Source: Salinispira sp. (lineage in GTDB: Bacteria > Spirochaetota > Spirochaetia > DSM-27196 > Salinispiraceae). From it: a DNA stretch of 64,000 nucleotides. The stretch covers positions 2,432,001 through 2,496,000 of the forward strand of contig OZ271918.1 of the NCBI GenBank assembly GCA_965602015.1. Direction: 5' to 3'. The notes under the pieces were generated by a model, which was given only the letters and a program-made list of their open reading frames with translations, was not told where the DNA came from and searched no databases. The position numbers and the translations under genes are program-made. Positions 1 through 64,000 of this stretch are shown one piece after another. Each line of letters begins with the position of its first letter. The first letter of the stretch is position 1.

Positions 1-74
1 AAAGCCTCAAGGGCTTTCCTCCGGAAGGCTGCCAATCTCTCGTGGTCGTCAAAGCTGTTGATGTATTCCGTCAC
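1..74 (-). CDS. sufD: Probable SufD N-terminus (partial, runs off the window)
   Basis: GTG at 74 overlaps the sufB stop (GTGA). Reads [25 protein letters not shown], similar to SufB/SufD N-termini, and follows sufC-sufB. Confidence 0.6.
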
Positions 75-1477
75 CCTACGGACCCCTCCATTTCCAGTTC
101 TATGAGTCTGTTCAGCTCGACGGCATACTCCATGGGAAGCTGCTTGACCAGCGGATCGAGAAAGCCGTTGACGATCATCATTGCCGCCTCGCCCTCGGAA
201 AATCCCCGGCTCATCAGGTAGAAAAGCTGTTCTTCGGAGATTTTGCTGACCCGCGCCTCATGCTCCATGGAGACGTCGGTTGAGTCAATTTCCATGTAGG
301 GGAAGGTATTGCTGACCGAGTCCGGATCGAGTATCAGGGCGTCGCAGACAACGTTGCTGCGGGTGTTTTTTACCCCTTCGTGAACCCTGATCAAGCCGCG
401 GTACGAACTGATTCCGCCGTCCTTGGATATGGACTTTGATGTAATAACCGAGCTGGTGTTATCCGCCGCGTGGACGATCTTCCCGCCGGTATCCTGCTCC
501 TGTTTTTCCCCTGCGAAGGCGATGGAGAGTACCTCGCCGTGGGCGCCCTCGCCCTTCAGGTGGATTGCCGGATATTTCATGGTCCGCTTTGAACCCAGGT
601 TGCCGTCCACCCATTCTACGGTGGCGTTTCGGTGGGCAACCGCCCGCTTTGTCACCAGGTTGTAGATATCATTTGACCAGTTCTGGATGGTGGAATAGCG
701 CACCCGGGCGCCTTCAAGGGCGATGATTTCGACCACCGCCGAATGAAGGCTGTCCGTTGAATAAATCGGCGCGGTGCAGCCCTCAATATAATGAACAAAA
801 CTGCCTTCATCGGCGATGATGAGGGTTCTTTCAAACTGACCAAAGCTTTCCGAGTTGATACGGAAATAAGCCTGAATGGGAATATCCACCTTCACGCCTT
901 TGGGCACGTACACAAAACTGCCGCCGGACCACACCGCCGAATTGAGGGCGGCGAACTTGTTGTCCGTGTAGGGAATTATGGTTCCAAAATACTTTTTGAC
1001 CAGTTCGGGATACTTCTGTACCGCTTCTTCGGGCGATGTGAAAATAACGCCCTGCTTCTCGAGGTCTTCCCGGATGTTGTGATAAACCATTTCAGAGTCG
1101 TACTGGGCTCCGACGCCGGCGAGGAACTTCTGCTCGGCTTCGGGTATTCCCAGGCGCTCGTAGGTTTCTTTTATTTCCTGGGGAACGTCGTCCCAGCTTT
1201 TCTGCTGCCCTTCGTTTGTGGGTTTGGCGTAATACACGAACTCATCAAAGTCAATGTCGCTGAGGTCGGCGCCCCAGTTCGGCATTTCCTTCTCGCCGAA
1301 GGCCTTGAGGCTTTGCAGCCGAAACTCGGTCATCCACTCCGGCTCGTTTTTAGCCAGGGATATCTCCCTGACAACTGCCTCATCGAGGCCCTTGCGGGTC
1401 TTGAACACCGACTTATCGGGAAAGGAGAACCCGTACTTGTAATCATCTATCTGAACTTGGCTGACTTCACTGCTCAT
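71..1477 (-). CDS. sufB: Fe-S cluster assembly protein SufB
   Basis: 468 aa with [26 protein letters not shown] and LPMEYAVE motifs and the C-terminal LEMEGSVG. Confidence 0.97.
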
Positions 1478-2240
1478 TTGCTACCTCCTCGGGTATACCG
1501 TACTGCTTTCGCACCCAGTCGTATCCCTTCTCTTCGAGGGTGTGAACCAGGTCCTTGCCTCCGGATGTCACCACCCGTCCGTCGAACAGAATGTGGACAT
1601 AGTCCGGAGTAATGTGGTCCAGGATTCGCTGATAATGGGTAATGATAATTGAACCAAAACCGTCGCCCCGGAGCTGATTCACTCCCTTGGCGACTATTTT
1701 TAACGCATCGATATCCAGCCCTGAATCGGTTTCATCGAGAATGCCGAAACTCGGCTTTAGCATGAGCATCTGCAGGATTTCCATGCGCTTTTTTTCTCCG
1801 CCGGAAAAACCCTCGTTGAGGTAGCGGTTAATAAACGCCTGATCGATATCGAGAAAATCCATGTTCGCCCGAAGAGCCTTTACAAAGCCCCGGGCATTGT
1901 TTTCGCCCCGGGCCTGATCGAAGAGCTCGCTGGCCCGCTTAAGGAAACGGCCGACGGTAATGCCGGGAATCTCAACGGGATACTGGAACGCCATAAAAAG
2001 ACCTTTGCGGGCCCGTTCGTCGACCTCCATTTCAAGGAGATCTTCGCCGTCAAGGAGTATTTTCCCCCCGGTCACCTCGTACTTCGGGTTTCCCATGATC
2101 ACGTTGGAAAGGGTGCTCTTGCCGGCGCCATTGGGACCCATGATGGCGTGAATTTCCCCGGTTTGAATTGTCAGATTAAGGCCCTTGAGTATTTCCTTAT
2201 CCTCTACATTTGCCTTGAGGTCGATAATTTCGAGTTTCAT
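1467..2240 (-). CDS. sufC: Fe-S cluster assembly ABC ATPase SufC
   Basis: GPNGAGKS Walker [34 protein letters not shown]. Start placed at ATG 2240 after an AGGAG RBS. Confidence 0.97.
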
Positions 2241-2293
2241 GTGTTCTCCTGAGTGTGTGTAATTCTCGTCGGACCCGGCGGCGGGCCCGTATG

Positions 2294-2599
2294 TCAAATG
2301 GGGTAACCCAGCTCCAACCGGGCTTCTTCGCTCATGAAGTCAAGGCTCCAGGGCGGACTCCACACAACCTGGGTCTGGATTTCCTTTAGATCATGGTCAT
2401 CTGCCAGAATGTTCCGGATGTCCGCTTCTATGGTATCCGCCAAGGGACAGCCGGGGGACGTCAGCGTAAAATCCACTTCGGTATGATCTTCCAGAACATC
2501 GATCCGGTAAATTAACCCGAGATCGACGATGTTTATTCCTATTTCCGGGTCCAGGACCTTCCTGAGGGATTCGAGTATGTCACCCTTACTGACAGCCAT
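2294..2599 (-). CDS. Metal-sulfur cluster assembly factor (DUF59/SufT/PaaD-like)
   Basis: DPEIGINIVDLGLIY, TLTSPGCP and PPW motifs; first gene of the suf operon. Confidence 0.92.
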   Translation of the reverse strand: MAVSKGDILESLRKVLDPEIGINIVDLGLIYRIDVLEDHTEVDFTLTSPGCPLADTIEADIRNILADDHDLKEIQTQVVWSPPWSLDFMSEEARLELGYPI

Positions 2600-2629
2600 A
2601 GCTAACTCCGTTGCGTGATTGTTATACCT

Positions 2630-2654
2630 ATACTTTACTAAATAAGTCAGGTAT
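2630..2654. promoter_or_regulatory. IscR/Rrf2 type-1-like operator in the suf promoter
   Basis: ATACTTTACTAAATAAGTCAGGTAT matches 23/25 positions of the E. coli IscR type-1 consensus ATASYYGACTRWWWYAGTCRRSTAT. It covers the spacer and -10 of a minus-strand TTGAAA-17-TAAAGT promoter-like pair. Confidence 0.65.
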
Positions 2655-2735
2655 TTTCAAGATGATTCTGATCCGCATTTGCGTGATAGAATCGGTCAGA
2701 GCTTATAACATATTATGAGAGGAAGGTTAAGGCAA

Positions 2736-3344
2736 ATGAAACGGATCTCCGCCCTTTTGGCCCATCCCGATGAAGAGAGCTTTTGTTCGGCCCTCTATGC
2801 AAGCTACACCCGGGTTTTGCGGGAGTACAAAACTGAGCATTCCCTGATGGACCTTTACCGCGAGGACTTCGATCCTGTGATGGATCTTTCGGAGATGCGC
2901 CGCCATATTCCCTTCGACAAGCAGACGCTGCAGTATATGCGGACCGTCCGGGAAAGCCGACGCCTGAGCCTCTTTTTTCCCGATTGGTGGGGCGCCGAGC
3001 CGGCGATCCTCAAGGGCTGGCTGGACCGGGTGCTTCGCCAGGATCTGGCTTACTCCCGTTCTGCATTCCCGTCGGCTTCCGGCGGGTCTGACAGGGACAC
3101 AAAAGGCCTGTTGGGGCATGTACAGCTGACCGTTTTTGTTACCAGCGATACCGGCGAAGGCGACCTGGACATCCTTGAGAAGACGTACCGGCATCGCTAT
3201 GGGAGCATTATCGGAGAATACTGCGGACTTGGGGGATGTGAAATCGCGTTGTACTCACCTGTGCGCTCATCAAAACTAAAGGTCAGAAAGCAGTGGCTGG
3301 ATGATGCAGCTGAGCGGGCGAGGCTTCATGTACGTGAAAAATAA
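2736..3344 (+). CDS. NAD(P)H-dependent oxidoreductase, flavodoxin-like fold (MdaB/KefF-like)
   Basis: AHPxxxSF, DLYxxxFDP and FPDWWGAEPAILKGWLDRV motifs of Flavodoxin_2. Confidence 0.85.
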   Translation: MKRISALLAHPDEESFCSALYASYTRVLREYKTEHSLMDLYREDFDPVMDLSEMRRHIPFDKQTLQYMRTVRESRRLSLFFPDWWGAEPAILKGWLDRVLRQDLAYSRSAFPSASGGSDRDTKGLLGHVQLTVFVTSDTGEGDLDILEKTYRHRYGSIIGEYCGLGGCEIALYSPVRSSKLKVRKQWLDDAAERARLHVREK

Positions 3345-3353
3345 GGCTTGTAA

Positions 3354-3791
3354 TCAATAGCGGAAAACCCATTCCTGTTCGCCGTCATTAACCTCACCGG
3401 ATTGGACAAACCCCGCTTTGGCAAAGACCTTGGCGGCTCCGGTATTTCCCGGGGCGATATCGGCGTACAACGCCGCAGGATTCCGCTCGGCACCGATGCG
3501 TTCCACCAGCGCTTTCAGCGCCAGCACAGAATAGCCCTTTCCCTGATGTTCCGCATCGATCTGAAGGCTTTGAATGCTTGTTCTTCCATCTTCCTCGTCT
3601 GTGCCGTACATGCAAAAACCCACGAGCTCATCATCATTATATATTGCAAGGGGCCGGAAATCCTGCTCCCCCGCTGCAAGCGCAAGGGCTTCCCGGGGCT
3701 CGCGAACCAGGTCTCTCTGTTCATCCCGCACTTTAAGAGCCACTACTTGATCGATGATATCGTAACCTATTTCAGATAGGGTAATTGCCAT
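3354..3791 (-). CDS. GNAT family N-acetyltransferase (spermidine/BltD-like)
   Basis: LVGFCMY, IDAEHQGKGY acetyl-CoA motif A, NxxAxxxFxKAGF motif B. Confidence 0.85.
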   Translation of the reverse strand: MAITLSEIGYDIIDQVVALKVRDEQRDLVREPREALALAAGEQDFRPLAIYNDDELVGFCMYGTDEEDGRTSIQSLQIDAEHQGKGYSVLALKALVERIGAERNPAALYADIAPGNTGAAKVFAKAGFVQSGEVNDGEQEWVFRY

Positions 3792-3841
3792 TATTCCTCC
3801 GTGACCTAGTTTGAATATACTCGCAGATCACCCAAACTGCA

Positions 3842-4267
3842 TCAAAATTCCTCAAAACGCACGGGATGCAGTTCACGGAATGGCAGGTCCTTTCGCTGAC
3901 CCTTGTGATTTATCATGATAACGGGAAAATCCTCGTCGACGAATTCCGTCATAAACTGCAGGCAAATTCCGCAGGGCGGCGTTGGACTGTCCTGCTTGGT
4001 ATACAGGACGATAAAACCGGGTTCGATGCTGCCGTACATGGATATGGCGCTGGTAAATGCCGATCGTTCTGCGCAGATGGTGCCTCCGTAACTGCGGTTT
4101 TCCACATTCACCCCTACGACGAACTCCGCCCTATCTTCCAGATACAGGGCGACGGATACGGAAAACTGGGAATACGGCGCATACGCCCTTGTATTGGCTT
4201 CTGTGGCCAGCTGGATGCCCCGGGAAACCAGGGACTCCTCAGGTTTTTTACGGTTCAAGGCTATCAA
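3842..4267 (-). CDS. cdd: Cytidine deaminase (tetrameric type)
   Basis: AYAPYSQF, GVNVEN, CAERSA and PCGIC zinc motifs. The true start may be TTG at 4258. Confidence 0.92.
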   Translation of the reverse strand: MIALNRKKPEESLVSRGIQLATEANTRAYAPYSQFSVSVALYLEDRAEFVVGVNVENRSYGGTICAERSAFTSAISMYGSIEPGFIVLYTKQDSPTPPCGICLQFMTEFVDEDFPVIMINHKGQRKDLPFRELHPVRFEEF

Positions 4268-4383
4268 CTCCTAAAAATTGACAAATGAGTGACAATCAAA
4301 GAATAATCAATAATACCGCAGTTTGACGCGGCATTGACTATTTTTTTGAATTTTGCATGATATTTGCAGCAGAGGGCTTATAT

Positions 4384-6942
4384 ATGGAAGAAAAATACCT
4401 GGTTATCGTCGAATCACCAACGAAAGCGCGCACAATAAGCCGCTTTCTTCCGAAAAACTTCATCGTCGAGGCCAGCATAGGTCATATCCGCGACCTTCCG
4501 CAGACCGCCGCCGATGTCCCGGCAAAGTTCAAAGGCCAGGAATGGGCCAGACTGGGAATAGATGTAGACAATGATTTCCAGCCCCTGTACATCACGCCGA
4601 AGGGCAAGGGGAAAATAATCAATGAGCTCAAGCGCAAGCTCAAAGACGTCAAAGCCCTCTATCTGGCCACTGACGAAGACCGTGAAGGCGAAAGCATCAG
4701 CTGGCACCTGGTTCAGGTTCTCAACCCCGAAAAGAAAAAAGTGGAAGTAAAACGGATGGTCTTTCATGAGATCACCAAAAGCGCCATTCAGCACGCGTTG
4801 GAGGACACTCGCGATATCGATATGAACCTGGTCAAGGCGCAGGAAACCAGGCGAATACTCGATCGTCTGTATGGGTTCACCCTCTCTCCCCTGGTCTGGA
4901 AGAAAATCGCCTACGGTCTCAGTGCGGGAAGAGTTCAAAGCCCCGGTCTCAGGCTGATAGTGGAGCGGGAACGCGAACGGATCGCCTTTAAAAAAGCAGT
5001 GTATTGGGATTTGAAAGCCCAGCTCAGCGCCCCGGAGACCGGCTCACCAGACCAGTTTGAAGCCCGTCTTATTTCCCACAAAGGCCAGCGCCTGGCCACC
5101 GGCAAAGACTTTCATTCCATCGAGGGAACCCTCCTTGAAGGGAAAGACGTGCTGGTTCTCGATGAGGCAGGGGCCCGGGAACTGGAAGCCGATCTCTCGA
5201 ATAAGTCCTGGGAAATTATCAACGTCACAGAAAAAGAGACAACCAGCCGGCCGTCGGTCCCTTTTATTACTTCAACACTCCAACAGGAGGGTAACCGCAA
5301 ACTGGGCCTGACAGCCCGGGAAACCATGCGCACCGCCCAGAAGCTCTACGAGGAAGGTCTGATAACCTACATGCGGACCGACAGTCCGACGCTCAGCAAC
5401 GAAGCCATTGAAGGCGCACGAAAAACGATTCGGGATCAGTACGGCGATGAATACCTGAGCCCCGAGCCCCGTCAGTACAGTGCAAAAAGCGAAAGCGCCC
5501 AGGAGGCCCACGAGGCCATTCGGCCGGCGGGTTCGGACTTCAAGCATCCCGATGAGACCGGTCTCAGCGGGAAAGAAAAAGCCCTCTACGAAATCATCTG
5601 GAAGCGCACCCTGGCCACCCAGATGGCCGACGCGAAAAAATCTAGCACCAGTGTTAAGATCCAGGTCGGCGAGGCGGTTTTTCAGGCAAACGGCACAAAA
5701 ATCCTCTTTCCCGGGTACCTCAAGCTGTACGTGGAGGGAAAAGATGATCCCGAGGCAAAACGCGAAGACCGGGAGGTAATACTCCCGGATGTTAAAACCG
5801 GCATGGGCTGCCAGGTCGAAGGCCTTGAAAGCCTGTATCACGAAACCAAAGCGCCATCCCGATACACCGAAGCCAGCCTTATACAGGCCCTTGAGAAACG
5901 GGGCATCGGCAGGCCGAGCACTTATTCGAGCATTATTTCCACCCTCTTCGACCGGGGTTACATTCGACGGATAAACAGCGCCCTCGCACCTACCTTTACC
6001 GGTATGGGAGTGGTGCAGTTCCTGGAGAACAACTTCGAGTACCTGATTAAATATGATTTCACCTCGGACATGGAGGACAGTCTCGACCGCATCGCCGTGG
6101 GGGAGAAAGACAGGCTGGAATATCTGACTGATTTTTACAGCTCCAAGCAGGGACTCAAGACCCATGTAGAAAAGCAGGAGGAAAAAATCAGTCCCGAGGA
6201 ATCCCGGCGGATAATCATGCATCAGGTCGACGAAGACATCGAGGTGAGAATCGGCCGATACGGGCCGTACATCATCGCGAAAAGCGAAGACGGCGAAAAG
6301 ATTAACGCCTCGATTCCCGAGGAGATCGCGCCTGCCGACCTCACACCGGAGGATATCAAGGAAATCATCGAACTGCAGATCCGGGGCCCCGAACCCCTGG
6401 GCCAGGACCCGGAAACCGGCCTTCCGGTATTCTGCCTGATCGGACGCTACGGTCCTTATGTGCAGCTGGGAGAAGTAACCGAAGAACAGCCGAAGCCCCG
6501 AAGGGCCGGTATTCCCAAGGGCACCAGTCCCCGTGAGGTTACCCTCGAGGAAGCCCTTAAATACCTGAGTCTGCCCAGAACCCTCGGAGTTCATCCGGAA
6601 ACCGGGAATGATATTGTCGCAAACCTCGGCCGCTTCGGCCCCTACGTGATGCATGACGGTGATTTCCGCAGCCTCAAAAAAGACGATGATGTGTATAGCA
6701 TTGAACTGGACCGGGCCCTCGAACTATTGGCTGAGGAAAAGAAGGGCCGAGGCAGGGGCAGCACCCTCATCAGGGAACTGGGAGAGCATGACAAGAAAAA
6801 GGTCGCGCTCTACGACGGGAAATACGGTCCATACTTGAAGTTCGGGAGCAAAAACATATCACTGCCCGATGAGAAAAAAACGGATGAGGAATTACCCAAA
6901 ATTACCCTGAAGGACGCCATTGGCATTATCAAAGGAAAGTAG
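4384..6942 (+). CDS. topA: DNA topoisomerase I (type IA) with C-terminal GRYGPY repeats
   Basis: IVESPTKA, ATDEDREGE, SAGRVQS, ITYMRTD (catalytic Tyr), AQEAHEAIRP; C-terminal repeats without Zn-finger cysteines. Confidence 0.97.
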   Translation: MEEKYLVIVESPTKARTISRFLPKNFIVEASIGHIRDLPQTAADVPAKFKGQEWARLGIDVDNDFQPLYITPKGKGKIINELKRKLKDVKALYLATDEDREGESISWHLVQVLNPEKKKVEVKRMVFHEITKSAIQHALEDTRDIDMNLVKAQETRRILDRLYGFTLSPLVWKKIAYGLSAGRVQSPGLRLIVERERERIAFKKAVYWDLKAQLSAPETGSPDQFEARLISHKGQRLATGKDFHSIEGTLLEGKDVLVLDEAGARELEADLSNKSWEIINVTEKETTSRPSVPFITSTLQQEGNRKLGLTARETMRTAQKLYEEGLITYMRTDSPTLSNEAIEGARKTIRDQYGDEYLSPEPRQYSAKSESAQEAHEAIRPAGSDFKHPDETGLSGKEKALYEIIWKRTLATQMADAKKSSTSVKIQVGEAVFQANGTKILFPGYLKLYVEGKDDPEAKREDREVILPDVKTGMGCQVEGLESLYHETKAPSRYTEASLIQALEKRGIGRPSTYSSIISTLFDRGYIRRINSALAPTFTGMGVVQFLENNFEYLIKYDFTSDMEDSLDRIAVGEKDRLEYLTDFYSSKQGLKTHVEKQEEKISPEESRRIIMHQVDEDIEVRIGRYGPYIIAKSEDGEKINASIPEEIAPADLTPEDIKEIIELQIRGPEPLGQDPETGLPVFCLIGRYGPYVQLGEVTEEQPKPRRAGIPKGTSPREVTLEEALKYLSLPRTLGVHPETGNDIVANLGRFGPYVMHDGDFRSLKKDDDVYSIELDRALELLAEEKKGRGRGSTLIRELGEHDKKKVALYDGKYGPYLKFGSKNISLPDEKKTDEELPKITLKDAIGIIKGK

Positions 6943-6967
6943 AATGCTGCGGTCTGCGTAACGGGGT

Positions 6968-7010
6968 AAAAAAGGGCCTTCCGGGGAAAGGAGGTGAAAC
7001 CCCGGAAGGC
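6968..7010 (-). terminator. Rho-independent terminator hairpin with an anti-SD loop (possible sRNA 3' end)
   Basis: 11-bp stem GCCTTCCGGGG/CCCCGGAAGGC (6976-6986/7000-7010), 13-nt loop, followed by a T6 tract on the minus strand. Confidence 0.75.
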
Positions 7011-7098
7011 TAAAAAGGAGAATGGATAGGTTCGGCTCTCATGACCTTCCAACCATACAACAAGGCACCAGGCCTTCAGTAACAGAATATCGCATGAT

Positions 7099-8187
7099 TT
7101 ACCGGGAAACGAATGACGCCAGGTATTCACGACGATATTCGCTGCGAAATTCACCGGTTCCCTCGAGCAGGAGCTCCAAAAGCCCGTATATCTCGTTTAT
7201 TTCCCTCAAGGATTCTTCATACTCTTCGAAATCCCCATCCTCGAAACGGTTCGCGATTATTGTAGAAAAAATAATGCTCCCCAAGGTTCGGTAGGTATTT
7301 GCCGAGGTCGCGGCGATGTATATACTGCGCCGGGCAACCTCACCGTCGTCGCCTCCGGCCTCCCCGCTTTCACTGAAAAGTCTGCGGCTGCGCTCGAGAT
7401 TGTCCCGCACTTCGCGGCCCAGCAGCAGCACCTCTTCCACATAATCGGCGGCGGAAACCTGGGCCCGGGAAAACTGGGTGCTGAGACCAAGCATGGAATA
7501 GACGATATCCTTGTCAATGCTCCAGACAAACAGAGAGTGAGAACTGAAAGCATCGATTTCCAGGCTTTGGAGCACGTAGTATTCGAAGTCGCTAAAACCT
7601 TCTTCTCCGTATAACGGAAGGGCGAAGTTCCGTACAAAAATCCCCTGAAGATAGATTGCGTCCATCTGGGCCAGATAGTACTCCAACGGATCGGCATAAA
7701 AGGCGGTGATATCGCTGCCGTAGGCCTGATAGTCCTGCATATGCGCCAACATGCCCGCGTAGCTGCTCAAGGCGGGTACCGGGTTAACCGGCGATTCGTC
7801 AATGAGACGGCTGTCTATCAAAATAACCGCCCGGGAGTTTTCTTCATCAAGAGTGAAACGTCCACGGGAAAAACTATTATCGTCTACAGCGAAATCGGGC
7901 TGAACACGCACCCTTCCATCAACCAATAGCGGCCGCACGCTTCGATACAGCGATACGAGTTCCGATTCGCCTTCGGCGGTCATCATGATGCCGTCAAAGG
8001 TTTCGAGTATCGTCGCAATCCGCTCACGGTACTCTTCACCGCTCAGTCCGGATACGCCGGGGGTTTGCTCGGGAGCGACGGCGCTGTCGGGGGTGCTGGC
8101 GCAGGATGAAAAAAACAGAGCTGTCGCAATAAGCGCTGCTCCGGTCAGTTGAGTAAAAATCGACGTGCGGATCATATGGGCCTCCAT
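7099..8187 (-). CDS. Hypothetical lipoprotein
   Basis: 362-aa ORF with a signal peptide and FFSSC lipobox; no family recognised. Confidence 0.75.
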   Translation of the reverse strand: MEAHMIRTSIFTQLTGAALIATALFFSSCASTPDSAVAPEQTPGVSGLSGEEYRERIATILETFDGIMMTAEGESELVSLYRSVRPLLVDGRVRVQPDFAVDDNSFSRGRFTLDEENSRAVILIDSRLIDESPVNPVPALSSYAGMLAHMQDYQAYGSDITAFYADPLEYYLAQMDAIYLQGIFVRNFALPLYGEEGFSDFEYYVLQSLEIDAFSSHSLFVWSIDKDIVYSMLGLSTQFSRAQVSAADYVEEVLLLGREVRDNLERSRRLFSESGEAGGDDGEVARRSIYIAATSANTYRTLGSIIFSTIIANRFEDGDFEEYEESLREINEIYGLLELLLEGTGEFRSEYRREYLASFVSR

Positions 8188-8225
8188 GGAATCAAGCCGG
8201 TGCGCCGGGGATTCCGGAGCACCGC

Positions 8226-9320
8226 TCAGTCGGTATTATCGGCAGATTCGCCGGTTCCTTGGCTGGTTTCGACGGTGATGGGTCGGACGGTGTAGCGGGA
8301 CAAGAGCTCGCCGTCAGCGTAAATATTGATAATGCTCCCCACCTCCAAAAGATAGGGGAAGGAAAGCTCTCCGCCGCTATGCTGGGTCTGGAAATACCGG
8401 GTGGTATCGCCTTCGGTGGAAATGAAATCTACGGCCACGTTTACCGGGAGGGCAAACTCCGGAATAAAGCCGTAGTAGATATCGGCGACCTGATTTGCCC
8501 TGCTGGTGCTCAGGGGATTTATTCGAAGTACAAGAGTGCTGTCAGGCTCAATGAGTTCGCCGGCGGCGGGAAACTGGCTCACAACAAGGCCGCCGGTCCC
8601 ACCGGGCTCGCCGGTGCTGCTGTTGCGGAATACGAATGGGACGCCGCGACCCGCAAGCAGCCCCAGGGCCTGCCGGTAATCCAGGCCAACCACCTCCGGA
8701 GCTTCTATCCCCAGCACTTCGGGTCCGCGGCTCACCAGGAGCATAAGATCGGTATAGCCCGTCAGCTTCTCGCCGGCTTCGGGCTCCTGAGCGAGTATGG
8801 TGCCCGCCTCCTGTTCGGAAAACACATAGGAGATATTCTGATTCCGGACTTCCAGGAGCGGCTCGTAATTGGCGAACTGGGCGGCGAGCTGTGCCCGCAG
8901 TTCTTCCAGGGTAAGCCCCTGATAATCGCCGACCTGATCGACTACCGGACCCTGGCTCACGGTTATGTTCACCCTGCGGCCCACCCGGACCTGGCTGCCC
9001 GGATCCGGGCTTTGATCGATAATGCGTCCCCGGGTCGCCGGATCGCTGAAAAAGCGTTGCTGGACCCGTACGTCAAGACCCCGGCTCTGGAGTTCTTCCA
9101 GGGCGGCGACTAGCTCACGGTCTTCAAGATTAGGAACCATGGTCACCTCGGCGCCCTGCAGGGTCAGGAGAAAACTGAGGGATCCGGCAACCAATGCGAT
9201 GAGGAATACCGCCAGAAAACCCCAGACCAGCACCTTGAAGTATCTGGATTCGGGATTTTCCTGTTCCTGGGGAAGAAGTTTTTTTACCGAGTTCTGAACA
9301 CTGGATAAGGCCTTTTTCAT
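8226..9320 (-). CDS. Membrane-anchored PASTA domain protein
   Basis: N-terminal TM helix followed by three PASTA repeats (VPNL..., IIDQSPDPG, AQEPEAG, SQFPAAG); coupled to fmt. Confidence 0.9.
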   Translation of the reverse strand: MKKALSSVQNSVKKLLPQEQENPESRYFKVLVWGFLAVFLIALVAGSLSFLLTLQGAEVTMVPNLEDRELVAALEELQSRGLDVRVQQRFFSDPATRGRIIDQSPDPGSQVRVGRRVNITVSQGPVVDQVGDYQGLTLEELRAQLAAQFANYEPLLEVRNQNISYVFSEQEAGTILAQEPEAGEKLTGYTDLMLLVSRGPEVLGIEAPEVVGLDYRQALGLLAGRGVPFVFRNSSTGEPGGTGGLVVSQFPAAGELIEPDSTLVLRINPLSTSRANQVADIYYGFIPEFALPVNVAVDFISTEGDTTRYFQTQHSGGELSFPYLLEVGSIINIYADGELLSRYTVRPITVETSQGTGESADNTD

Positions 9321-10294
9321 TATTTCTCCTGAACTCCCAGAACCGAAGAGATAAACCGGGGATTGCCGTTTATAAAACTCTTCCAGTCCATGTCGCGTTT
9401 CGACTGTTGCTGGAGTCGTGTGAGAGCGAGGACGCCGTCTCCAGTTTTTACCAAAATTCCCGAAGATTTGTCTACACCGATTACCGTGCCGGGCTCGGCC
9501 TTCGAAGCCCGGGCGCGCATGTCGTCGGAGAGACTCGCGGATTTGACAGGGGAACTGGCGCGGATAGTGAGGTTTTGCCCTTCCCAGCTGCTGTGGGCAA
9601 GGGGCCAGGGTCGGTAGGCCCGGATAAGCCGATGAATTTCCTCACTGCGGTTTTTCCAGTCTATCTGGCCGTCTTCCTTGGCCAGAAGGCTGCAATAGCT
9701 GGCCCGGGAGTCATCTTGAGGAGTCCGGGTCTCCCAGCCGCTTTCGATGAGGTCAAGGGCTTCAACCATCATCTGCGCACCTCTTTGTGCACAGTACTCG
9801 CTGAGGGATTCGGCATCGGAGTTATCATCAATTGCAAACTCCTCCTGGAGAATGATGTCGCCGGCATCCATTTCCAGCCCCACTTCCTGAACGCTTATGC
9901 CGCTGATTTCATCCCCCGCCAGGATGGCTGCGGGAATAGGCGCCGGCCCCCGGTATTTGGGCAACAGACTGGGGTGCAAATTTACCGCCCCCTTTGGGAA
10001 CAGTTCCAGGAATCGGGGACCGAATATTTTGCCGTAAGCCACGACGACCATGAGATCTGCCGCGAAGGCCGCAGCTTCCCGGCGGGCCTCGCTTCGAAGG
10101 CTGAGCGGTTGTATTACGGGAATCCCCTGCTCTGCCGCATAGCTTTTTACCGGGCTTACTCGCAGCTTCCGTCCTCTGCCGCTACCCGCATCGGGATTTG
10201 TGAGAACGGCGGCAATATCATGGCGGGATTCTTCGTGGATTTTTGCGAGGGCGGGTACGGCGAATCCGGGGGTGCCGGCGAAGAGAATTCTCAC
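9320..10294 (-). CDS. fmt: Methionyl-tRNA formyltransferase
   Basis: MRILFAGTPGFA, VVAYGKI, NLHPSLLPKYRG, MDAGDI; follows def. Confidence 0.97.
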   Translation of the reverse strand: MRILFAGTPGFAVPALAKIHEESRHDIAAVLTNPDAGSGRGRKLRVSPVKSYAAEQGIPVIQPLSLRSEARREAAAFAADLMVVVAYGKIFGPRFLELFPKGAVNLHPSLLPKYRGPAPIPAAILAGDEISGISVQEVGLEMDAGDIILQEEFAIDDNSDAESLSEYCAQRGAQMMVEALDLIESGWETRTPQDDSRASYCSLLAKEDGQIDWKNRSEEIHRLIRAYRPWPLAHSSWEGQNLTIRASSPVKSASLSDDMRARASKAEPGTVIGVDKSSGILVKTGDGVLALTRLQQQSKRDMDWKSFINGNPRFISSVLGVQEK

Positions 10295-10785
10295 TGCTTC
10301 TGTGCTTTTTCGTAGGCAGACAAAAGCCGCCTTTGCTGACCCGGCTTGAGGTACTCGTAAAAAAGTTTTCCAACCAGGTGGTCGTACTCGTGCTGAATAA
10401 CCCGGGCCAGAAGTCCGTCGGCTTCCATTGAGAACGCCTTGCCGTTTTCATCCCAGGCATCGACCTGCAGGGCCTCGGGCCGCAGCACATCGGCATAGAC
10501 CCCGGGAATGCTTAAACAGCCCTCTTCGTAGGGTTCGAGATTGTCGGAAAATCCGCGTATAGTCGGGTTGATAAAGACCCGGGGTTCGTCGTCCGGCGCA
10601 TGAACGACGAAGATATTCTCCATCCTTCCCACCTGCACGCCGGCAAGGCCGATTCCGTTTCCCCGGTGCATCGCGTCAATCATGTCCATGGCATAGGATT
10701 TGAGTTCACCATCGATATTTTTTACCTCCCTGGACGCCTGGTGAAGACGTTCATCGGGGAGAATGACAAGCTCGAGCATGGCCAT
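10291..10785 (-). CDS. def: Peptide deformylase
   Basis: GIGLAGVQ, EGCLS and QHEYDHL motifs. Confidence 0.97.
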   Translation of the reverse strand: MAMLELVILPDERLHQASREVKNIDGELKSYAMDMIDAMHRGNGIGLAGVQVGRMENIFVVHAPDDEPRVFINPTIRGFSDNLEPYEEGCLSIPGVYADVLRPEALQVDAWDENGKAFSMEADGLLARVIQHEYDHLVGKLFYEYLKPGQQRRLLSAYEKAQKQ

Positions 10786-10928
10786 AATGTAGGCAAAGGC
10801 CGGGCAAATGTCAACGAATCCTTGCGCCATCGCGTATGTGGCTCTATAGTGGGGAATACTAGGATACTCTGGTATTTTTGTCAGATATGATTTTCACAAT
10901 ACAGCCCCTGCGAACTTGAGGAGGACGG

Positions 10929-12395
10929 ATGCGACGCATCACGGTAGCCCGGGGAGACGGTATCGGCCCCGAAATAATGGATGCCACCCTAAAAATACTT
11001 TCTGCCGCCAAAGCGGAAATAGAACCGGACTTTATTGAAATCGGCGAGGCCCAGTACCTCGCCGGCAACACTGCGGGCATCGGCGACGAAGCCTGGGAGA
11101 GCATCAGGAAAAACCGGGTGGTGCTTAAAGCGCCGATTACCACTCCTCAGGGAGGAGGATACAAGAGTCTCAATGTCACAATCAGGAAGACCCTCGGGCT
11201 CTTCGCGAATGTGCGTCCATGCCGCTCGTTCACCCCGTACGTCGAAACCTATCATCCCCATCTGGACGTGGTCATCATCAGGGAAAACGAGGAAGACCTC
11301 TACGCGGGAATCGAACACCGTCAGACCGTCGACGTGACTCAGGCCCTCAAGCTCATTACCAGGCCCGGGAGCGAACGAATAATCCGCTACGCCTTTGAGT
11401 ATGCCCGGGCATACGGCCGAAAAAAGGTTACGGTAATGATAAAAGACAACATCATGAAGATTACCGACGGCATGTTCCACCGCATCTTTCAGGAAATCAT
11501 GAAAGACTATCCCGATATAGAAACCGAACAGCAAATAATCGATATCGGTACCGCGCGGCTGGCGTCGGCCCCGGAACGCTATGATGTGGTGGTGGCCCCG
11601 AATCTTTACGGTGATATTATTTCCGACGTGGTTGCGGAAATATCCGGGTCAGTCGGCATGGCCGGGTCGGCGAATATCGGCCGGGAAACCGCGATGTTCG
11701 AAGCCATCCATGGATCTGCACCGGACATTGCGGGGAAGAAACTGGCCAATCCCTCAGGACTGATAAACGCCTCGGTCATGATGCTTGTTCACCTCGGGAT
11801 GGCCGAGACCGCGGCACGCATCGAGAACGCCTGGCTGAAGACCATTGAAGACGGAATACACACTGCGGAAATCTACTCGGAGAGCCACAGCAGCCATTTG
11901 GCAAACACCGATGAATTTGCCGACGCGGTCATCGAACGGCTGGGAAGCGGCCCGAAATTCTTTCACGGGGCGGAATTTTCTCTTGAAGCCAAACCGATAG
12001 CGGTGGCGGACTATGTCCGCCCGGATGTCGAAAAGGTGCTGGTAGGGGTGGACGTCTTTCTCGACGACCGAAGCCGTACCCCTGATGAGCTGGGTCAGGC
12101 CCTCGAGCAAATTGCGGCGGCCTGCCGGAGCGAAATTATTCTCAAGGTGATTACCAACCGCGGCGTCAAGGTGTACCCCAAGGGATTTCCCGAGACCTTC
12201 ATTACCGATCACTGGCGCTGCCGCTTCACGTTGAAGGGTGTTCTTCCCAGCGAACCGGCGCCCGGCGCATTGGACGCCGAGTCGGTCATTGAACTTCAGC
12301 AGCTGTTACTTGGAGCCGGTCTCGAAGTGATCAAGACTGAGAATCTGTATTTCTTTGACGGGAAACCCGGCTACTCGCTGGCGCAGGGTGAGTAA
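10929..12395 (+). CDS. icd: NADP-dependent isocitrate dehydrogenase (Thermus/Rickettsia-type with C-terminal extension)
   Basis: GDGIGPEI, KAPITTPQGGGYKSLNV, NLYGDIISD, EAIHGSAPDIAG, TDHWRCRF. Confidence 0.93.
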   Translation: MRRITVARGDGIGPEIMDATLKILSAAKAEIEPDFIEIGEAQYLAGNTAGIGDEAWESIRKNRVVLKAPITTPQGGGYKSLNVTIRKTLGLFANVRPCRSFTPYVETYHPHLDVVIIRENEEDLYAGIEHRQTVDVTQALKLITRPGSERIIRYAFEYARAYGRKKVTVMIKDNIMKITDGMFHRIFQEIMKDYPDIETEQQIIDIGTARLASAPERYDVVVAPNLYGDIISDVVAEISGSVGMAGSANIGRETAMFEAIHGSAPDIAGKKLANPSGLINASVMMLVHLGMAETAARIENAWLKTIEDGIHTAEIYSESHSSHLANTDEFADAVIERLGSGPKFFHGAEFSLEAKPIAVADYVRPDVEKVLVGVDVFLDDRSRTPDELGQALEQIAAACRSEIILKVITNRGVKVYPKGFPETFITDHWRCRFTLKGVLPSEPAPGALDAESVIELQQLLLGAGLEVIKTENLYFFDGKPGYSLAQGE

Positions 12396-14718
12396 CAGCT
12401 TCAGGGTTTGAGTCGGGGGTTTTACCCGCGCCGGCTTCGTCGGCATTCCCGGAGGTTTCGGGCTTTTCGTCAACCGCTTCCTCCGCCTCTTCGCCGGGGC
12501 GGGTGAGCGGCAGGACGAACCAGAACTCGCTGCCGTCGCCCGGCGAGGACGTGAAACCCGCCTCCCCTCCCTGGGCTTCCACGAGTTTACGGCTAATTGC
12601 GAGGCCTAATCCTGTACCCTCGATATCCCGCACATTAAACGTGCGGCCGAATTCCCTGAAAATGAGGTGATGCTCCGCGGGATCAATGCCGATCCCCTGG
12701 TCCCGTACGGAAAAGCGCAGCAGTTCGCGGTTGCGACGGATAACCACCTCAACGGCAAGCTCTACGGTTCCCGAGTCGCTGTATTTAACCGCATTGCTGA
12801 GGAAATTCATAAGTATCTGTTTGACCCGGTAATGGTCAACAACGATTCTCTCGGGGACGTCGGAGGCAATTTGCCGGCTTAGCTCGAGAAGGGCGGTTTT
12901 TCCTTTGGCCCGGCAATAGCTCTCGCCGTGTACCATCGCGTAATTAATTATCTCGCTGAGGCTGCATTCTTCCGGGTGGATATCGATCGATCCCGATTCG
13001 ATTCGGGAAAGGTTGATAACGTCATCGACGATGTGAATCAGGGTCTTTCCCGCCTCGCTGATGTTGCGGTACGCCTTCAGCTTGCCCCGTTCTTCCTCTC
13101 CGATGAGGGCCTCGAGTTTGGCCATGACCGCCCGGGTTTCCTCCATCTCCTGCTTGTTGAGGTTTTTCGATTCCATGCTGTCTGCAAGCTTCCTGTGGAG
13201 ATAATACATGGCGTTCGAGTCTTCAAACAGAAAGTCCCTGATTCCCGCAAGCTCGGCCGGGGCCTTGTCTCCGAGCTTTTCTGACAATTCCTCCAGGAGA
13301 ACCGCCATATCGTCGTTTTTATCGTAGGCCCCGTAGCTCAAAAGGTCGGTAATGCCGCTGATGCTGTTCAGCGGCGTGCGAAACTCGTGATTCATATTCA
13401 CCAGGAACTTCGACTTGTGAACGTTGGCCATTTCCGCGCGGACTCTGGCGGCTTCGGCTTCCTGGGTGCGCTCCCGCACCTTGTCTTCAAGATTCTGCGC
13501 GTACTCGAGAATCTCCCGCCGCTGTTGACGGATCTTGTCGAGGCTGACGGTAAGTTCCCGGGCGAGCAGGTTGAAGCTTCCGGCAAGATCGCCGATCTCG
13601 TCATTGCTGTGAACCGGCAGCTCGTCGAATCCCCGTTCGCTGCCTATGCTTTTGCGCAGGTTCTCGACTCCTTGGTTGAGATTGATGATCGGCGCGACCA
13701 CGTACATGGTGATCAGCAGGCTCATCAACAGGACCAGAATAAAGAGGGCTGAAATTATTACCCAGAGGTATTCGATTTCCTCAGGAGCCCCGAGTTCCTG
13801 GCGGGGTATGGAAACCTGAGCCAGGAGCAGTTCGTCCCGGGTTTGGAGCAGGGGTAGATAGCCTGAAAGTTCCTGGCGCTCGGCATTTTCCAGGGTCGCG
13901 ATGAACTCCGCATCAAAAAAAAGCCGGGAATCCTGACCCGCTTCGCTGTCCGATTGTGTGAGAAACTCGCCAAAATTTCGCATGGCTTCCGGGGGGAGGC
14001 TGATACTTTCAATGCGTTCGGCATATTCATTGATTGCTGTGGAAAAAAACACCGGAACCGTCAGGCGCTCGGGCGGGCTGCCAAGAAGCTCCGCGGTTCG
14101 AACCGAGTAGATGCTGGTTTTCATTCCCGACACCCTTCGAAGAGCATCGAATACGTATGAATCGACGCTTGACTGCACAAGCACAAAATCCGGCTCTTCG
14201 GAACTGCGCTGCCGCCGAAACCCGTTCATGAGCACAATGCGCCCGTCGTCAAAACTGATGCGCTGCAGCGAAGGGCCCTCGCTGTTGAGGTATTCGGGCA
14301 AATCTTCTGGCTCGGGAAAAAATACCGGCAGGACGGCTTCGGGGGGGCAGCATTCGAACGAGCTGTCGTACAGGCTTGCGCCGTCTCTTTGGGCAATAAA
14401 AACACCTCTGCCCTCGCCGAGGATTCGATCCTCACGGGTGAGGGATTCGATGAGAAAATCACCGCTGTCTCCCACTGCCCGGGAAAAGGCAAAGAGGCTG
14501 CGCCACTCCTCATCCAGCAGCGCCAAAAGGCTCGTGCGGCCATACTCGAGATTTGCCATCCGGTTTTGCAGGTTTATGTCGTCGAATTGCTGCTTAACAT
14601 ATACCGCCACTATAGCCGCGGGTACGACCATGACGGCGAGAAAAATTATCGCAAGCTTGACCAGAAGCGAGAGCCGCAGATTCCCCATAAACCTGAGTAT
14701 ACCATCATTCGCGTTCAT
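12331..14718 (-). CDS. Membrane sensor histidine kinase (periplasmic domain, HAMP, HisKA with insertion, HATPase_c)
   Basis: Two TM helices, HAMP (NDEIGDLAGSFN), H-box NHEFRTPLN, N-box NFLSNAVKY, G1 DQGIGI, G2 GTGLGL. Confidence 0.93.
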   Translation of the reverse strand: MNANDGILRFMGNLRLSLLVKLAIIFLAVMVVPAAIVAVYVKQQFDDINLQNRMANLEYGRTSLLALLDEEWRSLFAFSRAVGDSGDFLIESLTREDRILGEGRGVFIAQRDGASLYDSSFECCPPEAVLPVFFPEPEDLPEYLNSEGPSLQRISFDDGRIVLMNGFRRQRSSEEPDFVLVQSSVDSYVFDALRRVSGMKTSIYSVRTAELLGSPPERLTVPVFFSTAINEYAERIESISLPPEAMRNFGEFLTQSDSEAGQDSRLFFDAEFIATLENAERQELSGYLPLLQTRDELLLAQVSIPRQELGAPEEIEYLWVIISALFILVLLMSLLITMYVVAPIINLNQGVENLRKSIGSERGFDELPVHSNDEIGDLAGSFNLLARELTVSLDKIRQQRREILEYAQNLEDKVRERTQEAEAARVRAEMANVHKSKFLVNMNHEFRTPLNSISGITDLLSYGAYDKNDDMAVLLEELSEKLGDKAPAELAGIRDFLFEDSNAMYYLHRKLADSMESKNLNKQEMEETRAVMAKLEALIGEEERGKLKAYRNISEAGKTLIHIVDDVINLSRIESGSIDIHPEECSLSEIINYAMVHGESYCRAKGKTALLELSRQIASDVPERIVVDHYRVKQILMNFLSNAVKYSDSGTVELAVEVVIRRNRELLRFSVRDQGIGIDPAEHHLIFREFGRTFNVRDIEGTGLGLAISRKLVEAQGGEAGFTSSPGDGSEFWFVLPLTRPGEEAEEAVDEKPETSGNADEAGAGKTPDSNPEAVTHPAPASSRVSRQRNTDSQS

Positions 14719-14732
14719 TGTGCATCGCTCCC

Positions 14733-16370
14733 CTAATCGAGAATAAGCCTGATGCGTTGTCCATACGCAGATGGATCGATGTTTTCCTCCTCGAGATAGG
14801 CGAGAAAGACCGGAAGCAGGCTGTCGGCATGCTGGGTAATCACCGGAAACGATGAAAACTGATCATAGCCGTCTCCTCCGCTATAGAGGTAGCTGGTAAT
14901 AGTGACCTGATAAATATCAAGAGTATCGATGGGACTCCCGCCTATTTCCACCCGCTCGGGATTTATGAAATACCCTGCGCCGTCTTCTTCAATCGAAAAG
15001 CGAAGCCCGGATGCCTGGAGGAAACCCTTCTCATTTTCTGGGTCGCCGAAATAGCTAACCGACTGGCGAAGCACATCGAGGATATCCTCCCCGGACATTT
15101 CGATAGAATAAAGCCCGGACTCGAAAGGCAGGAGACTGTAGGCGTCGAAGAGACTAACCGGTCCTGCGGGTAGGTCTCCCCTTATAGAGCCCGAATTGAT
15201 TAGGGCGATATCCGCACCGCTGTAGTCGCGGATGGCATCGCTGATCAGATCCGCCACACCGGAGGGACCGGAAAATCGATGCTCAAGGTCCACGGGCATG
15301 TCCGCAATTTCGGTGTTGAGCTGAGATTCCGAAGCCTGCCGTATGCTGAAAAGAAGTTCGCTAATTTCTTCATCCGGTTCGATGAGGTCCGACCGGAGGG
15401 GAAACTCGTCATATGCCGTCGGACGGCTGTTTCGCACCATCATCCGGTCCATGGTTAACGCATTGTCGCTGCGCCGGTCGTCAACCAGCACCAGCCGTCC
15501 ATGCCAATGGGTGTAGTCCTGCCATGCCGGAATCGCATCCCGGCTAGCCGGCAGGGGATACCAGGGGAGCCGGGGCTGCGGTGCAAGTCCGTCAACCGGC
15601 AGATCCCTCTCGCCGAGAATGAGTAGATCGATAAACTCAAACTCCTCAAGCTCGTCAAGGATGGAGTTTCCGTCGTCGTTGCTTAATTTATGGCTGACGG
15701 CGTTGACTACAATGAACGGGCGCTCGATAGACGGTTCCTGCTCAGCGCGTATTGCCGTCGAATGCTCCGAGGAAAAACGCCGAAGCGCGTCGCGCACCGC
15801 GGCCCCGGGACTGATGAGGTTGAGGCCCGCAACATTTGCCGGGAGATTGCGGGTAATCAGGTTGGGACTGGACAGTCCGATAATAAGCACATTGCTTTCC
15901 CTATCGTAATAGTACGGCTCCAGATAGGGAGGAATTCCGCCGTCAGATGCTTGTCGCAAATTCGCGGACACAAAGGGGAACTCGGCTAACTGGGCCAGCT
16001 CGGCCAGCCTCTGGGTTCCGTAATAAAATTCCCGGGAATCAGCCACCAGCACATCGCAGCCGAGATAATTAAGCAGGTCGATAATGTTTTCACCACGGGA
16101 AAAGTAGGCCGCGGGAGTCCCGTGGATGATATTGTTATCGGCCATAAAAATTGTCGGCTCGGAACCCCGTCTCAAACTGCCGAGCTGAGAGCTTATAAGG
16201 CTGAATCCCCCCTGCCTCAAATCCTGCCCTTCAATGGTTTCGCTGAAAATGGTTCCCTTGAGGGCGTGTATGCTGATGATGTCAAAGTTAGGGGAAAAGT
16301 CCTGCTGACACGAGAGGAAAAGACCCAGCAGGGCCACAAGCGCCAGAAGCGCCGGTTTATTTATCCTCAC
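14733..16370 (-). CDS. 5'-nucleotidase/UshA-fold lipoprotein, apparently catalytically degenerate
   Basis: Lipobox LFLSC; FPFVSANL, NSGSIRGD, LPFE and GGDGY of the 5'-nucleotidase family; metallophosphoesterase motifs altered (see findings). Confidence 0.85.
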   Translation of the reverse strand: MRINKPALLALVALLGLFLSCQQDFSPNFDIISIHALKGTIFSETIEGQDLRQGGFSLISSQLGSLRRGSEPTIFMADNNIIHGTPAAYFSRGENIIDLLNYLGCDVLVADSREFYYGTQRLAELAQLAEFPFVSANLRQASDGGIPPYLEPYYYDRESNVLIIGLSSPNLITRNLPANVAGLNLISPGAAVRDALRRFSSEHSTAIRAEQEPSIERPFIVVNAVSHKLSNDDGNSILDELEEFEFIDLLILGERDLPVDGLAPQPRLPWYPLPASRDAIPAWQDYTHWHGRLVLVDDRRSDNALTMDRMMVRNSRPTAYDEFPLRSDLIEPDEEISELLFSIRQASESQLNTEIADMPVDLEHRFSGPSGVADLISDAIRDYSGADIALINSGSIRGDLPAGPVSLFDAYSLLPFESGLYSIEMSGEDILDVLRQSVSYFGDPENEKGFLQASGLRFSIEEDGAGYFINPERVEIGGSPIDTLDIYQVTITSYLYSGGDGYDQFSSFPVITQHADSLLPVFLAYLEEENIDPSAYGQRIRLILD

Positions 16371-16569
16371 TTAGTATGCTTTCCTCAATGGTCTTAAAAA
16401 AACTGTCCATGTTTGAACGGATTTTCTCCAGGAACTCTTCCTTTTCATCCTCGGCCATATCGTCCATGGCGCCGAGGCACAAAAGGTCTATGAGTCCCTT
16501 GAGCCGATTCATGTTTTCCCGAAGGAGGAAATCCGCCTCTTCCTTGTAGAGTTTCCCGAGTTTGCTCAT
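16357..16569 (-). CDS. Small HisKA/DHp-like protein lacking the phosphoacceptor His
   Basis: 70 aa; overlaps both neighbours (TGATG coupling upstream). DFLLRENMNRLKGLIDLLCLGAMD aligns with the kinase segment NHEFRTPLNSISGITDLLSYGAYD. Confidence 0.75.
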   Translation of the reverse strand: MSKLGKLYKEEADFLLRENMNRLKGLIDLLCLGAMDDMAEDEKEEFLEKIRSNMDSFFKTIEESILSEDK

Positions 16570-17006
16570 CAGCCCAACCCCATCCGCTGCCTGATTTTTT
16601 CCGGTATGCTCAGACCGAGCACCGTACTGATTTTCTGAAGCATTTCCGACTGATTGATCGGTTTGGTTATATATTCGGAGAACCCCGCCCTCAGGCAGCG
16701 GTCCCGGTCGGATTCCATACCGTCATGGGCGTCCATTGCCTGGGCGGTGACCGCCCAAATCGGGGTGTCCCGGAACTCAGGCAGGGTGCGGATGACCTTG
16801 ACCACCTCTATGCCCGAATCCTCCCGCTCCATCTTCACATCCATGAGAATGAGATCGGGCTTTTCATTTCTAATGATTTCCACGGATTTTACACCCTCCG
16901 ATGCTTCGAGGATGACGACGCCGGCTTTGGGCCCGAACAGCCTGAGCAGGGTTTTGAGAACATATCTGTTGGATTCCAGGTCATCGACAATCAATACTTT
17001 CGGCAT
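16569..17006 (-). CDS. Single-domain response regulator (DivK/CheY-like receiver)
   Basis: VLIVDD, DLILMD (phospho-Asp), AVTA, YITKP; ATG 17006 follows a GGAGG RBS. Confidence 0.92.
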   Translation of the reverse strand: MPKVLIVDDLESNRYVLKTLLRLFGPKAGVVILEASEGVKSVEIIRNEKPDLILMDVKMEREDSGIEVVKVIRTLPEFRDTPIWAVTAQAMDAHDGMESDRDRCLRAGFSEYITKPINQSEMLQKISTVLGLSIPEKIRQRMGLG

Positions 17007-17025
17007 GAATCCTCCTGGGACTGAA

Positions 17026-17733
17026 CTATATGCTATTATAAATTTGCAGTTTTTTCCACAAGGAATCATCCTGGACCGGTCTGGGGTCGGCGATTATGTC
17101 CATCTCTTCCCGGGAAACCGGATGAGTGAAGCTGAGGCGCCGGGCGTGAAGGCTGATCCCCCCCTGCGGGTTGCTTCTCTTGGCTCCGTATTTTAAATCA
17201 CCCCGAATATGAACGCCCAAGGTTTCAAGCTGAGCGCGGATCTGGTGATGCCGCCCGCTGTGCAGGCGAATTTCGAGCAGGTGGTAGCGCTCCGCGCTGT
17301 GAATCAGGCGGTAATCGAGGGACGCGGCCTTGCGCCGGGGGCCGTCGGAATCGAAGGCCTTGGACTTGTTGGTTTTAGCATTTTTTACGAGGAAATGCTC
17401 CAGCCGCCCCTCGACCGAGGGCGGCAGAGCGTCAACCAGGGCCCAATAGTATTTCCCCACGCCTGAGCCCGCGAAGAGACTGTTCATCCGGCTCAGGGCC
17501 TTGGATGTTTTGGCCAGGAGCAGAACCCCGCTGGTCGGGCGATCAAGGCGATGAATAAGGCCGAGAAAGGCATTGCCCGGTTTACCGTCCCGGATGCGGA
17601 TGAAGTCCCTGACCTCTTCAAGGAGCGGGCGGTCCCCGCTTTTATCGCCCTGAACCAGTTCGGAGCACGCCTTGTTGACCGCAATGAGGTGATTATCCTC
17701 GAAGAGAATCCGCTCTCCGATTCCTCCTACCAT
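17026..17733 (-). CDS. RluA-family pseudouridine synthase (no S4 domain)
   Basis: EDNHLIAVNK, HRLDRPTSG, GRHHQIR, GDLKYG, LHARRL. Confidence 0.93.
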   Translation of the reverse strand: MVGGIGERILFEDNHLIAVNKACSELVQGDKSGDRPLLEEVRDFIRIRDGKPGNAFLGLIHRLDRPTSGVLLLAKTSKALSRMNSLFAGSGVGKYYWALVDALPPSVEGRLEHFLVKNAKTNKSKAFDSDGPRRKAASLDYRLIHSAERYHLLEIRLHSGRHHQIRAQLETLGVHIRGDLKYGAKRSNPQGGISLHARRLSFTHPVSREEMDIIADPRPVQDDSLWKKLQIYNSI

Positions 17734-19712
17734 TGAACCGCCTGGAGAAGATATTCGCCCCGGCCTTCTTCGTAGTAGGGCATGACCACCAGGGTGTAGA
17801 CTCCGCTTTCTTCCACCGTAAAATCAATCCGGGAGTTGCTTCCGTCGTAGTCATCGTTTTCCAAAAACGCCTCGCCGTCGGGGTCATTTATATACAACCT
17901 GGTGTCGAAACTGTCGGATTCCACCGTTATGCTTACCGATTGACCCTCTACAAGCTCGATTTCCTCAATGTCAAAGCGGGTGCCCCGGATATCCCGCTGG
18001 TCGCTGCTGTCGATGCTGCCGCTAATCTGCAGAATGATGTTTGCCCGGCCGCCGGAGCTGTAGCTCACTTCGTACGCCCCGATGCTGTTGCTGAAGGCCT
18101 GGGCGACCAACTGATACACCCCGGTAACCGGAGCTATCAGCTCGAGGAGTGAATTCAGGTTTTCCAGTCCGTCGTCATTGCTGAATTCCTGTCCGTTGGG
18201 AGCCACGAGGGTGAGATAGGTATCGAGGTCCTCGGAAATCATGGTAATTCGAATCTGATTCCCCTCTTCGGCATAGATACTGTACAGGTCGCCGGGGCCG
18301 ACGTCGTAGATTTCTTCGGTACCGGTGATGGCCGCGGTAATGGTTTCATCGAGGGCGATCTCGTAACCGTCGGGATACTCTTCCATGCTGCCCAGTTGAG
18401 AAGGCCGGGTCCGCAATATATACTCGCCGCCGCCGGAACCGGAAAAGGAGCTCACGCCGATGGTAATTGTTCCCTGTTCTTCAAAAAAGTAGCTGAGCAC
18501 TGAGGCATAAATGTACTCTTCCAGGTAGGAGTCGTCGTCGAAGTAGCTGTTTCCCCTGCTGTCGGTGACGCTGAGATAGGTGTCAAAATCATCGCTCAGC
18601 AGTTCGACGACGACGAAATCTCCGGCGTTGCCCGAGAGCTCATAGCGGGTCTGGCCGCTCAACCGACCCCGGATCTCCTCATTCAGGGCGATAGTTTGGG
18701 GTCTGGAAACCAGCAGTTCAAAGCCGCCCCCGCCGCTGCCCCATGACGCCGCTTCTACGATAATCTCGTCTCCCGCTTCGAGATTGACGCTGAGCACAGA
18801 ATTGCTTCCGTCGCCGCCGTCATCGTCCTGAAGCTCCAGGCCGTCGGGACCGGTGACGCGCAGGACCGTGTCGAATTCCTGGCTGTTCATAAAAATCGTG
18901 AAGGATCCGCTTTCCGGGGCGACAAAGCTGTAGTACAGCGGCGCCCCGACAAGCCGGCCCCTGGTGATCCCCGAGGCCGATAATCGGGCCGGTTCGCCCA
19001 ACTCTTCAACAGTGAGGAAATAGCTTCCCCGGGACTCCCCTCCGAAGGAGGACGCGCCGACCAGAAGGTCCTGGTCCTGGCTGAAGGTGAGTACCGCGAT
19101 GCTGTCGCTGCCATCGCCGTCGTCCCAGCTTCGCAGCTGTCCGTCGGGGTAGCGGATATACAGGTACGCGTCAAAATCGCCGGACTCCAGAATGAGCTGA
19201 AGCCTGTCGCCGGCGCTTACCGCGAGGGGGTACCAGTTCACTATCCTGCCGGCTTCGCTGTCCACGGGAAGATCGGATGAAAGGGTTCCGCGCCTGGTCT
19301 GGCCGGGCTGAAGCGCCTCGTTGCCGCTGCTTCTGCTGACTTTGAGGAAGAACGAACCAGTGCCGTCAGATCGGGCATCGACGTACCCCACGGCAATACG
19401 CATGGTACCGCTTTCAAAGGCGAACTGGGTGACTGCCGCCTGGGAGCCCGTTCCCATGATTCCGCTGGAAAGCCCCGACGGACTGATAACCTCCAGATAA
19501 GGGGTGAAATCCAGGCTGATGGCTTCGATTGAAAGGTAATCGCCTTCGCGCACCTCGATGCTGTACCATTGCAGCTCGGACTGGCCATCCCCTCCCCGTC
19601 GGACGCTGATCTCGCCTGAGATATCAAGCAGTTCCTCCTGACCAAAAAGCGGTGAAGAAATCACCAGCAGTGCGAGAAGGGCGGTTTTGAGTACGTTGTT
19701 GAATTGTTTCAT
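17727..19712 (-). CDS. Secreted protein made of about six PPC (pre-peptidase C-terminal)-like repeats
   Basis: Signal peptide plus six repeats of S-x-DFD-x-YL...(PDG)...DDD...NS. Confidence 0.8.
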   Translation of the reverse strand: MKQFNNVLKTALLALLVISSPLFGQEELLDISGEISVRRGGDGQSELQWYSIEVREGDYLSIEAISLDFTPYLEVISPSGLSSGIMGTGSQAAVTQFAFESGTMRIAVGYVDARSDGTGSFFLKVSRSSGNEALQPGQTRRGTLSSDLPVDSEAGRIVNWYPLAVSAGDRLQLILESGDFDAYLYIRYPDGQLRSWDDGDGSDSIAVLTFSQDQDLLVGASSFGGESRGSYFLTVEELGEPARLSASGITRGRLVGAPLYYSFVAPESGSFTIFMNSQEFDTVLRVTGPDGLELQDDDGGDGSNSVLSVNLEAGDEIIVEAASWGSGGGGFELLVSRPQTIALNEEIRGRLSGQTRYELSGNAGDFVVVELLSDDFDTYLSVTDSRGNSYFDDDSYLEEYIYASVLSYFFEEQGTITIGVSSFSGSGGGEYILRTRPSQLGSMEEYPDGYEIALDETITAAITGTEEIYDVGPGDLYSIYAEEGNQIRITMISEDLDTYLTLVAPNGQEFSNDDGLENLNSLLELIAPVTGVYQLVAQAFSNSIGAYEVSYSSGGRANIILQISGSIDSSDQRDIRGTRFDIEEIELVEGQSVSITVESDSFDTRLYINDPDGEAFLENDDYDGSNSRIDFTVEESGVYTLVVMPYYEEGRGEYLLQAVQW

Positions 19713-19776
19713 ACAAACTCCAGATGTAATGCTTCGGCGGTACTTTCTGCCGGAAAAAATGCAACCAGTAGTCAGC

Positions 19777-20619
19777 TTAACGCGAACGCCGGGGATTTTC
19801 CATATGCCGGCGGCGAAGCAGCTCGTACATAATTAATGTGCCAGCCTGAGCCACATTCAGGCTGTTCACCCTTCCGACCATGGGGATGGAAAGCCTGATC
19901 CGGGCCCGTTCGCGCCAAAAACCGCTGACCCCCTCGTTCTCTGCCCCAAGCACAACCGCCAGGGGATTCGGAAGCTCGGACTCCCAGATTCCGGCGGTAT
20001 CGACGGGATCGGCAATGGCCGCGGGAATGTTACGTTCCGACAGCCATTCCCATGTCGATTGATTGTCGGCTTCGGCACAGGGGAAGAGAAAATTCACCCC
20101 CTTGCTCGCCCGGACCACATTCGGGTTGCCCAGGTCGGTACGGCCGTCGCTGACTATGACCCCCGCGGCCCCGGCGGCGTCGGCGCTGCGCAGTATGGCC
20201 CCGAGATTCCCGGGTTTTTCCAGATCCTCGCAAATGATGTACAGTCCCGATGATTCATCGGGTCCGGGCAGCCGCGCCAGGTCCGTTGGGGGCTTGGCGG
20301 CCACGCAAAACCAGGCATCGGGATTGCTTCGGTAGCTGAGCTTTTCCATGATTTCCCTGGGGATTCGAATCATTCTTATACCCCGGGTCTCGAAGAGCTC
20401 AAGGCTCCCAATTTCCCGGTCCTTTATCAAATCGGGACAGATATACAGGCGTTCGGGCACAAATCCCGCTTCCAGCAGGAGGGAAACTTCCGAGTATCCC
20501 TCGACGGCCATCAGCCCGCTCTCATCCCGCCGCCGCCGGTCTCGCAGGCGCCGGTCTTCTTTTATATGGGGATTCTGGAGGCTGGTAATGTCATATACGC
20601 GGTGATTGTGTCCTTGCAT
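19777..20619 (-). CDS. TrmH/SpoU family RNA methyltransferase
   Basis: ITSLQNP, KPGNLGAILRSA, LGAENEG, IPMVGRVNSLNVA. Confidence 0.93.
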   Translation of the reverse strand: MQGHNHRVYDITSLQNPHIKEDRRLRDRRRRDESGLMAVEGYSEVSLLLEAGFVPERLYICPDLIKDREIGSLELFETRGIRMIRIPREIMEKLSYRSNPDAWFCVAAKPPTDLARLPGPDESSGLYIICEDLEKPGNLGAILRSADAAGAAGVIVSDGRTDLGNPNVVRASKGVNFLFPCAEADNQSTWEWLSERNIPAAIADPVDTAGIWESELPNPLAVVLGAENEGVSGFWRERARIRLSIPMVGRVNSLNVAQAGTLIMYELLRRRHMENPRRSR

Positions 20620-20649
20620 GGCTTCAAACTATAATTGGACCGAAGCCCC

Positions 20650-21828
20650 ATGTCCATAAATCATGCAAATCAACAAGACATAAACCCCTCTCGCCCAAAC
20701 TCAGATGCCCGCGACCGGGAAGTAACCGTCGGGCCGGAAGAAAGCGGGCAGCGGCTGGACCGCTGGCTGGCTGAGCGGTTTCCCCAGCTCAGCCGACGGG
20801 GCTGGCAGGAAAAAATCAGGGACGGTTTAGTGCTGGTAAACGGCCTCCGCTCTGAAAAGGGACGCACTCTTCGCCCCGGTGAAGAGGTCGAAATAGCAGA
20901 GTCCCCGGCCGGAAGGCAGATTTCGACCACCTCGAATCCCGCCGGCCGGGAACCGGCGCACGGGGCATCGGCACATGTGCCCGTGTTGTACACAGACCAG
21001 TGGATAGTGGCGGTGGATAAACCAAAAGGACTGCCCTGCCATCCCCTCAACGGCGGAGAATCCCCCTCCCAGCAAACAGCCCTCAATCTTGCGGCGGACC
21101 TTGACCCGGCGGTGTTGATAGAGCCCGATGGCACCCAAAGCGGGCGGCTGTCGGAGTCCGATATTATGCGGATTCGGCGGGAAGGCGGCCTTTTACACCG
21201 GCTGGACAACGACAGCAGCGGTGTGCTGCTCTTTGCCAGAAGCATTGAGGCCTGGCTGGCCTTCCGCGATGAAATCCAGGGCCGGACTAGCTCCGCAAAA
21301 AAGCACTACCTGGCGCGCTGCTGGGCCGGCGACCGGGTTGCCGACCGGCCGCTCGGTGAACCGGCTGCCGGCCCGGTCGCCGAACTGCTCGCCGAAATAG
21401 CCGCCGGCCCGGGAAGAATAATAAACTATCCGATAGCCCACAGCTCCAGGCGATCGTCGGGCAAAATGATTGCCGTCAAACCCGGTACACAAAAATCAGA
21501 ATACCGGGGCAGCCCGCGCAGCGGGGAAACCGGAATACTCTCCGCCTGCCTCACCGATGAGCCCAGCTGCCTGGTCCTTGCGGAGATCACCCGGGGTCAG
21601 CGGCATCAGATACGCTGTCATTTGGCAGCGGCGGGTCTGCCGCTGGTGGGCGACAGTCTCTACGGCGGTGAACCGGGAGATTTCCTGCTGCATCACAGCC
21701 GCCTGGATTTTTACCATCCATATCTCGGGAAACGGATAGCAATAGAATCAATGCCGGCAAAAGGCCGCTTCGCCGACAGTGAGATTGCTGAATTATGTAA
21801 GGAGATGTTCAGGAAAGCACAGCCCTGA
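20650..21828 (+). CDS. RluA/RluD-family pseudouridine synthase with S4 domain
   Basis: GQRLDRWLA S4 domain, VDKPKGL, HRLDNDSSG, GQRHQIRCH, GDSLYG. Confidence 0.9.
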   Translation: MSINHANQQDINPSRPNSDARDREVTVGPEESGQRLDRWLAERFPQLSRRGWQEKIRDGLVLVNGLRSEKGRTLRPGEEVEIAESPAGRQISTTSNPAGREPAHGASAHVPVLYTDQWIVAVDKPKGLPCHPLNGGESPSQQTALNLAADLDPAVLIEPDGTQSGRLSESDIMRIRREGGLLHRLDNDSSGVLLFARSIEAWLAFRDEIQGRTSSAKKHYLARCWAGDRVADRPLGEPAAGPVAELLAEIAAGPGRIINYPIAHSSRRSSGKMIAVKPGTQKSEYRGSPRSGETGILSACLTDEPSCLVLAEITRGQRHQIRCHLAAAGLPLVGDSLYGGEPGDFLLHHSRLDFYHPYLGKRIAIESMPAKGRFADSEIAELCKEMFRKAQP

Positions 21829-22171
21829 CGGTATTGACCAGGGTGTGTTCTTCCACCGGCTTGGTAAGGTAGGCCTGAGGATCGGTTTTCGCAGCCCGCC
21901 CCTTGGTTGCCGGATCGCTGTGGGCGGTCACATAGACCACGGGAATGTCCCGAAAGAGCTTAACGCGCTTTACCGCGTCCACGCCGTCGATGAAGCTGTT
22001 TATCCGAATATCCATGAGAATGAGGTCGGGGTGATGCTCCATAACCGATGATATGACTTCGTCGCCGCTGTCGATGACGTCGGCTATGTGATATCCGTAG
22101 CGCTCCAGGGTATCCTGCATGGCCAGGCCGACAAGAGCTTCGTCTTCGACAATTAATACTTTCTTACACAT
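21809..22171 (-). CDS. Single-domain response regulator
   Basis: VLIVEDE, DLILMDI, VTAHSD, YLTKP. Confidence 0.92.
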   Translation of the reverse strand: MCKKVLIVEDEALVGLAMQDTLERYGYHIADVIDSGDEVISSVMEHHPDLILMDIRINSFIDGVDAVKRVKLFRDIPVVYVTAHSDPATKGRAAKTDPQAYLTKPVEEHTLVNTVRAVLS

Positions 22172-22298
22172 GGTTATTTCCCCGCGGCGGCCTGGATGTA
22201 ATCCGGCGGCCTGTAAAAAGTATACTGATTTTCAGTAAAGAAAACAGTATTCTTGCCGGCGGGATGCGGATAATTGCCGAAAATAATACTACAGTATC

Positions 22299-23465
22299 AT
22301 GGATATGCGTTTTCCCTTAAACATCCACCATATTCAGGACCATCTCTTTCGCCGGCACCGGTGGCTGGTGCTGCTGGTTTCAAGCGCTTTGTATGCCGGC
22401 GGAATATTACTCTTCGGTCCGCAGCTGAGAGTTTCATCGAACTACCTGGTCGCATTGCCGGTAATTGCCGCGGCCATGGGTTTTGGGTTTTGGGGAGGGT
22501 TCTCGGCGGGAATGCTCGGGTTGCCGGTAAATCTCATCCTGTTTTCCCTCATCGGTTACCCGCAGTTCGCCCCGGAAAGTCTCATAATCGCCGAAGTATT
22601 CGGAATACTCGTGGGGGGCTCCATGGGAGCTCTGGGCGATTACTTCAGAATTCTCAATGAGGAAATCCGCCACAATCAACGCATCGCCAACGAACTTCAG
22701 CAGCAGATCAGCGACAGGGAGGTCCTGATTCAGGAGGTTCACCACCGGGTTAAAAATAACCTGACCCTTATCCTCAGCCTGCTTCAGCTGCAGAGAAATC
22801 AGTTCGACAGCCCGGAATACCGCAACGCCCTTGAAATCGTTTCAGCCCGAATCAGGGCGATCGCCTCGGTTCACGACTATATCTATACCCATGAAACCAG
22901 CACCTCGGTTAACCTCCAGCGTCACCTGCCGGCACTCTGCGAGGCGATAATCGAGAGCCATCAGATTCCGGAAATCAGCTTCCATCACGATGTGCAATTT
23001 AAAACCGGTATCTCACTGCAGAAGGCCACCCCCCTCAGCCTGATAATCCTGGAGATTCTCACCAACTCCTGCAAGCACGCGTTCTCTTCGGAACACGGGG
23101 ACCCCAGAATCTTCCTCTACGGCAGGGAGACTGCAAATGAGTATATATTGATAATTTCTGACAATGGAGCGGTCGCACACGGCGTTTCACCGCTGTCCGA
23201 CAACGCAGCGGCGGTGGCACGGACGGAACGTACAGCCGCAGCGGGCGCAAAAGGCGGCCTGGGATCCACAATTATCAAGGCCCTGACAAGACAGATTCGG
23301 GCGGATCTTATTGTAAACACCGATAAAGGCTATGAATACGTGCTGAAAATTCGAAAATCCGGCCAACCGTTTATGGCGGCGCCGGAAGCGCCTTCGCGGG
23401 CGGGACGCCTGGACCCCGAACCCGAAGAAGAGGGCCGAAATCGGCGCCCCCCTATTTCGCGCTGA
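22299..23465 (+). CDS. Membrane sensor histidine kinase, HisKA_2 (PdtaS-like)
   Basis: N-terminal TM helices, EVHHRVKNNL H-box, EILTNSCKHAF, DNG, GLG; divergent from a receiver gene. Confidence 0.9.
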   Translation: MDMRFPLNIHHIQDHLFRRHRWLVLLVSSALYAGGILLFGPQLRVSSNYLVALPVIAAAMGFGFWGGFSAGMLGLPVNLILFSLIGYPQFAPESLIIAEVFGILVGGSMGALGDYFRILNEEIRHNQRIANELQQQISDREVLIQEVHHRVKNNLTLILSLLQLQRNQFDSPEYRNALEIVSARIRAIASVHDYIYTHETSTSVNLQRHLPALCEAIIESHQIPEISFHHDVQFKTGISLQKATPLSLIILEILTNSCKHAFSSEHGDPRIFLYGRETANEYILIISDNGAVAHGVSPLSDNAAAVARTERTAAAGAKGGLGSTIIKALTRQIRADLIVNTDKGYEYVLKIRKSGQPFMAAPEAPSRAGRLDPEPEEEGRNRRPPISR

Positions 23466-25362
23466 TTTTGATTTTCTTTACTTCCTTGGTTGACAGCCGT
23501 ACACCCTTAGCCTCGGTACCCTTGACCAGGTAATCCTCAATACGGAAGTCCTCTTCAAGCACACGTAAATTCGGTTTTGGTTTATAGCTTAGGTGAATTG
23601 TGCCCTTTGTCCTGGTGCTGTAGGTGAGCAATTTGCCTCCCTCGGGAACCAGGTCGTAGTTTTTCTCCAAAATGTATTTTTCGATGACCGTCCGCTTTAT
23701 GTACAGCTGCTTGCTGTCCTCATTCCGGTAGATAATCGTGTGGGTAACAGCTGCAAGTTCGTCCTTGTCGGCGAGTACCACATTCAACACCCCGCTCCCC
23801 ACAAACTTCTTTTCGCTAACCGGGTGCACCGAGTAGGAACCGTCTTTTTTAATGATAAGTATACGGTCGAATTCGCTGACGTCGAACATCGCCTTGCCGC
23901 CGCTCACCTGGTAGCCCAAATAACCGGTCTTGTCGTCGTAGCGAAGCGAGAGGTTGCGGGCGGCGGCGCTTCGGGCTTCAACCTTGCTAAAGCTGGTTAT
24001 GGTGGTGAGCCTGGGGAAGTCCTGGGATCGGCGGTCGATTATCCCGTCGAGGAAGGCCTCGGCGTAACTCACCACATCTTTGAGCAAAGCGCGGATTTCC
24101 CTGATTCGGGCAGTGATTTCCTCGATTTCCTTCCTCGCCTTGTTAATATCGTAGAGGGATATGCGGCGGATGGGTATCTTCAGGAGCCGCTCGAGATCTT
24201 CCTCGGTGATTTCCCGCTTAATCTCAGCCATGAAGGGTTCGAAACCAGTAAGTACCGCATGGCGGACCTTCTCCTGGGTGTCCTTGTCTTCAATACGCTT
24301 GTATATCCGCTCTTCGATAAAAATCCGTTCGAGGGTCCGGGCGTGGAGCCGGTCTTTCAGGTGCCCCAGTTCGATCTCCAGCTCTTTTTTCAGAATCGCC
24401 TGGAGCTGCCGGGCATGATGATCAATGACTTCAGAAACCTTCATGGATACGGGCATTCCGTCTTTAATCACCAATAAATTCACCGAGATGCTCTGCTCGC
24501 AGTCGGTAAATGCATACAGGGCGTCGACCACGTCCTGGGTATAGACGCCCCTGGGAAGCTGAATTTCGATTTCAACATTTTCCGTGGTGTAGTCGTTGAT
24601 GCTTCCGACTTTGAGCTTTCCCTTTCGGGCGGCGTTTTCAATAGACTGAATAAGGCCTTCGGTGGTGGTGCCGTAGGGCAGCTCGCGGATGAGCAGTCTT
24701 TTGGGATCTGAAGTATCAATTTTAGCCCGAACGAGGACCGAACCCATGCCTTCATCGTAGGCCGAAGCGTCAATGAGCCCGCCGGTGGGAAAGTCGGGCA
24801 ACAGCTCCCGCCTCTTGCCCCGGAGCCGGTCCTTTACCGCCTGGAGCACCTCGATCATGTTATGCGGAAGAATTCTGGTGCTCATGCCAACGGCGATACC
24901 TTCGGCACCCTGGATCAGAAGAACGGGAATTTTTGCGGGAAAAACCACCGGCTCCTTGTTCCTGCCGTCGTAACTCGGCACGTATTCCGTGAGTTCGGGG
25001 TTGTACAAAATGGATTTTGCGAAGGGTAGAGCCCGGCACTCGATGTACCGGGCTGCCGAGGCCTCGTCCCCGGTGAAAATGTTTCCGAAATTTCCCTGCT
25101 TGTCGATAAACAGGTCCTTGTTGGCAAGCACTACCAGGGCGGATCCGATGGAGGCGTCTCCGTGGGGATGATACTTCATACAATGGCCCACCACATTGGC
25201 GACCTTGTGGAACTTACCGTCGTCTATTTCAAGGAGGCTGTGGAGAATTCGGCGCTGAACTGGCTTGAGGCCGTCGTCAATGTGGGGAATTGCCCGGTCC
25301 TTGATGACGTAGCTGGCGTACTCGAGGAAATTGGTATTAAACAGTTTATCTACATATGCCAT
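23452..25362 (-). CDS. parC: DNA topoisomerase IV subunit A (short type)
   Basis: DGLKPVQRR, KYHPHGD, SAARY (catalytic Tyr), GIAVGM; 636 aa, no GyrA-box seen. Confidence 0.92.
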   Translation of the reverse strand: MAYVDKLFNTNFLEYASYVIKDRAIPHIDDGLKPVQRRILHSLLEIDDGKFHKVANVVGHCMKYHPHGDASIGSALVVLANKDLFIDKQGNFGNIFTGDEASAARYIECRALPFAKSILYNPELTEYVPSYDGRNKEPVVFPAKIPVLLIQGAEGIAVGMSTRILPHNMIEVLQAVKDRLRGKRRELLPDFPTGGLIDASAYDEGMGSVLVRAKIDTSDPKRLLIRELPYGTTTEGLIQSIENAARKGKLKVGSINDYTTENVEIEIQLPRGVYTQDVVDALYAFTDCEQSISVNLLVIKDGMPVSMKVSEVIDHHARQLQAILKKELEIELGHLKDRLHARTLERIFIEERIYKRIEDKDTQEKVRHAVLTGFEPFMAEIKREITEEDLERLLKIPIRRISLYDINKARKEIEEITARIREIRALLKDVVSYAEAFLDGIIDRRSQDFPRLTTITSFSKVEARSAAARNLSLRYDDKTGYLGYQVSGGKAMFDVSEFDRILIIKKDGSYSVHPVSEKKFVGSGVLNVVLADKDELAAVTHTIIYRNEDSKQLYIKRTVIEKYILEKNYDLVPEGGKLLTYSTRTKGTIHLSYKPKPNLRVLEEDFRIEDYLVKGTEAKGVRLSTKEVKKIKISAK

Positions 25363-25368
25363 AGGAAC

Positions 25369-27282
25369 TTATTCACTCACTTCGATGAGATTTTTCATGA
25401 TAAAGGACTTTCGATCGGGGGTGTTTTTCCCCATGTAGAAGCTCATGGTGTCGTGAAGCCCCTTGAGAGTCTTGATGCTCACCTTGAGAAGCCGGATGTT
25501 CTCTCCGATGAACTGCCCGAATTCCTTGGGGCTAATCTCTCCCAGACCCTTGAAACGAGTGACCTCCGGACCGCGGATGGCCTCCAAAGCCTCATCCCGC
25601 TCCCGCAGCGAGTAGCAGTACCGGGTCTCCTGTTTATTGCGCACCCTGAACAGCGGAGTTTCCAGTATGAACACCCGCTCCTGAACCACAAGGTCCTCGA
25701 AAAAACTCAGGAAAAACGTTAACAGGAGGTTACGGATATGATATCCGTCGTGATCAGCATCGGTTGCGATAATGATGCGGGCATATCGCAGGCCCTCGAT
25801 GCCGTTCTCAATACCAAGGGCCATCATCATGTTGTACAGCTCTTCGTTTTTATAAATCGACGCCTGGCTTCGACCGAACATATTCTGGGGTTTTCCCTTG
25901 AGGGAAAAAATAGCCTGGGTGTAGACATCACGGCACGACACCATGGAACCCGAGGCCGACGCCCCTTCGGTAATAAAAATAGTGCTTTCATCGCCCCGGG
26001 TTTTGTCTCCCAGGTGGTATTTGCAGTCTTTTAAGTTTGGGATCTTTAATGCGATTTTCTTGGCCGCCTCCTTGGCTTCCTTTCGAACCACATTCAGCTC
26101 CTTGCGGAGCTTCTCGTTGTTTACGATTTTATCCTGAATCTTTTTTGCGGCAGTTTTATTTTTGTGCAGAAAGTCTGCAACCGCTTCCTTCGTTTCCTGG
26201 ACGATCCAACTCCGGATTTCCGTGTTGCCCAGCTTGTTTTTTGTCTGACTCTCGAAAACCGGATTTTCCAGTTTCACCGCCGCAGACGCCACTATCCCCT
26301 CCCGCACATCCACGCCGGAGTACGTCTTCTGGAAGAATTCGTTTACCCCCTTCAGAAGTCCTTCCCGGAAGGCCGAAAGGTGGGTGCCGCCGTCGGAGGT
26401 GAACTGGCCGTTGACAAAACTCCAATGGGTCTCACCATAGGTCTGTCCGTGGGTAAAGGCGAACTCCAGGTACTGTCCCTTGTAATAGCTGATATCGTAC
26501 AGGAGCTCATCGCCTACTTCCCGCTCCAGCAGGTCGCGAAGCCCCTTTTCCGAATGGAAGGTCTGCCAGCCGCCCCGGTCAGTATGTTCTCCGCCGATGC
26601 TCTTCCCGTCTTTATCCAGGACTTTGAGCCTCAGGGTCAGGCCCGAATTCAAATAGGCGTAATTCCATAGCCGTTCTTCGATAAACTCGAGATTAAAATC
26701 AAAGTCAGGGAAAATTTCTCCGTCGGGAACAAATTGAACCAGGGTTCCCGACTTCTCGGAGGACTTGCCCTTCTTTTCCTTTAGCAGGTTTCCCCGGGCG
26801 AAGCTCGCCTCGGCGAACTTCCCCTCCCGTATGGCCTTGACGGTAAAGGCGGAACTGAGGGCGTTGACCGCCTTGGTTCCCACACCGTTAAGTCCAACGG
26901 AGAACTGGAAGACTTCGGTGTTGTACTTCGCTCCGGTATTGATAACCGACACGCATTCGACAATCTTGCCGAGGGGGATGCCTCTTCCGTAGTCCCTGAC
27001 GGTCAGGGTTGAACCCTGAATCAGAATATCAATCTGCTTCCCGAAGCCCATGATGTACTCGTCTACCGAGTTATCGATCACTTCTTTCAGAAGGATGTAG
27101 ATTCCGTCATCGGGATTCGATCCGTCCCCCAGGCGGCCTATATACATACCGCTGCGAAGCCGGATGTGCTCCAGCGAACTGAGGGTTTTGATTTTGCTTT
27201 CATCATAAGCCGCGGCGGATTTCGCCGGGGCGCTTTTCGCTGCGGACGCAGCTTTGCCAGTGCTTTTAGTTCCCCTTCCCAT
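25369..27282 (-). CDS. parE: DNA topoisomerase IV subunit B
   Basis: EVIDNSVDE, DYGRGIP, GLNGVG, TEGASA, TDADHDG, RFKGLGE. Confidence 0.92.
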   Translation of the reverse strand: MGRGTKSTGKAASAAKSAPAKSAAAYDESKIKTLSSLEHIRLRSGMYIGRLGDGSNPDDGIYILLKEVIDNSVDEYIMGFGKQIDILIQGSTLTVRDYGRGIPLGKIVECVSVINTGAKYNTEVFQFSVGLNGVGTKAVNALSSAFTVKAIREGKFAEASFARGNLLKEKKGKSSEKSGTLVQFVPDGEIFPDFDFNLEFIEERLWNYAYLNSGLTLRLKVLDKDGKSIGGEHTDRGGWQTFHSEKGLRDLLEREVGDELLYDISYYKGQYLEFAFTHGQTYGETHWSFVNGQFTSDGGTHLSAFREGLLKGVNEFFQKTYSGVDVREGIVASAAVKLENPVFESQTKNKLGNTEIRSWIVQETKEAVADFLHKNKTAAKKIQDKIVNNEKLRKELNVVRKEAKEAAKKIALKIPNLKDCKYHLGDKTRGDESTIFITEGASASGSMVSCRDVYTQAIFSLKGKPQNMFGRSQASIYKNEELYNMMMALGIENGIEGLRYARIIIATDADHDGYHIRNLLLTFFLSFFEDLVVQERVFILETPLFRVRNKQETRYCYSLRERDEALEAIRGPEVTRFKGLGEISPKEFGQFIGENIRLLKVSIKTLKGLHDTMSFYMGKNTPDRKSFIMKNLIEVSE

Positions 27283-27390
27283 AGAAGGCTATAATAGCAT
27301 AATCCAAGCGGACATTAAAGCGTAACATCCCCTTTGTCGAAGCTATATAAGAAGAAAGAGATTCCCCCCTTTATTCGCAAGGAGACGAGC

Positions 27391-28437
27391 ATGGGCACAG
27401 ACGCAGCAGGCAACACTACCAGGGTCACAATTTCCCGCAGGATCTCAGCTGTGTTATTGCTGGCCGCAGTCTTACCCCTGTTTTCCGGCTGCGCTACTAC
27501 TGAAGAAGGCCCTAGTCCCGAAGAACAATTGGCGGAAAGCAGGGCACAAAACGAAAACCTCAGCCGTGAAATCGCAGAACTTGAAGAGCGATTGACGGAC
27601 GCCCGGGAGGCCCTGGCGGCAGCAAACAACGACCGTGCAATGATCAGCGAGCAAGGTCAGGCCGACAGCCTGCTCATCGCCCAGCTTGAAGCCGAATTAG
27701 CCAAAAACCGTGAAACCATACGCCGGCTCAATGAAGCCCTTTCCCAGGCCAGTTTTGCCCAGCAATTATTCGATAGCCGGGAAACCGGAAATCCAAATCC
27801 CGACAGCAGCAGCGGTAACCAAGACGGCCAGAACGGCGATGCAAACGGGCCGGAGAGTACCGGGGGCAACGCCGGTTCGCAAGCGAGCGGAAGGGACAGT
27901 GAGACCTCAGACTCTCAGCGGGAGATCCCCGACGCTACGGTGTTCTCTCCGGAGGTTATCGGTCGCAGCGCGCCGCAGTCGGTACGGGGGAGCGCTTTGG
28001 TTTCCCAGGAGGGCAGAGGCATGGTCTACATTAGCCATGAGTCCGCCGGCCACTTCAGCGAAGACAGCGGGTACCTGGAGATTCACCAGGGCCGGGGAAC
28101 CGGCACAACCATTTACCTGGTGCTGCAGGTTTTGAGAGACCGGGATGAAGAAGCATTCGGATTGTACGGAGCGGATATAAGCCTGGCGGGAACCTTTCTG
28201 ATCAGTATCGGGGAGGCTGAATATGCCGAACGGCTGATTGATCCCTCTACCGCGGTGGAGCGATTGTATTTCCCCCTGGAACCCCGAACCCTCCAGGCCC
28301 TCGGCAGAATGGTTATCGAGCGCCGGGGAAAAATAATTATAAAGGGACTGTTCGGCGAGCGGGAGCTTGTTATGGATGCCCAGCGGGCAGAGCGCATGCA
28401 GGAAGTGCTGTCAGCATTTATTGAGATCGGGAATTAG
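27391..28437 (+). CDS. Hypothetical lipoprotein with coiled coil and low-complexity linker
   Basis: AAGGAG RBS before ATG 27391, LFSGC lipobox, heptad-rich segment, S/G/N-rich linker. Confidence 0.75.
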   Translation: MGTDAAGNTTRVTISRRISAVLLLAAVLPLFSGCATTEEGPSPEEQLAESRAQNENLSREIAELEERLTDAREALAAANNDRAMISEQGQADSLLIAQLEAELAKNRETIRRLNEALSQASFAQQLFDSRETGNPNPDSSSGNQDGQNGDANGPESTGGNAGSQASGRDSETSDSQREIPDATVFSPEVIGRSAPQSVRGSALVSQEGRGMVYISHESAGHFSEDSGYLEIHQGRGTGTTIYLVLQVLRDRDEEAFGLYGADISLAGTFLISIGEAEYAERLIDPSTAVERLYFPLEPRTLQALGRMVIERRGKIIIKGLFGERELVMDAQRAERMQEVLSAFIEIGN

Positions 28438-28447
28438 CCTTCCCGGC

Positions 28448-30973
28448 TTAATCCGCTGATCGGGATGCGCTGCTTCCCACGGTCGCCGCATCGGTCTCGC
28501 CGCTGTCTTTTTTCGCCTTTTCGGAAAAGCTGATTTTCCCCTTTCGTAGGCTCACCTGAATGTGACTTCCGGCTCCGTAATGGCCCTTGAGGATTTCAAG
28601 GGAGAGGGGGTCCTCAATTTCCCGCTGCAGCACCCTGCGCAGAGGCCGGGCACCGAACTTCACATCGTAGCCCTCCTCGGCGAGGTAGTCCTTGGCGGTC
28701 TTCATTACTTCGAGAATCATCTCGTTTTCAGCCATGCGCTGCTGGATTTCCGCAAGATGGATATCGAGGATTTGGTGAACCTGTTCCCGGCTGAGGCTAT
28801 GGAATACGACGGTTTCATCAACCCTGTTGATAAATTCCGGACGGAAGAGCCGCTTGAGCTCATTCAACGCGCTTGATTTTATCTCCCGGTAATCCAGCAT
28901 GCCTTCATCGGTTTTGAAGCCGACGGCGGATTCCCTGGTGATCTCCCGGGCTCCGGCGTTGCTTGTCATGATAATGACCGTATTGCGAAAGTTCACCTTG
29001 TGACCAAGATTATCCTGAAGTTCTCCTTCTTCGAGCACCTGAAGAAGCAGGTTAAACACGTCGGGATGGGCCTTTTCGATTTCATCGAATAACACCACCG
29101 CGTACGGCTTGCGTCGAATTTTCTCGGTGAGCAATCCGCCTTCTTCATAGCCTACATACCCCGGAGGAGACCCGACCAGTCTGCTCACATTGTGTTTCTC
29201 CATAAAATCGGACATGTCGATGCGCACCAGGGCGTCAGCGTTGCCAAAAAGAAATTCCGCAAGGGTTTTTGCCAGCAGCGACTTACCCACCCCGGTCGGT
29301 CCGAGAAAGATAAACGAACCCATGGGACGGTTGGGGCTTGAAAGCCCCGTCCGGCTCCGGCGAATGGCAGAGGAGATAACATTTATTGCGTCGTCCTGCC
29401 CGATAACAGTGCGATGCAGGTCGTCTTCAATGCTCAGGAGCTTTTGACTCTCGGTTTCCGCGAGGCGGGTGACGGGTATTCCGGTAATATCGCTGATTAC
29501 TTTCTGAATGTCGTCGGAATCCACCACCTTGGCTTCGGTTTTAAGGGTAATCTTCCAGTTCTGCTTTATTTCCTCGACCCGGTTTTTAAGATGCCGCACC
29601 TCGTCCCGGACCGCGGCGGCCCGCTCGTAATTCTGCGAATTGACCAGGTTGACCTTTTCGTCATTGAGTTTCTCAATTTCTTTTTCGAGTTCCTGGATTT
29701 CATCGGGACGGACCGAGTGTTTGATCCGCTTCCTGGCGCCGGCCTCGTCGATCAGGTCTATGGCTTTATCCGGAAGGAAGCGCTCGGTTATGTAGCGATG
29801 CGCCATGGCGGCGGAAATTTCGATTGCGCCGGGGGTATACGAGACGTTGTGATACTCCTCGTAGCAATCCTTGACTCCGTTGAGTATTTCGATTGTGTGG
29901 GCCACATCGGGCTCGTCGACCATAACGGTCTGGAAGCGCCGTTCAAGGGCTGCGTCTTTTTCAATGTACTTCTTGTATTCGTTGAGGGTGGTGGCGCCGA
30001 TACATTGGATTTCCCCGCGGGAAAGGGCGGGTTTGAGCATGTTGGACGCGTCGATGGCCCCCTCGGCGCCGCCGGCGCCGATTATGGTGTGCAGCTCGTC
30101 AATAAACAATATGACGTTACCCGCCGCAGTAATTTCCTTCATTATACGCTTAAGGCGCTCTTCAAACTCCCCCCGGTATTTGGTCCCGGCAATCACCGCC
30201 GCCAAATCAAGGGTCATGACCCGCTTTTCCATCAGGACGTCCGGAGCATCGCCGTCAACAATCTTTTGGGTGAGGCCTTCGACAATTGCGGTTTTGCCAA
30301 CCCCCGGTTCCCCGATGAGCACCGGATTGTTTTTGTTGCGCCGGGCGAGTATCTGAATGACCCGGTCGATTTCCCGGGTGCGCCCGATAACCGGATCCAA
30401 TTTGCCCTTACGGGCGAGAATCGTGAGGTCCCGGGCGAATTCATCGAGGTTGGGGGTGGCGCGCTTCTGCGAAGAGCCCGAGCTTCCCCGCCGACGTTCG
30501 TTTGGCACTTGCGGGGCTTCGCCCTCATCGCGGCGGTTTCCGTAACCCGCCAGGTCGATGACGATTTCCCTGAGGGTTTCGACGCTGACCTGGTTATCCT
30601 CGAGGAAACGGAGGGTCTCGCCCTCTTTCGCACAGGCCAACAGCAGGTGTTCTGTTCCGATGAACTCATGTCCTAGATGTTTGGCTTCTTCCGCAGAGTC
30701 CTCGAGAACTTTTTTTCCTCTTGGACTTGGGGGCACATCTCCCAGAATAAAACCGCCCCGCTTGCGGGGAATGTTTTTTTCCAGTTCGATCTGCATTTTC
30801 GCCGGATCGATAAGGGCTTTAAGGAGTGTTTTGTACGCAAGCCCGCCGCCTTCTTTTAGAATGGCGATCATGATGTGCTCCGGCAGCAACTGATCAGAAT
30901 GAAAGCGCTTTGCTTCATCCTGAGCGAGGATGGTCAGTATTTTTTGTGCTCTCTGCGTAAGCCCTTTGAACAT
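28448..30973 (-). CDS. clpC: ATP-dependent Clp protease ATP-binding subunit ClpC
   Basis: Double Clp-N domain, [11 protein letters not shown] middle domain ([10 protein letters not shown]), [11 protein letters not shown] ClpP-docking loop, GARPLRR; downstream of mcsAB. Confidence 0.95.
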
Positions 30974-31022
30974 GAATGCTCCTTAGTATAAACATACCAC
31001 TTATTAAATGTCGGTTCATAGA

Positions 31023-31054
31023 GGCCTGATCAAAACCGGAGTTTTGATCAGGCC
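31023..31054. repeat. Perfect 14-bp inverted repeat between mcsB and clpC
   Basis: GGCCTGATCAAAAC-CGGA-GTTTTGATCAGGCC. Confidence 0.85.
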
Positions 31055-31079
31055 CTGCAATTTGCGGATTCGTGAACGG

Positions 31080-32171
31080 TCAGACCCCGTTTATGGCCTC
31101 CCGAAAAACCTCGGCGCGCAGGGCGCTGACAATCGTGTTGTCCGCGGGGTAGTTCTCATCGGGCGGGAGCGTTCGGAACTCCTTTCCGCTCTTTTCGCTA
31201 AGATAATAAAGGTGCCCCGGCTGGGTCAAAAAAAAGAGCCGGGCGTCGCTGACTGGGCCGGGAAGAATACCCGTCGACTGACCGGTTCTCACCCTGCTGT
31301 AGAGCTCAAGGCTCTCCCGGAACCCCAGCAGCCGGCAGTTTGCCAGAGTGCCGAAGTCCCGCCACAAAAGATCCGCATATTCAATACCGCCGGTTTCCAC
31401 CGCTGCGCTTCGGGCTTCCCGTTCGTAGTGGATGAATTCACCGGCCACCAGGCGGAATTTCTCCATTTGATCAGCTTCAGTGAGTCCCAGCTGCCCTTCA
31501 ATGCTCAACAGATACACCTGGGCCAGGGACTCTTCACCGGATCCCCCGAAGGTGCTCAAGGTTAACCCCTCCCGCTGCGCGTGGGAGAGCACTTCTCCAA
31601 AACGGGAATCCCGGCTGAGCCGGGGAAGATGCAGCAGGGCTTCTGCCCTCATTCCGTTGCCGGTTTTATCGATCCGGGAGCGCAAATACCCCAAGTCCAT
31701 GCTCACCGCATACGAAAAATGCTTTTCAAGGATCCGGTCCGCCGACTCTAAACGGTGGGGTACCTCGTTTCCCGGGAATCCCGGATATGCTTCCTGGAAG
31801 ACCAGATGGTCCTCCCAATTCAGCAGAATCGATCGACTGCCGGACTCTTCGAAGACCAGGCGGCGGCCGGTCAGGTTCTGGTCATCCGCAGAAGAAGGCA
31901 GATACAGCTGCTCGGTGTACAGGCGCATTTCAAGGGACGAAAGGGACTGAAGCTCCCTTCCCTTCCACTGCCCGGGCAGATCCCGGATGGCGTCCTCACT
32001 TATTCGCAGCAGTTCGATCTTCTCGCCGCTTTCCATCATGCCGGGAAAGCAGAAATCCTGGCTGTTGCGCGAGAGGGTAAAACGGGTAAGAAGAACTACA
32101 TCGATATCCGGTCCGGAGTTGACCATCCATGTCGGGAGAAAGTCTCCGGCGTTTGTGAACCGATTATTCAT
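31080..32171 (-). CDS. mcsB: McsB-like ATP:guanido phosphotransferase family protein (divergent)
   Basis: DVVLLTRFTLSRN, NWEDHL, GYL...GMRAEALLHLP, TQPGHL, RAEVFRE; lies between mcsA and clpC. Confidence 0.8.
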   Translation of the reverse strand: MNNRFTNAGDFLPTWMVNSGPDIDVVLLTRFTLSRNSQDFCFPGMMESGEKIELLRISEDAIRDLPGQWKGRELQSLSSLEMRLYTEQLYLPSSADDQNLTGRRLVFEESGSRSILLNWEDHLVFQEAYPGFPGNEVPHRLESADRILEKHFSYAVSMDLGYLRSRIDKTGNGMRAEALLHLPRLSRDSRFGEVLSHAQREGLTLSTFGGSGEESLAQVYLLSIEGQLGLTEADQMEKFRLVAGEFIHYEREARSAAVETGGIEYADLLWRDFGTLANCRLLGFRESLELYSRVRTGQSTGILPGPVSDARLFFLTQPGHLYYLSEKSGKEFRTLPPDENYPADNTIVSALRAEVFREAINGV

Positions 32172-32727
32172 CGAATTCCCCGGTTGACGGCATTTCTCCG
32201 GATTCATCGAGGGCGGCAATCATGGACCTGAGGCGGGCTGCTTCTTCATAGTCCTCCCGCTGCACTGCCGACTCGAGGCGCTGCTGCAGTTCGGGTTTTT
32301 CGATCAGGAGACTGCGGACCTGCTGCAGGCTTTTTGGCAGCTTGCCCCGGTGAGCGATTCGGGAACCGGTCCGTCGGAGCAGGGCGTCGATGTCCGCTTT
32401 GAACACATCATAGCAGCTGCTGCAGCCCGCCCGTCCGCTTCGGCGCAAATCGGCAAAACTGGTCCCGCACCGGGAGCACAGCTGGTTATCCCGGGGACCG
32501 ACTCCCGCGGGATCCAGCACAGCGGCAAACAAATCCCCGACCCGGGGAGCTATTCGGGTGTCGACCCGCTCGATGCCCAGGATGTTCATACAATCGGGGC
32601 AGAGACTCATGCGCTGTTCTTTTTTCCCGAGATACTGGGTAATCTCCACCAGGGAATCTTCCTTGCCGCACATATCGCAGCTTCCCCTGAGTTCCGAGCT
32701 TTCATTTCGGGTTTCCGAATTTTCCAG
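32164..32727 (-). CDS. mcsA: McsA (CxxC motifs plus UvrB/C motif), probable CTG start
   Basis: CDMC, CPDC, CSRC, GCSSCY, HRGKLP, EDYEEAARLR. An in-frame CTG at 32727 lies 5 nt after AAGGAGG. Confidence 0.85.
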   Translation of the reverse strand: MENSETRNESSELRGSCDMCGKEDSLVEITQYLGKKEQRMSLCPDCMNILGIERVDTRIAPRVGDLFAAVLDPAGVGPRDNQLCSRCGTSFADLRRSGRAGCSSCYDVFKADIDALLRRTGSRIAHRGKLPKSLQQVRSLLIEKPELQQRLESAVQREDYEEAARLRSMIAALDESGEMPSTGEFDE

Positions 32728-32765
32728 GGATTCCTCCTTGCTTCTCTCCGGAGTGAACTCCGGCC

Positions 32766-34151
32766 TTAATGGCGGTGCAAAAGCTCCAGGGGTTTAGTGC
32801 GCACGGCCCTCCTGGCGGGAAGCACCGACATCGTCAGGCTTAAAAAAAGCGACACCACCGCCATGACGGCAATATCGAAAAAGCGGATACTTACGGGAAT
32901 TCTGCTCAGGTAAAAATCAGGGTTGAACAGTTCCAGAGGGACGTAGCCTTCACCGGGATTAAACAGCACGGTGCTGATGTAGCCCAGGCCGTTGATGCTG
33001 CGCTCCATGATTGAGATAATCACATTTACATTATACGCCGCCAAAACACCCAGGGACAAACCCGTCAGGGTGCCCATGGCTCCGATCAGTCCTCCGCCGA
33101 GGATAAAGACCTCCAGAATATGCTTGTTTTCCCAGCCCATGGCCTTGAGCATGGCCACTTCTTCCTGTTTTTCCAGGACAAGCATAATCATCGTCGAACT
33201 GATATTTACCGCAGCCACCAGAACGATGAGTACCATGATAAACAGTAACAGATTCCGGGTGGTAATAAAGCTCATGTACTGACTGCGTTCAAGCTCGAAC
33301 CAGCTGTACAGGCGCCAGTTGCTGTCGATAATGCCGCGTATGTCCTCGAGAATTGAGGGCTCAGCGTCCCGATCGGCCTCAGAGCGGGTATCGATTTGCA
33401 CAAAACCCAGGCTTGCCGCCGAAGGTTCAACAGAAAACGGGTCGTCAATCTTTATACCGATGAGTTCCCGGGCTTCCCCGGGGGCGATGATCCTCAAGGC
33501 ATCCTCGGCGGACACAAAGACCCAGAGGGCGTCCAGTTCGCGGTAGCCGCTGGAGACTACGGCTCGTACGGTGAAACGGCTAACCCGGGGCAGCGAACGC
33601 TCGGAGGTTCCGCTTCGGGCGGTGATCATCCGGACCCGATCGCCTACGGAAATCCCCAGGGTAGACGCCAGGTTTTCGCCGATGAGAATGGACCGTTCGG
33701 TCGCCAGATCGAACTCGCCCTCAATGACGTGCATGTAGCGTCTGAACCCCGGGTCGGCGCCGTACATGGCCGGATCGATTCCCCGCACCTGTACGCCGTT
33801 ATGACCCCGACCTCCGGCCAGAAGCGCGAGACCCTGTACCTCCGGGAATGCTGAGCGGACTCCGGGAACCCGATTAATCTCGCCGATGAGTTCGCCCATT
33901 TCCGAAAGGGTGCTTCGGCCGCGGGCTGCCAGTTGGAGGTGGTAGGTGCCGGTTTCGAGAAAGCGCGCGGTAATGCCGCTGATCATGCCGTTGGCCACCA
34001 CAAAGACCACCACCAGGGGAATGAGGCTCAGGGCTATGCCGGTAACTCCTCCCCGGACCCGTCGGAACCTTCGGTTTCGGCTTCCGGAATCGCCGATCCT
34101 TCCGAAGAGAAACCGCAGGGTCACCTTCCACACAAGGGACAGTTGATTCAC
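32766..34151 (-). CDS. LolC/E (FtsX/MacB-family) ABC transporter permease
   Basis: TM1, periplasmic domain, IVLVAAVNI, EVAMLKAMG, PARRA..P.E.L. Confidence 0.88.
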   Translation of the reverse strand: MNQLSLVWKVTLRFLFGRIGDSGSRNRRFRRVRGGVTGIALSLIPLVVVFVVANGMISGITARFLETGTYHLQLAARGRSTLSEMGELIGEINRVPGVRSAFPEVQGLALLAGGRGHNGVQVRGIDPAMYGADPGFRRYMHVIEGEFDLATERSILIGENLASTLGISVGDRVRMITARSGTSERSLPRVSRFTVRAVVSSGYRELDALWVFVSAEDALRIIAPGEARELIGIKIDDPFSVEPSAASLGFVQIDTRSEADRDAEPSILEDIRGIIDSNWRLYSWFELERSQYMSFITTRNLLLFIMVLIVLVAAVNISSTMIMLVLEKQEEVAMLKAMGWENKHILEVFILGGGLIGAMGTLTGLSLGVLAAYNVNVIISIMERSINGLGYISTVLFNPGEGYVPLELFNPDFYLSRIPVSIRFFDIAVMAVVSLFLSLTMSVLPARRAVRTKPLELLHRH

Positions 34152-34831
34152 TGGAGTCTCCCGGCGCTCAGAACCAGATGCCGATCGCCCATGGATGCGA
34201 GCCGGCTGTCATGGGTGACGATGATCATGGTTCTGCCCTGTTCTCGGACCAGCTCGAACAGCAATGCTTCTATTTCCCGGCTTCTCTGTTCGTCCAGGGA
34301 GCCCGTCGGTTCGTCGGCGAGGATGAGATCGGGGTCATTAATGAGAGCCCGGGCAATGGCGACCCGCTGCCGCTCACCTCCCGACAACTGATAGGGATAG
34401 TGATTCATCCGGTCATCCAGCCCAAGCCTGTTGAGCAGCGCCGCAGCCTTGTCGCGGGCAACCTGGGGATCCTCGCCGGCGATCATCGCCGGAAGGGCGC
34501 TGTTTTCCACTGCGGAGAAATCCCGCAACAGGTGGTGAAATTGAAAAATAAAGCCGAGGTTGCGCTGACGGTACTCGAAAAGCTGGGACTCCCGTATTGA
34601 GGATACTTCGGTGTTCGCCACCCGGAGAAAACCCGAATCGGCGCTGTCCAGGCCGCCCAGAATATTGAGAAGGGTGGTTTTGCCCGAACCGCTCTCTCCG
34701 GTAATAATCAGAATTTCCCCGGCTGCCATGTTCAGCTCGAGACCGTCGAGAATTTTTATTTCCGACCCGCCGTTGCCGTAGGCCTTGGTCAGGCCGTCAA
34801 TCTCTACAAAAGCCCGATGTTCATTCGTCAT
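34148..34831 (-). CDS. lolD: LolD-like ABC transporter ATP-binding protein
   Basis: GESGSGKT, GFIFQFHHLL, LSGGERQR, ADEPTG, VTHD. Confidence 0.85.
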   Translation of the reverse strand: MTNEHRAFVEIDGLTKAYGNGGSEIKILDGLELNMAAGEILIITGESGSGKTTLLNILGGLDSADSGFLRVANTEVSSIRESQLFEYRQRNLGFIFQFHHLLRDFSAVENSALPAMIAGEDPQVARDKAAALLNRLGLDDRMNHYPYQLSGGERQRVAIARALINDPDLILADEPTGSLDEQRSREIEALLFELVREQGRTMIIVTHDSRLASMGDRHLVLSAGRLQ

Positions 34832-36086
34832 TGAGTACCTCCCGGGGTTTCAGGCCGGCAATGCGGCCCGACGCGGCGTATGCCGAGATTGTTGCTGATG
34901 CGAAGGATAAGAGGGCAATGAGTATCACTTCAGATGCGATGAGACGGCTGGGGACTTCCTGGAGATAGAAATAGCTCGGAGAAAAGATGCTGAAATTTCC
35001 CCTCCCGGCCGTAAAGTTCACCACCCACTCAATGGCCTCGAAAATCCCGTTTATGTTACCTGCGATAAGAACACCGAGCACTGCGCCGATTACCGAGCCG
35101 ATAGCCCCGATGAGCAGCCCTTCGAGAACAAAAATCCGTCGAACATCCCGGTCCGAGCCTCCCATCACCTTGATAACGGCGATATCCTCCAAATGTTCGT
35201 GAACTGAACGGCGCAGACCCTGGAAAATATTGACCCCCACTACCAGGAAAATCAGGCCGACCAAAAAGGACATCATGGCCTTTTCCACCCGCAGGGCGCC
35301 GAAAATGCTTCGGTTATACTCCCGCCAGCTTTGTATGGTTTCCGGTTCGATATCCGGTAAAGCCGAGCTGATTTCCCGTATGGCGGCGATGTCCCGGTTG
35401 CGGTCGGAAATCTTCACTGCGACTTCCCGTCTGAACGCAGCATCAAGGTCCCGGGCTGCGGTATCCAGGGTGATAAATCCCCATCCGCGATCGAATTCGT
35501 AGTACCCGCTCTCGAACAGGGCCACCACCTCGAACTCGATGCTCACCGGCTGCCGCACGTCGAGCTGTTCTCCGCCGAGACTCAATACCGACAAGTAGTC
35601 TCCGGTCTGAACCCCGAGGAAACGGGCGAGCTCCCGACCCAGAATTACCTGCCTGTCCTGCAGCTCGATGCCCGAGGGCAGGCCGAGGCGGGACATGTAT
35701 TCGATGTTCTCCCGGTACAGCCGGGAATCAAACGCCTTTATAAGCATGGCCTGGCTTCCGCTGAAATAGCCCTCGACGAGCGCCTGGGTCTCAATGACGT
35801 CTTCGGCCATTTCGACCGAGCGCAAGGAACGCAGGCGTTCAGCCAGGTTATCCGGTATGCCCGTTTCGCCGTCGTTGGTGATTCTCAGATGGAAACTATT
35901 AATCTCGATGAGGTCTTCAATGGTATTCAACTGAAACCCGTTCATGACGGATATGACCGTCACCAGGGTGAGCACCCCCATGGCGAGACCAAAAATCGAC
36001 AAAAGGGCGGTTATTGAGCTGCGGGAGCGTCGACGGGATTTCATCAAACGCCGGGCTACAAAGAAAATCCATGTTCGGCGCTTCAT
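34821..36086 (-). CDS. LolC/E ABC transporter permease
   Basis: GLAMGV...VISVMNGF, SWREYNRSIFGALRVEK; lolC-lolD-lolE arrangement. Confidence 0.9.
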   Translation of the reverse strand: MKRRTWIFFVARRLMKSRRRSRSSITALLSIFGLAMGVLTLVTVISVMNGFQLNTIEDLIEINSFHLRITNDGETGIPDNLAERLRSLRSVEMAEDVIETQALVEGYFSGSQAMLIKAFDSRLYRENIEYMSRLGLPSGIELQDRQVILGRELARFLGVQTGDYLSVLSLGGEQLDVRQPVSIEFEVVALFESGYYEFDRGWGFITLDTAARDLDAAFRREVAVKISDRNRDIAAIREISSALPDIEPETIQSWREYNRSIFGALRVEKAMMSFLVGLIFLVVGVNIFQGLRRSVHEHLEDIAVIKVMGGSDRDVRRIFVLEGLLIGAIGSVIGAVLGVLIAGNINGIFEAIEWVVNFTAGRGNFSIFSPSYFYLQEVPSRLIASEVILIALLSFASATISAYAASGRIAGLKPREVLNDE

Positions 36087-37336
36087 TCAGCATCCCCCTG
36101 GTAGGTTCTGCGCCGTATCACCTCGCCGTTCAAGAGCTCCTCCTCCGCCTGCCTCGTTCCGTCAATATAAATAATCCGCAAAACGGCCTCGCCCCGCAGG
36201 TACCGGGTTTCCACCCGGCGGTTACCCTCGATATTTTGGGTGCTCAGCAGGATTCCGTTTTGCCGGGTGCTCAGCGCCGAGAGTTCGTCATCCCGGTAGT
36301 CGTACAGTGTTTCAAAGAGACCCAGGGCACTGGTGAAGCGCTCGCTGACGATTTGCCCGTCGTCCCGGTATTCGAACTCCCGCTCCTGGCGCGAGCCGTC
36401 GGCCCCGATCAGGACAGAAGAAAGTATCCGGTTATCCGGATCATACAGCCGGGTTTCCCTCGAACCGCTGATAAAGCTCTCGGCTTCTTCGCGGGAGCCG
36501 TCGTCCCGGTATGACACGCTGACGCTGCCGGACACTGCGCTCCGGGTAACCAGCCTGCCCCGGTTGTCGAACCGGCGGTACTCGGGAATGCTCTGCCCTC
36601 CGTCGGACCACAGCTCTATGACTCCCCGTTCGCCTTCATCCAACAACGAAAATCTTCGGCTCCCAGCGGTGGTGTCCACCACGCGCTGATACAGCCGCCG
36701 CTCTTCTCCGTAGAAATACCGGGTACTGCTCAGCCACTCTCCCCGGTTATTCCATTCAATTCGGGCGAGAATTACCCGGCTTGTTACCCGGTCATCCGAC
36801 CCGGATATGCTGCCCCAGCGGAGGAAGGGAAACCCCGGACCCCGCAGCGAAGTTCCATCGCTTGAAGCAGGCGGCAGCTCTCCGTAAAGCTCAATGCCGC
36901 CGCCCTGAACGGCCGGGATTCGGGACTCCCCGTTCCGCCGCCAAAAAACCACAAACCTCACAAGGGGGTTACGGTGAACAGGCAGATCCTCCAGCCCCAA
37001 AATCTCAGCCGGAGCGCCGACGGTCCAGATTTCCCCAATGCCCGGTTCGCTTTCGGCGTCGTCTCCTGACAGGCCGGTCCATAGCCCCGGCGATGGACCG
37101 GGGCCGGGAAATACCTCCGGCAGATCGGACGCGCCGGATTCCAGTGCCGAGGAAAAAATAAAGAGATCCTCCGCGCGCCGCAGGCCGTATTCCGGGCGTA
37201 TGCCGAGATTTCTCAATCGTGTAAGAATCTCCGGGAGATCCGGAGCCTCAACGCCGATTTGGGCCGAAAGACGAGATGGATAAAGAAACAGCAGGAACAG
37301 GGCTCCGAAGAACCAGAGCCGGCGGGTATTCGCCAC
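36083..37336 (-). CDS. Hypothetical exported protein with YD-like beta repeats in the C-terminal half
   Basis: Signal peptide; repeated FDNRGR, YRDDGS, YDPDNR, YRDDGQ, YRDDEL; stop overlaps the lolC-like start. Confidence 0.7.
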   Translation of the reverse strand: MANTRRLWFFGALFLLFLYPSRLSAQIGVEAPDLPEILTRLRNLGIRPEYGLRRAEDLFIFSSALESGASDLPEVFPGPGPSPGLWTGLSGDDAESEPGIGEIWTVGAPAEILGLEDLPVHRNPLVRFVVFWRRNGESRIPAVQGGGIELYGELPPASSDGTSLRGPGFPFLRWGSISGSDDRVTSRVILARIEWNNRGEWLSSTRYFYGEERRLYQRVVDTTAGSRRFSLLDEGERGVIELWSDGGQSIPEYRRFDNRGRLVTRSAVSGSVSVSYRDDGSREEAESFISGSRETRLYDPDNRILSSVLIGADGSRQEREFEYRDDGQIVSERFTSALGLFETLYDYRDDELSALSTRQNGILLSTQNIEGNRRVETRYLRGEAVLRIIYIDGTRQAEEELLNGEVIRRRTYQGDAE

Positions 37337-37342
37337 GAAGAC

Positions 37343-38236
37343 CTATCCCTCTCCACCGTCGATGGAAGCCATTATATTGCGCACCAAAAGATCCGGATCG
37401 AATTTGCCGATATCCCCATAAGACTCTCCGGTTCCCATGTAGGCGAAGGGAATGCCCAATTGCCGGGAGATGCTTAAGGCCAGCCCGCCCCGGGCCCGGG
37501 AATCGTATTTGCTGAGGATTATACCGTCCACCCCGAGGGCTTCATGAAAAACCTCGGCCTGCTGAATGCCGTTTTGCCCGGTTGTGGCATCTATCACCAG
37601 GAGTTTTCTGTAGGCCGCATCGGCTATCCGGGACCGGATCACCTTGTCTATTTTTTGAAGTTCTTTTACCAATTGTGATTTGTTATGCATTCGCCCCGCG
37701 GTGTCGGCCATAACGATGTTCTCCTTACCGCTGAAGGCGCTTTCCACGGCGTCATAAATGACCGCAGAGGGGTCAGCGCCCTGCCCCTGCTGCACAATCC
37801 GAAGCCCGAGACGGGAAGCGTGAATGCCCAGCTGCTCCACCGCCGCTGCCCTGAATGTATCGCCGGCGGCAAACGCTATGCTCTCACCGGCATCCTTCCA
37901 TCGGCGGGCGAGTTTGGCCATGGACGTGGTCTTCCCCACGCCGTTTACCCCGAGAAAGAGATATACCGCCCGCTCCCCGGGCTGGGGATCCAAGTCAGCG
38001 CTTACAATCACATCGCGAAGCCTTTGGGTCATAAAGGCTTCAAGATCTTCGCTGTTTTTGATTCTGCTGGATGTTGCGGCTTCCCGGATTTCTTCGGAAA
38101 TTTCCATGGCGATCCGCGCGCCGATATCCGACTCAATCATCCGGTCTTCAAGCTTTTCGTAAAACTCTTCGTGATCCAGCCCGATTGCAAAAAGCTGCCG
38201 GATTTTCCGGCCGATCTTCATCTTTTTTTTAAACAT
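37343..38236 (-). CDS. ftsY: Signal recognition particle receptor FtsY
   Basis: GVNGVGKTT, DTFRAAA, DTAGR, DATTGQN, SKYD. Confidence 0.96.
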   Translation of the reverse strand: MFKKKMKIGRKIRQLFAIGLDHEEFYEKLEDRMIESDIGARIAMEISEEIREAATSSRIKNSEDLEAFMTQRLRDVIVSADLDPQPGERAVYLFLGVNGVGKTTSMAKLARRWKDAGESIAFAAGDTFRAAAVEQLGIHASRLGLRIVQQGQGADPSAVIYDAVESAFSGKENIVMADTAGRMHNKSQLVKELQKIDKVIRSRIADAAYRKLLVIDATTGQNGIQQAEVFHEALGVDGIILSKYDSRARGGLALSISRQLGIPFAYMGTGESYGDIGKFDPDLLVRNIMASIDGGEG

Positions 38237-38255
38237 ACAACCTCGATACGCGTCG

Positions 38256-39674
38256 TCAGGGGGCGTTAATTACTCCCCGGGCCCGCTCTGCAGTCTCGAG
38301 ATACCTGAAGAGCTGCTCAACGGTGTCCGCCAGACCGAGCAGGGTTACCAAAAGACCGGTAACGGTGACGCTTTGGGTGATTTTTACCGTCCGATCCAAA
38401 CGGGTGAACTCCTCGGCGTTTATGGCGCTGAAATCCGAGGCAAGGTAATTCCTGCTGATACCGTTGCTCACCAGGGGAACGATGGCACTGACCAGGGTAA
38501 AACCGAGACTGCGGTAGAAATCCCGACGGTCCCTCTCCATCTGTCCGCGCCAGTCTACCACATCAGGAGGGATTTGGTACCGGGTAAAATCGGGGGTTTG
38601 GGAATCAATGAGGATATACCATTGTCCCACGCCAAAACCCTGAAGCTGAAGATATTCCGGGTTTTCCGGACGACGCACCCGCAGGGGGGTGAATCCGAGA
38701 AAACTGCTGTCGGCAAAAACCGATAATCCCTGGGGAACCGTGGAGATCATAAGCCAATCGGGGGTCTCATCCGGGGGAACAAAGGAAACCGGCGTCACCT
38801 GCCCGTCGGAAACGCCGATTTGCCGGTTAAATACCCGGTCGACTCCCCGGTATATTTCAAGCAGATGCTCGCCCTCAGGCACGATATGAATAAAATCCGG
38901 CCGGTTTCCCCGGTACTGCCCATCCAGATAGACCCGGGAGGGCAAATCGTCGGTCCATTCAACGGAAATGCTGCCCGCCGGGCCATTATACAGCGCCTTT
39001 CCCAGATCGGTCTCGATATACTCACCGATGCTGCTCAGCGCTTCAATGCTGCGGATTCCGATTCGCTGAGAATGAATGACGGCGCCGCGGCCGAAAACCG
39101 CCTCAGCCGGACTGATAAGAAGCAATTCAAAAATAACGTACTGTTCCCGGACAAAGACGCTCCCGCTGATAAAAAGGTCCGCTGATGTCTGTTCCGCAAG
39201 GGCGAGAAGCAGACCGGCATCAATGGCATCCCCCTTTTCCAGATAGGCCCTGACTGATCGATGAAAGAGGGCCTTTAAATGACTGCCGGGGAATGAAACC
39301 GGTTCAATCACCAGGTTTCGAAATTCCGGCGGATCGAGGGTGCCTTCGGGATCGAAGGAAAGGGCCTCCGTGTACGCTTGCTGATCCGCCGCACTGAGTA
39401 GACGCCCGGGCCCCCGTGAAAGCCGCTCGCGAATAACCAGGGGCAGGCTCTCAACCAGGGGTGCGGTCCGCAGGGGTTCGCCGTCTTCCGCGGCAAAGGG
39501 CAGAATAGCAACCCGCAGGGGCCGCTGATACTCCTCCAGCTGGGCTTCGTTGGCCTGAAATTCAACAGCGGGAGTCTGACCGCGGAGATCCTCCGTGACC
39601 ACAAGGGCCAGGAGAAGTACAATGAGCGCCGCAGCCCACCTGCGCGTTGTTGCGATAACACCGGGACTGATCAT
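38256..39674 (-). CDS. Exported PEGA-domain protein with C-terminal TM helices
   Basis: VYLDGQYRG and STVPQGLSVFADSSFLGFTPL PEGA-like motifs; signal peptide. Confidence 0.75.
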   Translation of the reverse strand: MISPGVIATTRRWAAALIVLLLALVVTEDLRGQTPAVEFQANEAQLEEYQRPLRVAILPFAAEDGEPLRTAPLVESLPLVIRERLSRGPGRLLSAADQQAYTEALSFDPEGTLDPPEFRNLVIEPVSFPGSHLKALFHRSVRAYLEKGDAIDAGLLLALAEQTSADLFISGSVFVREQYVIFELLLISPAEAVFGRGAVIHSQRIGIRSIEALSSIGEYIETDLGKALYNGPAGSISVEWTDDLPSRVYLDGQYRGNRPDFIHIVPEGEHLLEIYRGVDRVFNRQIGVSDGQVTPVSFVPPDETPDWLMISTVPQGLSVFADSSFLGFTPLRVRRPENPEYLQLQGFGVGQWYILIDSQTPDFTRYQIPPDVVDWRGQMERDRRDFYRSLGFTLVSAIVPLVSNGISRNYLASDFSAINAEEFTRLDRTVKITQSVTVTGLLVTLLGLADTVEQLFRYLETAERARGVINAP

Positions 39675-40033
39675 GAGACCATATCTGCCCTTCTGAGGGC
39701 GTCTTCAACCCGCTCGGGGATGAACGGTTTGACGATGTAATCCCGAGCGCCGATGTTTAGCGCCCGGATGATGATGTCCTCTTCGTCGATGGTGCTGCAC
39801 ATTATTACCCGGGCGTTTTTATCTCTCTGCAGAATTTCCCGCAAGGCGGAAATGCCGTCCATTACGGGCATATTGATGTCCATGATTACCAGAGAGCCGG
39901 GATTTTCGAGGTACCGTCGGATGGCCTGCCTTCCGTCTGAAGCCTCGGCGGTCACGGGATATCCGGCGGACTCCACCGCGCTTTTTAGCAGGAACCTCAT
40001 AAAGGGAAGGTCATCAACGATAATCACATTCAT
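39671..40033 (-). CDS. CheY-like single-domain response regulator
   Basis: IVDDLPFMR, MDINMPVMDG, VIMCS, YIVKPF. Confidence 0.92.
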   Translation of the reverse strand: MNVIIVDDLPFMRFLLKSAVESAGYPVTAEASDGRQAIRRYLENPGSLVIMDINMPVMDGISALREILQRDKNARVIMCSTIDEEDIIIRALNIGARDYIVKPFIPERVEDALRRADMVS

Positions 40034-40054
40034 GGACTGTTCTCCGGGCGGGGT

Positions 40055-41156
40055 TTATTCGGCATCCCACCCCAGTTTAAGGTAGGATTCGATAAAATCG
40101 TCCAGATTTCCGTCCATCACCGATTGAATATTGCCGGTTTCGGTCTTGGTTCGGGCATCTTTTACCATGGTGTAGGGCTGAAATACATATGACCGAATTT
40201 GGCTGCCCCATGAAATATCCTTTTTCTCGGCGGCATTTTCCTGTTTTTCCGCCTCCTGTTTTTCAAGGTAATAATCGTAAAGCCGGCTTTTTAGCATTTT
40301 CATCGCCCGATCCTTGTTTTTATGCTGTGACCGTTCGTTCTGACATTGCACAACGATACCGGTTTCCAGATGGGTGATGCGAACCGCCGAATCGGTTTTA
40401 TTGACGTGCTGGCCTCCGGCGCCTCCGGCCCGGTACGTGTCTACCCGAATATCTTCCGGGGAGATATCCACCTGAATGTCATCGTCGATGACAGGCGACG
40501 CATAAACCGAGGCAAAGGACGTATGGCGACGTCCGGAGGAATCGAAGGGAGATATTCTTACAAGACGGTGTACCCCGGTTTCGCCTTTGAGGTACCCGTA
40601 GGCATAGGGACCGTCCAGCTGAAGGGTGACGGATTTAATCCCGCCCTCTGCATCCTGGAGATCAAGGGTGGAGATTTTATACCCCTTGGTTTCAGACCAT
40701 CGGGTGTACATCCGAAGAAGCATGCTGACCCAATCGCAGGCTTCCGTCCCGCCGGCTCCCGAGTGGATCGTCAGATAACAGCTGGCAGCGTCGTTTTCTC
40801 CGGACAATAGCTCGAGCACCCTGAGCTTTTCATATCGGCCCCGGTGTTTTTCCAGCAGGGATGAAATTTCTTCTTCCATGCTCTGGTCATCCTCGGCCTT
40901 TGCCAGCTCCAGAAGATCAGAGAGATCTTCAATTTCTGAAGACAGCTCTTCCCAGGGCTCGTAGCGCCCCCGAAGCTGCTTGATTTCGGTCATTATTTTT
41001 TCGGCATTGTCCCGATCATTCCAGAACTCCGGATCAGCCGTCCGGGCCTCCAATTCGGCGACCCGTTGTTTTATGGCATCCGAGTCAAAGATGCCTCCAG
41101 GTATCGAAGATTAATTCCTGCAGCTCCCGCACCGGAGCTTGTAATTCGTCAAGCAT
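40055..41156 (-). CDS. prfB: Peptide chain release factor 2 with programmed +1 frameshift
   Basis: SPF and GGQ motifs. A 23-codon first ORF from ATG 41156 ends GGAGG-CAT-CTT-TGA-C (41098-41084); the +1 frame continues DSDAIKQRVAELEART. Confidence 0.96.
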
Positions 41157-41218
41157 GATGTCCTCGCTTTTTATATCTATAGACAACGGTAAAATTGCCG
41201 ATTATTGTAACAGAAGCC

Positions 41219-42514
41219 ATGAACTCTGCAAACTCCGGCATACAAAAACTTTCCATCAGCGCCCGTTTGATGTTTCTCCTCCTGCTCGCCTCGGCGCTGC
41301 CGTTTTCCCTCTCGGCCCAGAGCGTCCCCGGCGAGGACCTGAGGGTCGCCGAAGTTTTTACCCCCTTTGTCAGCGGTCTGCAAACCGAGGTATTGGAGAG
41401 CAGCATCCGCCTGACCTGGACGGATATTCCCGATGTGGAAGGGGTAAGCTACAATATTTACCGCTCAAACGTTGAAATTACACGCCGCAGCTTCAGCACA
41501 GCCGAGCTTCGGGCGACAATTCCCGCAGGGGTTGAGACCTATACGGACAGTATTCCCCAAAACGGACCGTATTTCTATGCGGTGCTCACCGTTGATCCCG
41601 ACGGCAGCGAGCTTCCCCTGTTTATCCCCTTTCGAAACACCAATGTTCTCGCCGCAGTCATGGCCGATCTTCCGGAAAACTTCGCGGCGGCGGGTATCAA
41701 TGCCCTCACGGCCCGGGCTGGGGAGCAGGATATTTTTATAAGTTTTTCCGTACAGGGAGATCTGGGAGATATCGCCCTGTTCCGCAGCACGTCGCCTATA
41801 ACAGACAGCAGCTCCCTTGCCGATGCCATCAGGCTTGAAACCCTTCAGCCCGGCGTTGTCACCTATCGCGATTTTGTCATCCCGGGAATTCCCTACTATT
41901 ATGCGGCGCTCAGCCTAGCAGACATCGGCAGGTCCCGCCCTCAGCTCATTACCGGGCAGAACACCCTGGACACTCCGGCCGAACTGCCCCTGGGCCGCCG
42001 CTTCGCCGGGGTCAGCACAGGTCCCCGAGGTCAGAGTCTTCCCCTGCTGATTCTCGATCAGTCGGTGATCAGCGGCGGGCAGCTTCCCCGCAGCGGGGTG
42101 GAAATTCCCGACCGCCGCAGAATGAGTCCCCAAACAGCCGGCCAGGTAGCCCGCTTGCTGGAGCCCATTCAGATTGCCCGAGAAGCCGAGCGCCTCCCTG
42201 ACATTCTGGCGACGGAACGCAACCCCGCCGGCGAGAAAGACCAGTCACTGGTGCTCTACACCATCGTCTCGGAGAGTTTCTCTCTGGAAAATTATGATCT
42301 GGCGGTTCGGCAGCTGGAGAGCTTACTCACGATTCCCCTCAGCGCTGACCTGGAAAACCGGGCGCGCTATTATTATGCCCAGAGCCTGTATTTCTCTGCC
42401 GAGTATGAACGGGCCTTCCTGCAGTTTCTTATTATTCAGAACTGGGATTACCGGAGGGTGACCCCCTGGATGGATGCAATACTGGCCGAGTTGGCCCGAA
42501 TCCGCCGGGCTTGA
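41219..42514 (+). CDS. Hypothetical exported protein (FN3-like domains plus C-terminal TPR-like helices)
   Basis: Signal peptide, LTW...YNIYRS...YFYAV FN3-like pattern twice, ARYYYAQSLY TPR-like segment. Confidence 0.72.
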   Translation: MNSANSGIQKLSISARLMFLLLLASALPFSLSAQSVPGEDLRVAEVFTPFVSGLQTEVLESSIRLTWTDIPDVEGVSYNIYRSNVEITRRSFSTAELRATIPAGVETYTDSIPQNGPYFYAVLTVDPDGSELPLFIPFRNTNVLAAVMADLPENFAAAGINALTARAGEQDIFISFSVQGDLGDIALFRSTSPITDSSSLADAIRLETLQPGVVTYRDFVIPGIPYYYAALSLADIGRSRPQLITGQNTLDTPAELPLGRRFAGVSTGPRGQSLPLLILDQSVISGGQLPRSGVEIPDRRRMSPQTAGQVARLLEPIQIAREAERLPDILATERNPAGEKDQSLVLYTIVSESFSLENYDLAVRQLESLLTIPLSADLENRARYYYAQSLYFSAEYERAFLQFLIIQNWDYRRVTPWMDAILAELARIRRA

Positions 42515-42536
42515 GCCCCGCTGCAAAACGGATAAT

Positions 42537-44588
42537 TTACATTCTGCTGTTCAAACTAGAAAACTTAACGCTCACCACAAACTCCTGGGCAGCCCCGGGT
42601 TCGAGGTCAAGGGCTATGAGGGGAAGGAAGCAGGAAGCCTGATAGATTTCCCTCCACCGTTCCCGGTCCAAATGCTCGGTAATCTGGGGAATGCTCCAAC
42701 AGGGACAGCCGCTGCTGAATTCCAGCTCGATGCGAGTTTTATTGAACAGGTCCTCCAGGATGAAGCCCTGAGATTCTTCTATTTCGAGAGCCGACGGACC
42801 AATCTCAACTTTCTTGCTTTTATTGAGCCGATTATACAGCCTGAGGTATTGGACGTCGTTAGAGATAAAACTGAAGTTCATTTCCGGGGTAAAATTGCAT
42901 CGAAGGCTCTTCTGCCCCTGATTTTCGATGACATAGGCGACGGAAAAACTCTTGCGGTTGTCAAAGCGGTAGGTCTTGCTGATTTTTACCGGATGCGGTT
43001 CGTGATCGATCTGAACATCCCCGGTGGCGCTTAGGGGAAGCTCGAGTTTCTTGAGCACATTTCCGCCGCCTCCCTCTATCTCATACGGCAGCTCGGGGAA
43101 TTTGGATGAATCTTCGAAGCTCATGGACTGGAACTGATCAATCGTAACCTGGGGAGAGAGAAAATGGTCCACGAATCCCCGTCGGGGATAGTTGTCGTAT
43201 CCCCGGGACTCCTGAACAGGACCGTGATACACCTCCGGATAGCGCCCCATGTTATCGAGGTAGTTCCAGGGAGCCGGAAGGTAATCCAATTCGAAGAGAA
43301 TGCCCCCCTGGGAATGAATGTAGGCATTCATCTGATTCCCTTGAAAAAGGTATTCGTCGATTCCGTCCATATCAAAATCAAAGCTGCTGATGGATGCCGC
43401 GAAGATACCCCGCTCGCGGGTGAGGTTTTCCGAGCGGATGAGGGCCGAATAGAGCTCTTTGCGGTAGTTGTTGAAGTAGACCCCACCCCGCTCGCCGTGC
43501 CAGAACGGCAGATGGGACTGTCCATGCCACAGTTCTTCGCGGGCGGCCAGCTTGCGGTACTTATCACCCCGAATCTGAGAGGTGAGGCTCTGAACGTACT
43601 GCATTTTGCTGTACATCAGATTGACTTCCCAGTACCTCCCGAGGTTCTGACGAAAAATGCTACCGTAATAATATCCGGTTCGCCCCACCCCCGAGGTGAT
43701 GGTTCCCTTGCGCCGCAAATAGCGCTCAAGGGCTGATATGGAACCGTATGCCTGCATTTCATCGAAGCTGGTGGCGGGAAAATACCCCCGGGACCGGGCT
43801 CGGGGTTTACGCAGATACCGGGATGGAAGCAAGGTCTCGATTCTGCCGTCGGCGATCATGGATTCGAGGCGGTTCATTAGCCGTTCGAGATGGTCTTCCA
43901 CAGAGGAAGGGTCGAGCGTCCCGTCCTCAGCATCATGATGCACTTCATGCAACAGGCTGATCACCTGATCCTCCCGTTCATCGGGCACCTGATCAATCAG
44001 CCGGATTATTTCATCGGGAGACATGTTCCAGAAATTCTGGCGCACCTCATGCGACGCCGGAAAGACCAGCATGGTTTTCCCCTGGTCTTCGGTGATGCAG
44101 GGGGTGAAGAAATCCCGTTCCTCGAAACCGGCCTTCCAAAAGTGATATTCGTCGAGGAAGAGATAGTCCATTCCGGCGGCTTTGAAACTGGATGGCAGCA
44201 CGGGTTCCCAAATTTGCTCCGTCACCCAACAGCCTCGGGGACGCCTGCCGAAATTCCGGCGAAGGTAGGTGGTCAGCTGTTCTATCTGGCCGATGCGGTC
44301 CTGCTTGGGAATAAGACTGAACACCGGAGCGTAATAGCCACCGCCCAGCATTTCCAGCTGACGGCGCTTGGCCATTTCGACCATCACGTCTATGAATTCC
44401 GAGTGATTCTCTTCAATCCATTCCAGGAGGCTCCCGGAAAAGTAGGCGACAAACTTTACCGCCGGATGGGCGTACATCACTTTGAGCAGCGGTCGGTAAT
44501 ACGACTGATAGAGATTCTCCATCTCATCCTTGATGAGACCGATGGGAGCTGCGTGGACACTGCCAAAAATGATGTTCGTCTGCTTCAT
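42537..44588 (-). CDS. Glycoside hydrolase family 57 (alpha-amylase/4-alpha-glucanotransferase-like)
   Basis: SGSLLEW, EMLGGGYY.P, GCWVTEQIWEP nucleophile region, DFDMDG.DE and C-terminal DUF1926-type region. Confidence 0.85.
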   Translation of the reverse strand: MKQTNIIFGSVHAAPIGLIKDEMENLYQSYYRPLLKVMYAHPAVKFVAYFSGSLLEWIEENHSEFIDVMVEMAKRRQLEMLGGGYYAPVFSLIPKQDRIGQIEQLTTYLRRNFGRRPRGCWVTEQIWEPVLPSSFKAAGMDYLFLDEYHFWKAGFEERDFFTPCITEDQGKTMLVFPASHEVRQNFWNMSPDEIIRLIDQVPDEREDQVISLLHEVHHDAEDGTLDPSSVEDHLERLMNRLESMIADGRIETLLPSRYLRKPRARSRGYFPATSFDEMQAYGSISALERYLRRKGTITSGVGRTGYYYGSIFRQNLGRYWEVNLMYSKMQYVQSLTSQIRGDKYRKLAAREELWHGQSHLPFWHGERGGVYFNNYRKELYSALIRSENLTRERGIFAASISSFDFDMDGIDEYLFQGNQMNAYIHSQGGILFELDYLPAPWNYLDNMGRYPEVYHGPVQESRGYDNYPRRGFVDHFLSPQVTIDQFQSMSFEDSSKFPELPYEIEGGGGNVLKKLELPLSATGDVQIDHEPHPVKISKTYRFDNRKSFSVAYVIENQGQKSLRCNFTPEMNFSFISNDVQYLRLYNRLNKSKKVEIGPSALEIEESQGFILEDLFNKTRIELEFSSGCPCWSIPQITEHLDRERWREIYQASCFLPLIALDLEPGAAQEFVVSVKFSSLNSRM

Positions 44589-44683
44589 GTAGTCGCGTTG
44601 ATGCCTTTGGCATCTATCCTATCAAAACGATTGTACTGTCTGTTCTCTCATATCTCAATGATATTCCGCGAATTTATCAGCTC

Positions 44684-45256
44684 CTATACGGGAAAAACGC
44701 TTTGGTGTACGGCGTAGATTACCAGGGCGAACAGGCCAAGGGAAAGTAGGAGTATGGAGCCCCCCTTCAGGCGATACCGGCTGTTCTCCAGGGTAATCCG
44801 CTTGCGGATGAGGGTAAAAAGACCCATGGCTATACCGTAGCCCGCCCAGGAGGCGAACAGCATGAGCATGAGCTCCCAGGGACGCATGTGACGGTAACCG
44901 GCAATCAAAACGGGAATAAAAACCATGGGGTGCCGAATGACGTCATCAATAATGCCGATATCAATTGCGGAGGACTCCCGTCCCCCGGCTATGAGCACGA
45001 GCAGGCCCCGGACGCCCAGAAACAGCAGAACAAACAACAGGATAAAAAACGGCTGGCCGCCGGGAATGAGGCCGATGATACGGTTCACGGAAAATGCGGC
45101 CCAACCCGCAACGAGCAGCAGAAGCCCCCGGCGAAGCCAGAGCCTAAAGGCAGGCTCGGAAGTCCCGTCGGACATGATGTCCCCAACACCGGCGATAAAA
45201 TAGACAAAGAGATTAAGAGAGAACGCGAAGGTGGTGATTATCTGCCAGTCACTCAT
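44684..45256 (-). CDS. RnfA-like membrane subunit (highly divergent)
   Basis: About 190 aa, ~6 TM, IRKRI...LKGGSILLLSLGL resembling the RnfA C-terminus; operon position. Confidence 0.6.
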   Translation of the reverse strand: MSDWQIITTFAFSLNLFVYFIAGVGDIMSDGTSEPAFRLWLRRGLLLLVAGWAAFSVNRIIGLIPGGQPFFILLFVLLFLGVRGLLVLIAGGRESSAIDIGIIDDVIRHPMVFIPVLIAGYRHMRPWELMLMLFASWAGYGIAMGLFTLIRKRITLENSRYRLKGGSILLLSLGLFALVIYAVHQSVFPV

Positions 45257-45834
45257 GATACCGCCTTTGAGAAGAGGGCTCTGCAATATGCGATCAGGAA
45301 CAAGAGACCAAATCCGCTGGAAAAAATCATAAAGGGACCGGCCTGGTTGGAGCTTGCTCTCCATGGCGAAATGTTCAGATCCAGGCCTCCGAATGCCAAA
45401 AACTCCCGCACTGCGGCGATGAGCAGAAACACCGCCAAAAAGCCCAGGAGCCTGCCGTAGAGCGTTGCTACAGGAGAGGAGCTGCGCTCCTGCCCCGGGA
45501 ATAAGGCGATGTACATGGGCGTGGCGGCGAGGGTCAGGGGGAGCAGTATTCCCATGTCCGCCCTGATGAGGGGCACGGTCGCCGTAATAATCAAATCCCC
45601 GAGCGCAATAAAAACCGCCGCCATGAGCAACTTCGCCGTAAAATGCAGGGATTTGTGCATATATCTTTCGATTAGCCAGATGATTAGCGCCATAAGAGAG
45701 AAATACGCGAGATAAAAGCCGGAAAAAACCACTGCGTATATAAGCCTGTTGCTCATCAGGAGGATAGGGCCGATACCGAGATAGGCGCCGAGAATGGGGT
45801 TGTCCCGAAAAAGACCCTTTGTAAATTCATTCAT
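45253..45834 (-). CDS. RnfE/NqrD-like membrane subunit
   Basis: GLFRDNP, MGILLPL, AVREFLAFG motifs. Confidence 0.75.
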   Translation of the reverse strand: MNEFTKGLFRDNPILGAYLGIGPILLMSNRLIYAVVFSGFYLAYFSLMALIIWLIERYMHKSLHFTAKLLMAAVFIALGDLIITATVPLIRADMGILLPLTLAATPMYIALFPGQERSSSPVATLYGRLLGFLAVFLLIAAVREFLAFGGLDLNISPWRASSNQAGPFMIFSSGFGLLFLIAYCRALFSKAVS

Positions 45835-46340
45835 CAGCGATACTCTCCTGCGAGGGAAATCAGCCTGGTCAGTTCCCTCGCCCATTTGCGGAGATCAGAC
45901 TGCTGATAGATAAACGTGCCTGAGGAATCCTCGGAAAACTCCGGTTGCACAGTGGACAGCATGCTCTCGGCATATCCGTTTCCTCGGTCCCAACCGTTAA
46001 CCGGGTTATCAACGGAGACCACCGCATGGGAACGGTACTCTCCCATAGGGCCCAACCTGATAAGCACGTGCATATCCACCAGGTCGATGGCGGTGCGAAC
46101 CTCATACAAGGATCCGCCGTCGTCGAGCTCGTATTTAGTTCTCAGCGGGCCGTCGTTGAGCTGACGCTCCCCCCGTATGCGTGCGTCCTCCAAAATGAAT
46201 TCAAAGGCGCTGCTTCGTAACCGGGCGCCGTTAAATTCGGCGGTTTCCCTCAATAAGAGATACGCGCCGATAGGCACGGCGGTGACCACCAAAAGCAGGA
46301 TAAATATTTGCAGAATCAGCAAAGCGGTGTCGCGTTTCAT
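45834..46340 (-). CDS. RnfG-position membrane-anchored protein (no clear FMN motif)
   Basis: N-terminal TM helix plus soluble domain between the rnfD- and rnfE-like genes. Confidence 0.55.
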   Translation of the reverse strand: MKRDTALLILQIFILLLVVTAVPIGAYLLLRETAEFNGARLRSSAFEFILEDARIRGERQLNDGPLRTKYELDDGGSLYEVRTAIDLVDMHVLIRLGPMGEYRSHAVVSVDNPVNGWDRGNGYAESMLSTVQPEFSEDSSGTFIYQQSDLRKWARELTRLISLAGEYR

Positions 46341-47503
46341 CGTTTGCCCCCTTGCTGGGCGGCAAAACGATGAAATCCGAACGGACGACGCCGGCTTATC
46401 ATAATAATGAGGGGATTGGCCAGATTCATCAGCAACAGGGCGGCGGCTGATCCGTCGGACAGCATGGTGAACTCCCGCAGCAGAAACGCCAGCGCTCCGA
46501 ATCCCGCGCCGAATATCAGCTTCCCCCGGGATGTATAGGGAGTGGTTACCGGATCGCTGGCGACGAAGAACAGGATGAACAGGAAGCTGCCGCTGCTCAA
46601 GGCGAACAATACATCACCTCCGAACACATCCGCCCCCCAGTGCACTCCCGCAAAAAGAAAGCTTAGAAGGCCCATGCTGAGCACCCCCGACAGGGGAATC
46701 TGCCAACTTATGATTCCCCTTGCAAAAAGCATCACCGAAGCCAGCAGTATGAGCAGAACGGATGTACTGCCCAATGCCCCGTAGCGAAAGCCGATGAGAT
46801 AGTCGATGTAACCCTCGGGAATTATGCTCCCAAGGGGAACGAAAATTCTGTCATTGAGAAACCGGAGCAGCAGTTCGTCCGCCGTAGAACCCTGGAACCC
46901 CAGGAATTGAAGGGGGCGGAGAACCGCTGGACTTCCGTTTTCCATGAGGCGCATCTTCAGGAGAACCAAGTCACCGGCTGCCCGGTATCCCCCGGGGTTC
47001 CAGCCGATGCCGCTGATAAGGCTTCGGCCCCAGTCGCCATAGGCGAACCCCGCCGGCCAGCTGATCTGGACGAAGAGGGTCCCGGCGACGGCGGGATGAA
47101 GCCAGTTACTGCCGAAGCCTCCGAAGCTCCACTTGATCACCAAAACCGCGAAAAAACCCGCAAGGGCCGGAACCGCCGGATGAACGGTTACCGGCAAAAG
47201 CAGGGCGATGAGCGATCCGCTGAGAATGCTGCTGCCGTCGGCCAAACTCTCCCTGAATTTCGAAGGAAAGCTAGGCGCGGGAAACACAAGGAGCACGGCG
47301 ATGGCCTCGGCAACAATCACCGAGGAAAGGCTGACTATCATTTGCAGCAGACCCCGGCTCCCGAAGGCCAGCACGCCCCAGGCAAACGGCAACAGAAGAA
47401 CCGCATTCCAAATCCACATGGCCCTGATGCTGGTAATCGCCCCGGAATAATGAGGCAGCCCCGCGCGTGACAGGTCACGGGGCAGATTAATTCGTCGCGT
47501 CAT
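46337..47503 (-). CDS. rnfD: RnfD/NqrB-family subunit
   Basis: DGSSILSG.LIALLLP, KWSFGGFG.N.LHPA, GALGSTS, ASDPVTTP, LLMN. Confidence 0.85.
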   Translation of the reverse strand: MTRRINLPRDLSRAGLPHYSGAITSIRAMWIWNAVLLLPFAWGVLAFGSRGLLQMIVSLSSVIVAEAIAVLLVFPAPSFPSKFRESLADGSSILSGSLIALLLPVTVHPAVPALAGFFAVLVIKWSFGGFGSNWLHPAVAGTLFVQISWPAGFAYGDWGRSLISGIGWNPGGYRAAGDLVLLKMRLMENGSPAVLRPLQFLGFQGSTADELLLRFLNDRIFVPLGSIIPEGYIDYLIGFRYGALGSTSVLLILLASVMLFARGIISWQIPLSGVLSMGLLSFLFAGVHWGADVFGGDVLFALSSGSFLFILFFVASDPVTTPYTSRGKLIFGAGFGALAFLLREFTMLSDGSAAALLLMNLANPLIIMISRRRPFGFHRFAAQQGGKR

Positions 47504-48818
47504 TGTTCTCCCCCAGATTCTGAACCGCCACAATACCATCCCGGAGAATTCCCGTCAGGGGTATGCGCGATGGGCATACATGGGAGCACAGACCGCATAT
47601 CCGGCAGGCCATTAAGCCGGCCTGCCGGGCTTCGGGCAGGCGGTTTTGCTTGAGAAGTTTGTGCAGGGTAACCGGTTCGATATCCGCCGGACAGCTTTCA
47701 ACGCAAAGCCCGCAGTGGATGCAGGGCTGCTCCTGGGCCTCACCGAGCTCCTCAGCGGTAAGAACGGTGACCGATGCAATCTGCTTGGTTACCGGGGTGT
47801 TCAAATCAGTGACTTCGTATCCCTGGAGGGGGTTACCCGCAAGAACTTTTGCGGCAGAGTCCAGATTTTCTCCCAGTTCCTCGAAAACCGCGGCCAGACT
47901 TGTCCCGATTCGCACCCTGACTGTTCGGGTTTTTTTAATGGCTCCCCCGCCCACCGTAATAAGGCGGTCCACCAGGGCCTTGCCCAGGGCGACGGCTTCG
48001 AACAAGGCATGCACAGTGGACACGGCAAATACCCCGGCGCCGGAGCTGGCGTAGCTGTCCTCGGGAAGCAGTTCCTTACCGGTGACCATGTGAATAAGCT
48101 CCAGGGGGTCGCCGGCGCTGTAGCTGTCTCTCAGGGGGTGGAATTTGATTCTTAATCCCGCCTTCGCCGCTTCCTGTCGAACAGCATGAACATAAGGCCG
48201 GTAGCGGCGGGTGTAGACAAAATACACATCATCGCTTGAGAGTATCTTCTGCAGCATCTGAATGCCCTTGAGAATTTCAGCGGGGTTTTCCCTGCACAGT
48301 CGAAGCTCGGACGCGCTGAACGGTGCTCCGCTGGCAGCGTTTATAATGATAGAGCCCGCTCCGTGTTTGCGCAGCTCCTTCAGCATGCTGCCCAGGGGTT
48401 CAGTGAAGCTGTCCATGTGCACCAGGCCCTTTTCGCTGATGCGGTCTATCAGCGCAAGGGGGCTGAGGGCTCGCCAATCGCTTTCGGTTTTTTGCTTACC
48501 GAGATAATCGAACTGTCCCCGGAGTTTTATCGACACCGCGGGGCAGCGCTGACCGCTGGGCAGATCGATGTCCACCAGTCCCTGCACCACTCCGGGTATG
48601 GGAGAGTGAACCCCGGCTCCATCGGATTCCGATGCCCGGCCGATGAGAAGGCCCTCTCTGACTTCATCGCCCAGATTCACCAGGGCCGTCGCCGATTCGC
48701 CCTGATGCTGAAGAAGGGGCACCACCGCCTCGGCGGGCAGACTGGCCTGCCAAATGGGCTGGGAAAAATCCTTGTCGACTATACCGTAAGGCCTGACGCC
48801 TTTGTTGCGCAATTTCAA
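47487..48818 (-). CDS. rnfC: RnfC-like subunit (two [4Fe-4S] motifs, SLBB domain)
   Basis: PLLQHQG, VHSPIPG, VRIGTS, CIHCGLCVESCP and CRICGLCSHVCPSRIPL; probable TTG start at 48818 overlapping the upstream stop. Confidence 0.85.
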   Translation of the reverse strand: MKLRNKGVRPYGIVDKDFSQPIWQASLPAEAVVPLLQHQGESATALVNLGDEVREGLLIGRASESDGAGVHSPIPGVVQGLVDIDLPSGQRCPAVSIKLRGQFDYLGKQKTESDWRALSPLALIDRISEKGLVHMDSFTEPLGSMLKELRKHGAGSIIINAASGAPFSASELRLCRENPAEILKGIQMLQKILSSDDVYFVYTRRYRPYVHAVRQEAAKAGLRIKFHPLRDSYSAGDPLELIHMVTGKELLPEDSYASSGAGVFAVSTVHALFEAVALGKALVDRLITVGGGAIKKTRTVRVRIGTSLAAVFEELGENLDSAAKVLAGNPLQGYEVTDLNTPVTKQIASVTVLTAEELGEAQEQPCIHCGLCVESCPADIEPVTLHKLLKQNRLPEARQAGLMACRICGLCSHVCPSRIPLTGILRDGIVAVQNLGENNDATN

Positions 48819-50461
48819 CTGTGAGTTCTCCGTTTTTTGACCTTGGCCACCAGCCACCTCACCGGGGCGAACTGCCATCGCCCCAACCAGGGAAGGGCAA
48901 GTATGAAGAGGACCAGGACCTCAGGCACCAGATTCCACACATGGGGAACTACCAGCAGCCCGGATTCCGGTCGCACATCATACCACCTTTCCCCGTCGCT
49001 ATACAATCTAAGCATTGAACGGGGGTGGAGGTTCCGCCGCTGGGATTCTATCCAGTGTTCATCCACCCTGAAGACTTCTTCATCGAAGGAACGCAGGCTG
49101 TCTCCCGAGCGATCGAAGCGGGGCAGGTACACCGTTCCGTTTTCATATCTCCCGGCTCCCCCGGAACGGCCTACGCTCACAAAGGGATAGGCCTGCTGAT
49201 ATGCGTATTCGGCGAGGATTACCGCGGCGGGATAGGGCATCTGATCCGCCGGGTCCGCCGCGTCTATAGGGGAAATTCTTCGGGGAGCGGCGAACCGTTC
49301 CTCCAGCAGGGCAATTACCGAGGCCACGAGTTCCGGGGCATCCGACTGGCCTTCTCCATCATCAACGGCGGACTGAGGAGAAACCAGCTGCTGAGGGGCG
49401 ATGAACCTGGTGGGAAAGGGAGCGGAGTTCACCTGAAAAAGAAAGGGCAGCGAGAGGGAAAGCAGCAAAACCAAAATGAGAACCCCCCGTTCATTCCGGG
49501 CGGGTGTATGCCATGATGGTGTCAGGGGCTCGGGCACGAATAGTTCGTGTTCCCGCTCTGCGGCGACTTTGTACTCCCAGCGCAGGCGCCAGATCAGCAC
49601 CAGGGCAAAAATCAGAATCTGGGGCAGCACCAATAACCCCGCCGCGAGTCCGGGAAGGAAGGATATTCCGGCCAGCAACACTGTCAGCCCGATAACCCAG
49701 GCGCTCCGGTACGGTTCACAGCGCCGTATTAGCCCTGACAAAAATGCCGGCCACCTGCGAGGCGGGGGAAAATCCACGGATAGCGCGTTTTTATCGCTGA
49801 GAGAATCCCGATATGCCTGGGTCAGCCCGGCGCCGATCTCCTTGAGAGCGATGAACAGCACGCTCAGAGCCGCAAGGAACAGAGGGTTTTGAACCAGGTA
49901 CAGGGGAAACAGCAGGATGGTCACCGGCGCAGTCCAGTCGCGTTGACCGACAAAAACCAGCATGGCGAGGGCTGTTACAACCCACAGCAGCAGTCCGGCA
50001 AACCGGGGTAGATTTCTGTCCCGGTGGATAAAATAGTTTCGTGTTAGCTCATCGAGGACCGCTGAAATGTTCTCCGGGTCCCCGGGAACCATAATCAGTT
50101 GACCTTCTCCAAGGGGGGCGTCGAACTGGCTGAGCAGGAAAGCCCGATACGGGCTGAGGCGAAGATCATCGGCATCGAGGCGCAAATCCAAATCGTACAA
50201 CAGAACCGGGTCCACCGAAGCGCCCCGATTCAGCGGCATGCTGACCGATTCGCGCCAAAGAACCGGTCCGAGTCCGGCTTCCTCCAGGGCGTTCACCGCC
50301 CGGGGTGCTTCGTCTGCCAGTTCAACGATGGTGTATGGATATTCCTGAACTGCCGGGATGGCTGCGGGACTGATGCCGAGGATAAGATAGGCGGCTAAAG
50401 CGGAAAAACCCGCCAATAGGACGTGTAGAACGTACAGAAGAGGATTGCGGATCAGCTTCAT
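48815..50461 (-). CDS. Hypothetical multi-pass membrane protein
   Basis: 548-aa ORF with several hydrophobic segments, coupled to both neighbours. Confidence 0.7.
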   Translation of the reverse strand: MKLIRNPLLYVLHVLLAGFSALAAYLILGISPAAIPAVQEYPYTIVELADEAPRAVNALEEAGLGPVLWRESVSMPLNRGASVDPVLLYDLDLRLDADDLRLSPYRAFLLSQFDAPLGEGQLIMVPGDPENISAVLDELTRNYFIHRDRNLPRFAGLLLWVVTALAMLVFVGQRDWTAPVTILLFPLYLVQNPLFLAALSVLFIALKEIGAGLTQAYRDSLSDKNALSVDFPPPRRWPAFLSGLIRRCEPYRSAWVIGLTVLLAGISFLPGLAAGLLVLPQILIFALVLIWRLRWEYKVAAEREHELFVPEPLTPSWHTPARNERGVLILVLLLSLSLPFLFQVNSAPFPTRFIAPQQLVSPQSAVDDGEGQSDAPELVASVIALLEERFAAPRRISPIDAADPADQMPYPAAVILAEYAYQQAYPFVSVGRSGGAGRYENGTVYLPRFDRSGDSLRSFDEEVFRVDEHWIESQRRNLHPRSMLRLYSDGERWYDVRPESGLLVVPHVWNLVPEVLVLFILALPWLGRWQFAPVRWLVAKVKKRRTHS

Positions 50462-50919
50462 CTCGCGAGAAAACTCGCTGCCAGCGCAATACTTCCTCCG
50501 AGGAGAACACCGACCAGCACCTCGGGAGGCGTATGACCGTGAACCTCTTTGACTGGAGCGAAATCCACATCCTTCTGGGTCTCCAGACTTCGCCCGAGAC
50601 GATTCAGAGCCTGGGCCTGGCGGCCCGTCGAAAGCCGGACGCCTAGGGCGTCGCGGATTACCACAATGGCGAAGAACAGCGCCAGGGCGAACAAGGTGCT
50701 GTTTATGCCCTCGTTGAATGCGATGCTGACCGCGAGCGCCGTCACCAGCGCCGAATGGCTTGAAGGCATGCCTCCGGTTCGCCAGATGAGGCTGGCTATG
50801 ATGTCCGCGGGATTTCTCAGAACCTTTTTATAGAGCCCGTTGAGGATGGTCTTAATAAACTGGGCGCCGAACCAGCTCAGCAGCGCAGAAATGAAAACCG
50901 GATTTACCGATCGAAACAT
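50458..50919 (-). CDS. Divergent PAP2 family protein (DUF212, acid phosphatase/haloperoxidase-related)
   Basis: AQFIK, TGGMPSSHSA, DALGVR, GHTP.EV. Confidence 0.92.
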   Translation of the reverse strand: MFRSVNPVFISALLSWFGAQFIKTILNGLYKKVLRNPADIIASLIWRTGGMPSSHSALVTALAVSIAFNEGINSTLFALALFFAIVVIRDALGVRLSTGRQAQALNRLGRSLETQKDVDFAPVKEVHGHTPPEVLVGVLLGGSIALAASFLAR

Positions 50920-51047
50920 CTGTACTCCAGGGATTTTATTGGCAATATAATAGCACGCCAATGTAATATAATGTAAAGGGAAACAGTAATGCATCGGCGG
51001 TTCCGTCGGCGCTGGAATTTGCCCGGCTAAAGTGAGATATTCCTGCT

Positions 51048-51959
51048 ATGAGTAACAGCGGCGTGTTTAATACCATCCACAGGGTGTGGACCAAATCCAT
51101 TTGGAAGATGCGAGGCCTGAAGGTCTTTGCCCTTGTGGGAAAGAGCGGAACGGGCAAGAGTTTCCGCGCCGGTCTGATTGCGGAAAAATACAAAATCGAG
51201 GCCATAATCGATGACGGATTGCTCATCGAAAACAGCAGAATAGTAGCCGGACGATCGGCGAAAAAAGAAAAAGCCTACCTCACGGCGGTAAAAACCGCAC
51301 TGTTCACCGACCGGGAGCACCTGAAAGAGGTTAAACACCATCTCGAGCACAGCCATGTAAAAAAAATACTCATTCTGGGCACCAGTACAAAAATGATATT
51401 TAAGATCTGTCGTACCCTTCAACTGCCCGAACCGGCCAAGATCATACAGATTGAAGATATCGCCACGGCGGATGAAATTGAAACCGCCATTCATTACCGT
51501 AAGAACCACGGCAAACACGTCATACCCGTGCCGGCAATCGAGGTAAGACGGACCTACCCGAGAATCATGGCGGACTCGGTAAAAATCCTTTTCAGAAAGG
51601 GCCTGGGAGTGTTCGGAAAGCAGCACGAACTTGAGAAAACCGTGGTGCGCCCGGAGTTCTCCAGGAAAGGGGCGGTAAGCATCAGCGAAGCGGCCCTCAG
51701 CCAAATGATTCTGCACTGTATTCAGGAAAAGGCTCCGGGGGTCAGCATGCGCAAACTCATCGTAAAACAGGACAAGGGGGGGTATCACCTGGACGTCGGA
51801 CTGGCGGTCCCCTTCGAATACGAGCTGGCACACACGCTTCACAGCCTTCATGACTATGTCATCGATAAAATCGAGAAGTATACGGGGATAATCATTGAAG
51901 ATCTTCACATCAGCATCGACAGCATCGGTGAAACTGTGCGTAAAAGCGAAAAACGCTAA
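51048..51959 (+). CDS. P-loop protein with C-terminal Asp23/Gls24-like domain
   Basis: ALVGKSGTGKS, IIDDGLLI, GKHVIPVP.IEV, EKTVVRPEFS; C-terminal IEKYTGIII Asp23-like. Confidence 0.75.
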   Translation: MSNSGVFNTIHRVWTKSIWKMRGLKVFALVGKSGTGKSFRAGLIAEKYKIEAIIDDGLLIENSRIVAGRSAKKEKAYLTAVKTALFTDREHLKEVKHHLEHSHVKKILILGTSTKMIFKICRTLQLPEPAKIIQIEDIATADEIETAIHYRKNHGKHVIPVPAIEVRRTYPRIMADSVKILFRKGLGVFGKQHELEKTVVRPEFSRKGAVSISEAALSQMILHCIQEKAPGVSMRKLIVKQDKGGYHLDVGLAVPFEYELAHTLHSLHDYVIDKIEKYTGIIIEDLHISIDSIGETVRKSEKR

Positions 51960-52053
51960 AGTCCGGCGGCTATCTTACCGATGTTGTGTACGGGCACATA
52001 TAAAATTTGAACAAACAATAGGTATATTCCATACTGATAATCGGAGGTAAGGA

Positions 52054-53238
52054 ATGAAAAAGGTTATGGCATTGGTTGCGCTTTTGATGCTGGTCGCGGG
52101 TGTGCTTTCGGCGCAGACCTCATTCGTCAGCGAAAGCGACCACTATCGGGTCCGTTCCCATATAAGCGAGGAGCATGCAGAAGAAACCGCAGTCCGTCTC
52201 GAAGCCCTCCTTTCCATGTTTAACGATTATTTTCATTTCGATCTGGACAATCTGGATTTCCAAATGCGGGTGCAGGTTTTTAACTCCTATACCCAGTATG
52301 ATCGCTACCTTACCAGGCTTATCGATGAAACCCGGGACGAGTTCGTTTACCTCCACTACAGCGACGCTTCCCGATCGGAACTGGTGGGAGCCCTGGAGGA
52401 AGGAGACGCATTTGACCAGAGCTTTACCCATCAGGCATTTATACAGTTTCTCCGGGCCTTCATAGACAATCCCCCCTTGTGGATTCGCGAAGGCTTTGCG
52501 GTGTACTTCGAAGAAGCCCAGTACGACGCGAACTTCGGCGCGGTGAATAACCGGGAAAATCTTTCGTGGCTCGAAACCCTGAAGGATATATTGTTCGGAG
52601 AGCGCTTTCCCGAAAGCCTGACCGCAGAACAGGTTCTGGCCACCGATGTGGAAATGGCCGTCAGCAATATTAACGTGTTTTATCCCCAGGCATGGGCGGT
52701 AATAAACTATCTGGTGAATACAGACAACCGGAGCCACAACCGGATTCTCTGGGACGCCATTTCCGCCATGGATCCCGAAGCCGACCTTATTGCCAACTCG
52801 GCGGAGGTATACGAATCGGCCTTCAAATGGGTGAACCAGGCGGAACTTCAAAACAGCTTCCTTGAATATTTTCAGGAAAAGAAGACCTATGCCGAACTCA
52901 TCGAAAGCGGTATCGCGGAGTACGACGCGGGCAATCTGGATGCCTCCGAGCAGCATTTTCTCGTCGCCATCAACCGCCGCGACATCAGCCACATCCCCCA
53001 TTACTATCTCGGCCTTATCAACTATGACCGGGGGAATTATACCCTGGCGGAACTGAATTACCGGACCGCACTGGAAATGGGAAGTACACCGGCCCTCACC
53101 TACTACGCCCTGGGGGTTAACGCCTTCGCCGACGACCGCTTTGAAGAGGCCGACGAGTATCTGCAGACCACCATTCAGCTCGACCCGGCGAACTTCACCG
53201 ACAAGGTGACCCAGATTCTCAACCGGATGGAAGGGTAA
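52054..53238 (+). CDS. Exported protein: gluzincin/DUF1570-like domain plus C-terminal TPRs
   Basis: GGAGG RBS, signal peptide, PLWIREGFAVYFE, YPQAWAV, three TPR-like repeats. Confidence 0.78.
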   Translation: MKKVMALVALLMLVAGVLSAQTSFVSESDHYRVRSHISEEHAEETAVRLEALLSMFNDYFHFDLDNLDFQMRVQVFNSYTQYDRYLTRLIDETRDEFVYLHYSDASRSELVGALEEGDAFDQSFTHQAFIQFLRAFIDNPPLWIREGFAVYFEEAQYDANFGAVNNRENLSWLETLKDILFGERFPESLTAEQVLATDVEMAVSNINVFYPQAWAVINYLVNTDNRSHNRILWDAISAMDPEADLIANSAEVYESAFKWVNQAELQNSFLEYFQEKKTYAELIESGIAEYDAGNLDASEQHFLVAINRRDISHIPHYYLGLINYDRGNYTLAELNYRTALEMGSTPALTYYALGVNAFADDRFEEADEYLQTTIQLDPANFTDKVTQILNRMEG

Positions 53239-53253
53239 GCGCAGCGCGCACAA

Positions 53254-53287
53254 AAAAACAGCCTCGGTATAAGCCGAGGCTGTTTTT
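53254..53287. terminator. Bidirectional rho-independent terminator
   Basis: AAAAACAGCCTCGG-TATAAG-CCGAGGCTGTTTTT between convergent genes. Confidence 0.9.
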
Positions 53288-54476
53288 ATGTACCGGACTT
53301 CGCTCCGGTCTCGCCTTTTTCGTTTGACCCGGCGGCGTTCCCCGATGGTTTTTTTCTCCGCCTGGGGCGGCTACGCCGGCGGCGGTTTTTCTTTTGCCCC
53401 GATGCTATTTGCGATGAAGCCTCCTGCCGTTCGCGCATCAGACTCACCACAACCTCTTCGACGTCCCGGTTCGCCGGTACCATAGGCTTCAACAGTTCCT
53501 TTATTCCCTGGTAAACCTCGGGAAAATGTATCTTTTTATCATCCGCCCAGGGTCCGAGGCGGGTTACGTAATCCCGAACCAGCTGTTGTATCATCAGGCT
53601 CCGGGGGAGTTCGCGCCGGGAACTGAGCATTTCGTCTAGGGCACCCAGGTTTTCAAAGAATATGCTCCGGTTTTTATCCGGCGAGGGGTCACGGATAAGG
53701 GCGTCAAGTCCGGGCAGCACATAGCTCAGTACCTGGTACTCGTAGAATGCGGTAAAAATTTCCCGGGCATTGCCGCTTTCGAGGATTTTATAAAGCTCTT
53801 CGGTCAGCCGGGAGTATGAAACATCCGCAAGCAGAGGGGTTTGCAGCTTTATCTTTCGCTTGAGCAGAAAGCCGGGCTGGAGGCCGGTCTTGACTGAATA
53901 TTTCAAGGCCCGGATGATGCGGACCGGATCTTCAACGAAAATACGCTTGTGGGGAATCACCGCCCGCAGCCGTCCGGCGCGAATATCCTTGACCCCGCCG
54001 ACGAAATCCACAATCTGCTCCTTGACCGGATCGTAGTACAGGGCGTTCATGGAAAAATCCCGTCTGAGGGCATCCTCTTCAATTTCACCATAGACATTTT
54101 TGAAGCCCTTGGACTCAGCGCTGCGGAAGGTGCTGACTTCGATGATTTTCCGGTCCCGGAAAAAGATATGCACCAGGCGGAAGCGCTTGCCGATGACCCG
54201 GGAATTCCTGAAGAGCTTCCGGATTTTTGCAGGCTCGGCGCTGGTGCTGATATCGAAATCTTTGGGGCTCTTTCCGAGCAACAGATCCCGGACCGCACCG
54301 CCGACAATATAGGTCTCGAAACCCGCTTTTTGAAGTCGCTTGACGATTTTAACCGCGTCGTGGTCCAGCCTGGTTCGGTCGATGCGGTGTTCGTTTTTTG
54401 TGTAGACTGCCGCCTGTTCTATCAATTTCCCGTTGTCGGCGGTCTTGTAACGTTTAAGCAAATGGCTCTCCAACAA
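53286..54476 (-). CDS. pcnB: Poly(A) polymerase I
   Basis: VGGAVRD, PKDFD, PAP-specific VIGKRFRLVHI signature, RRDF, EDPVR, basic Arg-rich tail. Confidence 0.92.
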   Translation of the reverse strand: MLESHLLKRYKTADNGKLIEQAAVYTKNEHRIDRTRLDHDAVKIVKRLQKAGFETYIVGGAVRDLLLGKSPKDFDISTSAEPAKIRKLFRNSRVIGKRFRLVHIFFRDRKIIEVSTFRSAESKGFKNVYGEIEEDALRRDFSMNALYYDPVKEQIVDFVGGVKDIRAGRLRAVIPHKRIFVEDPVRIIRALKYSVKTGLQPGFLLKRKIKLQTPLLADVSYSRLTEELYKILESGNAREIFTAFYEYQVLSYVLPGLDALIRDPSPDKNRSIFFENLGALDEMLSSRRELPRSLMIQQLVRDYVTRLGPWADDKKIHFPEVYQGIKELLKPMVPANRDVEEVVVSLMRERQEASSQIASGQKKNRRRRSRPRRRKKPSGNAAGSNEKGETGAKSGT

Positions 54477-54518
54477 CTCCCTTGAACGGGAGTTTGAATA
54501 CTGCTACTGTCAGATTTC

Positions 54519-55640
54519 ATGAACTCGGATTGGATACCCCTGCTGAACCGATTGGGGAGTGCCGGAAAAGCATTTCTCTTTATTATAGATTTTGAAATGC
54601 GACACCCTCTGGTATTGCCCCTCGACACGATAGACGAGGAGTGGCTGCGCTACAGCTTTCGCGGGCACAGCAACAGTTTCGGTGAAGCGCAGGTAAATTC
54701 CGCGAATCGTATGCCCGATAGTATCCTGAACCCGAGTTTCATATCAAGTATCGAATATGAAAGGGCGTTCCGCCATGTTCGTCAGCAGCAGAGCCGGGGA
54801 AATTCCTTTCTCACCAATCTCACATTCCCCAGCGAGCTTCACCCCCGCATGCCCCTGAACCTGCGGGGTCTGTTCCCCCGCGTGAGCGCGCCGTACCGGC
54901 TGTGGATCGACTGGAGCCGGCTACGCAGCATAAGCGCGCCCAGCGGCCAGATCCTTCTACCCCATTCCGGGTCGCCCATTCCCGATGAAATTCTGGTGTT
55001 CAGTCCCGAGACCTTTATTCAAACCCACCACGGCAGAATGTACACCTATCCCATGAAGGGAACGTCCCTGGTTCGCCGGGGTGAAGATGGCGATGAAGCG
55101 ATTCGGCAGCTTTTGGCCGACAGCAAGGAGCGTGCGGAGCACGTCACAGTGGTTGACTTATTGAGAAATGACCTCGGCCGGGTGGGCTCGGATGTCTGCG
55201 TGGAGGACTTTCGCTACTGCGAGAGAATTCCCCTGCCGGACGGCGAGCTGCTGCAAATTTCCAGCAGGATCAGCGCAGCTTTAAAAGCCGACTGGCAAAG
55301 CAGCATAGGCGACATTCTTGCCCAGCTCATGCCTGCCGGTTCGGTGAGCGGCGCGCCAAAGCGGGAAACCTGCAAAATTATTTCAGAGGCCGAAGCCGCC
55401 GGTTCTCTGGCCGGCGGTGCCCTTCCCGGCGGGCGAGGATACTACAGCGGCATCGCCGCCCTGTATGATGGCTGGAACATCGATTCGGCGGTGCTCATTC
55501 GATTTATTGAGCAAAGAAATTCCCCGGCCGCTCCCCGCTGGTTTTTCCGCAGCGGGGGAGGCATTACCATATACAGCGATTGGGAAGCCGAGTACCGGGA
55601 ACTCCAGCACAAGGTTCGGCTTCCGGGAAAGACGGGATGA
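54519..55640 (+). CDS. pabB: Aminodeoxychorismate synthase component I (short type)
   Basis: SPE, YPMKGT, KERAEHVTVVDLLRNDL, PAGSVSGAPK, DSAVLIRF, SGGGIT. Confidence 0.9.
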   Translation: MNSDWIPLLNRLGSAGKAFLFIIDFEMRHPLVLPLDTIDEEWLRYSFRGHSNSFGEAQVNSANRMPDSILNPSFISSIEYERAFRHVRQQQSRGNSFLTNLTFPSELHPRMPLNLRGLFPRVSAPYRLWIDWSRLRSISAPSGQILLPHSGSPIPDEILVFSPETFIQTHHGRMYTYPMKGTSLVRRGEDGDEAIRQLLADSKERAEHVTVVDLLRNDLGRVGSDVCVEDFRYCERIPLPDGELLQISSRISAALKADWQSSIGDILAQLMPAGSVSGAPKRETCKIISEAEAAGSLAGGALPGGRGYYSGIAALYDGWNIDSAVLIRFIEQRNSPAAPRWFFRSGGGITIYSDWEAEYRELQHKVRLPGKTG

Positions 55641-56398
55641 AGAAAAACGGTGCTTCGCCGATGAACCGCAGGCTTATTGAGACCATGCTGTGGAAACCCG
55701 ACGGGGGCATAGAGCTGCTTGAGGAGCACTATTCCCGTTTTTGCGGCAGTCTGCGCCGCTGCGGCATAACCGGCAAGGACATACCACGCGAGGCGGTCTT
55801 CGCCAGAGCCATAAGGGGCGCTGCGACGTCATTCCTGGCGAAGACCGAGGGCGGAAATGCCGGGAGCTCAGGAGGGCCTGACAGGCCGGACGATTCCTGT
55901 CTCCGGCTGAAATTGCTGTATGACCCCGACGGACCCCGCGAGGAGCTGCTCTGCGGCATCGAGGCCCAGCCCTTCGTTCAGCGCAGGATTCGCCGGGTTG
56001 GGAGGATTGATATTCCCGGCGCCGACTATTCGTTAAAATGGGAAAACCGGTCCCTGTTCACCGACCTGCACCGCCGCTTCCCCGGTTTTGATGAGATTAT
56101 CATTACCCGTTCAGGGGCGTTAAGCGACGGGACCTGGACCAATCTGTTCTACCTACCCGGACCGCCGGAATCCGGTGCTTCCCTGCCCTCCCGCCTTCAC
56201 CCCGCCGCCACTCCCGATTCACCGCTCTTGAAGGGAGCCCGGAGACAGCGCCTGTTACGCCAGGGAGAGCTCTACGAACGGCACCTGACCTGGGAGGAAA
56301 TCACCGGCACGCCGGGTGTTGTCGGATTTATCAATGCCCTGAATCCGCCCGGTGCTCTAGGATATGCCGCCCACGAGGACATTGTAGCGCTGAAATGA
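55637..56398 (+). CDS. pabC: Aminotransferase class IV / 4-amino-4-deoxychorismate lyase
   Basis: LIETM, HYSRF, YSLK...R, LLKGARR, INAL; ATGA overlap with pabB. Confidence 0.75.
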   Translation: MKKNGASPMNRRLIETMLWKPDGGIELLEEHYSRFCGSLRRCGITGKDIPREAVFARAIRGAATSFLAKTEGGNAGSSGGPDRPDDSCLRLKLLYDPDGPREELLCGIEAQPFVQRRIRRVGRIDIPGADYSLKWENRSLFTDLHRRFPGFDEIIITRSGALSDGTWTNLFYLPGPPESGASLPSRLHPAATPDSPLLKGARRQRLLRQGELYERHLTWEEITGTPGVVGFINALNPPGALGYAAHEDIVALK

Positions 56399-56484
56399 TG
56401 GGGCTGACGGAGTATTTGATTGCGGCCCCTCGGGGATTTCCCAATTATATGTACAAAACATAAGTCATTGAGTAGACTCGGTCC

Positions 56485-57822
56485 ATGGCAAAGGTAATTC
56501 AACCAAAGGTATTAAAAGGATTCAGGGACATTCTGCCCGATGCGGAAATTCGCCGCCGGGGCATTATACGGACCATCGAGGACAGCTGCCGGCGCTTCGG
56601 CTTTGTTCCCATCGATACCCCTGTGCTGGAATACAGCGAAGTCCTGTTGGGCAAGGGCGGAGGCGAAACCGACAAGCAGGTCTACCGCTTCGACGACAAC
56701 GGCGGACGGGACGTGGCGATGCGCTTCGACCTCACCGTCCCCCTCGCGCGGTTTATGGGCGCCCACGTAAACGAACTCTACCTCCCATTCAAGCGCTATC
56801 ACTTCGCCAAAGTCTGGCGGGGTGAAAATACCCAGCGGGGCCGCTACCGCGAGTTTATGCAATGCGATTTTGACATCGTCGGCGTGGACAGCCCCGCCAG
56901 CGACCTGGAAATCCTCCAGCTCATGTACGGCAACTTTGCGGCATTGGGAATTACCGAAGTTACCTTCCGCCTGAGCCATCGAGGGCTGTTCAACCGTTTT
57001 CTTTCGGTGATCGGCGCTGAAAAAAGCAGCGAGGCGATTCTGCGGGCCGTCGATAAGCTGGCGAAGGTCGGAAGAGACGCCACCAGGGACGCCCTTGCCG
57101 AGGCCGCCGGCGCTGAAGCGGCGGATAAAATCCTCGAATACATCCTCATGAAGGAAGACAACAAGGCCACCCTGTTAAACATGGAAGAGCTGGCCGGTGG
57201 ACCCTGCGCCGAGAGCGCGCGGCTGAGAACACTCCTGGACCTGGCAGCGGAGCTGGATATTGATAATCGCTTCCTCATAGACCCCGCCATTACCCGGGGG
57301 CTTGATTACTACACCGGCATCGTATACGAAACCTTCCTGGACGAACTGCCGGATATCGGTTCGGTATGTTCCGGCGGGCGCTACAACGATCTGGCAAGCC
57401 TGTACACCAAGACCGAGCTTCCCGGGGTCGGATCGGCCATCGGACTGGACCGGCTTATTGCCGCCCTTGAGGAGCTCGAACAGCGCCGGGCAAAAACCAG
57501 TGACGCTCCGGGCTCGGCGACCCGCGGAAGCGACGTCCTCATTTTAATGCTCGATGAAAAGTTTCTCGGCCGCTACGCCCGGATTGCCCAGGAGTTCCGC
57601 CGGGCGGGTTTTAGCGCTGAGGTATTTCCCAGCGAAAAAAAAATCGGTCAGCAGTTTAGCTATGCGGAAAAAAAGGGCATTCCGCTGGGGATAATCGCCG
57701 GCGAGACGGAATTCGCATCGGGCACGGTAAATTACAAAAACCTCGTTAGCCGAAGCGCAAGCGAAGGTGTTACACTTGAAGCAGCGATAAAACGTGCGGC
57801 GGAGGATCTCCGGGATTTCTAA
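56485..57822 (+). CDS. hisS: Histidine--tRNA ligase
   Basis: KGFRD, RFDLTVP, GRYREFMQCDFD, RGLDYYTG, GGRY. Confidence 0.97.
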   Translation: MAKVIQPKVLKGFRDILPDAEIRRRGIIRTIEDSCRRFGFVPIDTPVLEYSEVLLGKGGGETDKQVYRFDDNGGRDVAMRFDLTVPLARFMGAHVNELYLPFKRYHFAKVWRGENTQRGRYREFMQCDFDIVGVDSPASDLEILQLMYGNFAALGITEVTFRLSHRGLFNRFLSVIGAEKSSEAILRAVDKLAKVGRDATRDALAEAAGAEAADKILEYILMKEDNKATLLNMEELAGGPCAESARLRTLLDLAAELDIDNRFLIDPAITRGLDYYTGIVYETFLDELPDIGSVCSGGRYNDLASLYTKTELPGVGSAIGLDRLIAALEELEQRRAKTSDAPGSATRGSDVLILMLDEKFLGRYARIAQEFRRAGFSAEVFPSEKKIGQQFSYAEKKGIPLGIIAGETEFASGTVNYKNLVSRSASEGVTLEAAIKRAAEDLRDF

Positions 57823-57861
57823 AGAACCGGGAGGCCCCGTCTTGAGCCAACAGGATGAGCA

Positions 57862-60525
57862 ATGGATCCCAGAAAACTCCCGGTTTATGATCAGCGCAGC
57901 AAAATACTCGATCACCTGGCGGAAAACCAGGTAATCGTCGTTGAAAGCCCCACGGGCAGCGGAAAAACCACCCAGCTTCCCATTATCCTCCACGAAGCCG
58001 GGTATGAAAAACAGGGCGTCATAGGAATAACCCAACCCCGGCGTATCGCCGCGGTGAGCGTGGCGGACTACATCCGCAATCAGCTTGCCGACGAACTTGG
58101 CGAAGCCGCCGGGGAATACGCCGGTTTTAAGATGAGATTCTTCGACGAAACCACCGAAAAAACCCGAATAAAGATTATGACCGACGGCATCCTGCTTCAG
58201 GAGATGAAGGCCGACCCCCTCTTGAGCAGGTACTCGGTAATAATGGTTGACGAAGCCCACGAACGCAGCCTCAATATCGATTTTATTCTGGGTCTGCTCA
58301 AGCGCTGCATCGAAGTCCGCCGCGATCTTAAAATCATCATATCTTCTGCCACCATCAACGCGGAGGTATTCTCAGAATATTTCAACGGAGCTCCGGTGGT
58401 GCGCATCGACACCGAAACCTTTCCGGTGACTACGGTCTATGCCCCTCCCGCCGTTGCCAACGACCCGGAGGTGTTGGTCGACAAGATTGTCGATCTGGTG
58501 GGCCACGTACTCGATGAAAAGCGGGAGGGAGATATGCTGATCTTCCTCTCGGGCGAAAAAATCATAAAGGACACCATCTCGGCGCTCTATTCCCAGCCCT
58601 ACCGGAAAAAGCTCTATCTGTTGCCCTTGTACGGCAGACTGAGCAAGGAAGAACAGGACGAAGTATTTCCCCCTCCCCCGGAGGGAAAGCACAAGGTAGT
58701 GGTTGCGACCAATATCGCCGAAACCAGCATCACCATCGACGGAATCACCACGGTTATGGACTCGGGCCTGGCAAAAATGAACTTTTACAACCCCAGGACC
58801 TACACCTCGAGCCTCATCGAAAAACCCATATCCCGGGCGTCGGCCAACCAGCGGAAGGGCCGGGCCGGGCGTACCCGGCCCGGTACGGTTTACCGGCTGT
58901 ATCAACGGGAAGATTTTGATCACCGGCCGCTTTTCAGTCAGGAAGAAATATACCGCACCGACCTCTCGGAGGTGGTGCTCCGCATGGCCGAGCTGGGGAT
59001 TCGGGATTTTGAGAGCTTCGACTTCATTTCTTCCCCGGGCAAAGCGGGAATCGCCTCGGCAATAGAGACCCTGATGCTGCTGGATGCCCTGACCGAGGAA
59101 AACGAGCTGTCGGAAATCGGAAAGTACATGGCGCGCTTTCCCCTGCTGCCCCGTCACAGCAGGATGATCGTCGAAGCGATGCTCAAGTACCCTGAAGTGA
59201 TGGACGAGGTGCTCATCGCCACCAGCTTTCTTACAACCAGCAATCCCTTCCTGCTCCCCCAGGGAGAGGAAACCGAAGCCCGCAACGCCCATCACAATTT
59301 CAGGGACAAGGCGGGAGATTTTGTCTCCTACCTGAGGCTGTACCACGCGTTCCTGGACAGCACAAAAAAGGAGAAGTTCTGTCAGCGTTACTATCTCGAT
59401 TATCAGATTATGAACGAGATTGTGAATGTTAAGCAGCAGCTGACGGAAATCGTCGGCGAAATCGGAATGCCCGTCAGCGCCGTCGGCCTCCCCCTCAGGG
59501 GCGAAATGCTCGCACAGTACATCTGCGCCCTGGCAAAGGGCCTCATTCAGTTTATTTGCGTCCGTACCGGGAGGTCGAGCTACCGCAGCCTCACCGCGGA
59601 AAAAATCGACATCCACCCGGGCTCGGTTATGTTCCGGGAGAGCCCGGATTACATTGTGGCCGGTGAAATCGTGAAAACAAGCAGAACCTTTGCACGAAGC
59701 GTCAGTCCCATCCTGCCGGAATGGCTTCCGAGAATTTCAAAGGCGGTGAGCCGGCACCTCACGGACAAGCACCGGGGCGGGAAACAGGGCCGGTCCTCCA
59801 GGAAGCTGGAAAGGGAACTGGGGAGCGAAGGCCCTGGCAGGGGAAAATCCTCAAGCCGGGCTGCCGGCGAATCCGCCTACCAGCCGGCCGGCTCCCCTGC
59901 GGCCGGTTCACCGGGTCGGGACTCCAGCTGGCAAATCAGCATCGGAGGGCAGATATTCGAACTCAAGCCCTACAAGGGCAAAAAGAAAATACTCCAGCTG
60001 AGCTGGCGGGAGCTCTCCTCTCTTGCGCAGAAAAAACACCTGGAACTCATCCCCCAGTATCAGGATATCCGGGTTCAGATCACCTGGCAGAACGCATTTT
60101 TCCTAAAAAACGAACGCCTGGGGCGGGCGATCAAAATCGCCAGGCTTATCAGCCCTGAGCTGGACAGCCAAAGCAGTTGGCCCCAGCACGGCAAGTTCAG
60201 CCCATGGGAAAATCCCGATGAGCTCGCGGCGGCCCTGGGCATCCTGATGAAACTCGCCGTCGGGAAAAAGAAAAAACAGGAACTGAGTTTTATAACCCTT
60301 TACACCGATAATCAGGGACTGTTCTGGGTGAGACCGGTGGCGTCCTTTGCGAATGCGGTTACCGAAAGCCTGGCAAGCCTGGACTCCCTGATTGACGACG
60401 TGGTCGCCCTGGAGGCCGTGAGGGACCAGGGCGGCGGCGACACCCTGCCGCCGGGTTTGCCGGAATTGAAGGAAATCACCGGAAAGCAATACCGCAGGCT
60501 CTCGGACATGCTTGAAAAGGTGTGA
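57862..60525 (+). CDS. hrpA: DEAH-box ATP-dependent RNA helicase (HrpA-like)
   Basis: TGSGKTTQ, TQPRRIAA, DEAHERS, SAT, TNIAETSIT, QRKGRAGR, HA2 and OB-fold region. Confidence 0.9.
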   Translation: MDPRKLPVYDQRSKILDHLAENQVIVVESPTGSGKTTQLPIILHEAGYEKQGVIGITQPRRIAAVSVADYIRNQLADELGEAAGEYAGFKMRFFDETTEKTRIKIMTDGILLQEMKADPLLSRYSVIMVDEAHERSLNIDFILGLLKRCIEVRRDLKIIISSATINAEVFSEYFNGAPVVRIDTETFPVTTVYAPPAVANDPEVLVDKIVDLVGHVLDEKREGDMLIFLSGEKIIKDTISALYSQPYRKKLYLLPLYGRLSKEEQDEVFPPPPEGKHKVVVATNIAETSITIDGITTVMDSGLAKMNFYNPRTYTSSLIEKPISRASANQRKGRAGRTRPGTVYRLYQREDFDHRPLFSQEEIYRTDLSEVVLRMAELGIRDFESFDFISSPGKAGIASAIETLMLLDALTEENELSEIGKYMARFPLLPRHSRMIVEAMLKYPEVMDEVLIATSFLTTSNPFLLPQGEETEARNAHHNFRDKAGDFVSYLRLYHAFLDSTKKEKFCQRYYLDYQIMNEIVNVKQQLTEIVGEIGMPVSAVGLPLRGEMLAQYICALAKGLIQFICVRTGRSSYRSLTAEKIDIHPGSVMFRESPDYIVAGEIVKTSRTFARSVSPILPEWLPRISKAVSRHLTDKHRGGKQGRSSRKLERELGSEGPGRGKSSSRAAGESAYQPAGSPAAGSPGRDSSWQISIGGQIFELKPYKGKKKILQLSWRELSSLAQKKHLELIPQYQDIRVQITWQNAFFLKNERLGRAIKIARLISPELDSQSSWPQHGKFSPWENPDELAAALGILMKLAVGKKKKQELSFITLYTDNQGLFWVRPVASFANAVTESLASLDSLIDDVVALEAVRDQGGGDTLPPGLPELKEITGKQYRRLSDMLEKV

Positions 60526-61253
60526 CAGTGAGAGGTGCAGCCCGACGGATATGCAGGCATGTTTTGCTGCCGGTTCTCGCCGCGGGCCTCATTGCTGGGG
60601 CAGGCGGGGTTGGGGCACAGCCCCTCTCCGGCGCTGAGGGACAGACAGCCCTGGCACGAGCACAGGCGGTCAGGGAGGCTGAAGCCATATTCGCTCAAAC
60701 TCAGGCTGAGCGGGAAAACCTGTCCCGCTCACGCCAGATAGCCCGCTATGAACGGGGATTGATGCTGATTGAACAGGTGCTGTCCGCCGACACAAAAAAC
60801 GCCCACGCCTGGTATCTGCGGGCGCTGCTCTCCGGTGCCCGAGGAGAGGTCAGGGGTCTGTTGGCCGCCGCAGGAGAAGTGCCGGGAATTATTGAGGCGC
60901 TTGAGCGCTGCATCAGCCTTGACCAGCGGCATGTGGACGCCTGGGCGACCCTGTCGAGGGTGCATACAGCCCTTCCGACTCTTCTGGGGGGCGATAAAGA
61001 CCGGGCGGTTGAAGCAGCGCGCCAGGCCCAGACCCTTTTGGAAAGCCGCCGGGATGCTGCAGGGCAGCCCGGGCATAATAATATTGAGCTAATCACCCTG
61101 AGGGCAGTTCTGGCCCGCGCCTTGTGGGTGCGCAATGACCGCGGGGACAGAAGCGAAGCCCGCCGAATTACCGGGGAAATTCGTGCTTCAGCAGAGCAGA
61201 ACCGCATTACCCTCCCCGACCGGGTGGCGGACGATCTGGCAGCCGTGCGCTAA
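60522..61253 (+). CDS. Exported TPR-like protein
   Basis: Signal peptide and helical repeats (AHAWYLRA, ALERCISLD...AW); GTGA overlap with hrpA. Confidence 0.65.
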   Translation: MTVRGAARRICRHVLLPVLAAGLIAGAGGVGAQPLSGAEGQTALARAQAVREAEAIFAQTQAERENLSRSRQIARYERGLMLIEQVLSADTKNAHAWYLRALLSGARGEVRGLLAAAGEVPGIIEALERCISLDQRHVDAWATLSRVHTALPTLLGGDKDRAVEAARQAQTLLESRRDAAGQPGHNNIELITLRAVLARALWVRNDRGDRSEARRITGEIRASAEQNRITLPDRVADDLAAVR

Positions 61254-61580
61254 AGACGCCTTACATGACCTTAGGCATTCCGCCTCACAAGGAGCTTATC
61301 GGCGCAGCTTTGTAAGCGCCGAGTGGGATAAAACATTTTTTAGGATAGGATACAACCTCTTCAGCAAGTCCATTAGCGGCTACGCCGCACTCCTGGTGAC
61401 CTTAATAATTGCTCTCGTTAGCGACACGATTATCGAAGTTAACTCAAAATCCAGATACTAAAGCACAAGAAGTAATCTTCTGTTATTATCATCTTCGTGC
61501 ATCGAGGGGCAGGGATGGATGGGATTTCTATAGAGCATGTGGCTGAAGATAGTGTATCTTAATCATAAAGGTGAGATCAA

Positions 61581-61811
61581 ATGAACGAAAGAATCGAAAT
61601 AAACCCTGTCATTTGCCATGGGAAACCGGTCATACGGGGAACACGTGTTCTCGTTTCAAATATTCTAGGCGAATTAGCCAGTGGTGCCGTTTTCGATGCA
61701 GTTATTGAGATTTATCCAAATATCAATGTAGAAGATATTCTTGCTGCACTTGAATTTTCCAGTGAACTTACGCAATTTGATACCATTTCTTATCAAGACT
61801 TGGCAGTATGA
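61581..61811 (+). CDS. DUF433 family antitoxin (VapB45-like)
   Basis: RIEINPVICHGKPVIRGTRV...YP....EDI.AAL is the DUF433 pattern. Confidence 0.92.
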   Translation: MNERIEINPVICHGKPVIRGTRVLVSNILGELASGAVFDAVIEIYPNINVEDILAALEFSSELTQFDTISYQDLAV

Positions 61812-62161
61812 AGTTTTTTCTTCATGAGAATTTTCCCAAATCAGCTATTCAGTTCCTGAATGAGCGAGGGCATAAATCCTTCGATATTCGTGGGACAGAG
61901 AATGAAGGCCTTGATGATTTCTCTATCTTTCAACTGGCGAAGGAAAAGTCAGCAATTTTCCTCACTTGTGACCGGGACTTTTTTCATACCATCCACCTGA
62001 CTGAAAAACCGCATTATGGAATCATTGTCATAACTCTTCGAAAGCCAAATGGAAAGGCTATAATCGATAAGCTGCTGTGGGTCATGGATCGCCTTGACCA
62101 TTTCAGCTTTACTGACGAATGCATTCTCTTGACAGATAATAATTGCACCATTTATCGCTAA
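61808..62161 (+). CDS. DUF5615 PIN-like toxin (VapC45-like)
   Basis: MKFFL(H)EN, LNERGH, GLDD..I, LTCDRDF, HYGII; ATGA coupling to the DUF433 gene. Confidence 0.88.
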   Translation: MKFFLHENFPKSAIQFLNERGHKSFDIRGTENEGLDDFSIFQLAKEKSAIFLTCDRDFFHTIHLTEKPHYGIIVITLRKPNGKAIIDKLLWVMDRLDHFSFTDECILLTDNNCTIYR

Positions 62162-62169
62162 CAGAAAGC

Positions 62170-62334
62170 AACCGCAGTCGTGCGGGAGCGCGGATTAGAA
62201 CCCGACGACCACGATTTCCTCGCCGGTCGACTTTTTATCGCTCCCCGTGCGGGAGCGCGGATTAAAACATGTACTGCGTTTTCTATACAAGCCCGCTATT
62301 AGATCGCTCCCTGTGGGAAAGCGATTTTTGCTGC
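62170..62334 (+). CRISPR. Orphan degenerate CRISPR mini-array, type I-C-like repeat, 2 spacers
   Basis: Intact repeat ATCGCTCCCCGTGCGGGAGCGCGGATTAAAAC (62237-62268). A 5'-eroded copy ends at 62201 (22/23 identity over its 3' part) and a 3'-eroded copy starts at 62303. Spacers are 35 and 34 nt. Confidence 0.85.
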
Positions 62335-62413
62335 TCTGTAGTTTTACTGGCGTAATCCAACCGTTCAGATATCTTAGCAACAGTTTTTATTCTGTTTATG
62401 GATTCCATAAATT

Positions 62414-63764
62414 GATCACGTCCAATAATGTTCGCAATTTAGAAAAGTAAAAGGAGCCACAATTCTCTCCGAAGGTTAAGTAGCGATACACAACCAGAAG
62501 GAGTAAGTAATCATGGCCCCAAAAAACTCTACCGCAGATTTCAAGAATCTGCTATCCCAATTCACCGGTGAATCCGATCCCTTGTTTGAGATGCTCAAAT
62601 GGACAACAGAGCAGCTTATGAAAATCGAAGTCGAATCCAAGGTCGGTGCCCCCAAAGGTCAGCACTCCCACAACCGGGCTACTCACTTTTCCGGAACACG
62701 GGTTCGCCGTTTTGATACCCGATTAGGTACCATGTATCTGGTGGTTCCAAAGCTCCGAAAGGGAGGGTATATCCCCTTCTTTGTCACCGAGAAGCGCCGG
62801 TCTGAGCAGGCGCTTCTTCAGGTTGTCCAGGAAGCATTCATTAACGGCGTTTCAACCCGGAAGATTGATCGTCTGGCAAAACAGCTGGGAATCGAGAATA
62901 TTTCCGCAAGCCAGGTTTCAGAAATCAACAAAGGTCTTGATGAACAGGTTGATACATTTCGCAATCGCCCCCTTGAAGCGGAGTACCCAGTAATCTGGAT
63001 AGACGCCCTGTATGAAAAGATCCGGGATGACGGGAGAGTCTACAATCATGCGGTTATGGTCGTGTGCGGCCTCAACAGGGCTGGAGAACGGGAAATCCTG
63101 GCCATAGAGCCCATGGATGCTGAAAATGAAGACAATTACCGGTTCCTGATCCAGAGGTTGAAGGAGCGTGGCCTTCGGTCCGTGTGGCTTGTGGTCTCAG
63201 ATGCGCATCTGGGATTGAAGAATGCTATCCAGAAAGAATTCCTTGGTTCCAGCTGGCAACGCTGCAAAGTACATTTCATGCGGAACGTGTTGGCAAAAGT
63301 GAGAGCCAAACACAAAGAGCATGTTGCCGCCCGTATCAAACATATCTGGCTTCAACCGGATGCCGGTACCGCACGGGAATATGCCAAACAGGTGATGGAT
63401 GATCTGGAATCGCAATTCCCTGAGGCGGTGGAAATCCTGGATAACGGACTTGAAGACTCACTCCAGTTCTATGAATTTCCAAAGCTCGATCATCGGAAGG
63501 TCGCTTCGACAAACATGCTGGAAAGACTGAACCGGGAGATCCGTCGGCGGTCGAAAGTCGTCGGGATTTTCCCATCTCAGGATTCTTACCTGAGATTGGT
63601 GACCTGTTTCCTGATTGAATACACGGAAGACTGGACAGCCGGCAAGGCCTATATTAAAAAGGAAATACTGGATGAGCAACGAGATCTCATCCCGAAAATA
63701 GCCGCTTAACCCGCTGGAGGAAGCTGGCTCCTACATGAAATTGCGAACTAATTTGGACACCATC
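62414..63764 (+). mobile_element. IS256-family insertion sequence with 8-bp target-site duplication
   Basis: Terminal inverted repeats 62414-62440 and 63738-63764 (20/27 identical), flanked by the direct repeat CATAAATT at 62406-62413 and 63765-63772. Confidence 0.93.
62513..63709 (+). CDS. IS256-family (mutator) DDE transposase
   Basis: GVSTRK, WIDALYEK, VSDAHLGL, WQRCKVHF, STNMLERLNREIRRR; intact 398 aa. Confidence 0.96.
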   Translation: MAPKNSTADFKNLLSQFTGESDPLFEMLKWTTEQLMKIEVESKVGAPKGQHSHNRATHFSGTRVRRFDTRLGTMYLVVPKLRKGGYIPFFVTEKRRSEQALLQVVQEAFINGVSTRKIDRLAKQLGIENISASQVSEINKGLDEQVDTFRNRPLEAEYPVIWIDALYEKIRDDGRVYNHAVMVVCGLNRAGEREILAIEPMDAENEDNYRFLIQRLKERGLRSVWLVVSDAHLGLKNAIQKEFLGSSWQRCKVHFMRNVLAKVRAKHKEHVAARIKHIWLQPDAGTAREYAKQVMDDLESQFPEAVEILDNGLEDSLQFYEFPKLDHRKVASTNMLERLNREIRRRSKVVGIFPSQDSYLRLVTCFLIEYTEDWTAGKAYIKKEILDEQRDLIPKIAA

Positions 63765-64000
63765 CATAAATTTACTGGAAATCCTTGGCCAAAGTAGAAT
63801 TTCTATAGATGCGATGTAATGCGAAAATGACACTTATTCATATTTATCCGAATTCTTTCTAAGAGCATACCATCAGCAGAGAACTCCTTTTGACCTAGGC
63901 TGCCCCGGTATATGACCCGTCCTAGAATACCGCGTTCTCGGCAAACTCAAATAGATGGGGAATAATCAGGGGGAATCGGTAAGGCCCGTCGGGAAGCTCG

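Follow-up and report, generated by a model that had tools for sequence, protein, structure and literature searches.

Gene content and conservation of the locus

The window analysed is a 64,000-nt stretch of a Salinispira sp. genome (contig OZ271918.1), and the genes and features considered here are:

17727..19712, minus strand: PPC-repeat protein (four Pfam PPC matches) with an N-terminal signal-like stretch
17026..17733, minus strand: RluA-type pseudouridine synthase (Pfam), 19 bp upstream of the receiver gene
17006-16569, minus strand: single-domain receiver, 145-aa ORF (Pfam Response_reg)
16569-16357, minus strand: His-less DHp microprotein, 70-aa ORF
16370-14733, minus strand: pseudo-5'-nucleotidase, predicted lipoprotein of 545 aa with a GTG start
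14718-12331, minus strand: membrane histidine kinase, 795-aa ORF
13768..14595, minus strand: periplasmic sensor domain of the kinase (hhalign, alignment and an ESM Atlas lead)
13099..13317, minus strand: helical insert of ~75 aa between DHp helices 1 and 2 of the kinase, about residues 468-540 (model and alignment)

The ORFs and their overlaps were re-read from the sequence, and the last four genes lie on one strand and overlap or nearly abut, as an earlier note on this DNA had described. The receiver stop and the microprotein start share the overlap TGATG (16571-16567), the microprotein and nucleotidase-like genes overlap by 14 bp (16357-16370), and a gap of 14 bp (14719-14732) precedes the kinase gene. 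The RluA gene is probably on the same transcript as the receiver gene, and we propose no role for it in the system; the PPC-repeat gene, in whose product a Pfam search found no peptidase domain, is probably the first of the unit. The order of these two upstream genes is kept in 5/5 relatives (G001, G002, G003, G005 and G007); neither they nor the kinase insert had been picked up in the earlier note. A scan for promoters and terminators gave chance-level counts (4 vs. 3.7; 6 vs. 8.2).

The four-gene order is whole in relatives G002 and G005, is split over two contigs in G001 and could be followed until the contig end in G007. Relative G003 (95% complete) has the same order minus the nucleotidase: it keeps the receiver, the microprotein and the kinase core, and its genome gave no nucleotidase match. 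The four genes are conserved together only within one family; outside that family the two halves are found separately. The cluster is made up of two modules that travel separately, an input module (the dead nucleotidase) and a core (the receiver and the His-less DHp).

The pseudo-5'-nucleotidase and the adjacent kinase

In the nucleotidase-like protein, Pfam identified only the C-terminal domain, 5_nucleotid_C, and no Metallophos. The structural model (pLDDT 91.7) has the two-domain UshA fold, with Foldseek matches to UshA/CD73 (best E 5.5e-36, TM 0.53-0.73). A lipobox-like LFLSC ending at Cys21 forms a predicted lipoprotein signal, and the Cys following the signal stretch is invariant in 23/23. 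The columns follow the metal-ligand numbering of UshA. His117 is given as the catalytic His of UshA in PMC7922932. Read against an intact homolog, 0/7 metal/catalytic columns are retained, and the dimetal centre and catalytic His are replaced by A36, K38, N80, S112, R113, N223 and E254, the last two falling in a looser stretch of the alignment. The note had seen two catalytically dead folds here; both are confirmed, the lipoprotein appearing degenerate from these columns and the DHp having no His. The substrate pocket is kept, with R397 in the Arg410 column and F416 and Y502 at the Phe429/Phe498 stacking sites, the positions of the aromatic pair with which UshA stacks the purine (PMC7922932). 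The Arg379 column holds a Phe here and is variable across the ligand-less clade, so that binding of phosphate may be weaker or different. No second nucleotidase copy was found in the Salinispira genome.

Dead nucleotidases occur as full-length frames in several phyla, with conserved replacement residues. In one clade without the ligands, which has support 0.996 and comprises 26 rows of which 23 are distinct, every row carries Arg in the His117 column, and in the main clade the pocket Arg (23/24), aromatic residue (24/24) and Tyr (24/24) are kept, with N-domain pocket residues varying between sub-clades. GGDEF-linked dead nucleotidases neighbour the main clade on a long branch (support 0.81) in an unrooted tree. 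Using clade-specific patterns we retrieved 31 ligand-less loci, which reduce to 11 clusters at 60% identity and 7 at 45%; in 26 of them a same-strand gene for a two-TM kinase or a GGDEF protein lies 0-123 nt downstream, and the remaining five are cut off at a contig or locus end. Under the same test, intact nucleotidases gave 0/69 downstream and 0/65 upstream. The dead nucleotidases are tightly linked to genes of membrane signalling. A metagenome scan started from the single nucleotidase returned 212 pattern matches, with no relative among them. The RluA gene does travel in the same unit without an evident link, as would be expected if the clustering were incidental and the nucleotidase either a decaying passenger or still enzymatic by some other chemistry. 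However, the difference in linkage between dead and intact proteins, the complete loss of ligands, the full-length frames in several phyla and the conserved replacements make this explanation very improbable.

The kinase consists of a TM segment (23-41), a periplasmic region (42-317), a second TM segment (318-336), HAMP, DHp and CA, with Pfam matches to HAMP, HisKA and HATPase_c. Its H box, HEFRT, contains His444, a residue invariant in 13/13 aligned kinases; with an acid at H+1, T at H+4, N, G1, F and G2 boxes and HAMP, its sequence has the features of HisKA class I. The final ~50 aa are not conserved. The ~75-aa DHp insert is present in all 13 aligned kinases and is helical in the predicted structure, and the best solved matches of the insert kinase are cores of the usual kind, about 230-240 aa long. 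The sensor domain had no match in a Pfam search or among PDB sequences (best E 0.016). It aligned to just one other group, a second spirochaete group (hhalign 78%, E 1.9e-5), with a direct comparison to the Delongbacteria group giving 0.8%. Judging from these alignments and the ESM Atlas lead, it is probably Cache-like and related to the sensor domains of other kinases linked to dead nucleotidases. The kinase of G003, the relative without the nucleotidase gene, has a different sensor domain that does not align to the others (one sequence).

The lipoprotein quite probably contacts the sensor domain of the kinase. We propose that this stripped 5'-nucleotidase would bind an extracellular nucleotide or nucleoside and gate the adjacent kinase by way of the kinase's periplasmic domain. 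More likely than not, F416 and Y502 would hold the ligand between them, K38 and R113 would take the place of the metals at the phosphate, and a UshA-type domain rotation would be the signal. The lipoprotein could instead be a dedicated kinase accessory that does not sense nucleotides, binding another ligand or acting as a ligand-blind clamp in the manner of YfiR or WalH. Gene linkage reveals a partnership and not a ligand, and the differences in the N-domain pocket and the loss of the Arg379 column would suit such a role, but nearly all ligand-less loci have kept the aromatic sandwich along with the Arg of the Arg410 column; we consider this alternative unlikely, if the most credible of those set against a nucleotide receptor.

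The receiver and the His-less DHp

Residues D8, D9, D56, T87 and K115 of the receiver are intact, and invariant in 25/25 aligned members of its family, which is present in 16/401 genomes of the phylum; the receiver also carries a family-specific C-terminal extension. Its sole match to a DivK family model was to DVU0259/DivK, at 40.4 bits with a cut-off of 160. As far as sequence can tell, the receiver does not qualify as a DivK ortholog and forms a spirochaete family of its own. No output for it was identified in the Salinispira genome itself. Phosphotransfer from His444 of the kinase to its Asp56 is quite likely.

The microprotein had zero Pfam or NCBIfam matches, and its family did not match PDB sequences (best E 0.37). 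It has F14 at the His site, and R17, D28 and G33 are invariant. Unedited profiles gave a weak likeness to DHp (hhalign E 0.02 and 0.003 over 25-26 columns). After removal of the insert columns from the cognate kinase DHp, the comparison reached a probability of 79% (E 1.5e-5; score 29.4, vs. a maximum of 21.1 in 60 shuffles and 15.2 against generic DHps), the insert boundaries being our own choice and the likeness being clear only with the insert removed. HisKA was found weakly in 4/20 members of the domain family (best E 0.092), and overall the case for homology to DHp is of moderate strength. The microprotein retains the N(+7), G(+11), D(+14) and L(+15) of the kinase, and its DHp appears to be derived from the kinase of its own clade. 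The residue at the phospho-site is Tyr in 34/44 domains and Phe in 10/44, and H+3 is Arg in 44/44. The absence of His in all 44 upholds the description of the microprotein as a His-less DHp.

The domain was found in 15/401 genomes. It stands alone, as a 70-aa protein, or in a fusion whose other part is SpoIIE, HD_5 or Guanylate_cyc, architectures unlike PAS-DHp-CA; elsewhere in the phylum it is the N-terminal domain of PP2C, HD-GYP and cyclase proteins. No second copy was found in the Salinispira genome. A tight cluster of kinase, receiver and domain-PP2C fusion was found at 4/5 PP2C loci, the fifth ending at a contig edge just past the receiver, and the HD-GYP fusions are located away from the receiver gene in 8/8 cases. 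An obligatory trio of kinase, receiver and domain was rejected, because scoring all or nearly all candidate kinases in seven receiver-bearing genomes turned up no insert kinase. Several candidates were set aside: what looked like a free copy in G183 is a cyclase fusion broken by an in-frame stop, recorded in its intact form as P0050 and not counted as free; P0047, in which the domain is joined to NifU_N and whose contig is 1 kb long, is probably chimeric and was given no weight; and eleven weak matches found with the profile of the microprotein (E between 7.7e-4 and 0.0096) were discarded as helical noise.

A model of the receiver-microprotein complex scored 0.68, the best of three controls scoring 0.00, although likeness to solved DHp-receiver pairs may explain the score; the mark applied is attained by 116/157 solved and 2/215 mismatched pairs, and is only roughly applicable here. 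HK853-RR468 is one such solved pair. Contact agreement was at least 94% and partner pLDDT at least 83, and the modelled interface places microprotein residues 14-37 against helix 1 and the 115-120 loop of the receiver. The model points to a microprotein dimer that would likely dock on the kinase-binding face of the receiver.

The earlier note had the microprotein tuning the kinase, which its distribution does not bear out: the domain follows the receiver in 15/15 genomes and the insert kinase in only 9/15. An action on the kinase, through dead heterodimers with its DHp or by blocking it, as in the analogous Sda and RetS, would fit the closer likeness to the cognate kinase DHp (29.4 vs. 15.2) and the location beside the kinase even without the nucleotidase, in G003. 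However, the microprotein start overlaps the receiver stop, and the domain is the N-terminus of three enzyme families, so that this action is quite improbable. Given that the domain heads output enzymes in other genomes and that the model places it against the receiver, the microprotein more likely stands downstream of the receiver, reading or buffering it as DivL does DivK.

About as improbable is a role as a phosphatase specific to the phosphorylated receiver, acting through E18-x-x-N21, an E-x-x-N motif of the kind used by CheC/CheX. E18 is kept in 43/44 domains, N, S or T stands at position 21 in 43/44, and both lie inside the modelled interface, but Asn occupies position 21 in only 20/44 and is already invariant in the parent kinases. 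Also against it, the microprotein lacks the HisKA phosphatase motif, an acid at H+1 and T/N at H+4 according to PMC12963549, and in the DivL precedent DivK~P is stabilised, from 126 min to >700 min (PMC4211667).

Proposed pathway and comparison with known systems

On balance we lean towards a pathway in which the dead nucleotidase is an outside receptor gating the kinase, the kinase passes the signal to the receiver, and the His-less DHp microprotein holds or buffers the receiver. In the fusion relatives, docking would switch the PP2C, HD-GYP or cyclase enzyme via a coiled coil continuing helix 2. Because the free microprotein has no such tail and the genome no second copy of the domain, it would here be a stoichiometric sink and not a phosphate relay, setting a threshold or shielding the phosphorylated receiver from the phosphatase activity of the kinase.

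DivL retains PAS and CA domains and the remaining H box. With DivL-DivK of Caulobacter, as described in PMC4211667, the domain family shares a Tyr for the phospho-His, an H+3 Arg, a (here predicted) partner that is a single-domain receiver, and the use of a DHp as an input that would read this receiver; there, with Tyr550 at the site, Y550F still binds DivK~P, R553A breaks binding, and the PAS domains are needed for phospho-selectivity. Unlike DivL, the DHp hairpin of this cluster stands alone or ahead of PP2C, HD-GYP or cyclase domains, and its H+4 is Glu. The histidine pseudokinase PsmA likewise lacks the His and the D/E-x-x-T/N motif, but is a full-length PAS-DHp-CA-REC protein that acts on DivIVA (PMC12963549), whereas the microprotein has no CA. 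Regulators such as REC-HD-GYP (RpfG) and REC-PP2C also place a second-messenger or PP2C enzyme under a kinase through a receiver; the fusions of the present family differ in leaving the receiver as a protein of its own, with a DHp-like docking domain carried on the enzyme. The main text of an HD-GYP architecture survey contains no HisKA or DHp (bioRxiv 10.1101/2021.11.05.467447).

As in HptA-HptS, LuxP-LuxQ, TorT-TorS and ChvE-VirA, a two-lobed extracytoplasmic binder is encoded beside a two-TM kinase, a likeness that extends to the probably Cache-type sensor domain (PMC8050422); in contrast to those solute-binding co-receptors, the binder has the UshA/CD73 fold and not that of a periplasmic binding protein, and nucleotidase is a term absent from the main text of that review. 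With UshA, CD73 and CpdB (PF00149 + PF02872) the lipoprotein shares the two-domain fold, the C-terminal base pocket and an exported location, but it lacks their dimetal centre and their catalytic His.

Searching the literature, we came upon no description of a dead-nucleotidase receptor or of a His-less DHp reader. It is conceivable, though we rate it at somewhat under an even chance, that the cluster represents both an undescribed class of bacterial purinergic receptor and an undescribed portable His-less DHp, a third two-component element in spirochaetes. In the former, basic residues would stand where a CD73/UshA enzyme has its metals, and a large domain rotation would gate kinases as well as diguanylate cyclases across several phyla; the latter would let a free receiver switch PP2C, a c-di-GMP phosphodiesterase or a cyclase in trans, and serve here as a 70-residue sink. 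Bacterial sensing of extracellular nucleotides is poorly mapped, and the dead nucleotidases are candidates for a family of soluble receptors; their pocket is predicted, the hinge motion of the fold is known, and at least 26 kinases and cyclases are linked to them. As a minimal DivL-like reader, the His-less DHp would account for the way in which orphan single-domain receivers connect to output enzymes. The dead nucleotidase and the His-less DHp are both small soluble proteins, and are at present annotated as nucleotidase or hypothetical protein.

Conservation of the four-gene cluster

ORF calls and the sequence bear out the four minus-strand ORFs, and the junctions between them, that the earlier note had described:

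12331-14718, minus strand, histidine kinase
14733-16370, minus strand, nucleotidase-like lipoprotein
16357-16569, minus strand, microprotein
16569-17006, minus strand, receiver

Pfam recognizes a receiver domain in the receiver product, HAMP-HisKA-HATPase_c in the kinase, solely a C-terminal nucleotidase domain in the 545-aa lipoprotein, and no family in the 70-aa microprotein; the nearest named homologs are from Salinispira pacifica and Spirochaeta lutea. A convergent gene for isocitrate dehydrogenase shares its last 65 bp (window 12331-12395) with the region encoding the acidic, unconserved C-terminal tail of the kinase.

The microprotein is present in five of seven same-family relatives (55-83% identity), and 33 genomes from other families of the order yielded a single match, with E 0.07. 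All five microprotein-bearing relatives keep one gene order: PPC-repeat protein, RluA, receiver, microprotein. Nucleotidase and then kinase follow in genomes G002 and G005, and also in G001, split over two contigs, while in G007 the order runs up to the contig edge. In G003 the kinase directly follows the microprotein with no nucleotidase between, and a nucleotidase search of this genome (95% complete) gave no match. The cluster is real and conserved, a union of two modules that is specific to one family.

Pfam detects no peptidase domain in the PPC-repeat protein (17727-19712), which keeps its place beside the cluster in five relatives and may be another extracellular partner. At window 21809-23465 lies another single-domain receiver gene, transcribed divergently from a HisKA_2 kinase gene; the arrangement is syntenic in G001 and G002.

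Ligand-less nucleotidases and the membrane signalling genes linked to them

Compared with an intact homolog, the seven metal/catalytic columns of the 545-aa protein hold A36, K38, N80, S112, R113, N223 and E254. Its structure model (pLDDT 91.7, pTM 0.88) matches UshA and CD73, and the replaced columns on this modeled fold agree with the earlier view of a catalytically dead copy; the protein is predicted to be a pseudo-enzyme. A tree built from 86 single-unit proteins (440-620 aa; longer matches excluded) places it in a clade with support 0.996, whose 26 rows (23 distinct) have 0-1 of the seven ligands throughout and Arg at the His117 column in all. His117, Phe429, Phe498 and the hinge rotation of UshA-type enzymes are described in PMC7922932. 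A rival reading makes the lipoprotein a ligand-blind or non-nucleotide regulator; its Arg379 column holds Phe, and the substrate pocket is retained (R397, F416, Y502). Further groups with 0-3 of seven ligands lie outside the main clade (fetched proteins P0083, P0105, P0133, P0147, P0151, P0154, P0158, P0159, P0185, P0187 and P0202).

We examined 107 loci (79 and 28 from two retrievals; the window's own locus and G002 excluded): 31 were ligand-less and 73 intact, and three were left unclassed, one being truncated and two intermediate. Each ligand-less gene is followed, at a distance of 0-123 nt, by a gene on its own strand. In 26 of the 31 this gene encodes a two-TM protein (19 kinases, 7 GGDEF); the remaining five are truncated by a contig or locus boundary. 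These loci were retrieved with clade-specific patterns and are interdependent, forming 11 clusters at 60% identity and seven at 45%. The identical test on intact nucleotidases gave 0/69 downstream and 0/65 upstream neighbors; a 108-aa HATPase fragment lies 285 nt from one intact gene. Record titles include Ca. Delongbacteria, Bacteroidia MAG, Thermodesulfobacteriota MAG and Spirochaetales for kinase-linked loci, and Paraglaciecola and Pseudoalteromonas for cyclase-linked ones. Ligand-less nucleotidases are tied to membrane signalling genes.

Sensor domains of the window group's kinases can be aligned with those of another spirochaete group (78%, E 1.9e-5), and the latter with those of the Delongbacteria group (97%); compared directly, the window-group and Delongbacteria domains give no significant match. 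An S/T-T-x-x-D-x-Y/F-G motif is common to all three. In the G003 kinase, a single sequence, this stretch is missing and no alignment to the others is obtained. As a lead, ESM Atlas places the sensor domain near Cache families. We read dead nucleotidase and dedicated sensor domain as an input cassette on differing kinase cores.

The GGDEF-linked loci (L134:3506-6606, L140, L148, L155, L156, L130 and L149, from Paraglaciecola, Pseudoalteromonas and related records) keep an intact GGEEF in 7/7 proteins, with an unrelated sensor domain; their culturable hosts would offer the easiest test case. In L104, L114, L116 and L117 the kinase is a HAMP-HisKA-HATPase-REC-cyclase hybrid of ~1000 aa. Another dead nucleotidase is encoded in L018:6000-9747 (G005:C31); the HAMP-HisKA protein that follows it seems to have a degenerate ATP-binding domain, in which Pfam recognizes no HATPase_c. 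Most Delongbacteria-group loci (L097-L110) have a ~1160-aa ORF at most 27 nt before the dead nucleotidase (e.g., L097:3477-6974), without a Pfam match in the single one scanned.

The receiver and the His-less DHp domain

Among 401 phylum genomes, the microprotein profile had matches in 26 at E 0.01; in 15 genomes the match fell below 1e-5, and the 11 weaker ones were discarded. At 14 loci outside the family the domain is N-terminal in five PP2C, eight HD-GYP and one split cyclase protein, and a protein search that scored 8000 candidates found it in 37 longer proteins (21 HD-GYP, 13 SpoIIE, two cyclase, one NifU_N). The domain is portable. R17, D28 and G33 are invariant, and at the His site 34 of 44 sequences have Tyr and 10 have Phe, in line with the pseudo-DHp proposed earlier. 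Likeness to DHps is weak with unedited profiles and clear only against the cognate kinase clade with its insert removed, at boundaries of our own choice (79%, E 1.5e-5); the score there is 29.4, compared with a maximum of 21.1 over 60 shuffles and 15.2 for generic DHps. H+1 holds no conserved acid and H+4 is Glu in 43/44, unlike the HisKA phosphatase motif (acid at H+1, T/N at H+4; PMC12963549). ESM Atlas matches for 16357-16569 are clusters of unnamed 63-83 aa proteins in Planctomycetota, Calditrichota and Chloroflexota; 35% of the members of one cluster carry HisKA. This suggests free DHp-like microproteins in other phyla.

With nine candidates scored per genome, the receiver family was found in every one of the 15 domain-bearing genomes and in one more, which is 85% complete, making 16 of the 401. 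The receiver gene lies directly upstream at 5/5 PP2C loci, preceded by an insert kinase at four, and the 8/8 HD-GYP fusion genes are located away from it. The insert kinase belongs to a clade set apart by three additional helices within the loop of the DHp (window 13099-13317; no solved counterpart among top fold matches). It was found in nine of the 401 genomes, all domain-bearing, eight of which had contributed rows to the profile; a full look in seven receiver-bearing genomes did not find it. Because the domain tracks the receiver and the insert kinase was not found in all of these genomes, the receiver-domain pair is the core. Of the earlier suggestion that a His-less DHp tunes the kinase, the His-less DHp is borne out, while the receiver is the likelier partner (receiver in 15/15, insert kinase in nine); a kinase inhibitor, which the likeness to the cognate DHp would favor, is the less likely reading. 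Insert-kinase sensor regions differ (7TM-DISM with PAS, PAS, HAMP-PAS, binding-protein-like), and in G393:C42:26575-41038 a single receiver gene and a single domain-PP2C gene are preceded by five consecutive insert-DHp kinase cores, two of these matches containing a stop.

The modeled complex of a microprotein pair and one receiver scored 0.68 (best of three controls 0.00), past a mark reached by 116/157 solved and 2/215 mismatched pairs, counts that apply only roughly here; contacts agree in at least 94% between runs, and the partners have a pLDDT of 83 or more. Microprotein helix 1 past the His site packs on helix 1, loop 115-120 and the C-terminal extension of the receiver, in what would be the usual DHp-receiver interface; since DHp-receiver complexes have been solved, the pass may stem from likeness.

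A proposed signalling path

The best explanation as a whole, which we hold to be on balance just probable and in which we infer every step beyond the sequence facts, runs from ligand through lipoprotein, kinase and receiver to the His-less DHp. Ligand would bind the lipoprotein, whose domain rotation would act on the kinase sensor domain; His444 would phosphorylate receiver Asp56, and the receiver would dock on the His-less DHp. In fusions, docking might switch the enzyme via a coiled coil continuing helix 2. Here, because the domain ends before the coiled coil and the genome has no second copy, the free microprotein would act by titrating the receiver or shielding it; the receiver/microprotein stop-start overlap fits matched protein amounts. 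Less likely readings are a lipoprotein that is ligand-blind or regulates without sensing nucleotides, a microprotein that inhibits the kinase or works as a phosphatase, and a clustering of the genes that is incidental.

The input side would work like HptA-HptS or LuxP-LuxQ (PMC8050422), but the dead nucleotidase lacks the binding-protein fold; the output side would resemble DivL-DivK (PMC4211667), but the microprotein lacks PAS and CA domains. For these reasons the system belongs to neither kind. No description of a dead-nucleotidase input module or a receiver-domain module was found in the literature searched, mostly outside subscription papers.

Control involving c-di-GMP is hinted at by PilZ genes, which adjoin the kinase in G003 (L033:6371-6832) and the receiver in G095 (L084:1965-2297), and by the HD-GYP fusions.

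Follow-up and report, generated by a model that had tools for sequence, protein, structure and literature searches.

The 64,000-nucleotide stretch of a Salinispira sp. genome analysed here (the window) carries on its minus strand, in this order, genes for a PPC-domain protein, RluA, a single-domain receiver (PF00072; 16569–17006), a 70-residue protein (16357–16569), a 5′-nucleotidase-like protein (14733–16370) and a sensor histidine kinase with HAMP, HisKA and HATPase_c domains (12331–14718). The ATG of the small gene overlaps the stop codon of the receiver gene (TGATG) and its 3′ end overlaps the GTG start of the 5′-nucleotidase-like gene; a scan for promoters and terminators gave no signal above the chance level. 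A sequence-only reading of this DNA had described the small protein as a mimic of a neighbouring kinase, but its direct neighbour is the receiver and a 1.6 kb gene intervenes before the kinase. A second, divergently arranged pair at 21809–23465, composed of a single-domain receiver (21809–22171) and a HisKA_2 kinase, is unrelated to this module.

The small open reading frame encodes no histidine, as had been noted previously, and the protein has 13 homologues (56–81% identity), two of which carry names, Salinispira pacifica and Spirochaeta lutea; the homologue of S. pacifica is 79% identical. In the 15 pairs formed by six genomes of the family, synonymous sites are saturated (pS 0.73–1.03) against a pN of 0.12–0.35, and third positions are invariant in 4 of 58 codons compared with 39 of 58 for second positions. 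Saturation of pS together with low pN across the six genomes marks the reading frame as selected; it is therefore a real conserved gene under purifying selection.

The small gene and the kinase gene remain together across the family. The 5′-nucleotidase-like gene lies between them in four of the five relatives whose contigs reach that far and is absent from the fifth (G003), where the two directly abut. Pfam and motif comparison indicate that the metal-binding motifs of the intervening protein are degenerate: the GNHE motif of the solved nucleotidase 3ivd is replaced by DSRE or DTRE in all three orthologues, and its DAGD motif by MADN in the window protein. It is thus likely to be a dead enzyme, and is possibly a nucleotide-binding partner of the outer domain of the kinase. 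Its N-terminus is lipoprotein-like.

Residues 13–36 of the small protein align without gaps with the kinase segment NHEFRTPLNSISGITDLLSYGAYD, which contains His444, with nine of 24 positions identical and Phe14 (F14; 16528–16530) opposite the histidine, exactly as the sequence-only reading had it. A profile of the small-protein family searched against the 21,510 open reading frames of the genome finds this kinase as the best non-self match, although with an E-value (0.072) that is weak alone. Scored in the fixed register, the window kinase ranks first among the 34 H-box kinases of the genome (35.0; the runner-up scores 21.7, and the remaining kinases have a mean of −1.5 and a standard deviation of 12). 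Scanning 17 shifts of helix 1 gives a sole peak, with Phe14 on the histidine, and scanning 15 shifts of helix 2 gives a sole peak at the HisKA register, in keeping with the earlier suggestion that the second helix resembles that of HisKA. Comparison of the 31-row family alignment with 18 canonical HisKA domains from the same genome using hhalign gave a score of 25.9 (probability 59.8, E-value 8.8 × 10−5), compared with 10.3 for the reversed alignment and at most 15.0 across 100 column shuffles; these 18 kinases with a canonical H-box were picked after a run against a mixed alignment of all 33 other H-box kinases had given a weak result (16.9 versus a shuffle maximum of 15.0).

The AlphaFold (AF2) model of the protein is a hairpin of two helices, residues 3–31 and 40–69 (pLDDT 89), the second of which (16363–16452) is placed in the HisKA register by the register scan. 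Searches of the small protein identified no Pfam family at E ≤ 1 and nothing in NCBIfam at E ≤ 0.1, and a scan of PDB sequences with the protein or its profile produced nothing significant; the relatives P0022 and P0023 reach 16.4 and 15.2 bits on PF00512, below the Pfam gathering score of 26.9. Fold comparison is uninformative for a structure of this kind. Foldseek gave a best E-value of 0.64 and nothing at E ≤ 0.001, cannot separate HisKA from other hairpins and lists kinases in four of the top ten and 11 of 40 rows, none of them significant, while a VIA fold search returned generic hairpins; neither search excludes or demonstrates membership of a family. Matches in the ESM Atlas (rows of 0.90–0.94 with 135–152 shared features) serve as leads only; for P0029 residues 1–80 the highest-ranking named cluster consists entirely (100%) of HisKA, and for P0001 one cluster is 35% HisKA. 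Judged by the register scans and the hhalign comparison, the 70-residue protein is a HisKA-derived two-helix hairpin without the phospho-accepting histidine.

Column counts over the 31 rows define a helix-1 motif, D-[FY]-x-L-R-E-x-x-[NST]-x-[LI]-K-G-x-I-D-x-x-x-x-G, spanning Asp13–Gly33 (16471–16533), which is also the predicted receiver-docking face. The histidine position is occupied by Phe in 18 rows and by Tyr in 13. Position H+1 is hydrophobic almost throughout, replacing the HisKA acid; H+3 (Arg17) is Arg in all 31 rows; H+4 (Glu18) is Glu in 30 and Asp in one, replacing the HisKA Thr; and no row has the Pro of H+5. Position 21 (H+7) is Asn, Ser, Thr or Gln in every row (Asn in 20, Ser or Thr in ten, and Ser, Thr or Gln together in 11). 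In HisKA proteins the H+1 acid is needed for kinase activity and the H+4 Thr or Asn for phosphatase activity, according to PMC3510030; since both are replaced, the canonical kinase and phosphatase activities of the domain both look lost. What the domain keeps are receiver-facing residues of the cognate kinase: Arg at H+3, Asn at H+7, Gly at H+11, Asp and Leu at H+14 and H+15 and [FY]G at H+18 and H+19. One fused relative with an HD-GYP domain, P0027, has a histidine at the position that is otherwise Phe or Tyr (DHLLREE) and offers a natural test case for phospho-acceptance.

The window kinase is assigned as cognate from Pfam, synteny and its rank among the H-box kinases. Its DHp domain (12994–13419, with His444 at 13387–13389), as delimited in the subfamily alignment, has its two helices separated by an inserted helical segment of about 77 residues, and the subfamily as a whole carries 73–86 additional residues inside the hairpin, which the small protein is without; the distance from the histidine to the end of helix 2 is 128–141 residues in 13 cognate relatives, compared with 55–57 in canonical kinases. 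A conserved Asn lies in the middle of the insertion. The receiver-adjacent kinases have the motif HE[LF]RTPLN[SAT]I[NSA]G[IMV]x[DEG][LM]Lx[FYIC]G, and 12 of 13 of them outscore every other kinase of the window's genome against the small-protein profile. On one contig (G428:C42:24600-41000) five insertion-type kinases lie upstream of a receiver and a fusion of the domain to PP2C, a putative many-kinases-to-one-receiver hub. Elsewhere in the genome of the window (G000:C1:3297919-3299604, plus strand) a 561-residue protein has an N-terminal HisKA-like hairpin that keeps its histidine (HELRTYLN), followed, as read from the sequence, by receiver-like and SpoIIE-like domains with no evident ATPase domain.

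The receiver belongs to a subfamily in which Asp8, Asp9, Asp56, Thr87 and Lys115 are invariant (26 rows) and which has a conserved helix α1 (NR[YF]VL...FG) and a subfamily-specific C-terminal tail. Among 401 Spirochaetota genomes, 23 match the domain profile at E ≤ 0.001, of which 16, spanning eight families, are strong (E ≤ 4.2 × 10−16). The seven weak matches (E-values of 2 × 10−4 to 8 × 10−4) were excluded as five chemoreceptor coils from one genus and two ordinary kinase DHp domains, the latter with a His at the Phe14 register. Receiver orthologues (E ≤ 1 × 10−22) occur in 17 of the 401 genomes, namely all 16 carriers of the domain and one genome (G235; 85% complete) with no domain at E ≤ 0.1; these counts are not independent trials because the genomes are related. 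Kinases of the cognate type (E ≤ 1 × 10−8) occur in eight of the 401, all among the 16 carriers, and none was found in the other eight carriers. Within the order of the window the domain is confined to the window's family (six of 99 genomes), and the two of seven relatives in that family without it (G004 and G006) are also without the receiver and kinase orthologues.

The receiver gene lies directly upstream of the small gene in all six genomes with the free form. The domain copies of 14 distant Spirochaetota genomes are fusions, five with PP2C and nine with HD-GYP; the receiver is directly upstream in the five with PP2C fusions and elsewhere in the genome in the nine with HD-GYP fusions. A scan of 40 of the 64 parts of GTDB gave 13 strong receiver matches, all titled as spirochaetes. 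The domain occurs in six of 80 GTDB receiver loci, each time beside an orthologous receiver and never beside a non-orthologous one, although several of these 80 repeat the loci from the distant genomes and are not independent. The receivers of the six free-form genomes group in a single clade (100/99), and an unstarred branch (84/93) has 16 of the 17 free domains together on one side, with the free copy of G214 grouping among the fused forms; the trees do not fix the root and so do not give the order in which free and fused forms arose. Paralogous receivers of the same subfamily are present at L073–L077 (G078, G116 and G214), with up to four per genome and two beside kinases. No output for the window receiver was found in the window's genome.

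A family-profile search of 1.84 billion representatives produced 25 hits. In 12 of these, all longer proteins, the domain is N-terminal and an output domain follows it: six SpoIIE/PP2C, two HD (one with the full HD-GYP motif and one cut short), two HisKA plus HATPase, one GGDEF and one adenylate cyclase. Two hits with repetitive sequence (P0035 and P0037) were discarded as chance, and the others are short or partial. A metagenome scan gave no further architecture and mostly returned loci already counted, which are hence not independent. All 12 PP2C fusions have linkers that fall in a single heptad register, spread over four length classes (17, 31, 38 and 52 residues), an agreement with a chance probability of about 0.003 for three further length classes by our own estimate; the HD fusion P0027 is 24 residues off the 12 other fusions, which is no multiple of a heptad, and breaks the register. 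In the model of P0029, helix 2 and the linker form a single 54-residue helix (residues 41–94), so that the second helix of the hairpin is predicted to continue into the output linker. On the evidence of these homologues, the 70-residue protein represents, in free form, a more widespread domain usually joined to signalling enzymes, and is not the stand-alone decoy that had been envisaged. By established signalling logic, an N-terminal domain with register-keeping coupling to several unrelated outputs would be an input domain, which in this case likely switches five enzyme classes when fused. The domain further accounts for N-terminal regions that lacked annotation in a group of spirochaete PP2C and HD-GYP proteins.

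Modelling of two copies of the domain with the receiver gave a score of 0.69, compared with 0.12 for the best of three controls, none of which included a non-cognate receiver. Although two copies were folded, the score covers the receiver only and not the hairpin homodimer. Of 157 solved complexes 116 attain the mark used, as do two of 215 mismatched pairs. The runs share at least 95% of contacts, with a partner pLDDT of at least 83. The predicted contacts involve domain residues 13–37, 46, 49 and 53 and, on the receiver, helix α1 (10–25), residues 115–120 and the subfamily tail (137–142), which is the usual kinase–receiver geometry. The prediction agrees with receiver binding, one of the two options given earlier, but it may echo likeness to solved pairs, since kinase–receiver complexes are among the known structures. 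The predicted interface is not significantly more conserved than the rest of either protein (p = 0.13 for the domain and 0.08 for the receiver). In a comparison of 13 cognate kinases with 12 others, the helix-1 positions that face the receiver score 22.8 versus 3.8, core positions of helix 1 score 10.8 versus 8.2 and helix 2 scores 5.4 versus 10.0, and is thus no closer to the cognate kinases. The receiver-facing positions were chosen with the complex model in view, and the p-values of this comparison overstate its significance because related kinases are not independent.

These observations suggest that the domain is likely a DivL-like, non-catalytic receiver-docking module that acts as an input domain if fused and as a receiver sink if free. 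In its specific form, which is held with somewhat better than even confidence, this reading has the hairpin dimerizing and binding the co-encoded receiver through the surface of the cognate kinase. The kinase would phosphorylate the receiver, as expected from the invariance of Asp56 and the other active-site residues, and helix α1, the β5–α5 loop and the C-terminal tail of the receiver are predicted to dock on helix 1 of the dimer of histidine-less hairpins. In the fused forms, binding would twist helix 2 and, through the coiled coil, the PP2C, HD-GYP, GGDEF, adenylate-cyclase or kinase domain, so that the fused domain would sense a receiver supplied in trans, in the way that DivL senses DivK~P. 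The free form, made in tandem with the receiver through the overlapping stop and start codons, could act as a stoichiometric sink whose most likely ligand is the phosphorylated receiver, a role proposed by analogy. The presence of a Thr at H+4 suggests that the window kinase also dephosphorylates the receiver; the free form might then shield the phosphorylated receiver from this phosphatase activity and give the pathway a threshold or a memory. Preference for the phosphorylated receiver is the weakest step and an evenly balanced call, the complex model having no phosphorylation state. The observation made in the sequence-only reading is therefore confirmed and its interpretation is partly supported: sequestration of the receiver fits the co-occurrence, the retained receiver-facing residues and the complex model, whereas heterodimerization with the kinase is less likely because helix 2 is no closer to the cognate kinases and half of the carrier genomes show no cognate-type kinase at E ≤ 1 × 10−8.

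The same docking geometry would also suit a dedicated receiver phosphatase of the CheX/CheC type, in which Glu18-x-x-Asn21 hydrolyses the aspartyl phosphate in the manner of the ExxN motif that CheX uses (PMC3510030). Glu18 occupies H+4, on which the phosphatase activity of HisKA kinases depends; Asn is found at position 21 in 20 of 31 rows, and residues 17–18 and 20–22 lie inside the predicted interface. A Glu at H+4 could catalyse hydrolysis or could disfavour the phosphorylated form. This alternative appears unlikely, since the residue required at H+4 in HisKA is Thr or Asn and not Glu (PMC3510030), position 21 is Ser or Thr in ten of 31 rows and matches the docking Asn of the kinase, and a phosphatase role leaves the fusion to five output types through register-keeping coils unexplained.

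It is rather improbable that the receiver-bound free domain is instead a trans-acting adaptor, one that would dock on a separate output protein and switch it just as the fused forms would do in cis. Helix 2 is conserved within the free clade, and in G214 (L052:2500-3393, minus strand) a free 67-residue copy ends at the domain boundary with an adenylate cyclase in frame from the next codon (TAAATG). This copy groups with the fused forms, however, and may be a recent fission; free forms end before the linker coil and therefore have no evident pairing surface; and the closest matches in the window's genome to the fused outputs are all longer (343–1241 residues) and have other N-terminal regions. 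At the G214 locus the kinase comes after the adenylate cyclase, and the split could reflect fission, read-through or a sequencing error.

Inhibition of the neighbouring kinase by exchange into its four-helix bundle, for which RetS and GacS provide a precedent (PMC12189002), would fit the rank of this kinase as the closest of 34 and the linkage of the two genes in the family, including their abutment in G003. Such heterodimerization is nevertheless very unlikely: the resemblance peculiar to the cognate kinases lies on the side that faces the receiver and does not extend to helix 2, the 73–86-residue insertion of the kinase hairpin is absent from the small protein, and cognate-type kinases were found in only eight of the 16 carrier genomes. 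The chance that the hairpin is a vestige or a helical look-alike with no signalling role is close to negligible, given purifying selection, the single-register match in both helices and the co-occurrence and co-loss with the receiver, even though no Pfam or NCBIfam hit and no fold match at E ≤ 0.001 was obtained and the profile weakly picks up chemoreceptor coils (five of seven weak hits).

The domain shares features with several known systems. With HisKA (PF00512) it has in common a two-helix hairpin of equal length and register and, with the cognate kinase subfamily, the docking face, but it falls below the Pfam threshold and has no His, no E/D-x-x-T/N, no Pro and no ATPase domain. Response regulators in which a receiver precedes an output domain include PleD, the RssB/RsbU-like REC-PP2C proteins and REC-HD-GYP proteins. 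The fused forms have the same coil-plus-enzyme output modules under N-terminal control (linker and catalytic matches in an NCBIfam scan); unlike in those regulators, the receiver is encoded separately, and its place at the N-terminus is taken by what is predicted to be a receiver-docking hairpin.

The closest parallel is DivL of Caulobacter, which has Tyr in place of the His, shows neither kinase nor phosphatase activity and binds DivK~P through Arg553 (H+3), Thr557 (H+7) and Tyr562 (H+12) (PMC4211667). Both have an aromatic residue at the His position and keep H+3 as Arg and H+7 as a small polar residue, and in both an output domain would be reused as the sensor of a single-domain receiver, as modelled for the present family. 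DivL, however, has the complete chain of a kinase, PAS and CA domains included, and its H-box is normal in all other respects, whereas the spirochaete domain is the hairpin alone, is also changed at H+1, H+4 and H+5 and is free or N-terminal to unrelated enzymes. The 'HisKA, no HATPase' proteins are likewise DHp-like, have no catalytic ATP-binding domain and were proposed to act on receivers, but as described in PMC5847659 they keep the His and have N-terminal sensors and a C-terminal HisKA. The earlier comparison with Sda and KipI holds in that these and RetS-type inhibitors are likewise small or accessory and act at the DHp (PMC12189002); the 70-residue protein has no sequence match to the Sda or KipI family (Pfam E ≤ 1, NCBIfam E ≤ 0.1), and the target of these inhibitors is the kinase, while the present evidence favours the receiver.

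In full-text searches of the open literature, no histidine-less DHp was found as the N-terminal input of a PP2C, HD-GYP, GGDEF or cyclase protein, and no description of this spirochaete module was found. With confidence only slightly above even, the data point to an undescribed Spirochaetota wiring in which one or more insertion-bearing kinases act on one receiver, which docks on a portable histidine-less DHp input domain. The receiver would then signal neither by phosphotransfer nor through an output domain of its own but by this docking. If this is correct, the DivL principle would exist as a portable 60-residue module swapped onto PP2C, c-di-GMP, cAMP and kinase outputs, with the 70-residue protein of the window as its minimal free form, and the domain could serve as a 60-residue part coupling receiver state to an enzyme. 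An open question is how a single-domain receiver that lacks an output domain exerts its effect; CheY at the motor and DivK at DivL are the best-known answers. The present family offers a named, small, soluble candidate receptor for such a receiver, occurring as a free protein and ahead of five enzyme classes, and this brings the question within reach of simple assays on purified proteins that read out phosphatase activity, c-di-GMP or cAMP.

Follow-up and report, generated by a model that had tools for sequence, protein, structure and literature searches.

A two-spacer type I-C-like CRISPR array behind a DUF433/PIN toxin-antitoxin pair in Salinispira sp., probably the trailer remnant of a lost array

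The window analyzed is a stretch of 64,000 nucleotides of Salinispira sp. (assembly GCA_965602015.1, contig OZ271918.1, positions 2,432,001 to 2,496,000 of the forward strand). A variable block of 2.67 kb, bounded by a TPR-like gene on one side and by a convergent NUDIX gene on the other, holds a toxin-antitoxin (TA) pair, a CRISPR mini-array and an insertion sequence. The features of the block are reported below in window coordinates; identities of repeats are given relative to the array repeat of the related genomes G002 and G005.

61254..63921, no strand: variable block
61546..61560, no strand: palindrome (arms of 6 bp, gap of 3 nt) shortly before the antitoxin start
61581..61811, + strand: DUF433 antitoxin-like gene, 76 aa (Pfam PF04255, E 5.6e-20)
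61808..62161, + strand: DUF5615 PIN toxin-like gene, 117 aa (Pfam PF18480, E 1.6e-18)
62170..62201, + strand: R1, partial type I-C repeat (23/32)
62202..62236, + strand: spacer 1 (S1), 35 nt
62237..62268, + strand: R2, near-intact type I-C repeat (31/32), folding into the canonical 7-bp hairpin
62269..62302, + strand: spacer 2 (S2), 34 nt, with a weak seed-like match at 61253-61266 (- strand)
62303..62334, + strand: R3, terminal-type repeat (21/32, and fold)
62414..63764, + strand: IS256-family element (PF00872)

The mini-array, R1-S1-R2-S2-R3 at 62170-62334, was recovered with the same limits and spacers as in a first-pass annotation of the window, and directly behind the TA operon, as reported there: the register of R1 begins 8 bp past the toxin stop, which ends at 62161. 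That annotation had described one intact repeat, flanked by a 5'-eroded and a 3'-eroded copy. Both erosions were found. The first 9 nt of R1 are diverged and its 3' 23 nt are retained, with two changes within the 5'-handle part, while in R3 the 5' 9 nt are exact and the 3' part is decayed. R2 is not fully intact, since it differs from the repeat of the relatives by a single G-to-A change, in the part becoming the 5' handle. Of the handle and the hairpin said to enclose S1, the downstream one, the 7-bp hairpin of R2, stood, and the upstream handle carries the two changes in R1. R3 forms a bulged hairpin of 9 bp with five T after it, a candidate terminator with a fold z-score of -1.6, and S1 also folds as a hairpin followed by five T; neither was called by a terminator scan.

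Apart from R1, no further copy within 9 mismatches of R2 was found in the whole genome, and the sole Rfam match was a sub-threshold one, to CRISPR-DR9. Contigs assembled from three runs of one sample, probably the source sample and hence not independent evidence, span the array in one piece, with flat depth and zero differences, so that a collapsed long array is not indicated. Among the contigs of four runs, no other one carried the repeat or the spacers, which is not proof of absence. The mini-array is a real feature of type I-C origin.

The assignment to type I-C, already suggested at first pass, was borne out by comparison with relatives, of which G002 belongs to the same genus and G005 to the same family. 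The repeat of their arrays is one base apart from R2 and has an identical 7-bp hairpin, and repeats matching R2 are located, in relatives, beside genes matching TIGR01876, TIGR01863 and TIGR02589. R2 has the 32 nt, the 7-bp hairpin and the 11-nt handle of a type I-C repeat, and both spacers fall within the range of 33-37 nt of the G002 array, which contains 35 repeats. In G002 and G005 the locus is ordered WYL-cas3-cas5c-cas8c-cas7c-cas4-cas1-cas2-leader-array. The mini-array is like these arrays in its repeat, hairpin, 34-35-nt spacers and decayed terminal repeat; it is unlike them in having neither leader nor cas genes, two spacers against 35 or more, a 5'-damaged R1 and another genomic site. 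The lack of a leader, as originally noted, was confirmed: the DNA before R1 resembles none of the leaders of G002, G005, G003 and G009, and no trace of leader or cas DNA was found upstream of the array.

Some features of the relatives' loci were recorded along the way. The I-C loci of G002, G005 and G003 each open with a WYL-like regulator, identified by eye, ahead of cas3. They occupy different neighborhoods, which suggests that the locus moves within the family. Small genes are found between cas7 and cas4 in the I-C operons of G003 (L028 13275-13758) and G009 (L029 9089-9334); the pair in G003 looks like a TA module.

The leader-distal end was readable in four arrays of relatives (G002, G005, G016 and G054), the other arrays reaching a contig end or having no closing partial repeat. 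In 4/4 of the readable arrays a decayed copy stands one spacer beyond the last full repeat, and it keeps 8-12 nt of its 5' end, the remainder being decayed, as in R3. In addition, the penultimate repeat of G005 carries a G-to-A change in the handle identical to that of R2. A review describes trailer ends as the most stable part of arrays, with terminal repeats bearing 3' changes (PMC8047081, in part). The damage of R1, on the opposite side, is best read as a junction where the upstream DNA was replaced. The conservation of R2, at 31 of 32 positions, means either that the loss was recent or that some constraint acts on it.

The genome, a single contig, is 99.67% complete. The type I-C cas profiles PF05107, PF09704, PF09709 and TIGR02593 gave zero matches in it, and the RAMP and DevR families (PF03787, PF01905) are absent; as positive controls, PF05107 matches were obtained in 12/99 genomes of the order, and TIGR02593 and PF09709 both match in G002. 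A tblastn search of the genome with all 8 proteins of the G005 I-C locus returned nothing better than E 0.032, so that not even pseudogene pieces of I-C cas genes were seen. The cas5c, cas8c, cas7c, cas3 and cas4-1-2 genes of a type I-C locus are lacking. The sole Cas system found is the following one.

C1:1270590-1285586: type I-F system, complete

It lies at 1.27 Mb, about 1.2 Mb apart from the array at 2.494 Mb; the single cas1 of the genome belongs to it, and its 28-nt repeat is unrelated to that of the mini-array. Cas6f is not expected to cut the mini-array hairpin. Type I-C repeats are cut by Cas5 (PMC10651486, in part), and, as no I-C cas genes are present, there is no cognate Cascade or effector for the use of a guide in trans.

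The I-F array itself is in two parts (1278834-1279222 and 1281615-1285586), with about 2.4 kb of transposase-like genes between them, which recur at 1926328-1928556. The 65 spacers parsed from it gave zero matches in the remainder of the genome.

The TA pair resembles vapBC10, an experimentally tested PIN-COG2442 system (PMC3834315, in part). As in VapBC10-type pairs, a DUF433 gene overlaps, by 4 nt, a DUF5615 PIN gene with which it stands in an operon. The antitoxin shows no departure at columns conserved in at least 80% of its homologues. The pair differs from the VapBC10 type at position 6 of the toxin, where His (CAT, 61823-61825) occupies the usual site of the first catalytic Asp. This Asp is present in 157/159 homologous loci, one search pattern for which demanded it, and in 95/96 proteins covering the position, collected by a protein search independent of that pattern. 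D26, D37, D55 and D57 are retained, and the acidic active site is incomplete, missing the Asp after strand 1. Because this residue is almost invariant and essential in PIN domains (PMC5499597, in part), the toxin is predicted to be inactive, and an inactivated PIN toxin is likely on the sequence. No solved structure homologous to the toxin was found by sequence. The palindrome at 61546-61560 is a candidate antitoxin operator; its arms are perfect, and a 20-nt copy, 80% complementary, is located at 61346-61365.

The association between this TA family and CRISPR repeats was evaluated in 160 homologous loci, selected as the best 80 of 351 metagenomic and the best 80 of 216 genomic toxin matches. 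They came from an alignment-based search, a scan of the genome collection with the single toxin having given nothing, and the toxin has no close match in 98 other genomes of the order. The antitoxin is adjacent to the toxin in 157 of these 160 best-matching loci. None of the 160, 152 of which extend at least 200 nt downstream, contains a I-C cas match or a copy of R2 with up to 9 mismatches, indicating that the family is not linked to I-C repeats elsewhere. A generic scan for spaced repeats flagged four of the 160 loci, none CRISPR-like by eye.

The variable block is missing at the same site in two genomes of the same genus. In G002, aroB-like DNA adjoins the TPR-like gene at a distance of at most 26 bp, and in G001, by eye, that gene is directly followed by other, convergent coding DNA. 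The TA genes have 39-40% GC, against 54% for the genome. For the DNA upstream of them, 98 genomes of the order offered no real homologue; a 108-aa ORF within it is without Pfam match. No phage or integrase genes were identified in the 2.7-kb block; an integrase-like word upstream of the TA, spotted by eye, was not supported. The flanks of the G002 and G005 I-C loci map elsewhere in this genome, in a noisy comparison from which only strong blocks were used, so that the block is not a syntenic scar of those exact loci. A separate observation concerns the end of the G001 contig (L005 1-35), which is probably not genomic and which we take to be library adapter sequence.

The IS256 element is bordered by a perfect 8-bp target duplication (62406-62413 and 63765-63772), which implies that it arrived later, cleanly, and did not cut the array; an IS-caused split of the array was rejected on this ground. 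Its left end has five further matches in the genome. At two of these five, C1:3341768 and 3857343, no matching target duplication was found at the expected distance, which hints at IS-linked rearrangement or truncation there. In the same block, 55 bp at 63855-63909 share about 80% identity with a portion of a non-coding element present in about 10 copies in the genome. This element is flanked by a 123-aa gene, presumably GxxExxY-like, on one side and by Rhs-like cassette genes on the other, and small TA-like genes often occur close by. Three clusters of Rhs-like C-terminal cassettes (C1:1921000-1940000, 3335000-3351000 and 3790000-3797000), with variable small downstream genes and intermixed IS elements, look by eye like polymorphic toxin-immunity cassette arrays.

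The spacers were compared against phage, plasmid and host sequences, as the first-pass annotation had recommended, and the comparison gave no foreign target and no TTC-flanked host seed match. In collections of 50,697 phage and 72,556 plasmid records, S1 and S2 had chance-level partial matches or none (best E 0.02, none full-length). Exact scans of IMG/VR found no match for the first 20 nt of S1, nor for the repeat of the relatives. Array and spacers had no match in 300 other genomes of the phylum at E 1e-9, a strict threshold at which repeat-only matches are missed, and the spacers had none in five family genomes, a lone match in G004 being a chance coding match. Seeds of 10 positions occur in the genome, outside the array, 7 times for S1 and 3 times for S2, none of them beside TTC, CTC or TTT. 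A 14-nt match of S2 in cas1 of G005 was rejected, with ATG in the PAM place and 26/127 controls equal. Two partial matches, of S1 to a PKD-repeat gene and of S2 to 61253-61266, exceed most or all controls, and this speaks against a view of the spacer similarities as pure noise.

Taken together, these data are best explained, with a probability which we put at about 0.72, by the mini-array being the trailer remnant of a lost type I-C array within a small variable insert. The leader-distal tail, made up of the last two spacers, would remain of an array that has likely lost its leader, its other spacers and its cas genes. The TA pair would have come to lie beside the trailer through a deletion or recombination with its end point in R1, leaving the remnant behind a likely inactivated DUF433/PIN pair. 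Transcription starting at the TA promoter may run on into the repeats; with neither Cas5c nor a I-C Cascade in the cell, crRNAs would be neither cut nor loaded, and at most the R3 hairpin and its T run may end the TA transcript. IS256 would have arrived afterwards, with the array left whole. Repeat identity, the absence of cas genes and of a leader, the decay of R3, the status of the block as an insert and His6 are the observations on which this account is built, and from them we infer the deletion history, the inactivity of the toxin and the lack of processing.

The first-pass annotation had offered two readings, a relic and a guide used by Cascade in trans. The relic is supported by the absence of I-C cas genes, the missing leader and the trailer-like decay of R3; the guide in trans is not, as no cas5c, cas7c or cas8c occurs in the genome, no PAM-flanked seed target was found and none of the 160 best-matching TA loci shares the arrangement. 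Two outcomes had been named there as fatal to a guide. Of the first, absence of cas5/7/8c genome-wide together with absence of processed RNA, the part on the cas genes was observed. The second, a larger array split by rearrangement, agrees with the trailer-like shape, but no other part of an array was found in the genome and the IS256 insertion is clean. An intact parent I-C locus was likewise not found; this counts against a trailer remnant, and the deletion is thus one that we infer. The retention of the handle by R1 and of the hairpin by R3, as also seen in CreR mini-arrays, would similarly weigh against it.

An orphaned cassette of CRISIS/CreA type, the best surviving alternative, is unlikely. 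The guide would once have let a I-C Cascade repress the TA operon or the gene ahead; loss of the cas genes would have been followed by inactivation of the toxin, and the cassette would be workable again only if a I-C system arrived. In CRISIS loci the repeat unit is found directly behind the supervised genes, as here; the guides have cas5c on their other side, and the site they pair with is TTC/TTA-flanked and 37-46 bp away from the transcription start (bioRxiv 2024.12.27.630466, in part). In CreR mini-arrays the first repeat keeps the handle and the last the hairpin (bioRxiv 2023.03.10.532045, in part), an asymmetry shared by the mini-array, R1 retaining the handle and R3 the hairpin, which keeps this alternative alive. 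Moreover, cas loss would select for a dead toxin, and TA genes do enter I-C operons of the family, if the two small genes of G003 are, as we assume, of such a family.

The likeness to CRISIS loci is one of position only, namely degenerate repeats 8 bp behind a toxin-type operon. Unlike CRISIS, CreA and CreR guides, the mini-array is located neither in nor beside a cognate cas operon, with no cas5c downstream and no cognate Cascade, and has full-length spacers; the layout is found in 0/160 homologous loci (the best 80 of 351 and the best 80 of 216). A rebuilt hairpin in R1 is no better than chance (12.5% of shuffles and 43% of random arms do as well), and a search of the cas regions of 11 relatives for CreR-type targets gave none. 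Partial promoter complementarity with a TTC/TTA PAM is lacking as well. In the 360 bp upstream of the TA, TTC/TTA/TTT/CTC-flanked matches are at background (129-205 of 215 controls equal), and the best PAM-flanked promoter seeds reach 6/10, equalled by 149/215 controls. S2 matches 61253-61266 (- strand), at the left edge of the insert, at 11/12 counted positions; the PAM place reads GTC, and over 14 nt the match is equalled by 0/215 controls. Against it stand a seed mismatch at position 7 and a distance of 315 bp from the antitoxin start; since 7 controls are equal over 11 nt and 27 over 17 nt, significance is lost at these lengths, and the signal, with its window of 14 nt chosen post hoc, is fragile.

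A more specific form of this idea, which we regard as rather improbable, makes the locus the fossil of a I-C-supervised TA, with a two-guide mini-array co-transcribed behind the DUF433/PIN operon, S2 directed against the left edge of the insert, and cas loss forcing the Asp mutation. If true, it would represent a CRISIS-like addiction module on a classical type II TA, caught after collapse; Cascade supervision would then extend to classical protein TA pairs, and the locus would show their disarming after cas loss.

A quite improbable explanation derives S1 from the following host gene, or from a relative of it, with self-targeting that favored the loss of the I-C cas genes, or with S1 acting as a scaRNA-like repressor guide.

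C1:2669257-2670684, - strand: PKD gene, 475 aa, five PKD domains

S1 matches this gene, ungapped and in the same sense, at 26/30 positions (C1:2669486-2669520, - strand), better than 127/127 control spacers and 150/150 shuffles, none of which is as good. The match has CCC in the PAM place, a mismatch at seed position 7 and its last 5 nt unmatched, and is located well inside the coding sequence, some 230 nt ahead of the stop. Two linkers of the 475-aa protein resemble S1 with 9 and 10 mismatches over 35 nt, and four further PKD paralogues are encoded in the genome. In frame, S1 has the look of a PKD linker, so that an origin from any foreign Ig/PKD gene accounts for the similarity; the genome contains no effector. 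The scaRNA of type II-B works with Cas9 and a tracrRNA and pairs in part with a PAM-flanked site close to where a host gene begins. Here, in contrast, the repeat is of type I-C, the only cas1 is of type I-F, and the match, CCC-flanked, is close to the PKD stop.

Two further explanations are given very little weight. A decoy or conflict RNA, Racr-like or from a mobile-element mini-array, would be co-transcribed with the TA genes and would block, or make use of, the I-C Cascade of a different host or of an incoming element: the block, a chromosomal insert, is low-GC and lineage-specific, and RacrIC1, a I-C-like repeat like this one, is located 11 nt behind a protein gene and co-transcribed with it (PMC10651486, in part), but Racrs are solitary units in viral genomes, whereas three repeats and two normal spacers are found here, no phage or integrase genes and no prophage context were recognized in the 2.7-kb block, the relatives' repeat has no exact IMG/VR match, the spacers have no target in phage and plasmid collections, and the host has no I-C system to inhibit. 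Retention of the repeats as a Cas-independent RNA structure, a terminator or stabilizer of the TA transcript, is compatible with a trailer remnant and would draw on the R3 and S1 hairpins with their five T, but neither passed the terminator scan, the z-score of R3 is only -1.6, and the structure is absent from the 160 homologous operons (the best 80 of 351 and the best 80 of 216).

As to its class, the mini-array is most likely an ordinary, cas-less remnant array. Distant arrays account for 23% and orphan arrays for 12% of all arrays; they are shorter than cas-linked ones and may be remnants (Bernheim et al., PMC7145637, in part). The mini-array is like them in being short and far from any cas cluster, being more than 20 kb from a cas cluster and with no cognate one; it is unlike orphan arrays in that a cas cluster is present, though of the non-cognate subtype I-F. 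The pairing of DUF433/DUF5615 or COG2442/COG4634 with CRISPR, or of a mini-array with a TA, is undescribed in the titles and abstract openings searched, a set that has most of the subscription literature, and the supplementary locus lists of the bioRxiv CRISIS and CreR reports, outside it.

A caution follows for the interpretation of similar loci. The combination of a first repeat that keeps the handle and a last repeat that keeps the hairpin can be produced, behind a toxin gene, by a deletion together with normal trailer decay, so that the asymmetry alone is no mark of a CreA/CRISIS guide. For the organism, a trailer remnant would mean that the type I-C system which congeners still carry was once present in its lineage, or in a donor from which the lineage obtained DNA, and that type I-F alone is kept now.
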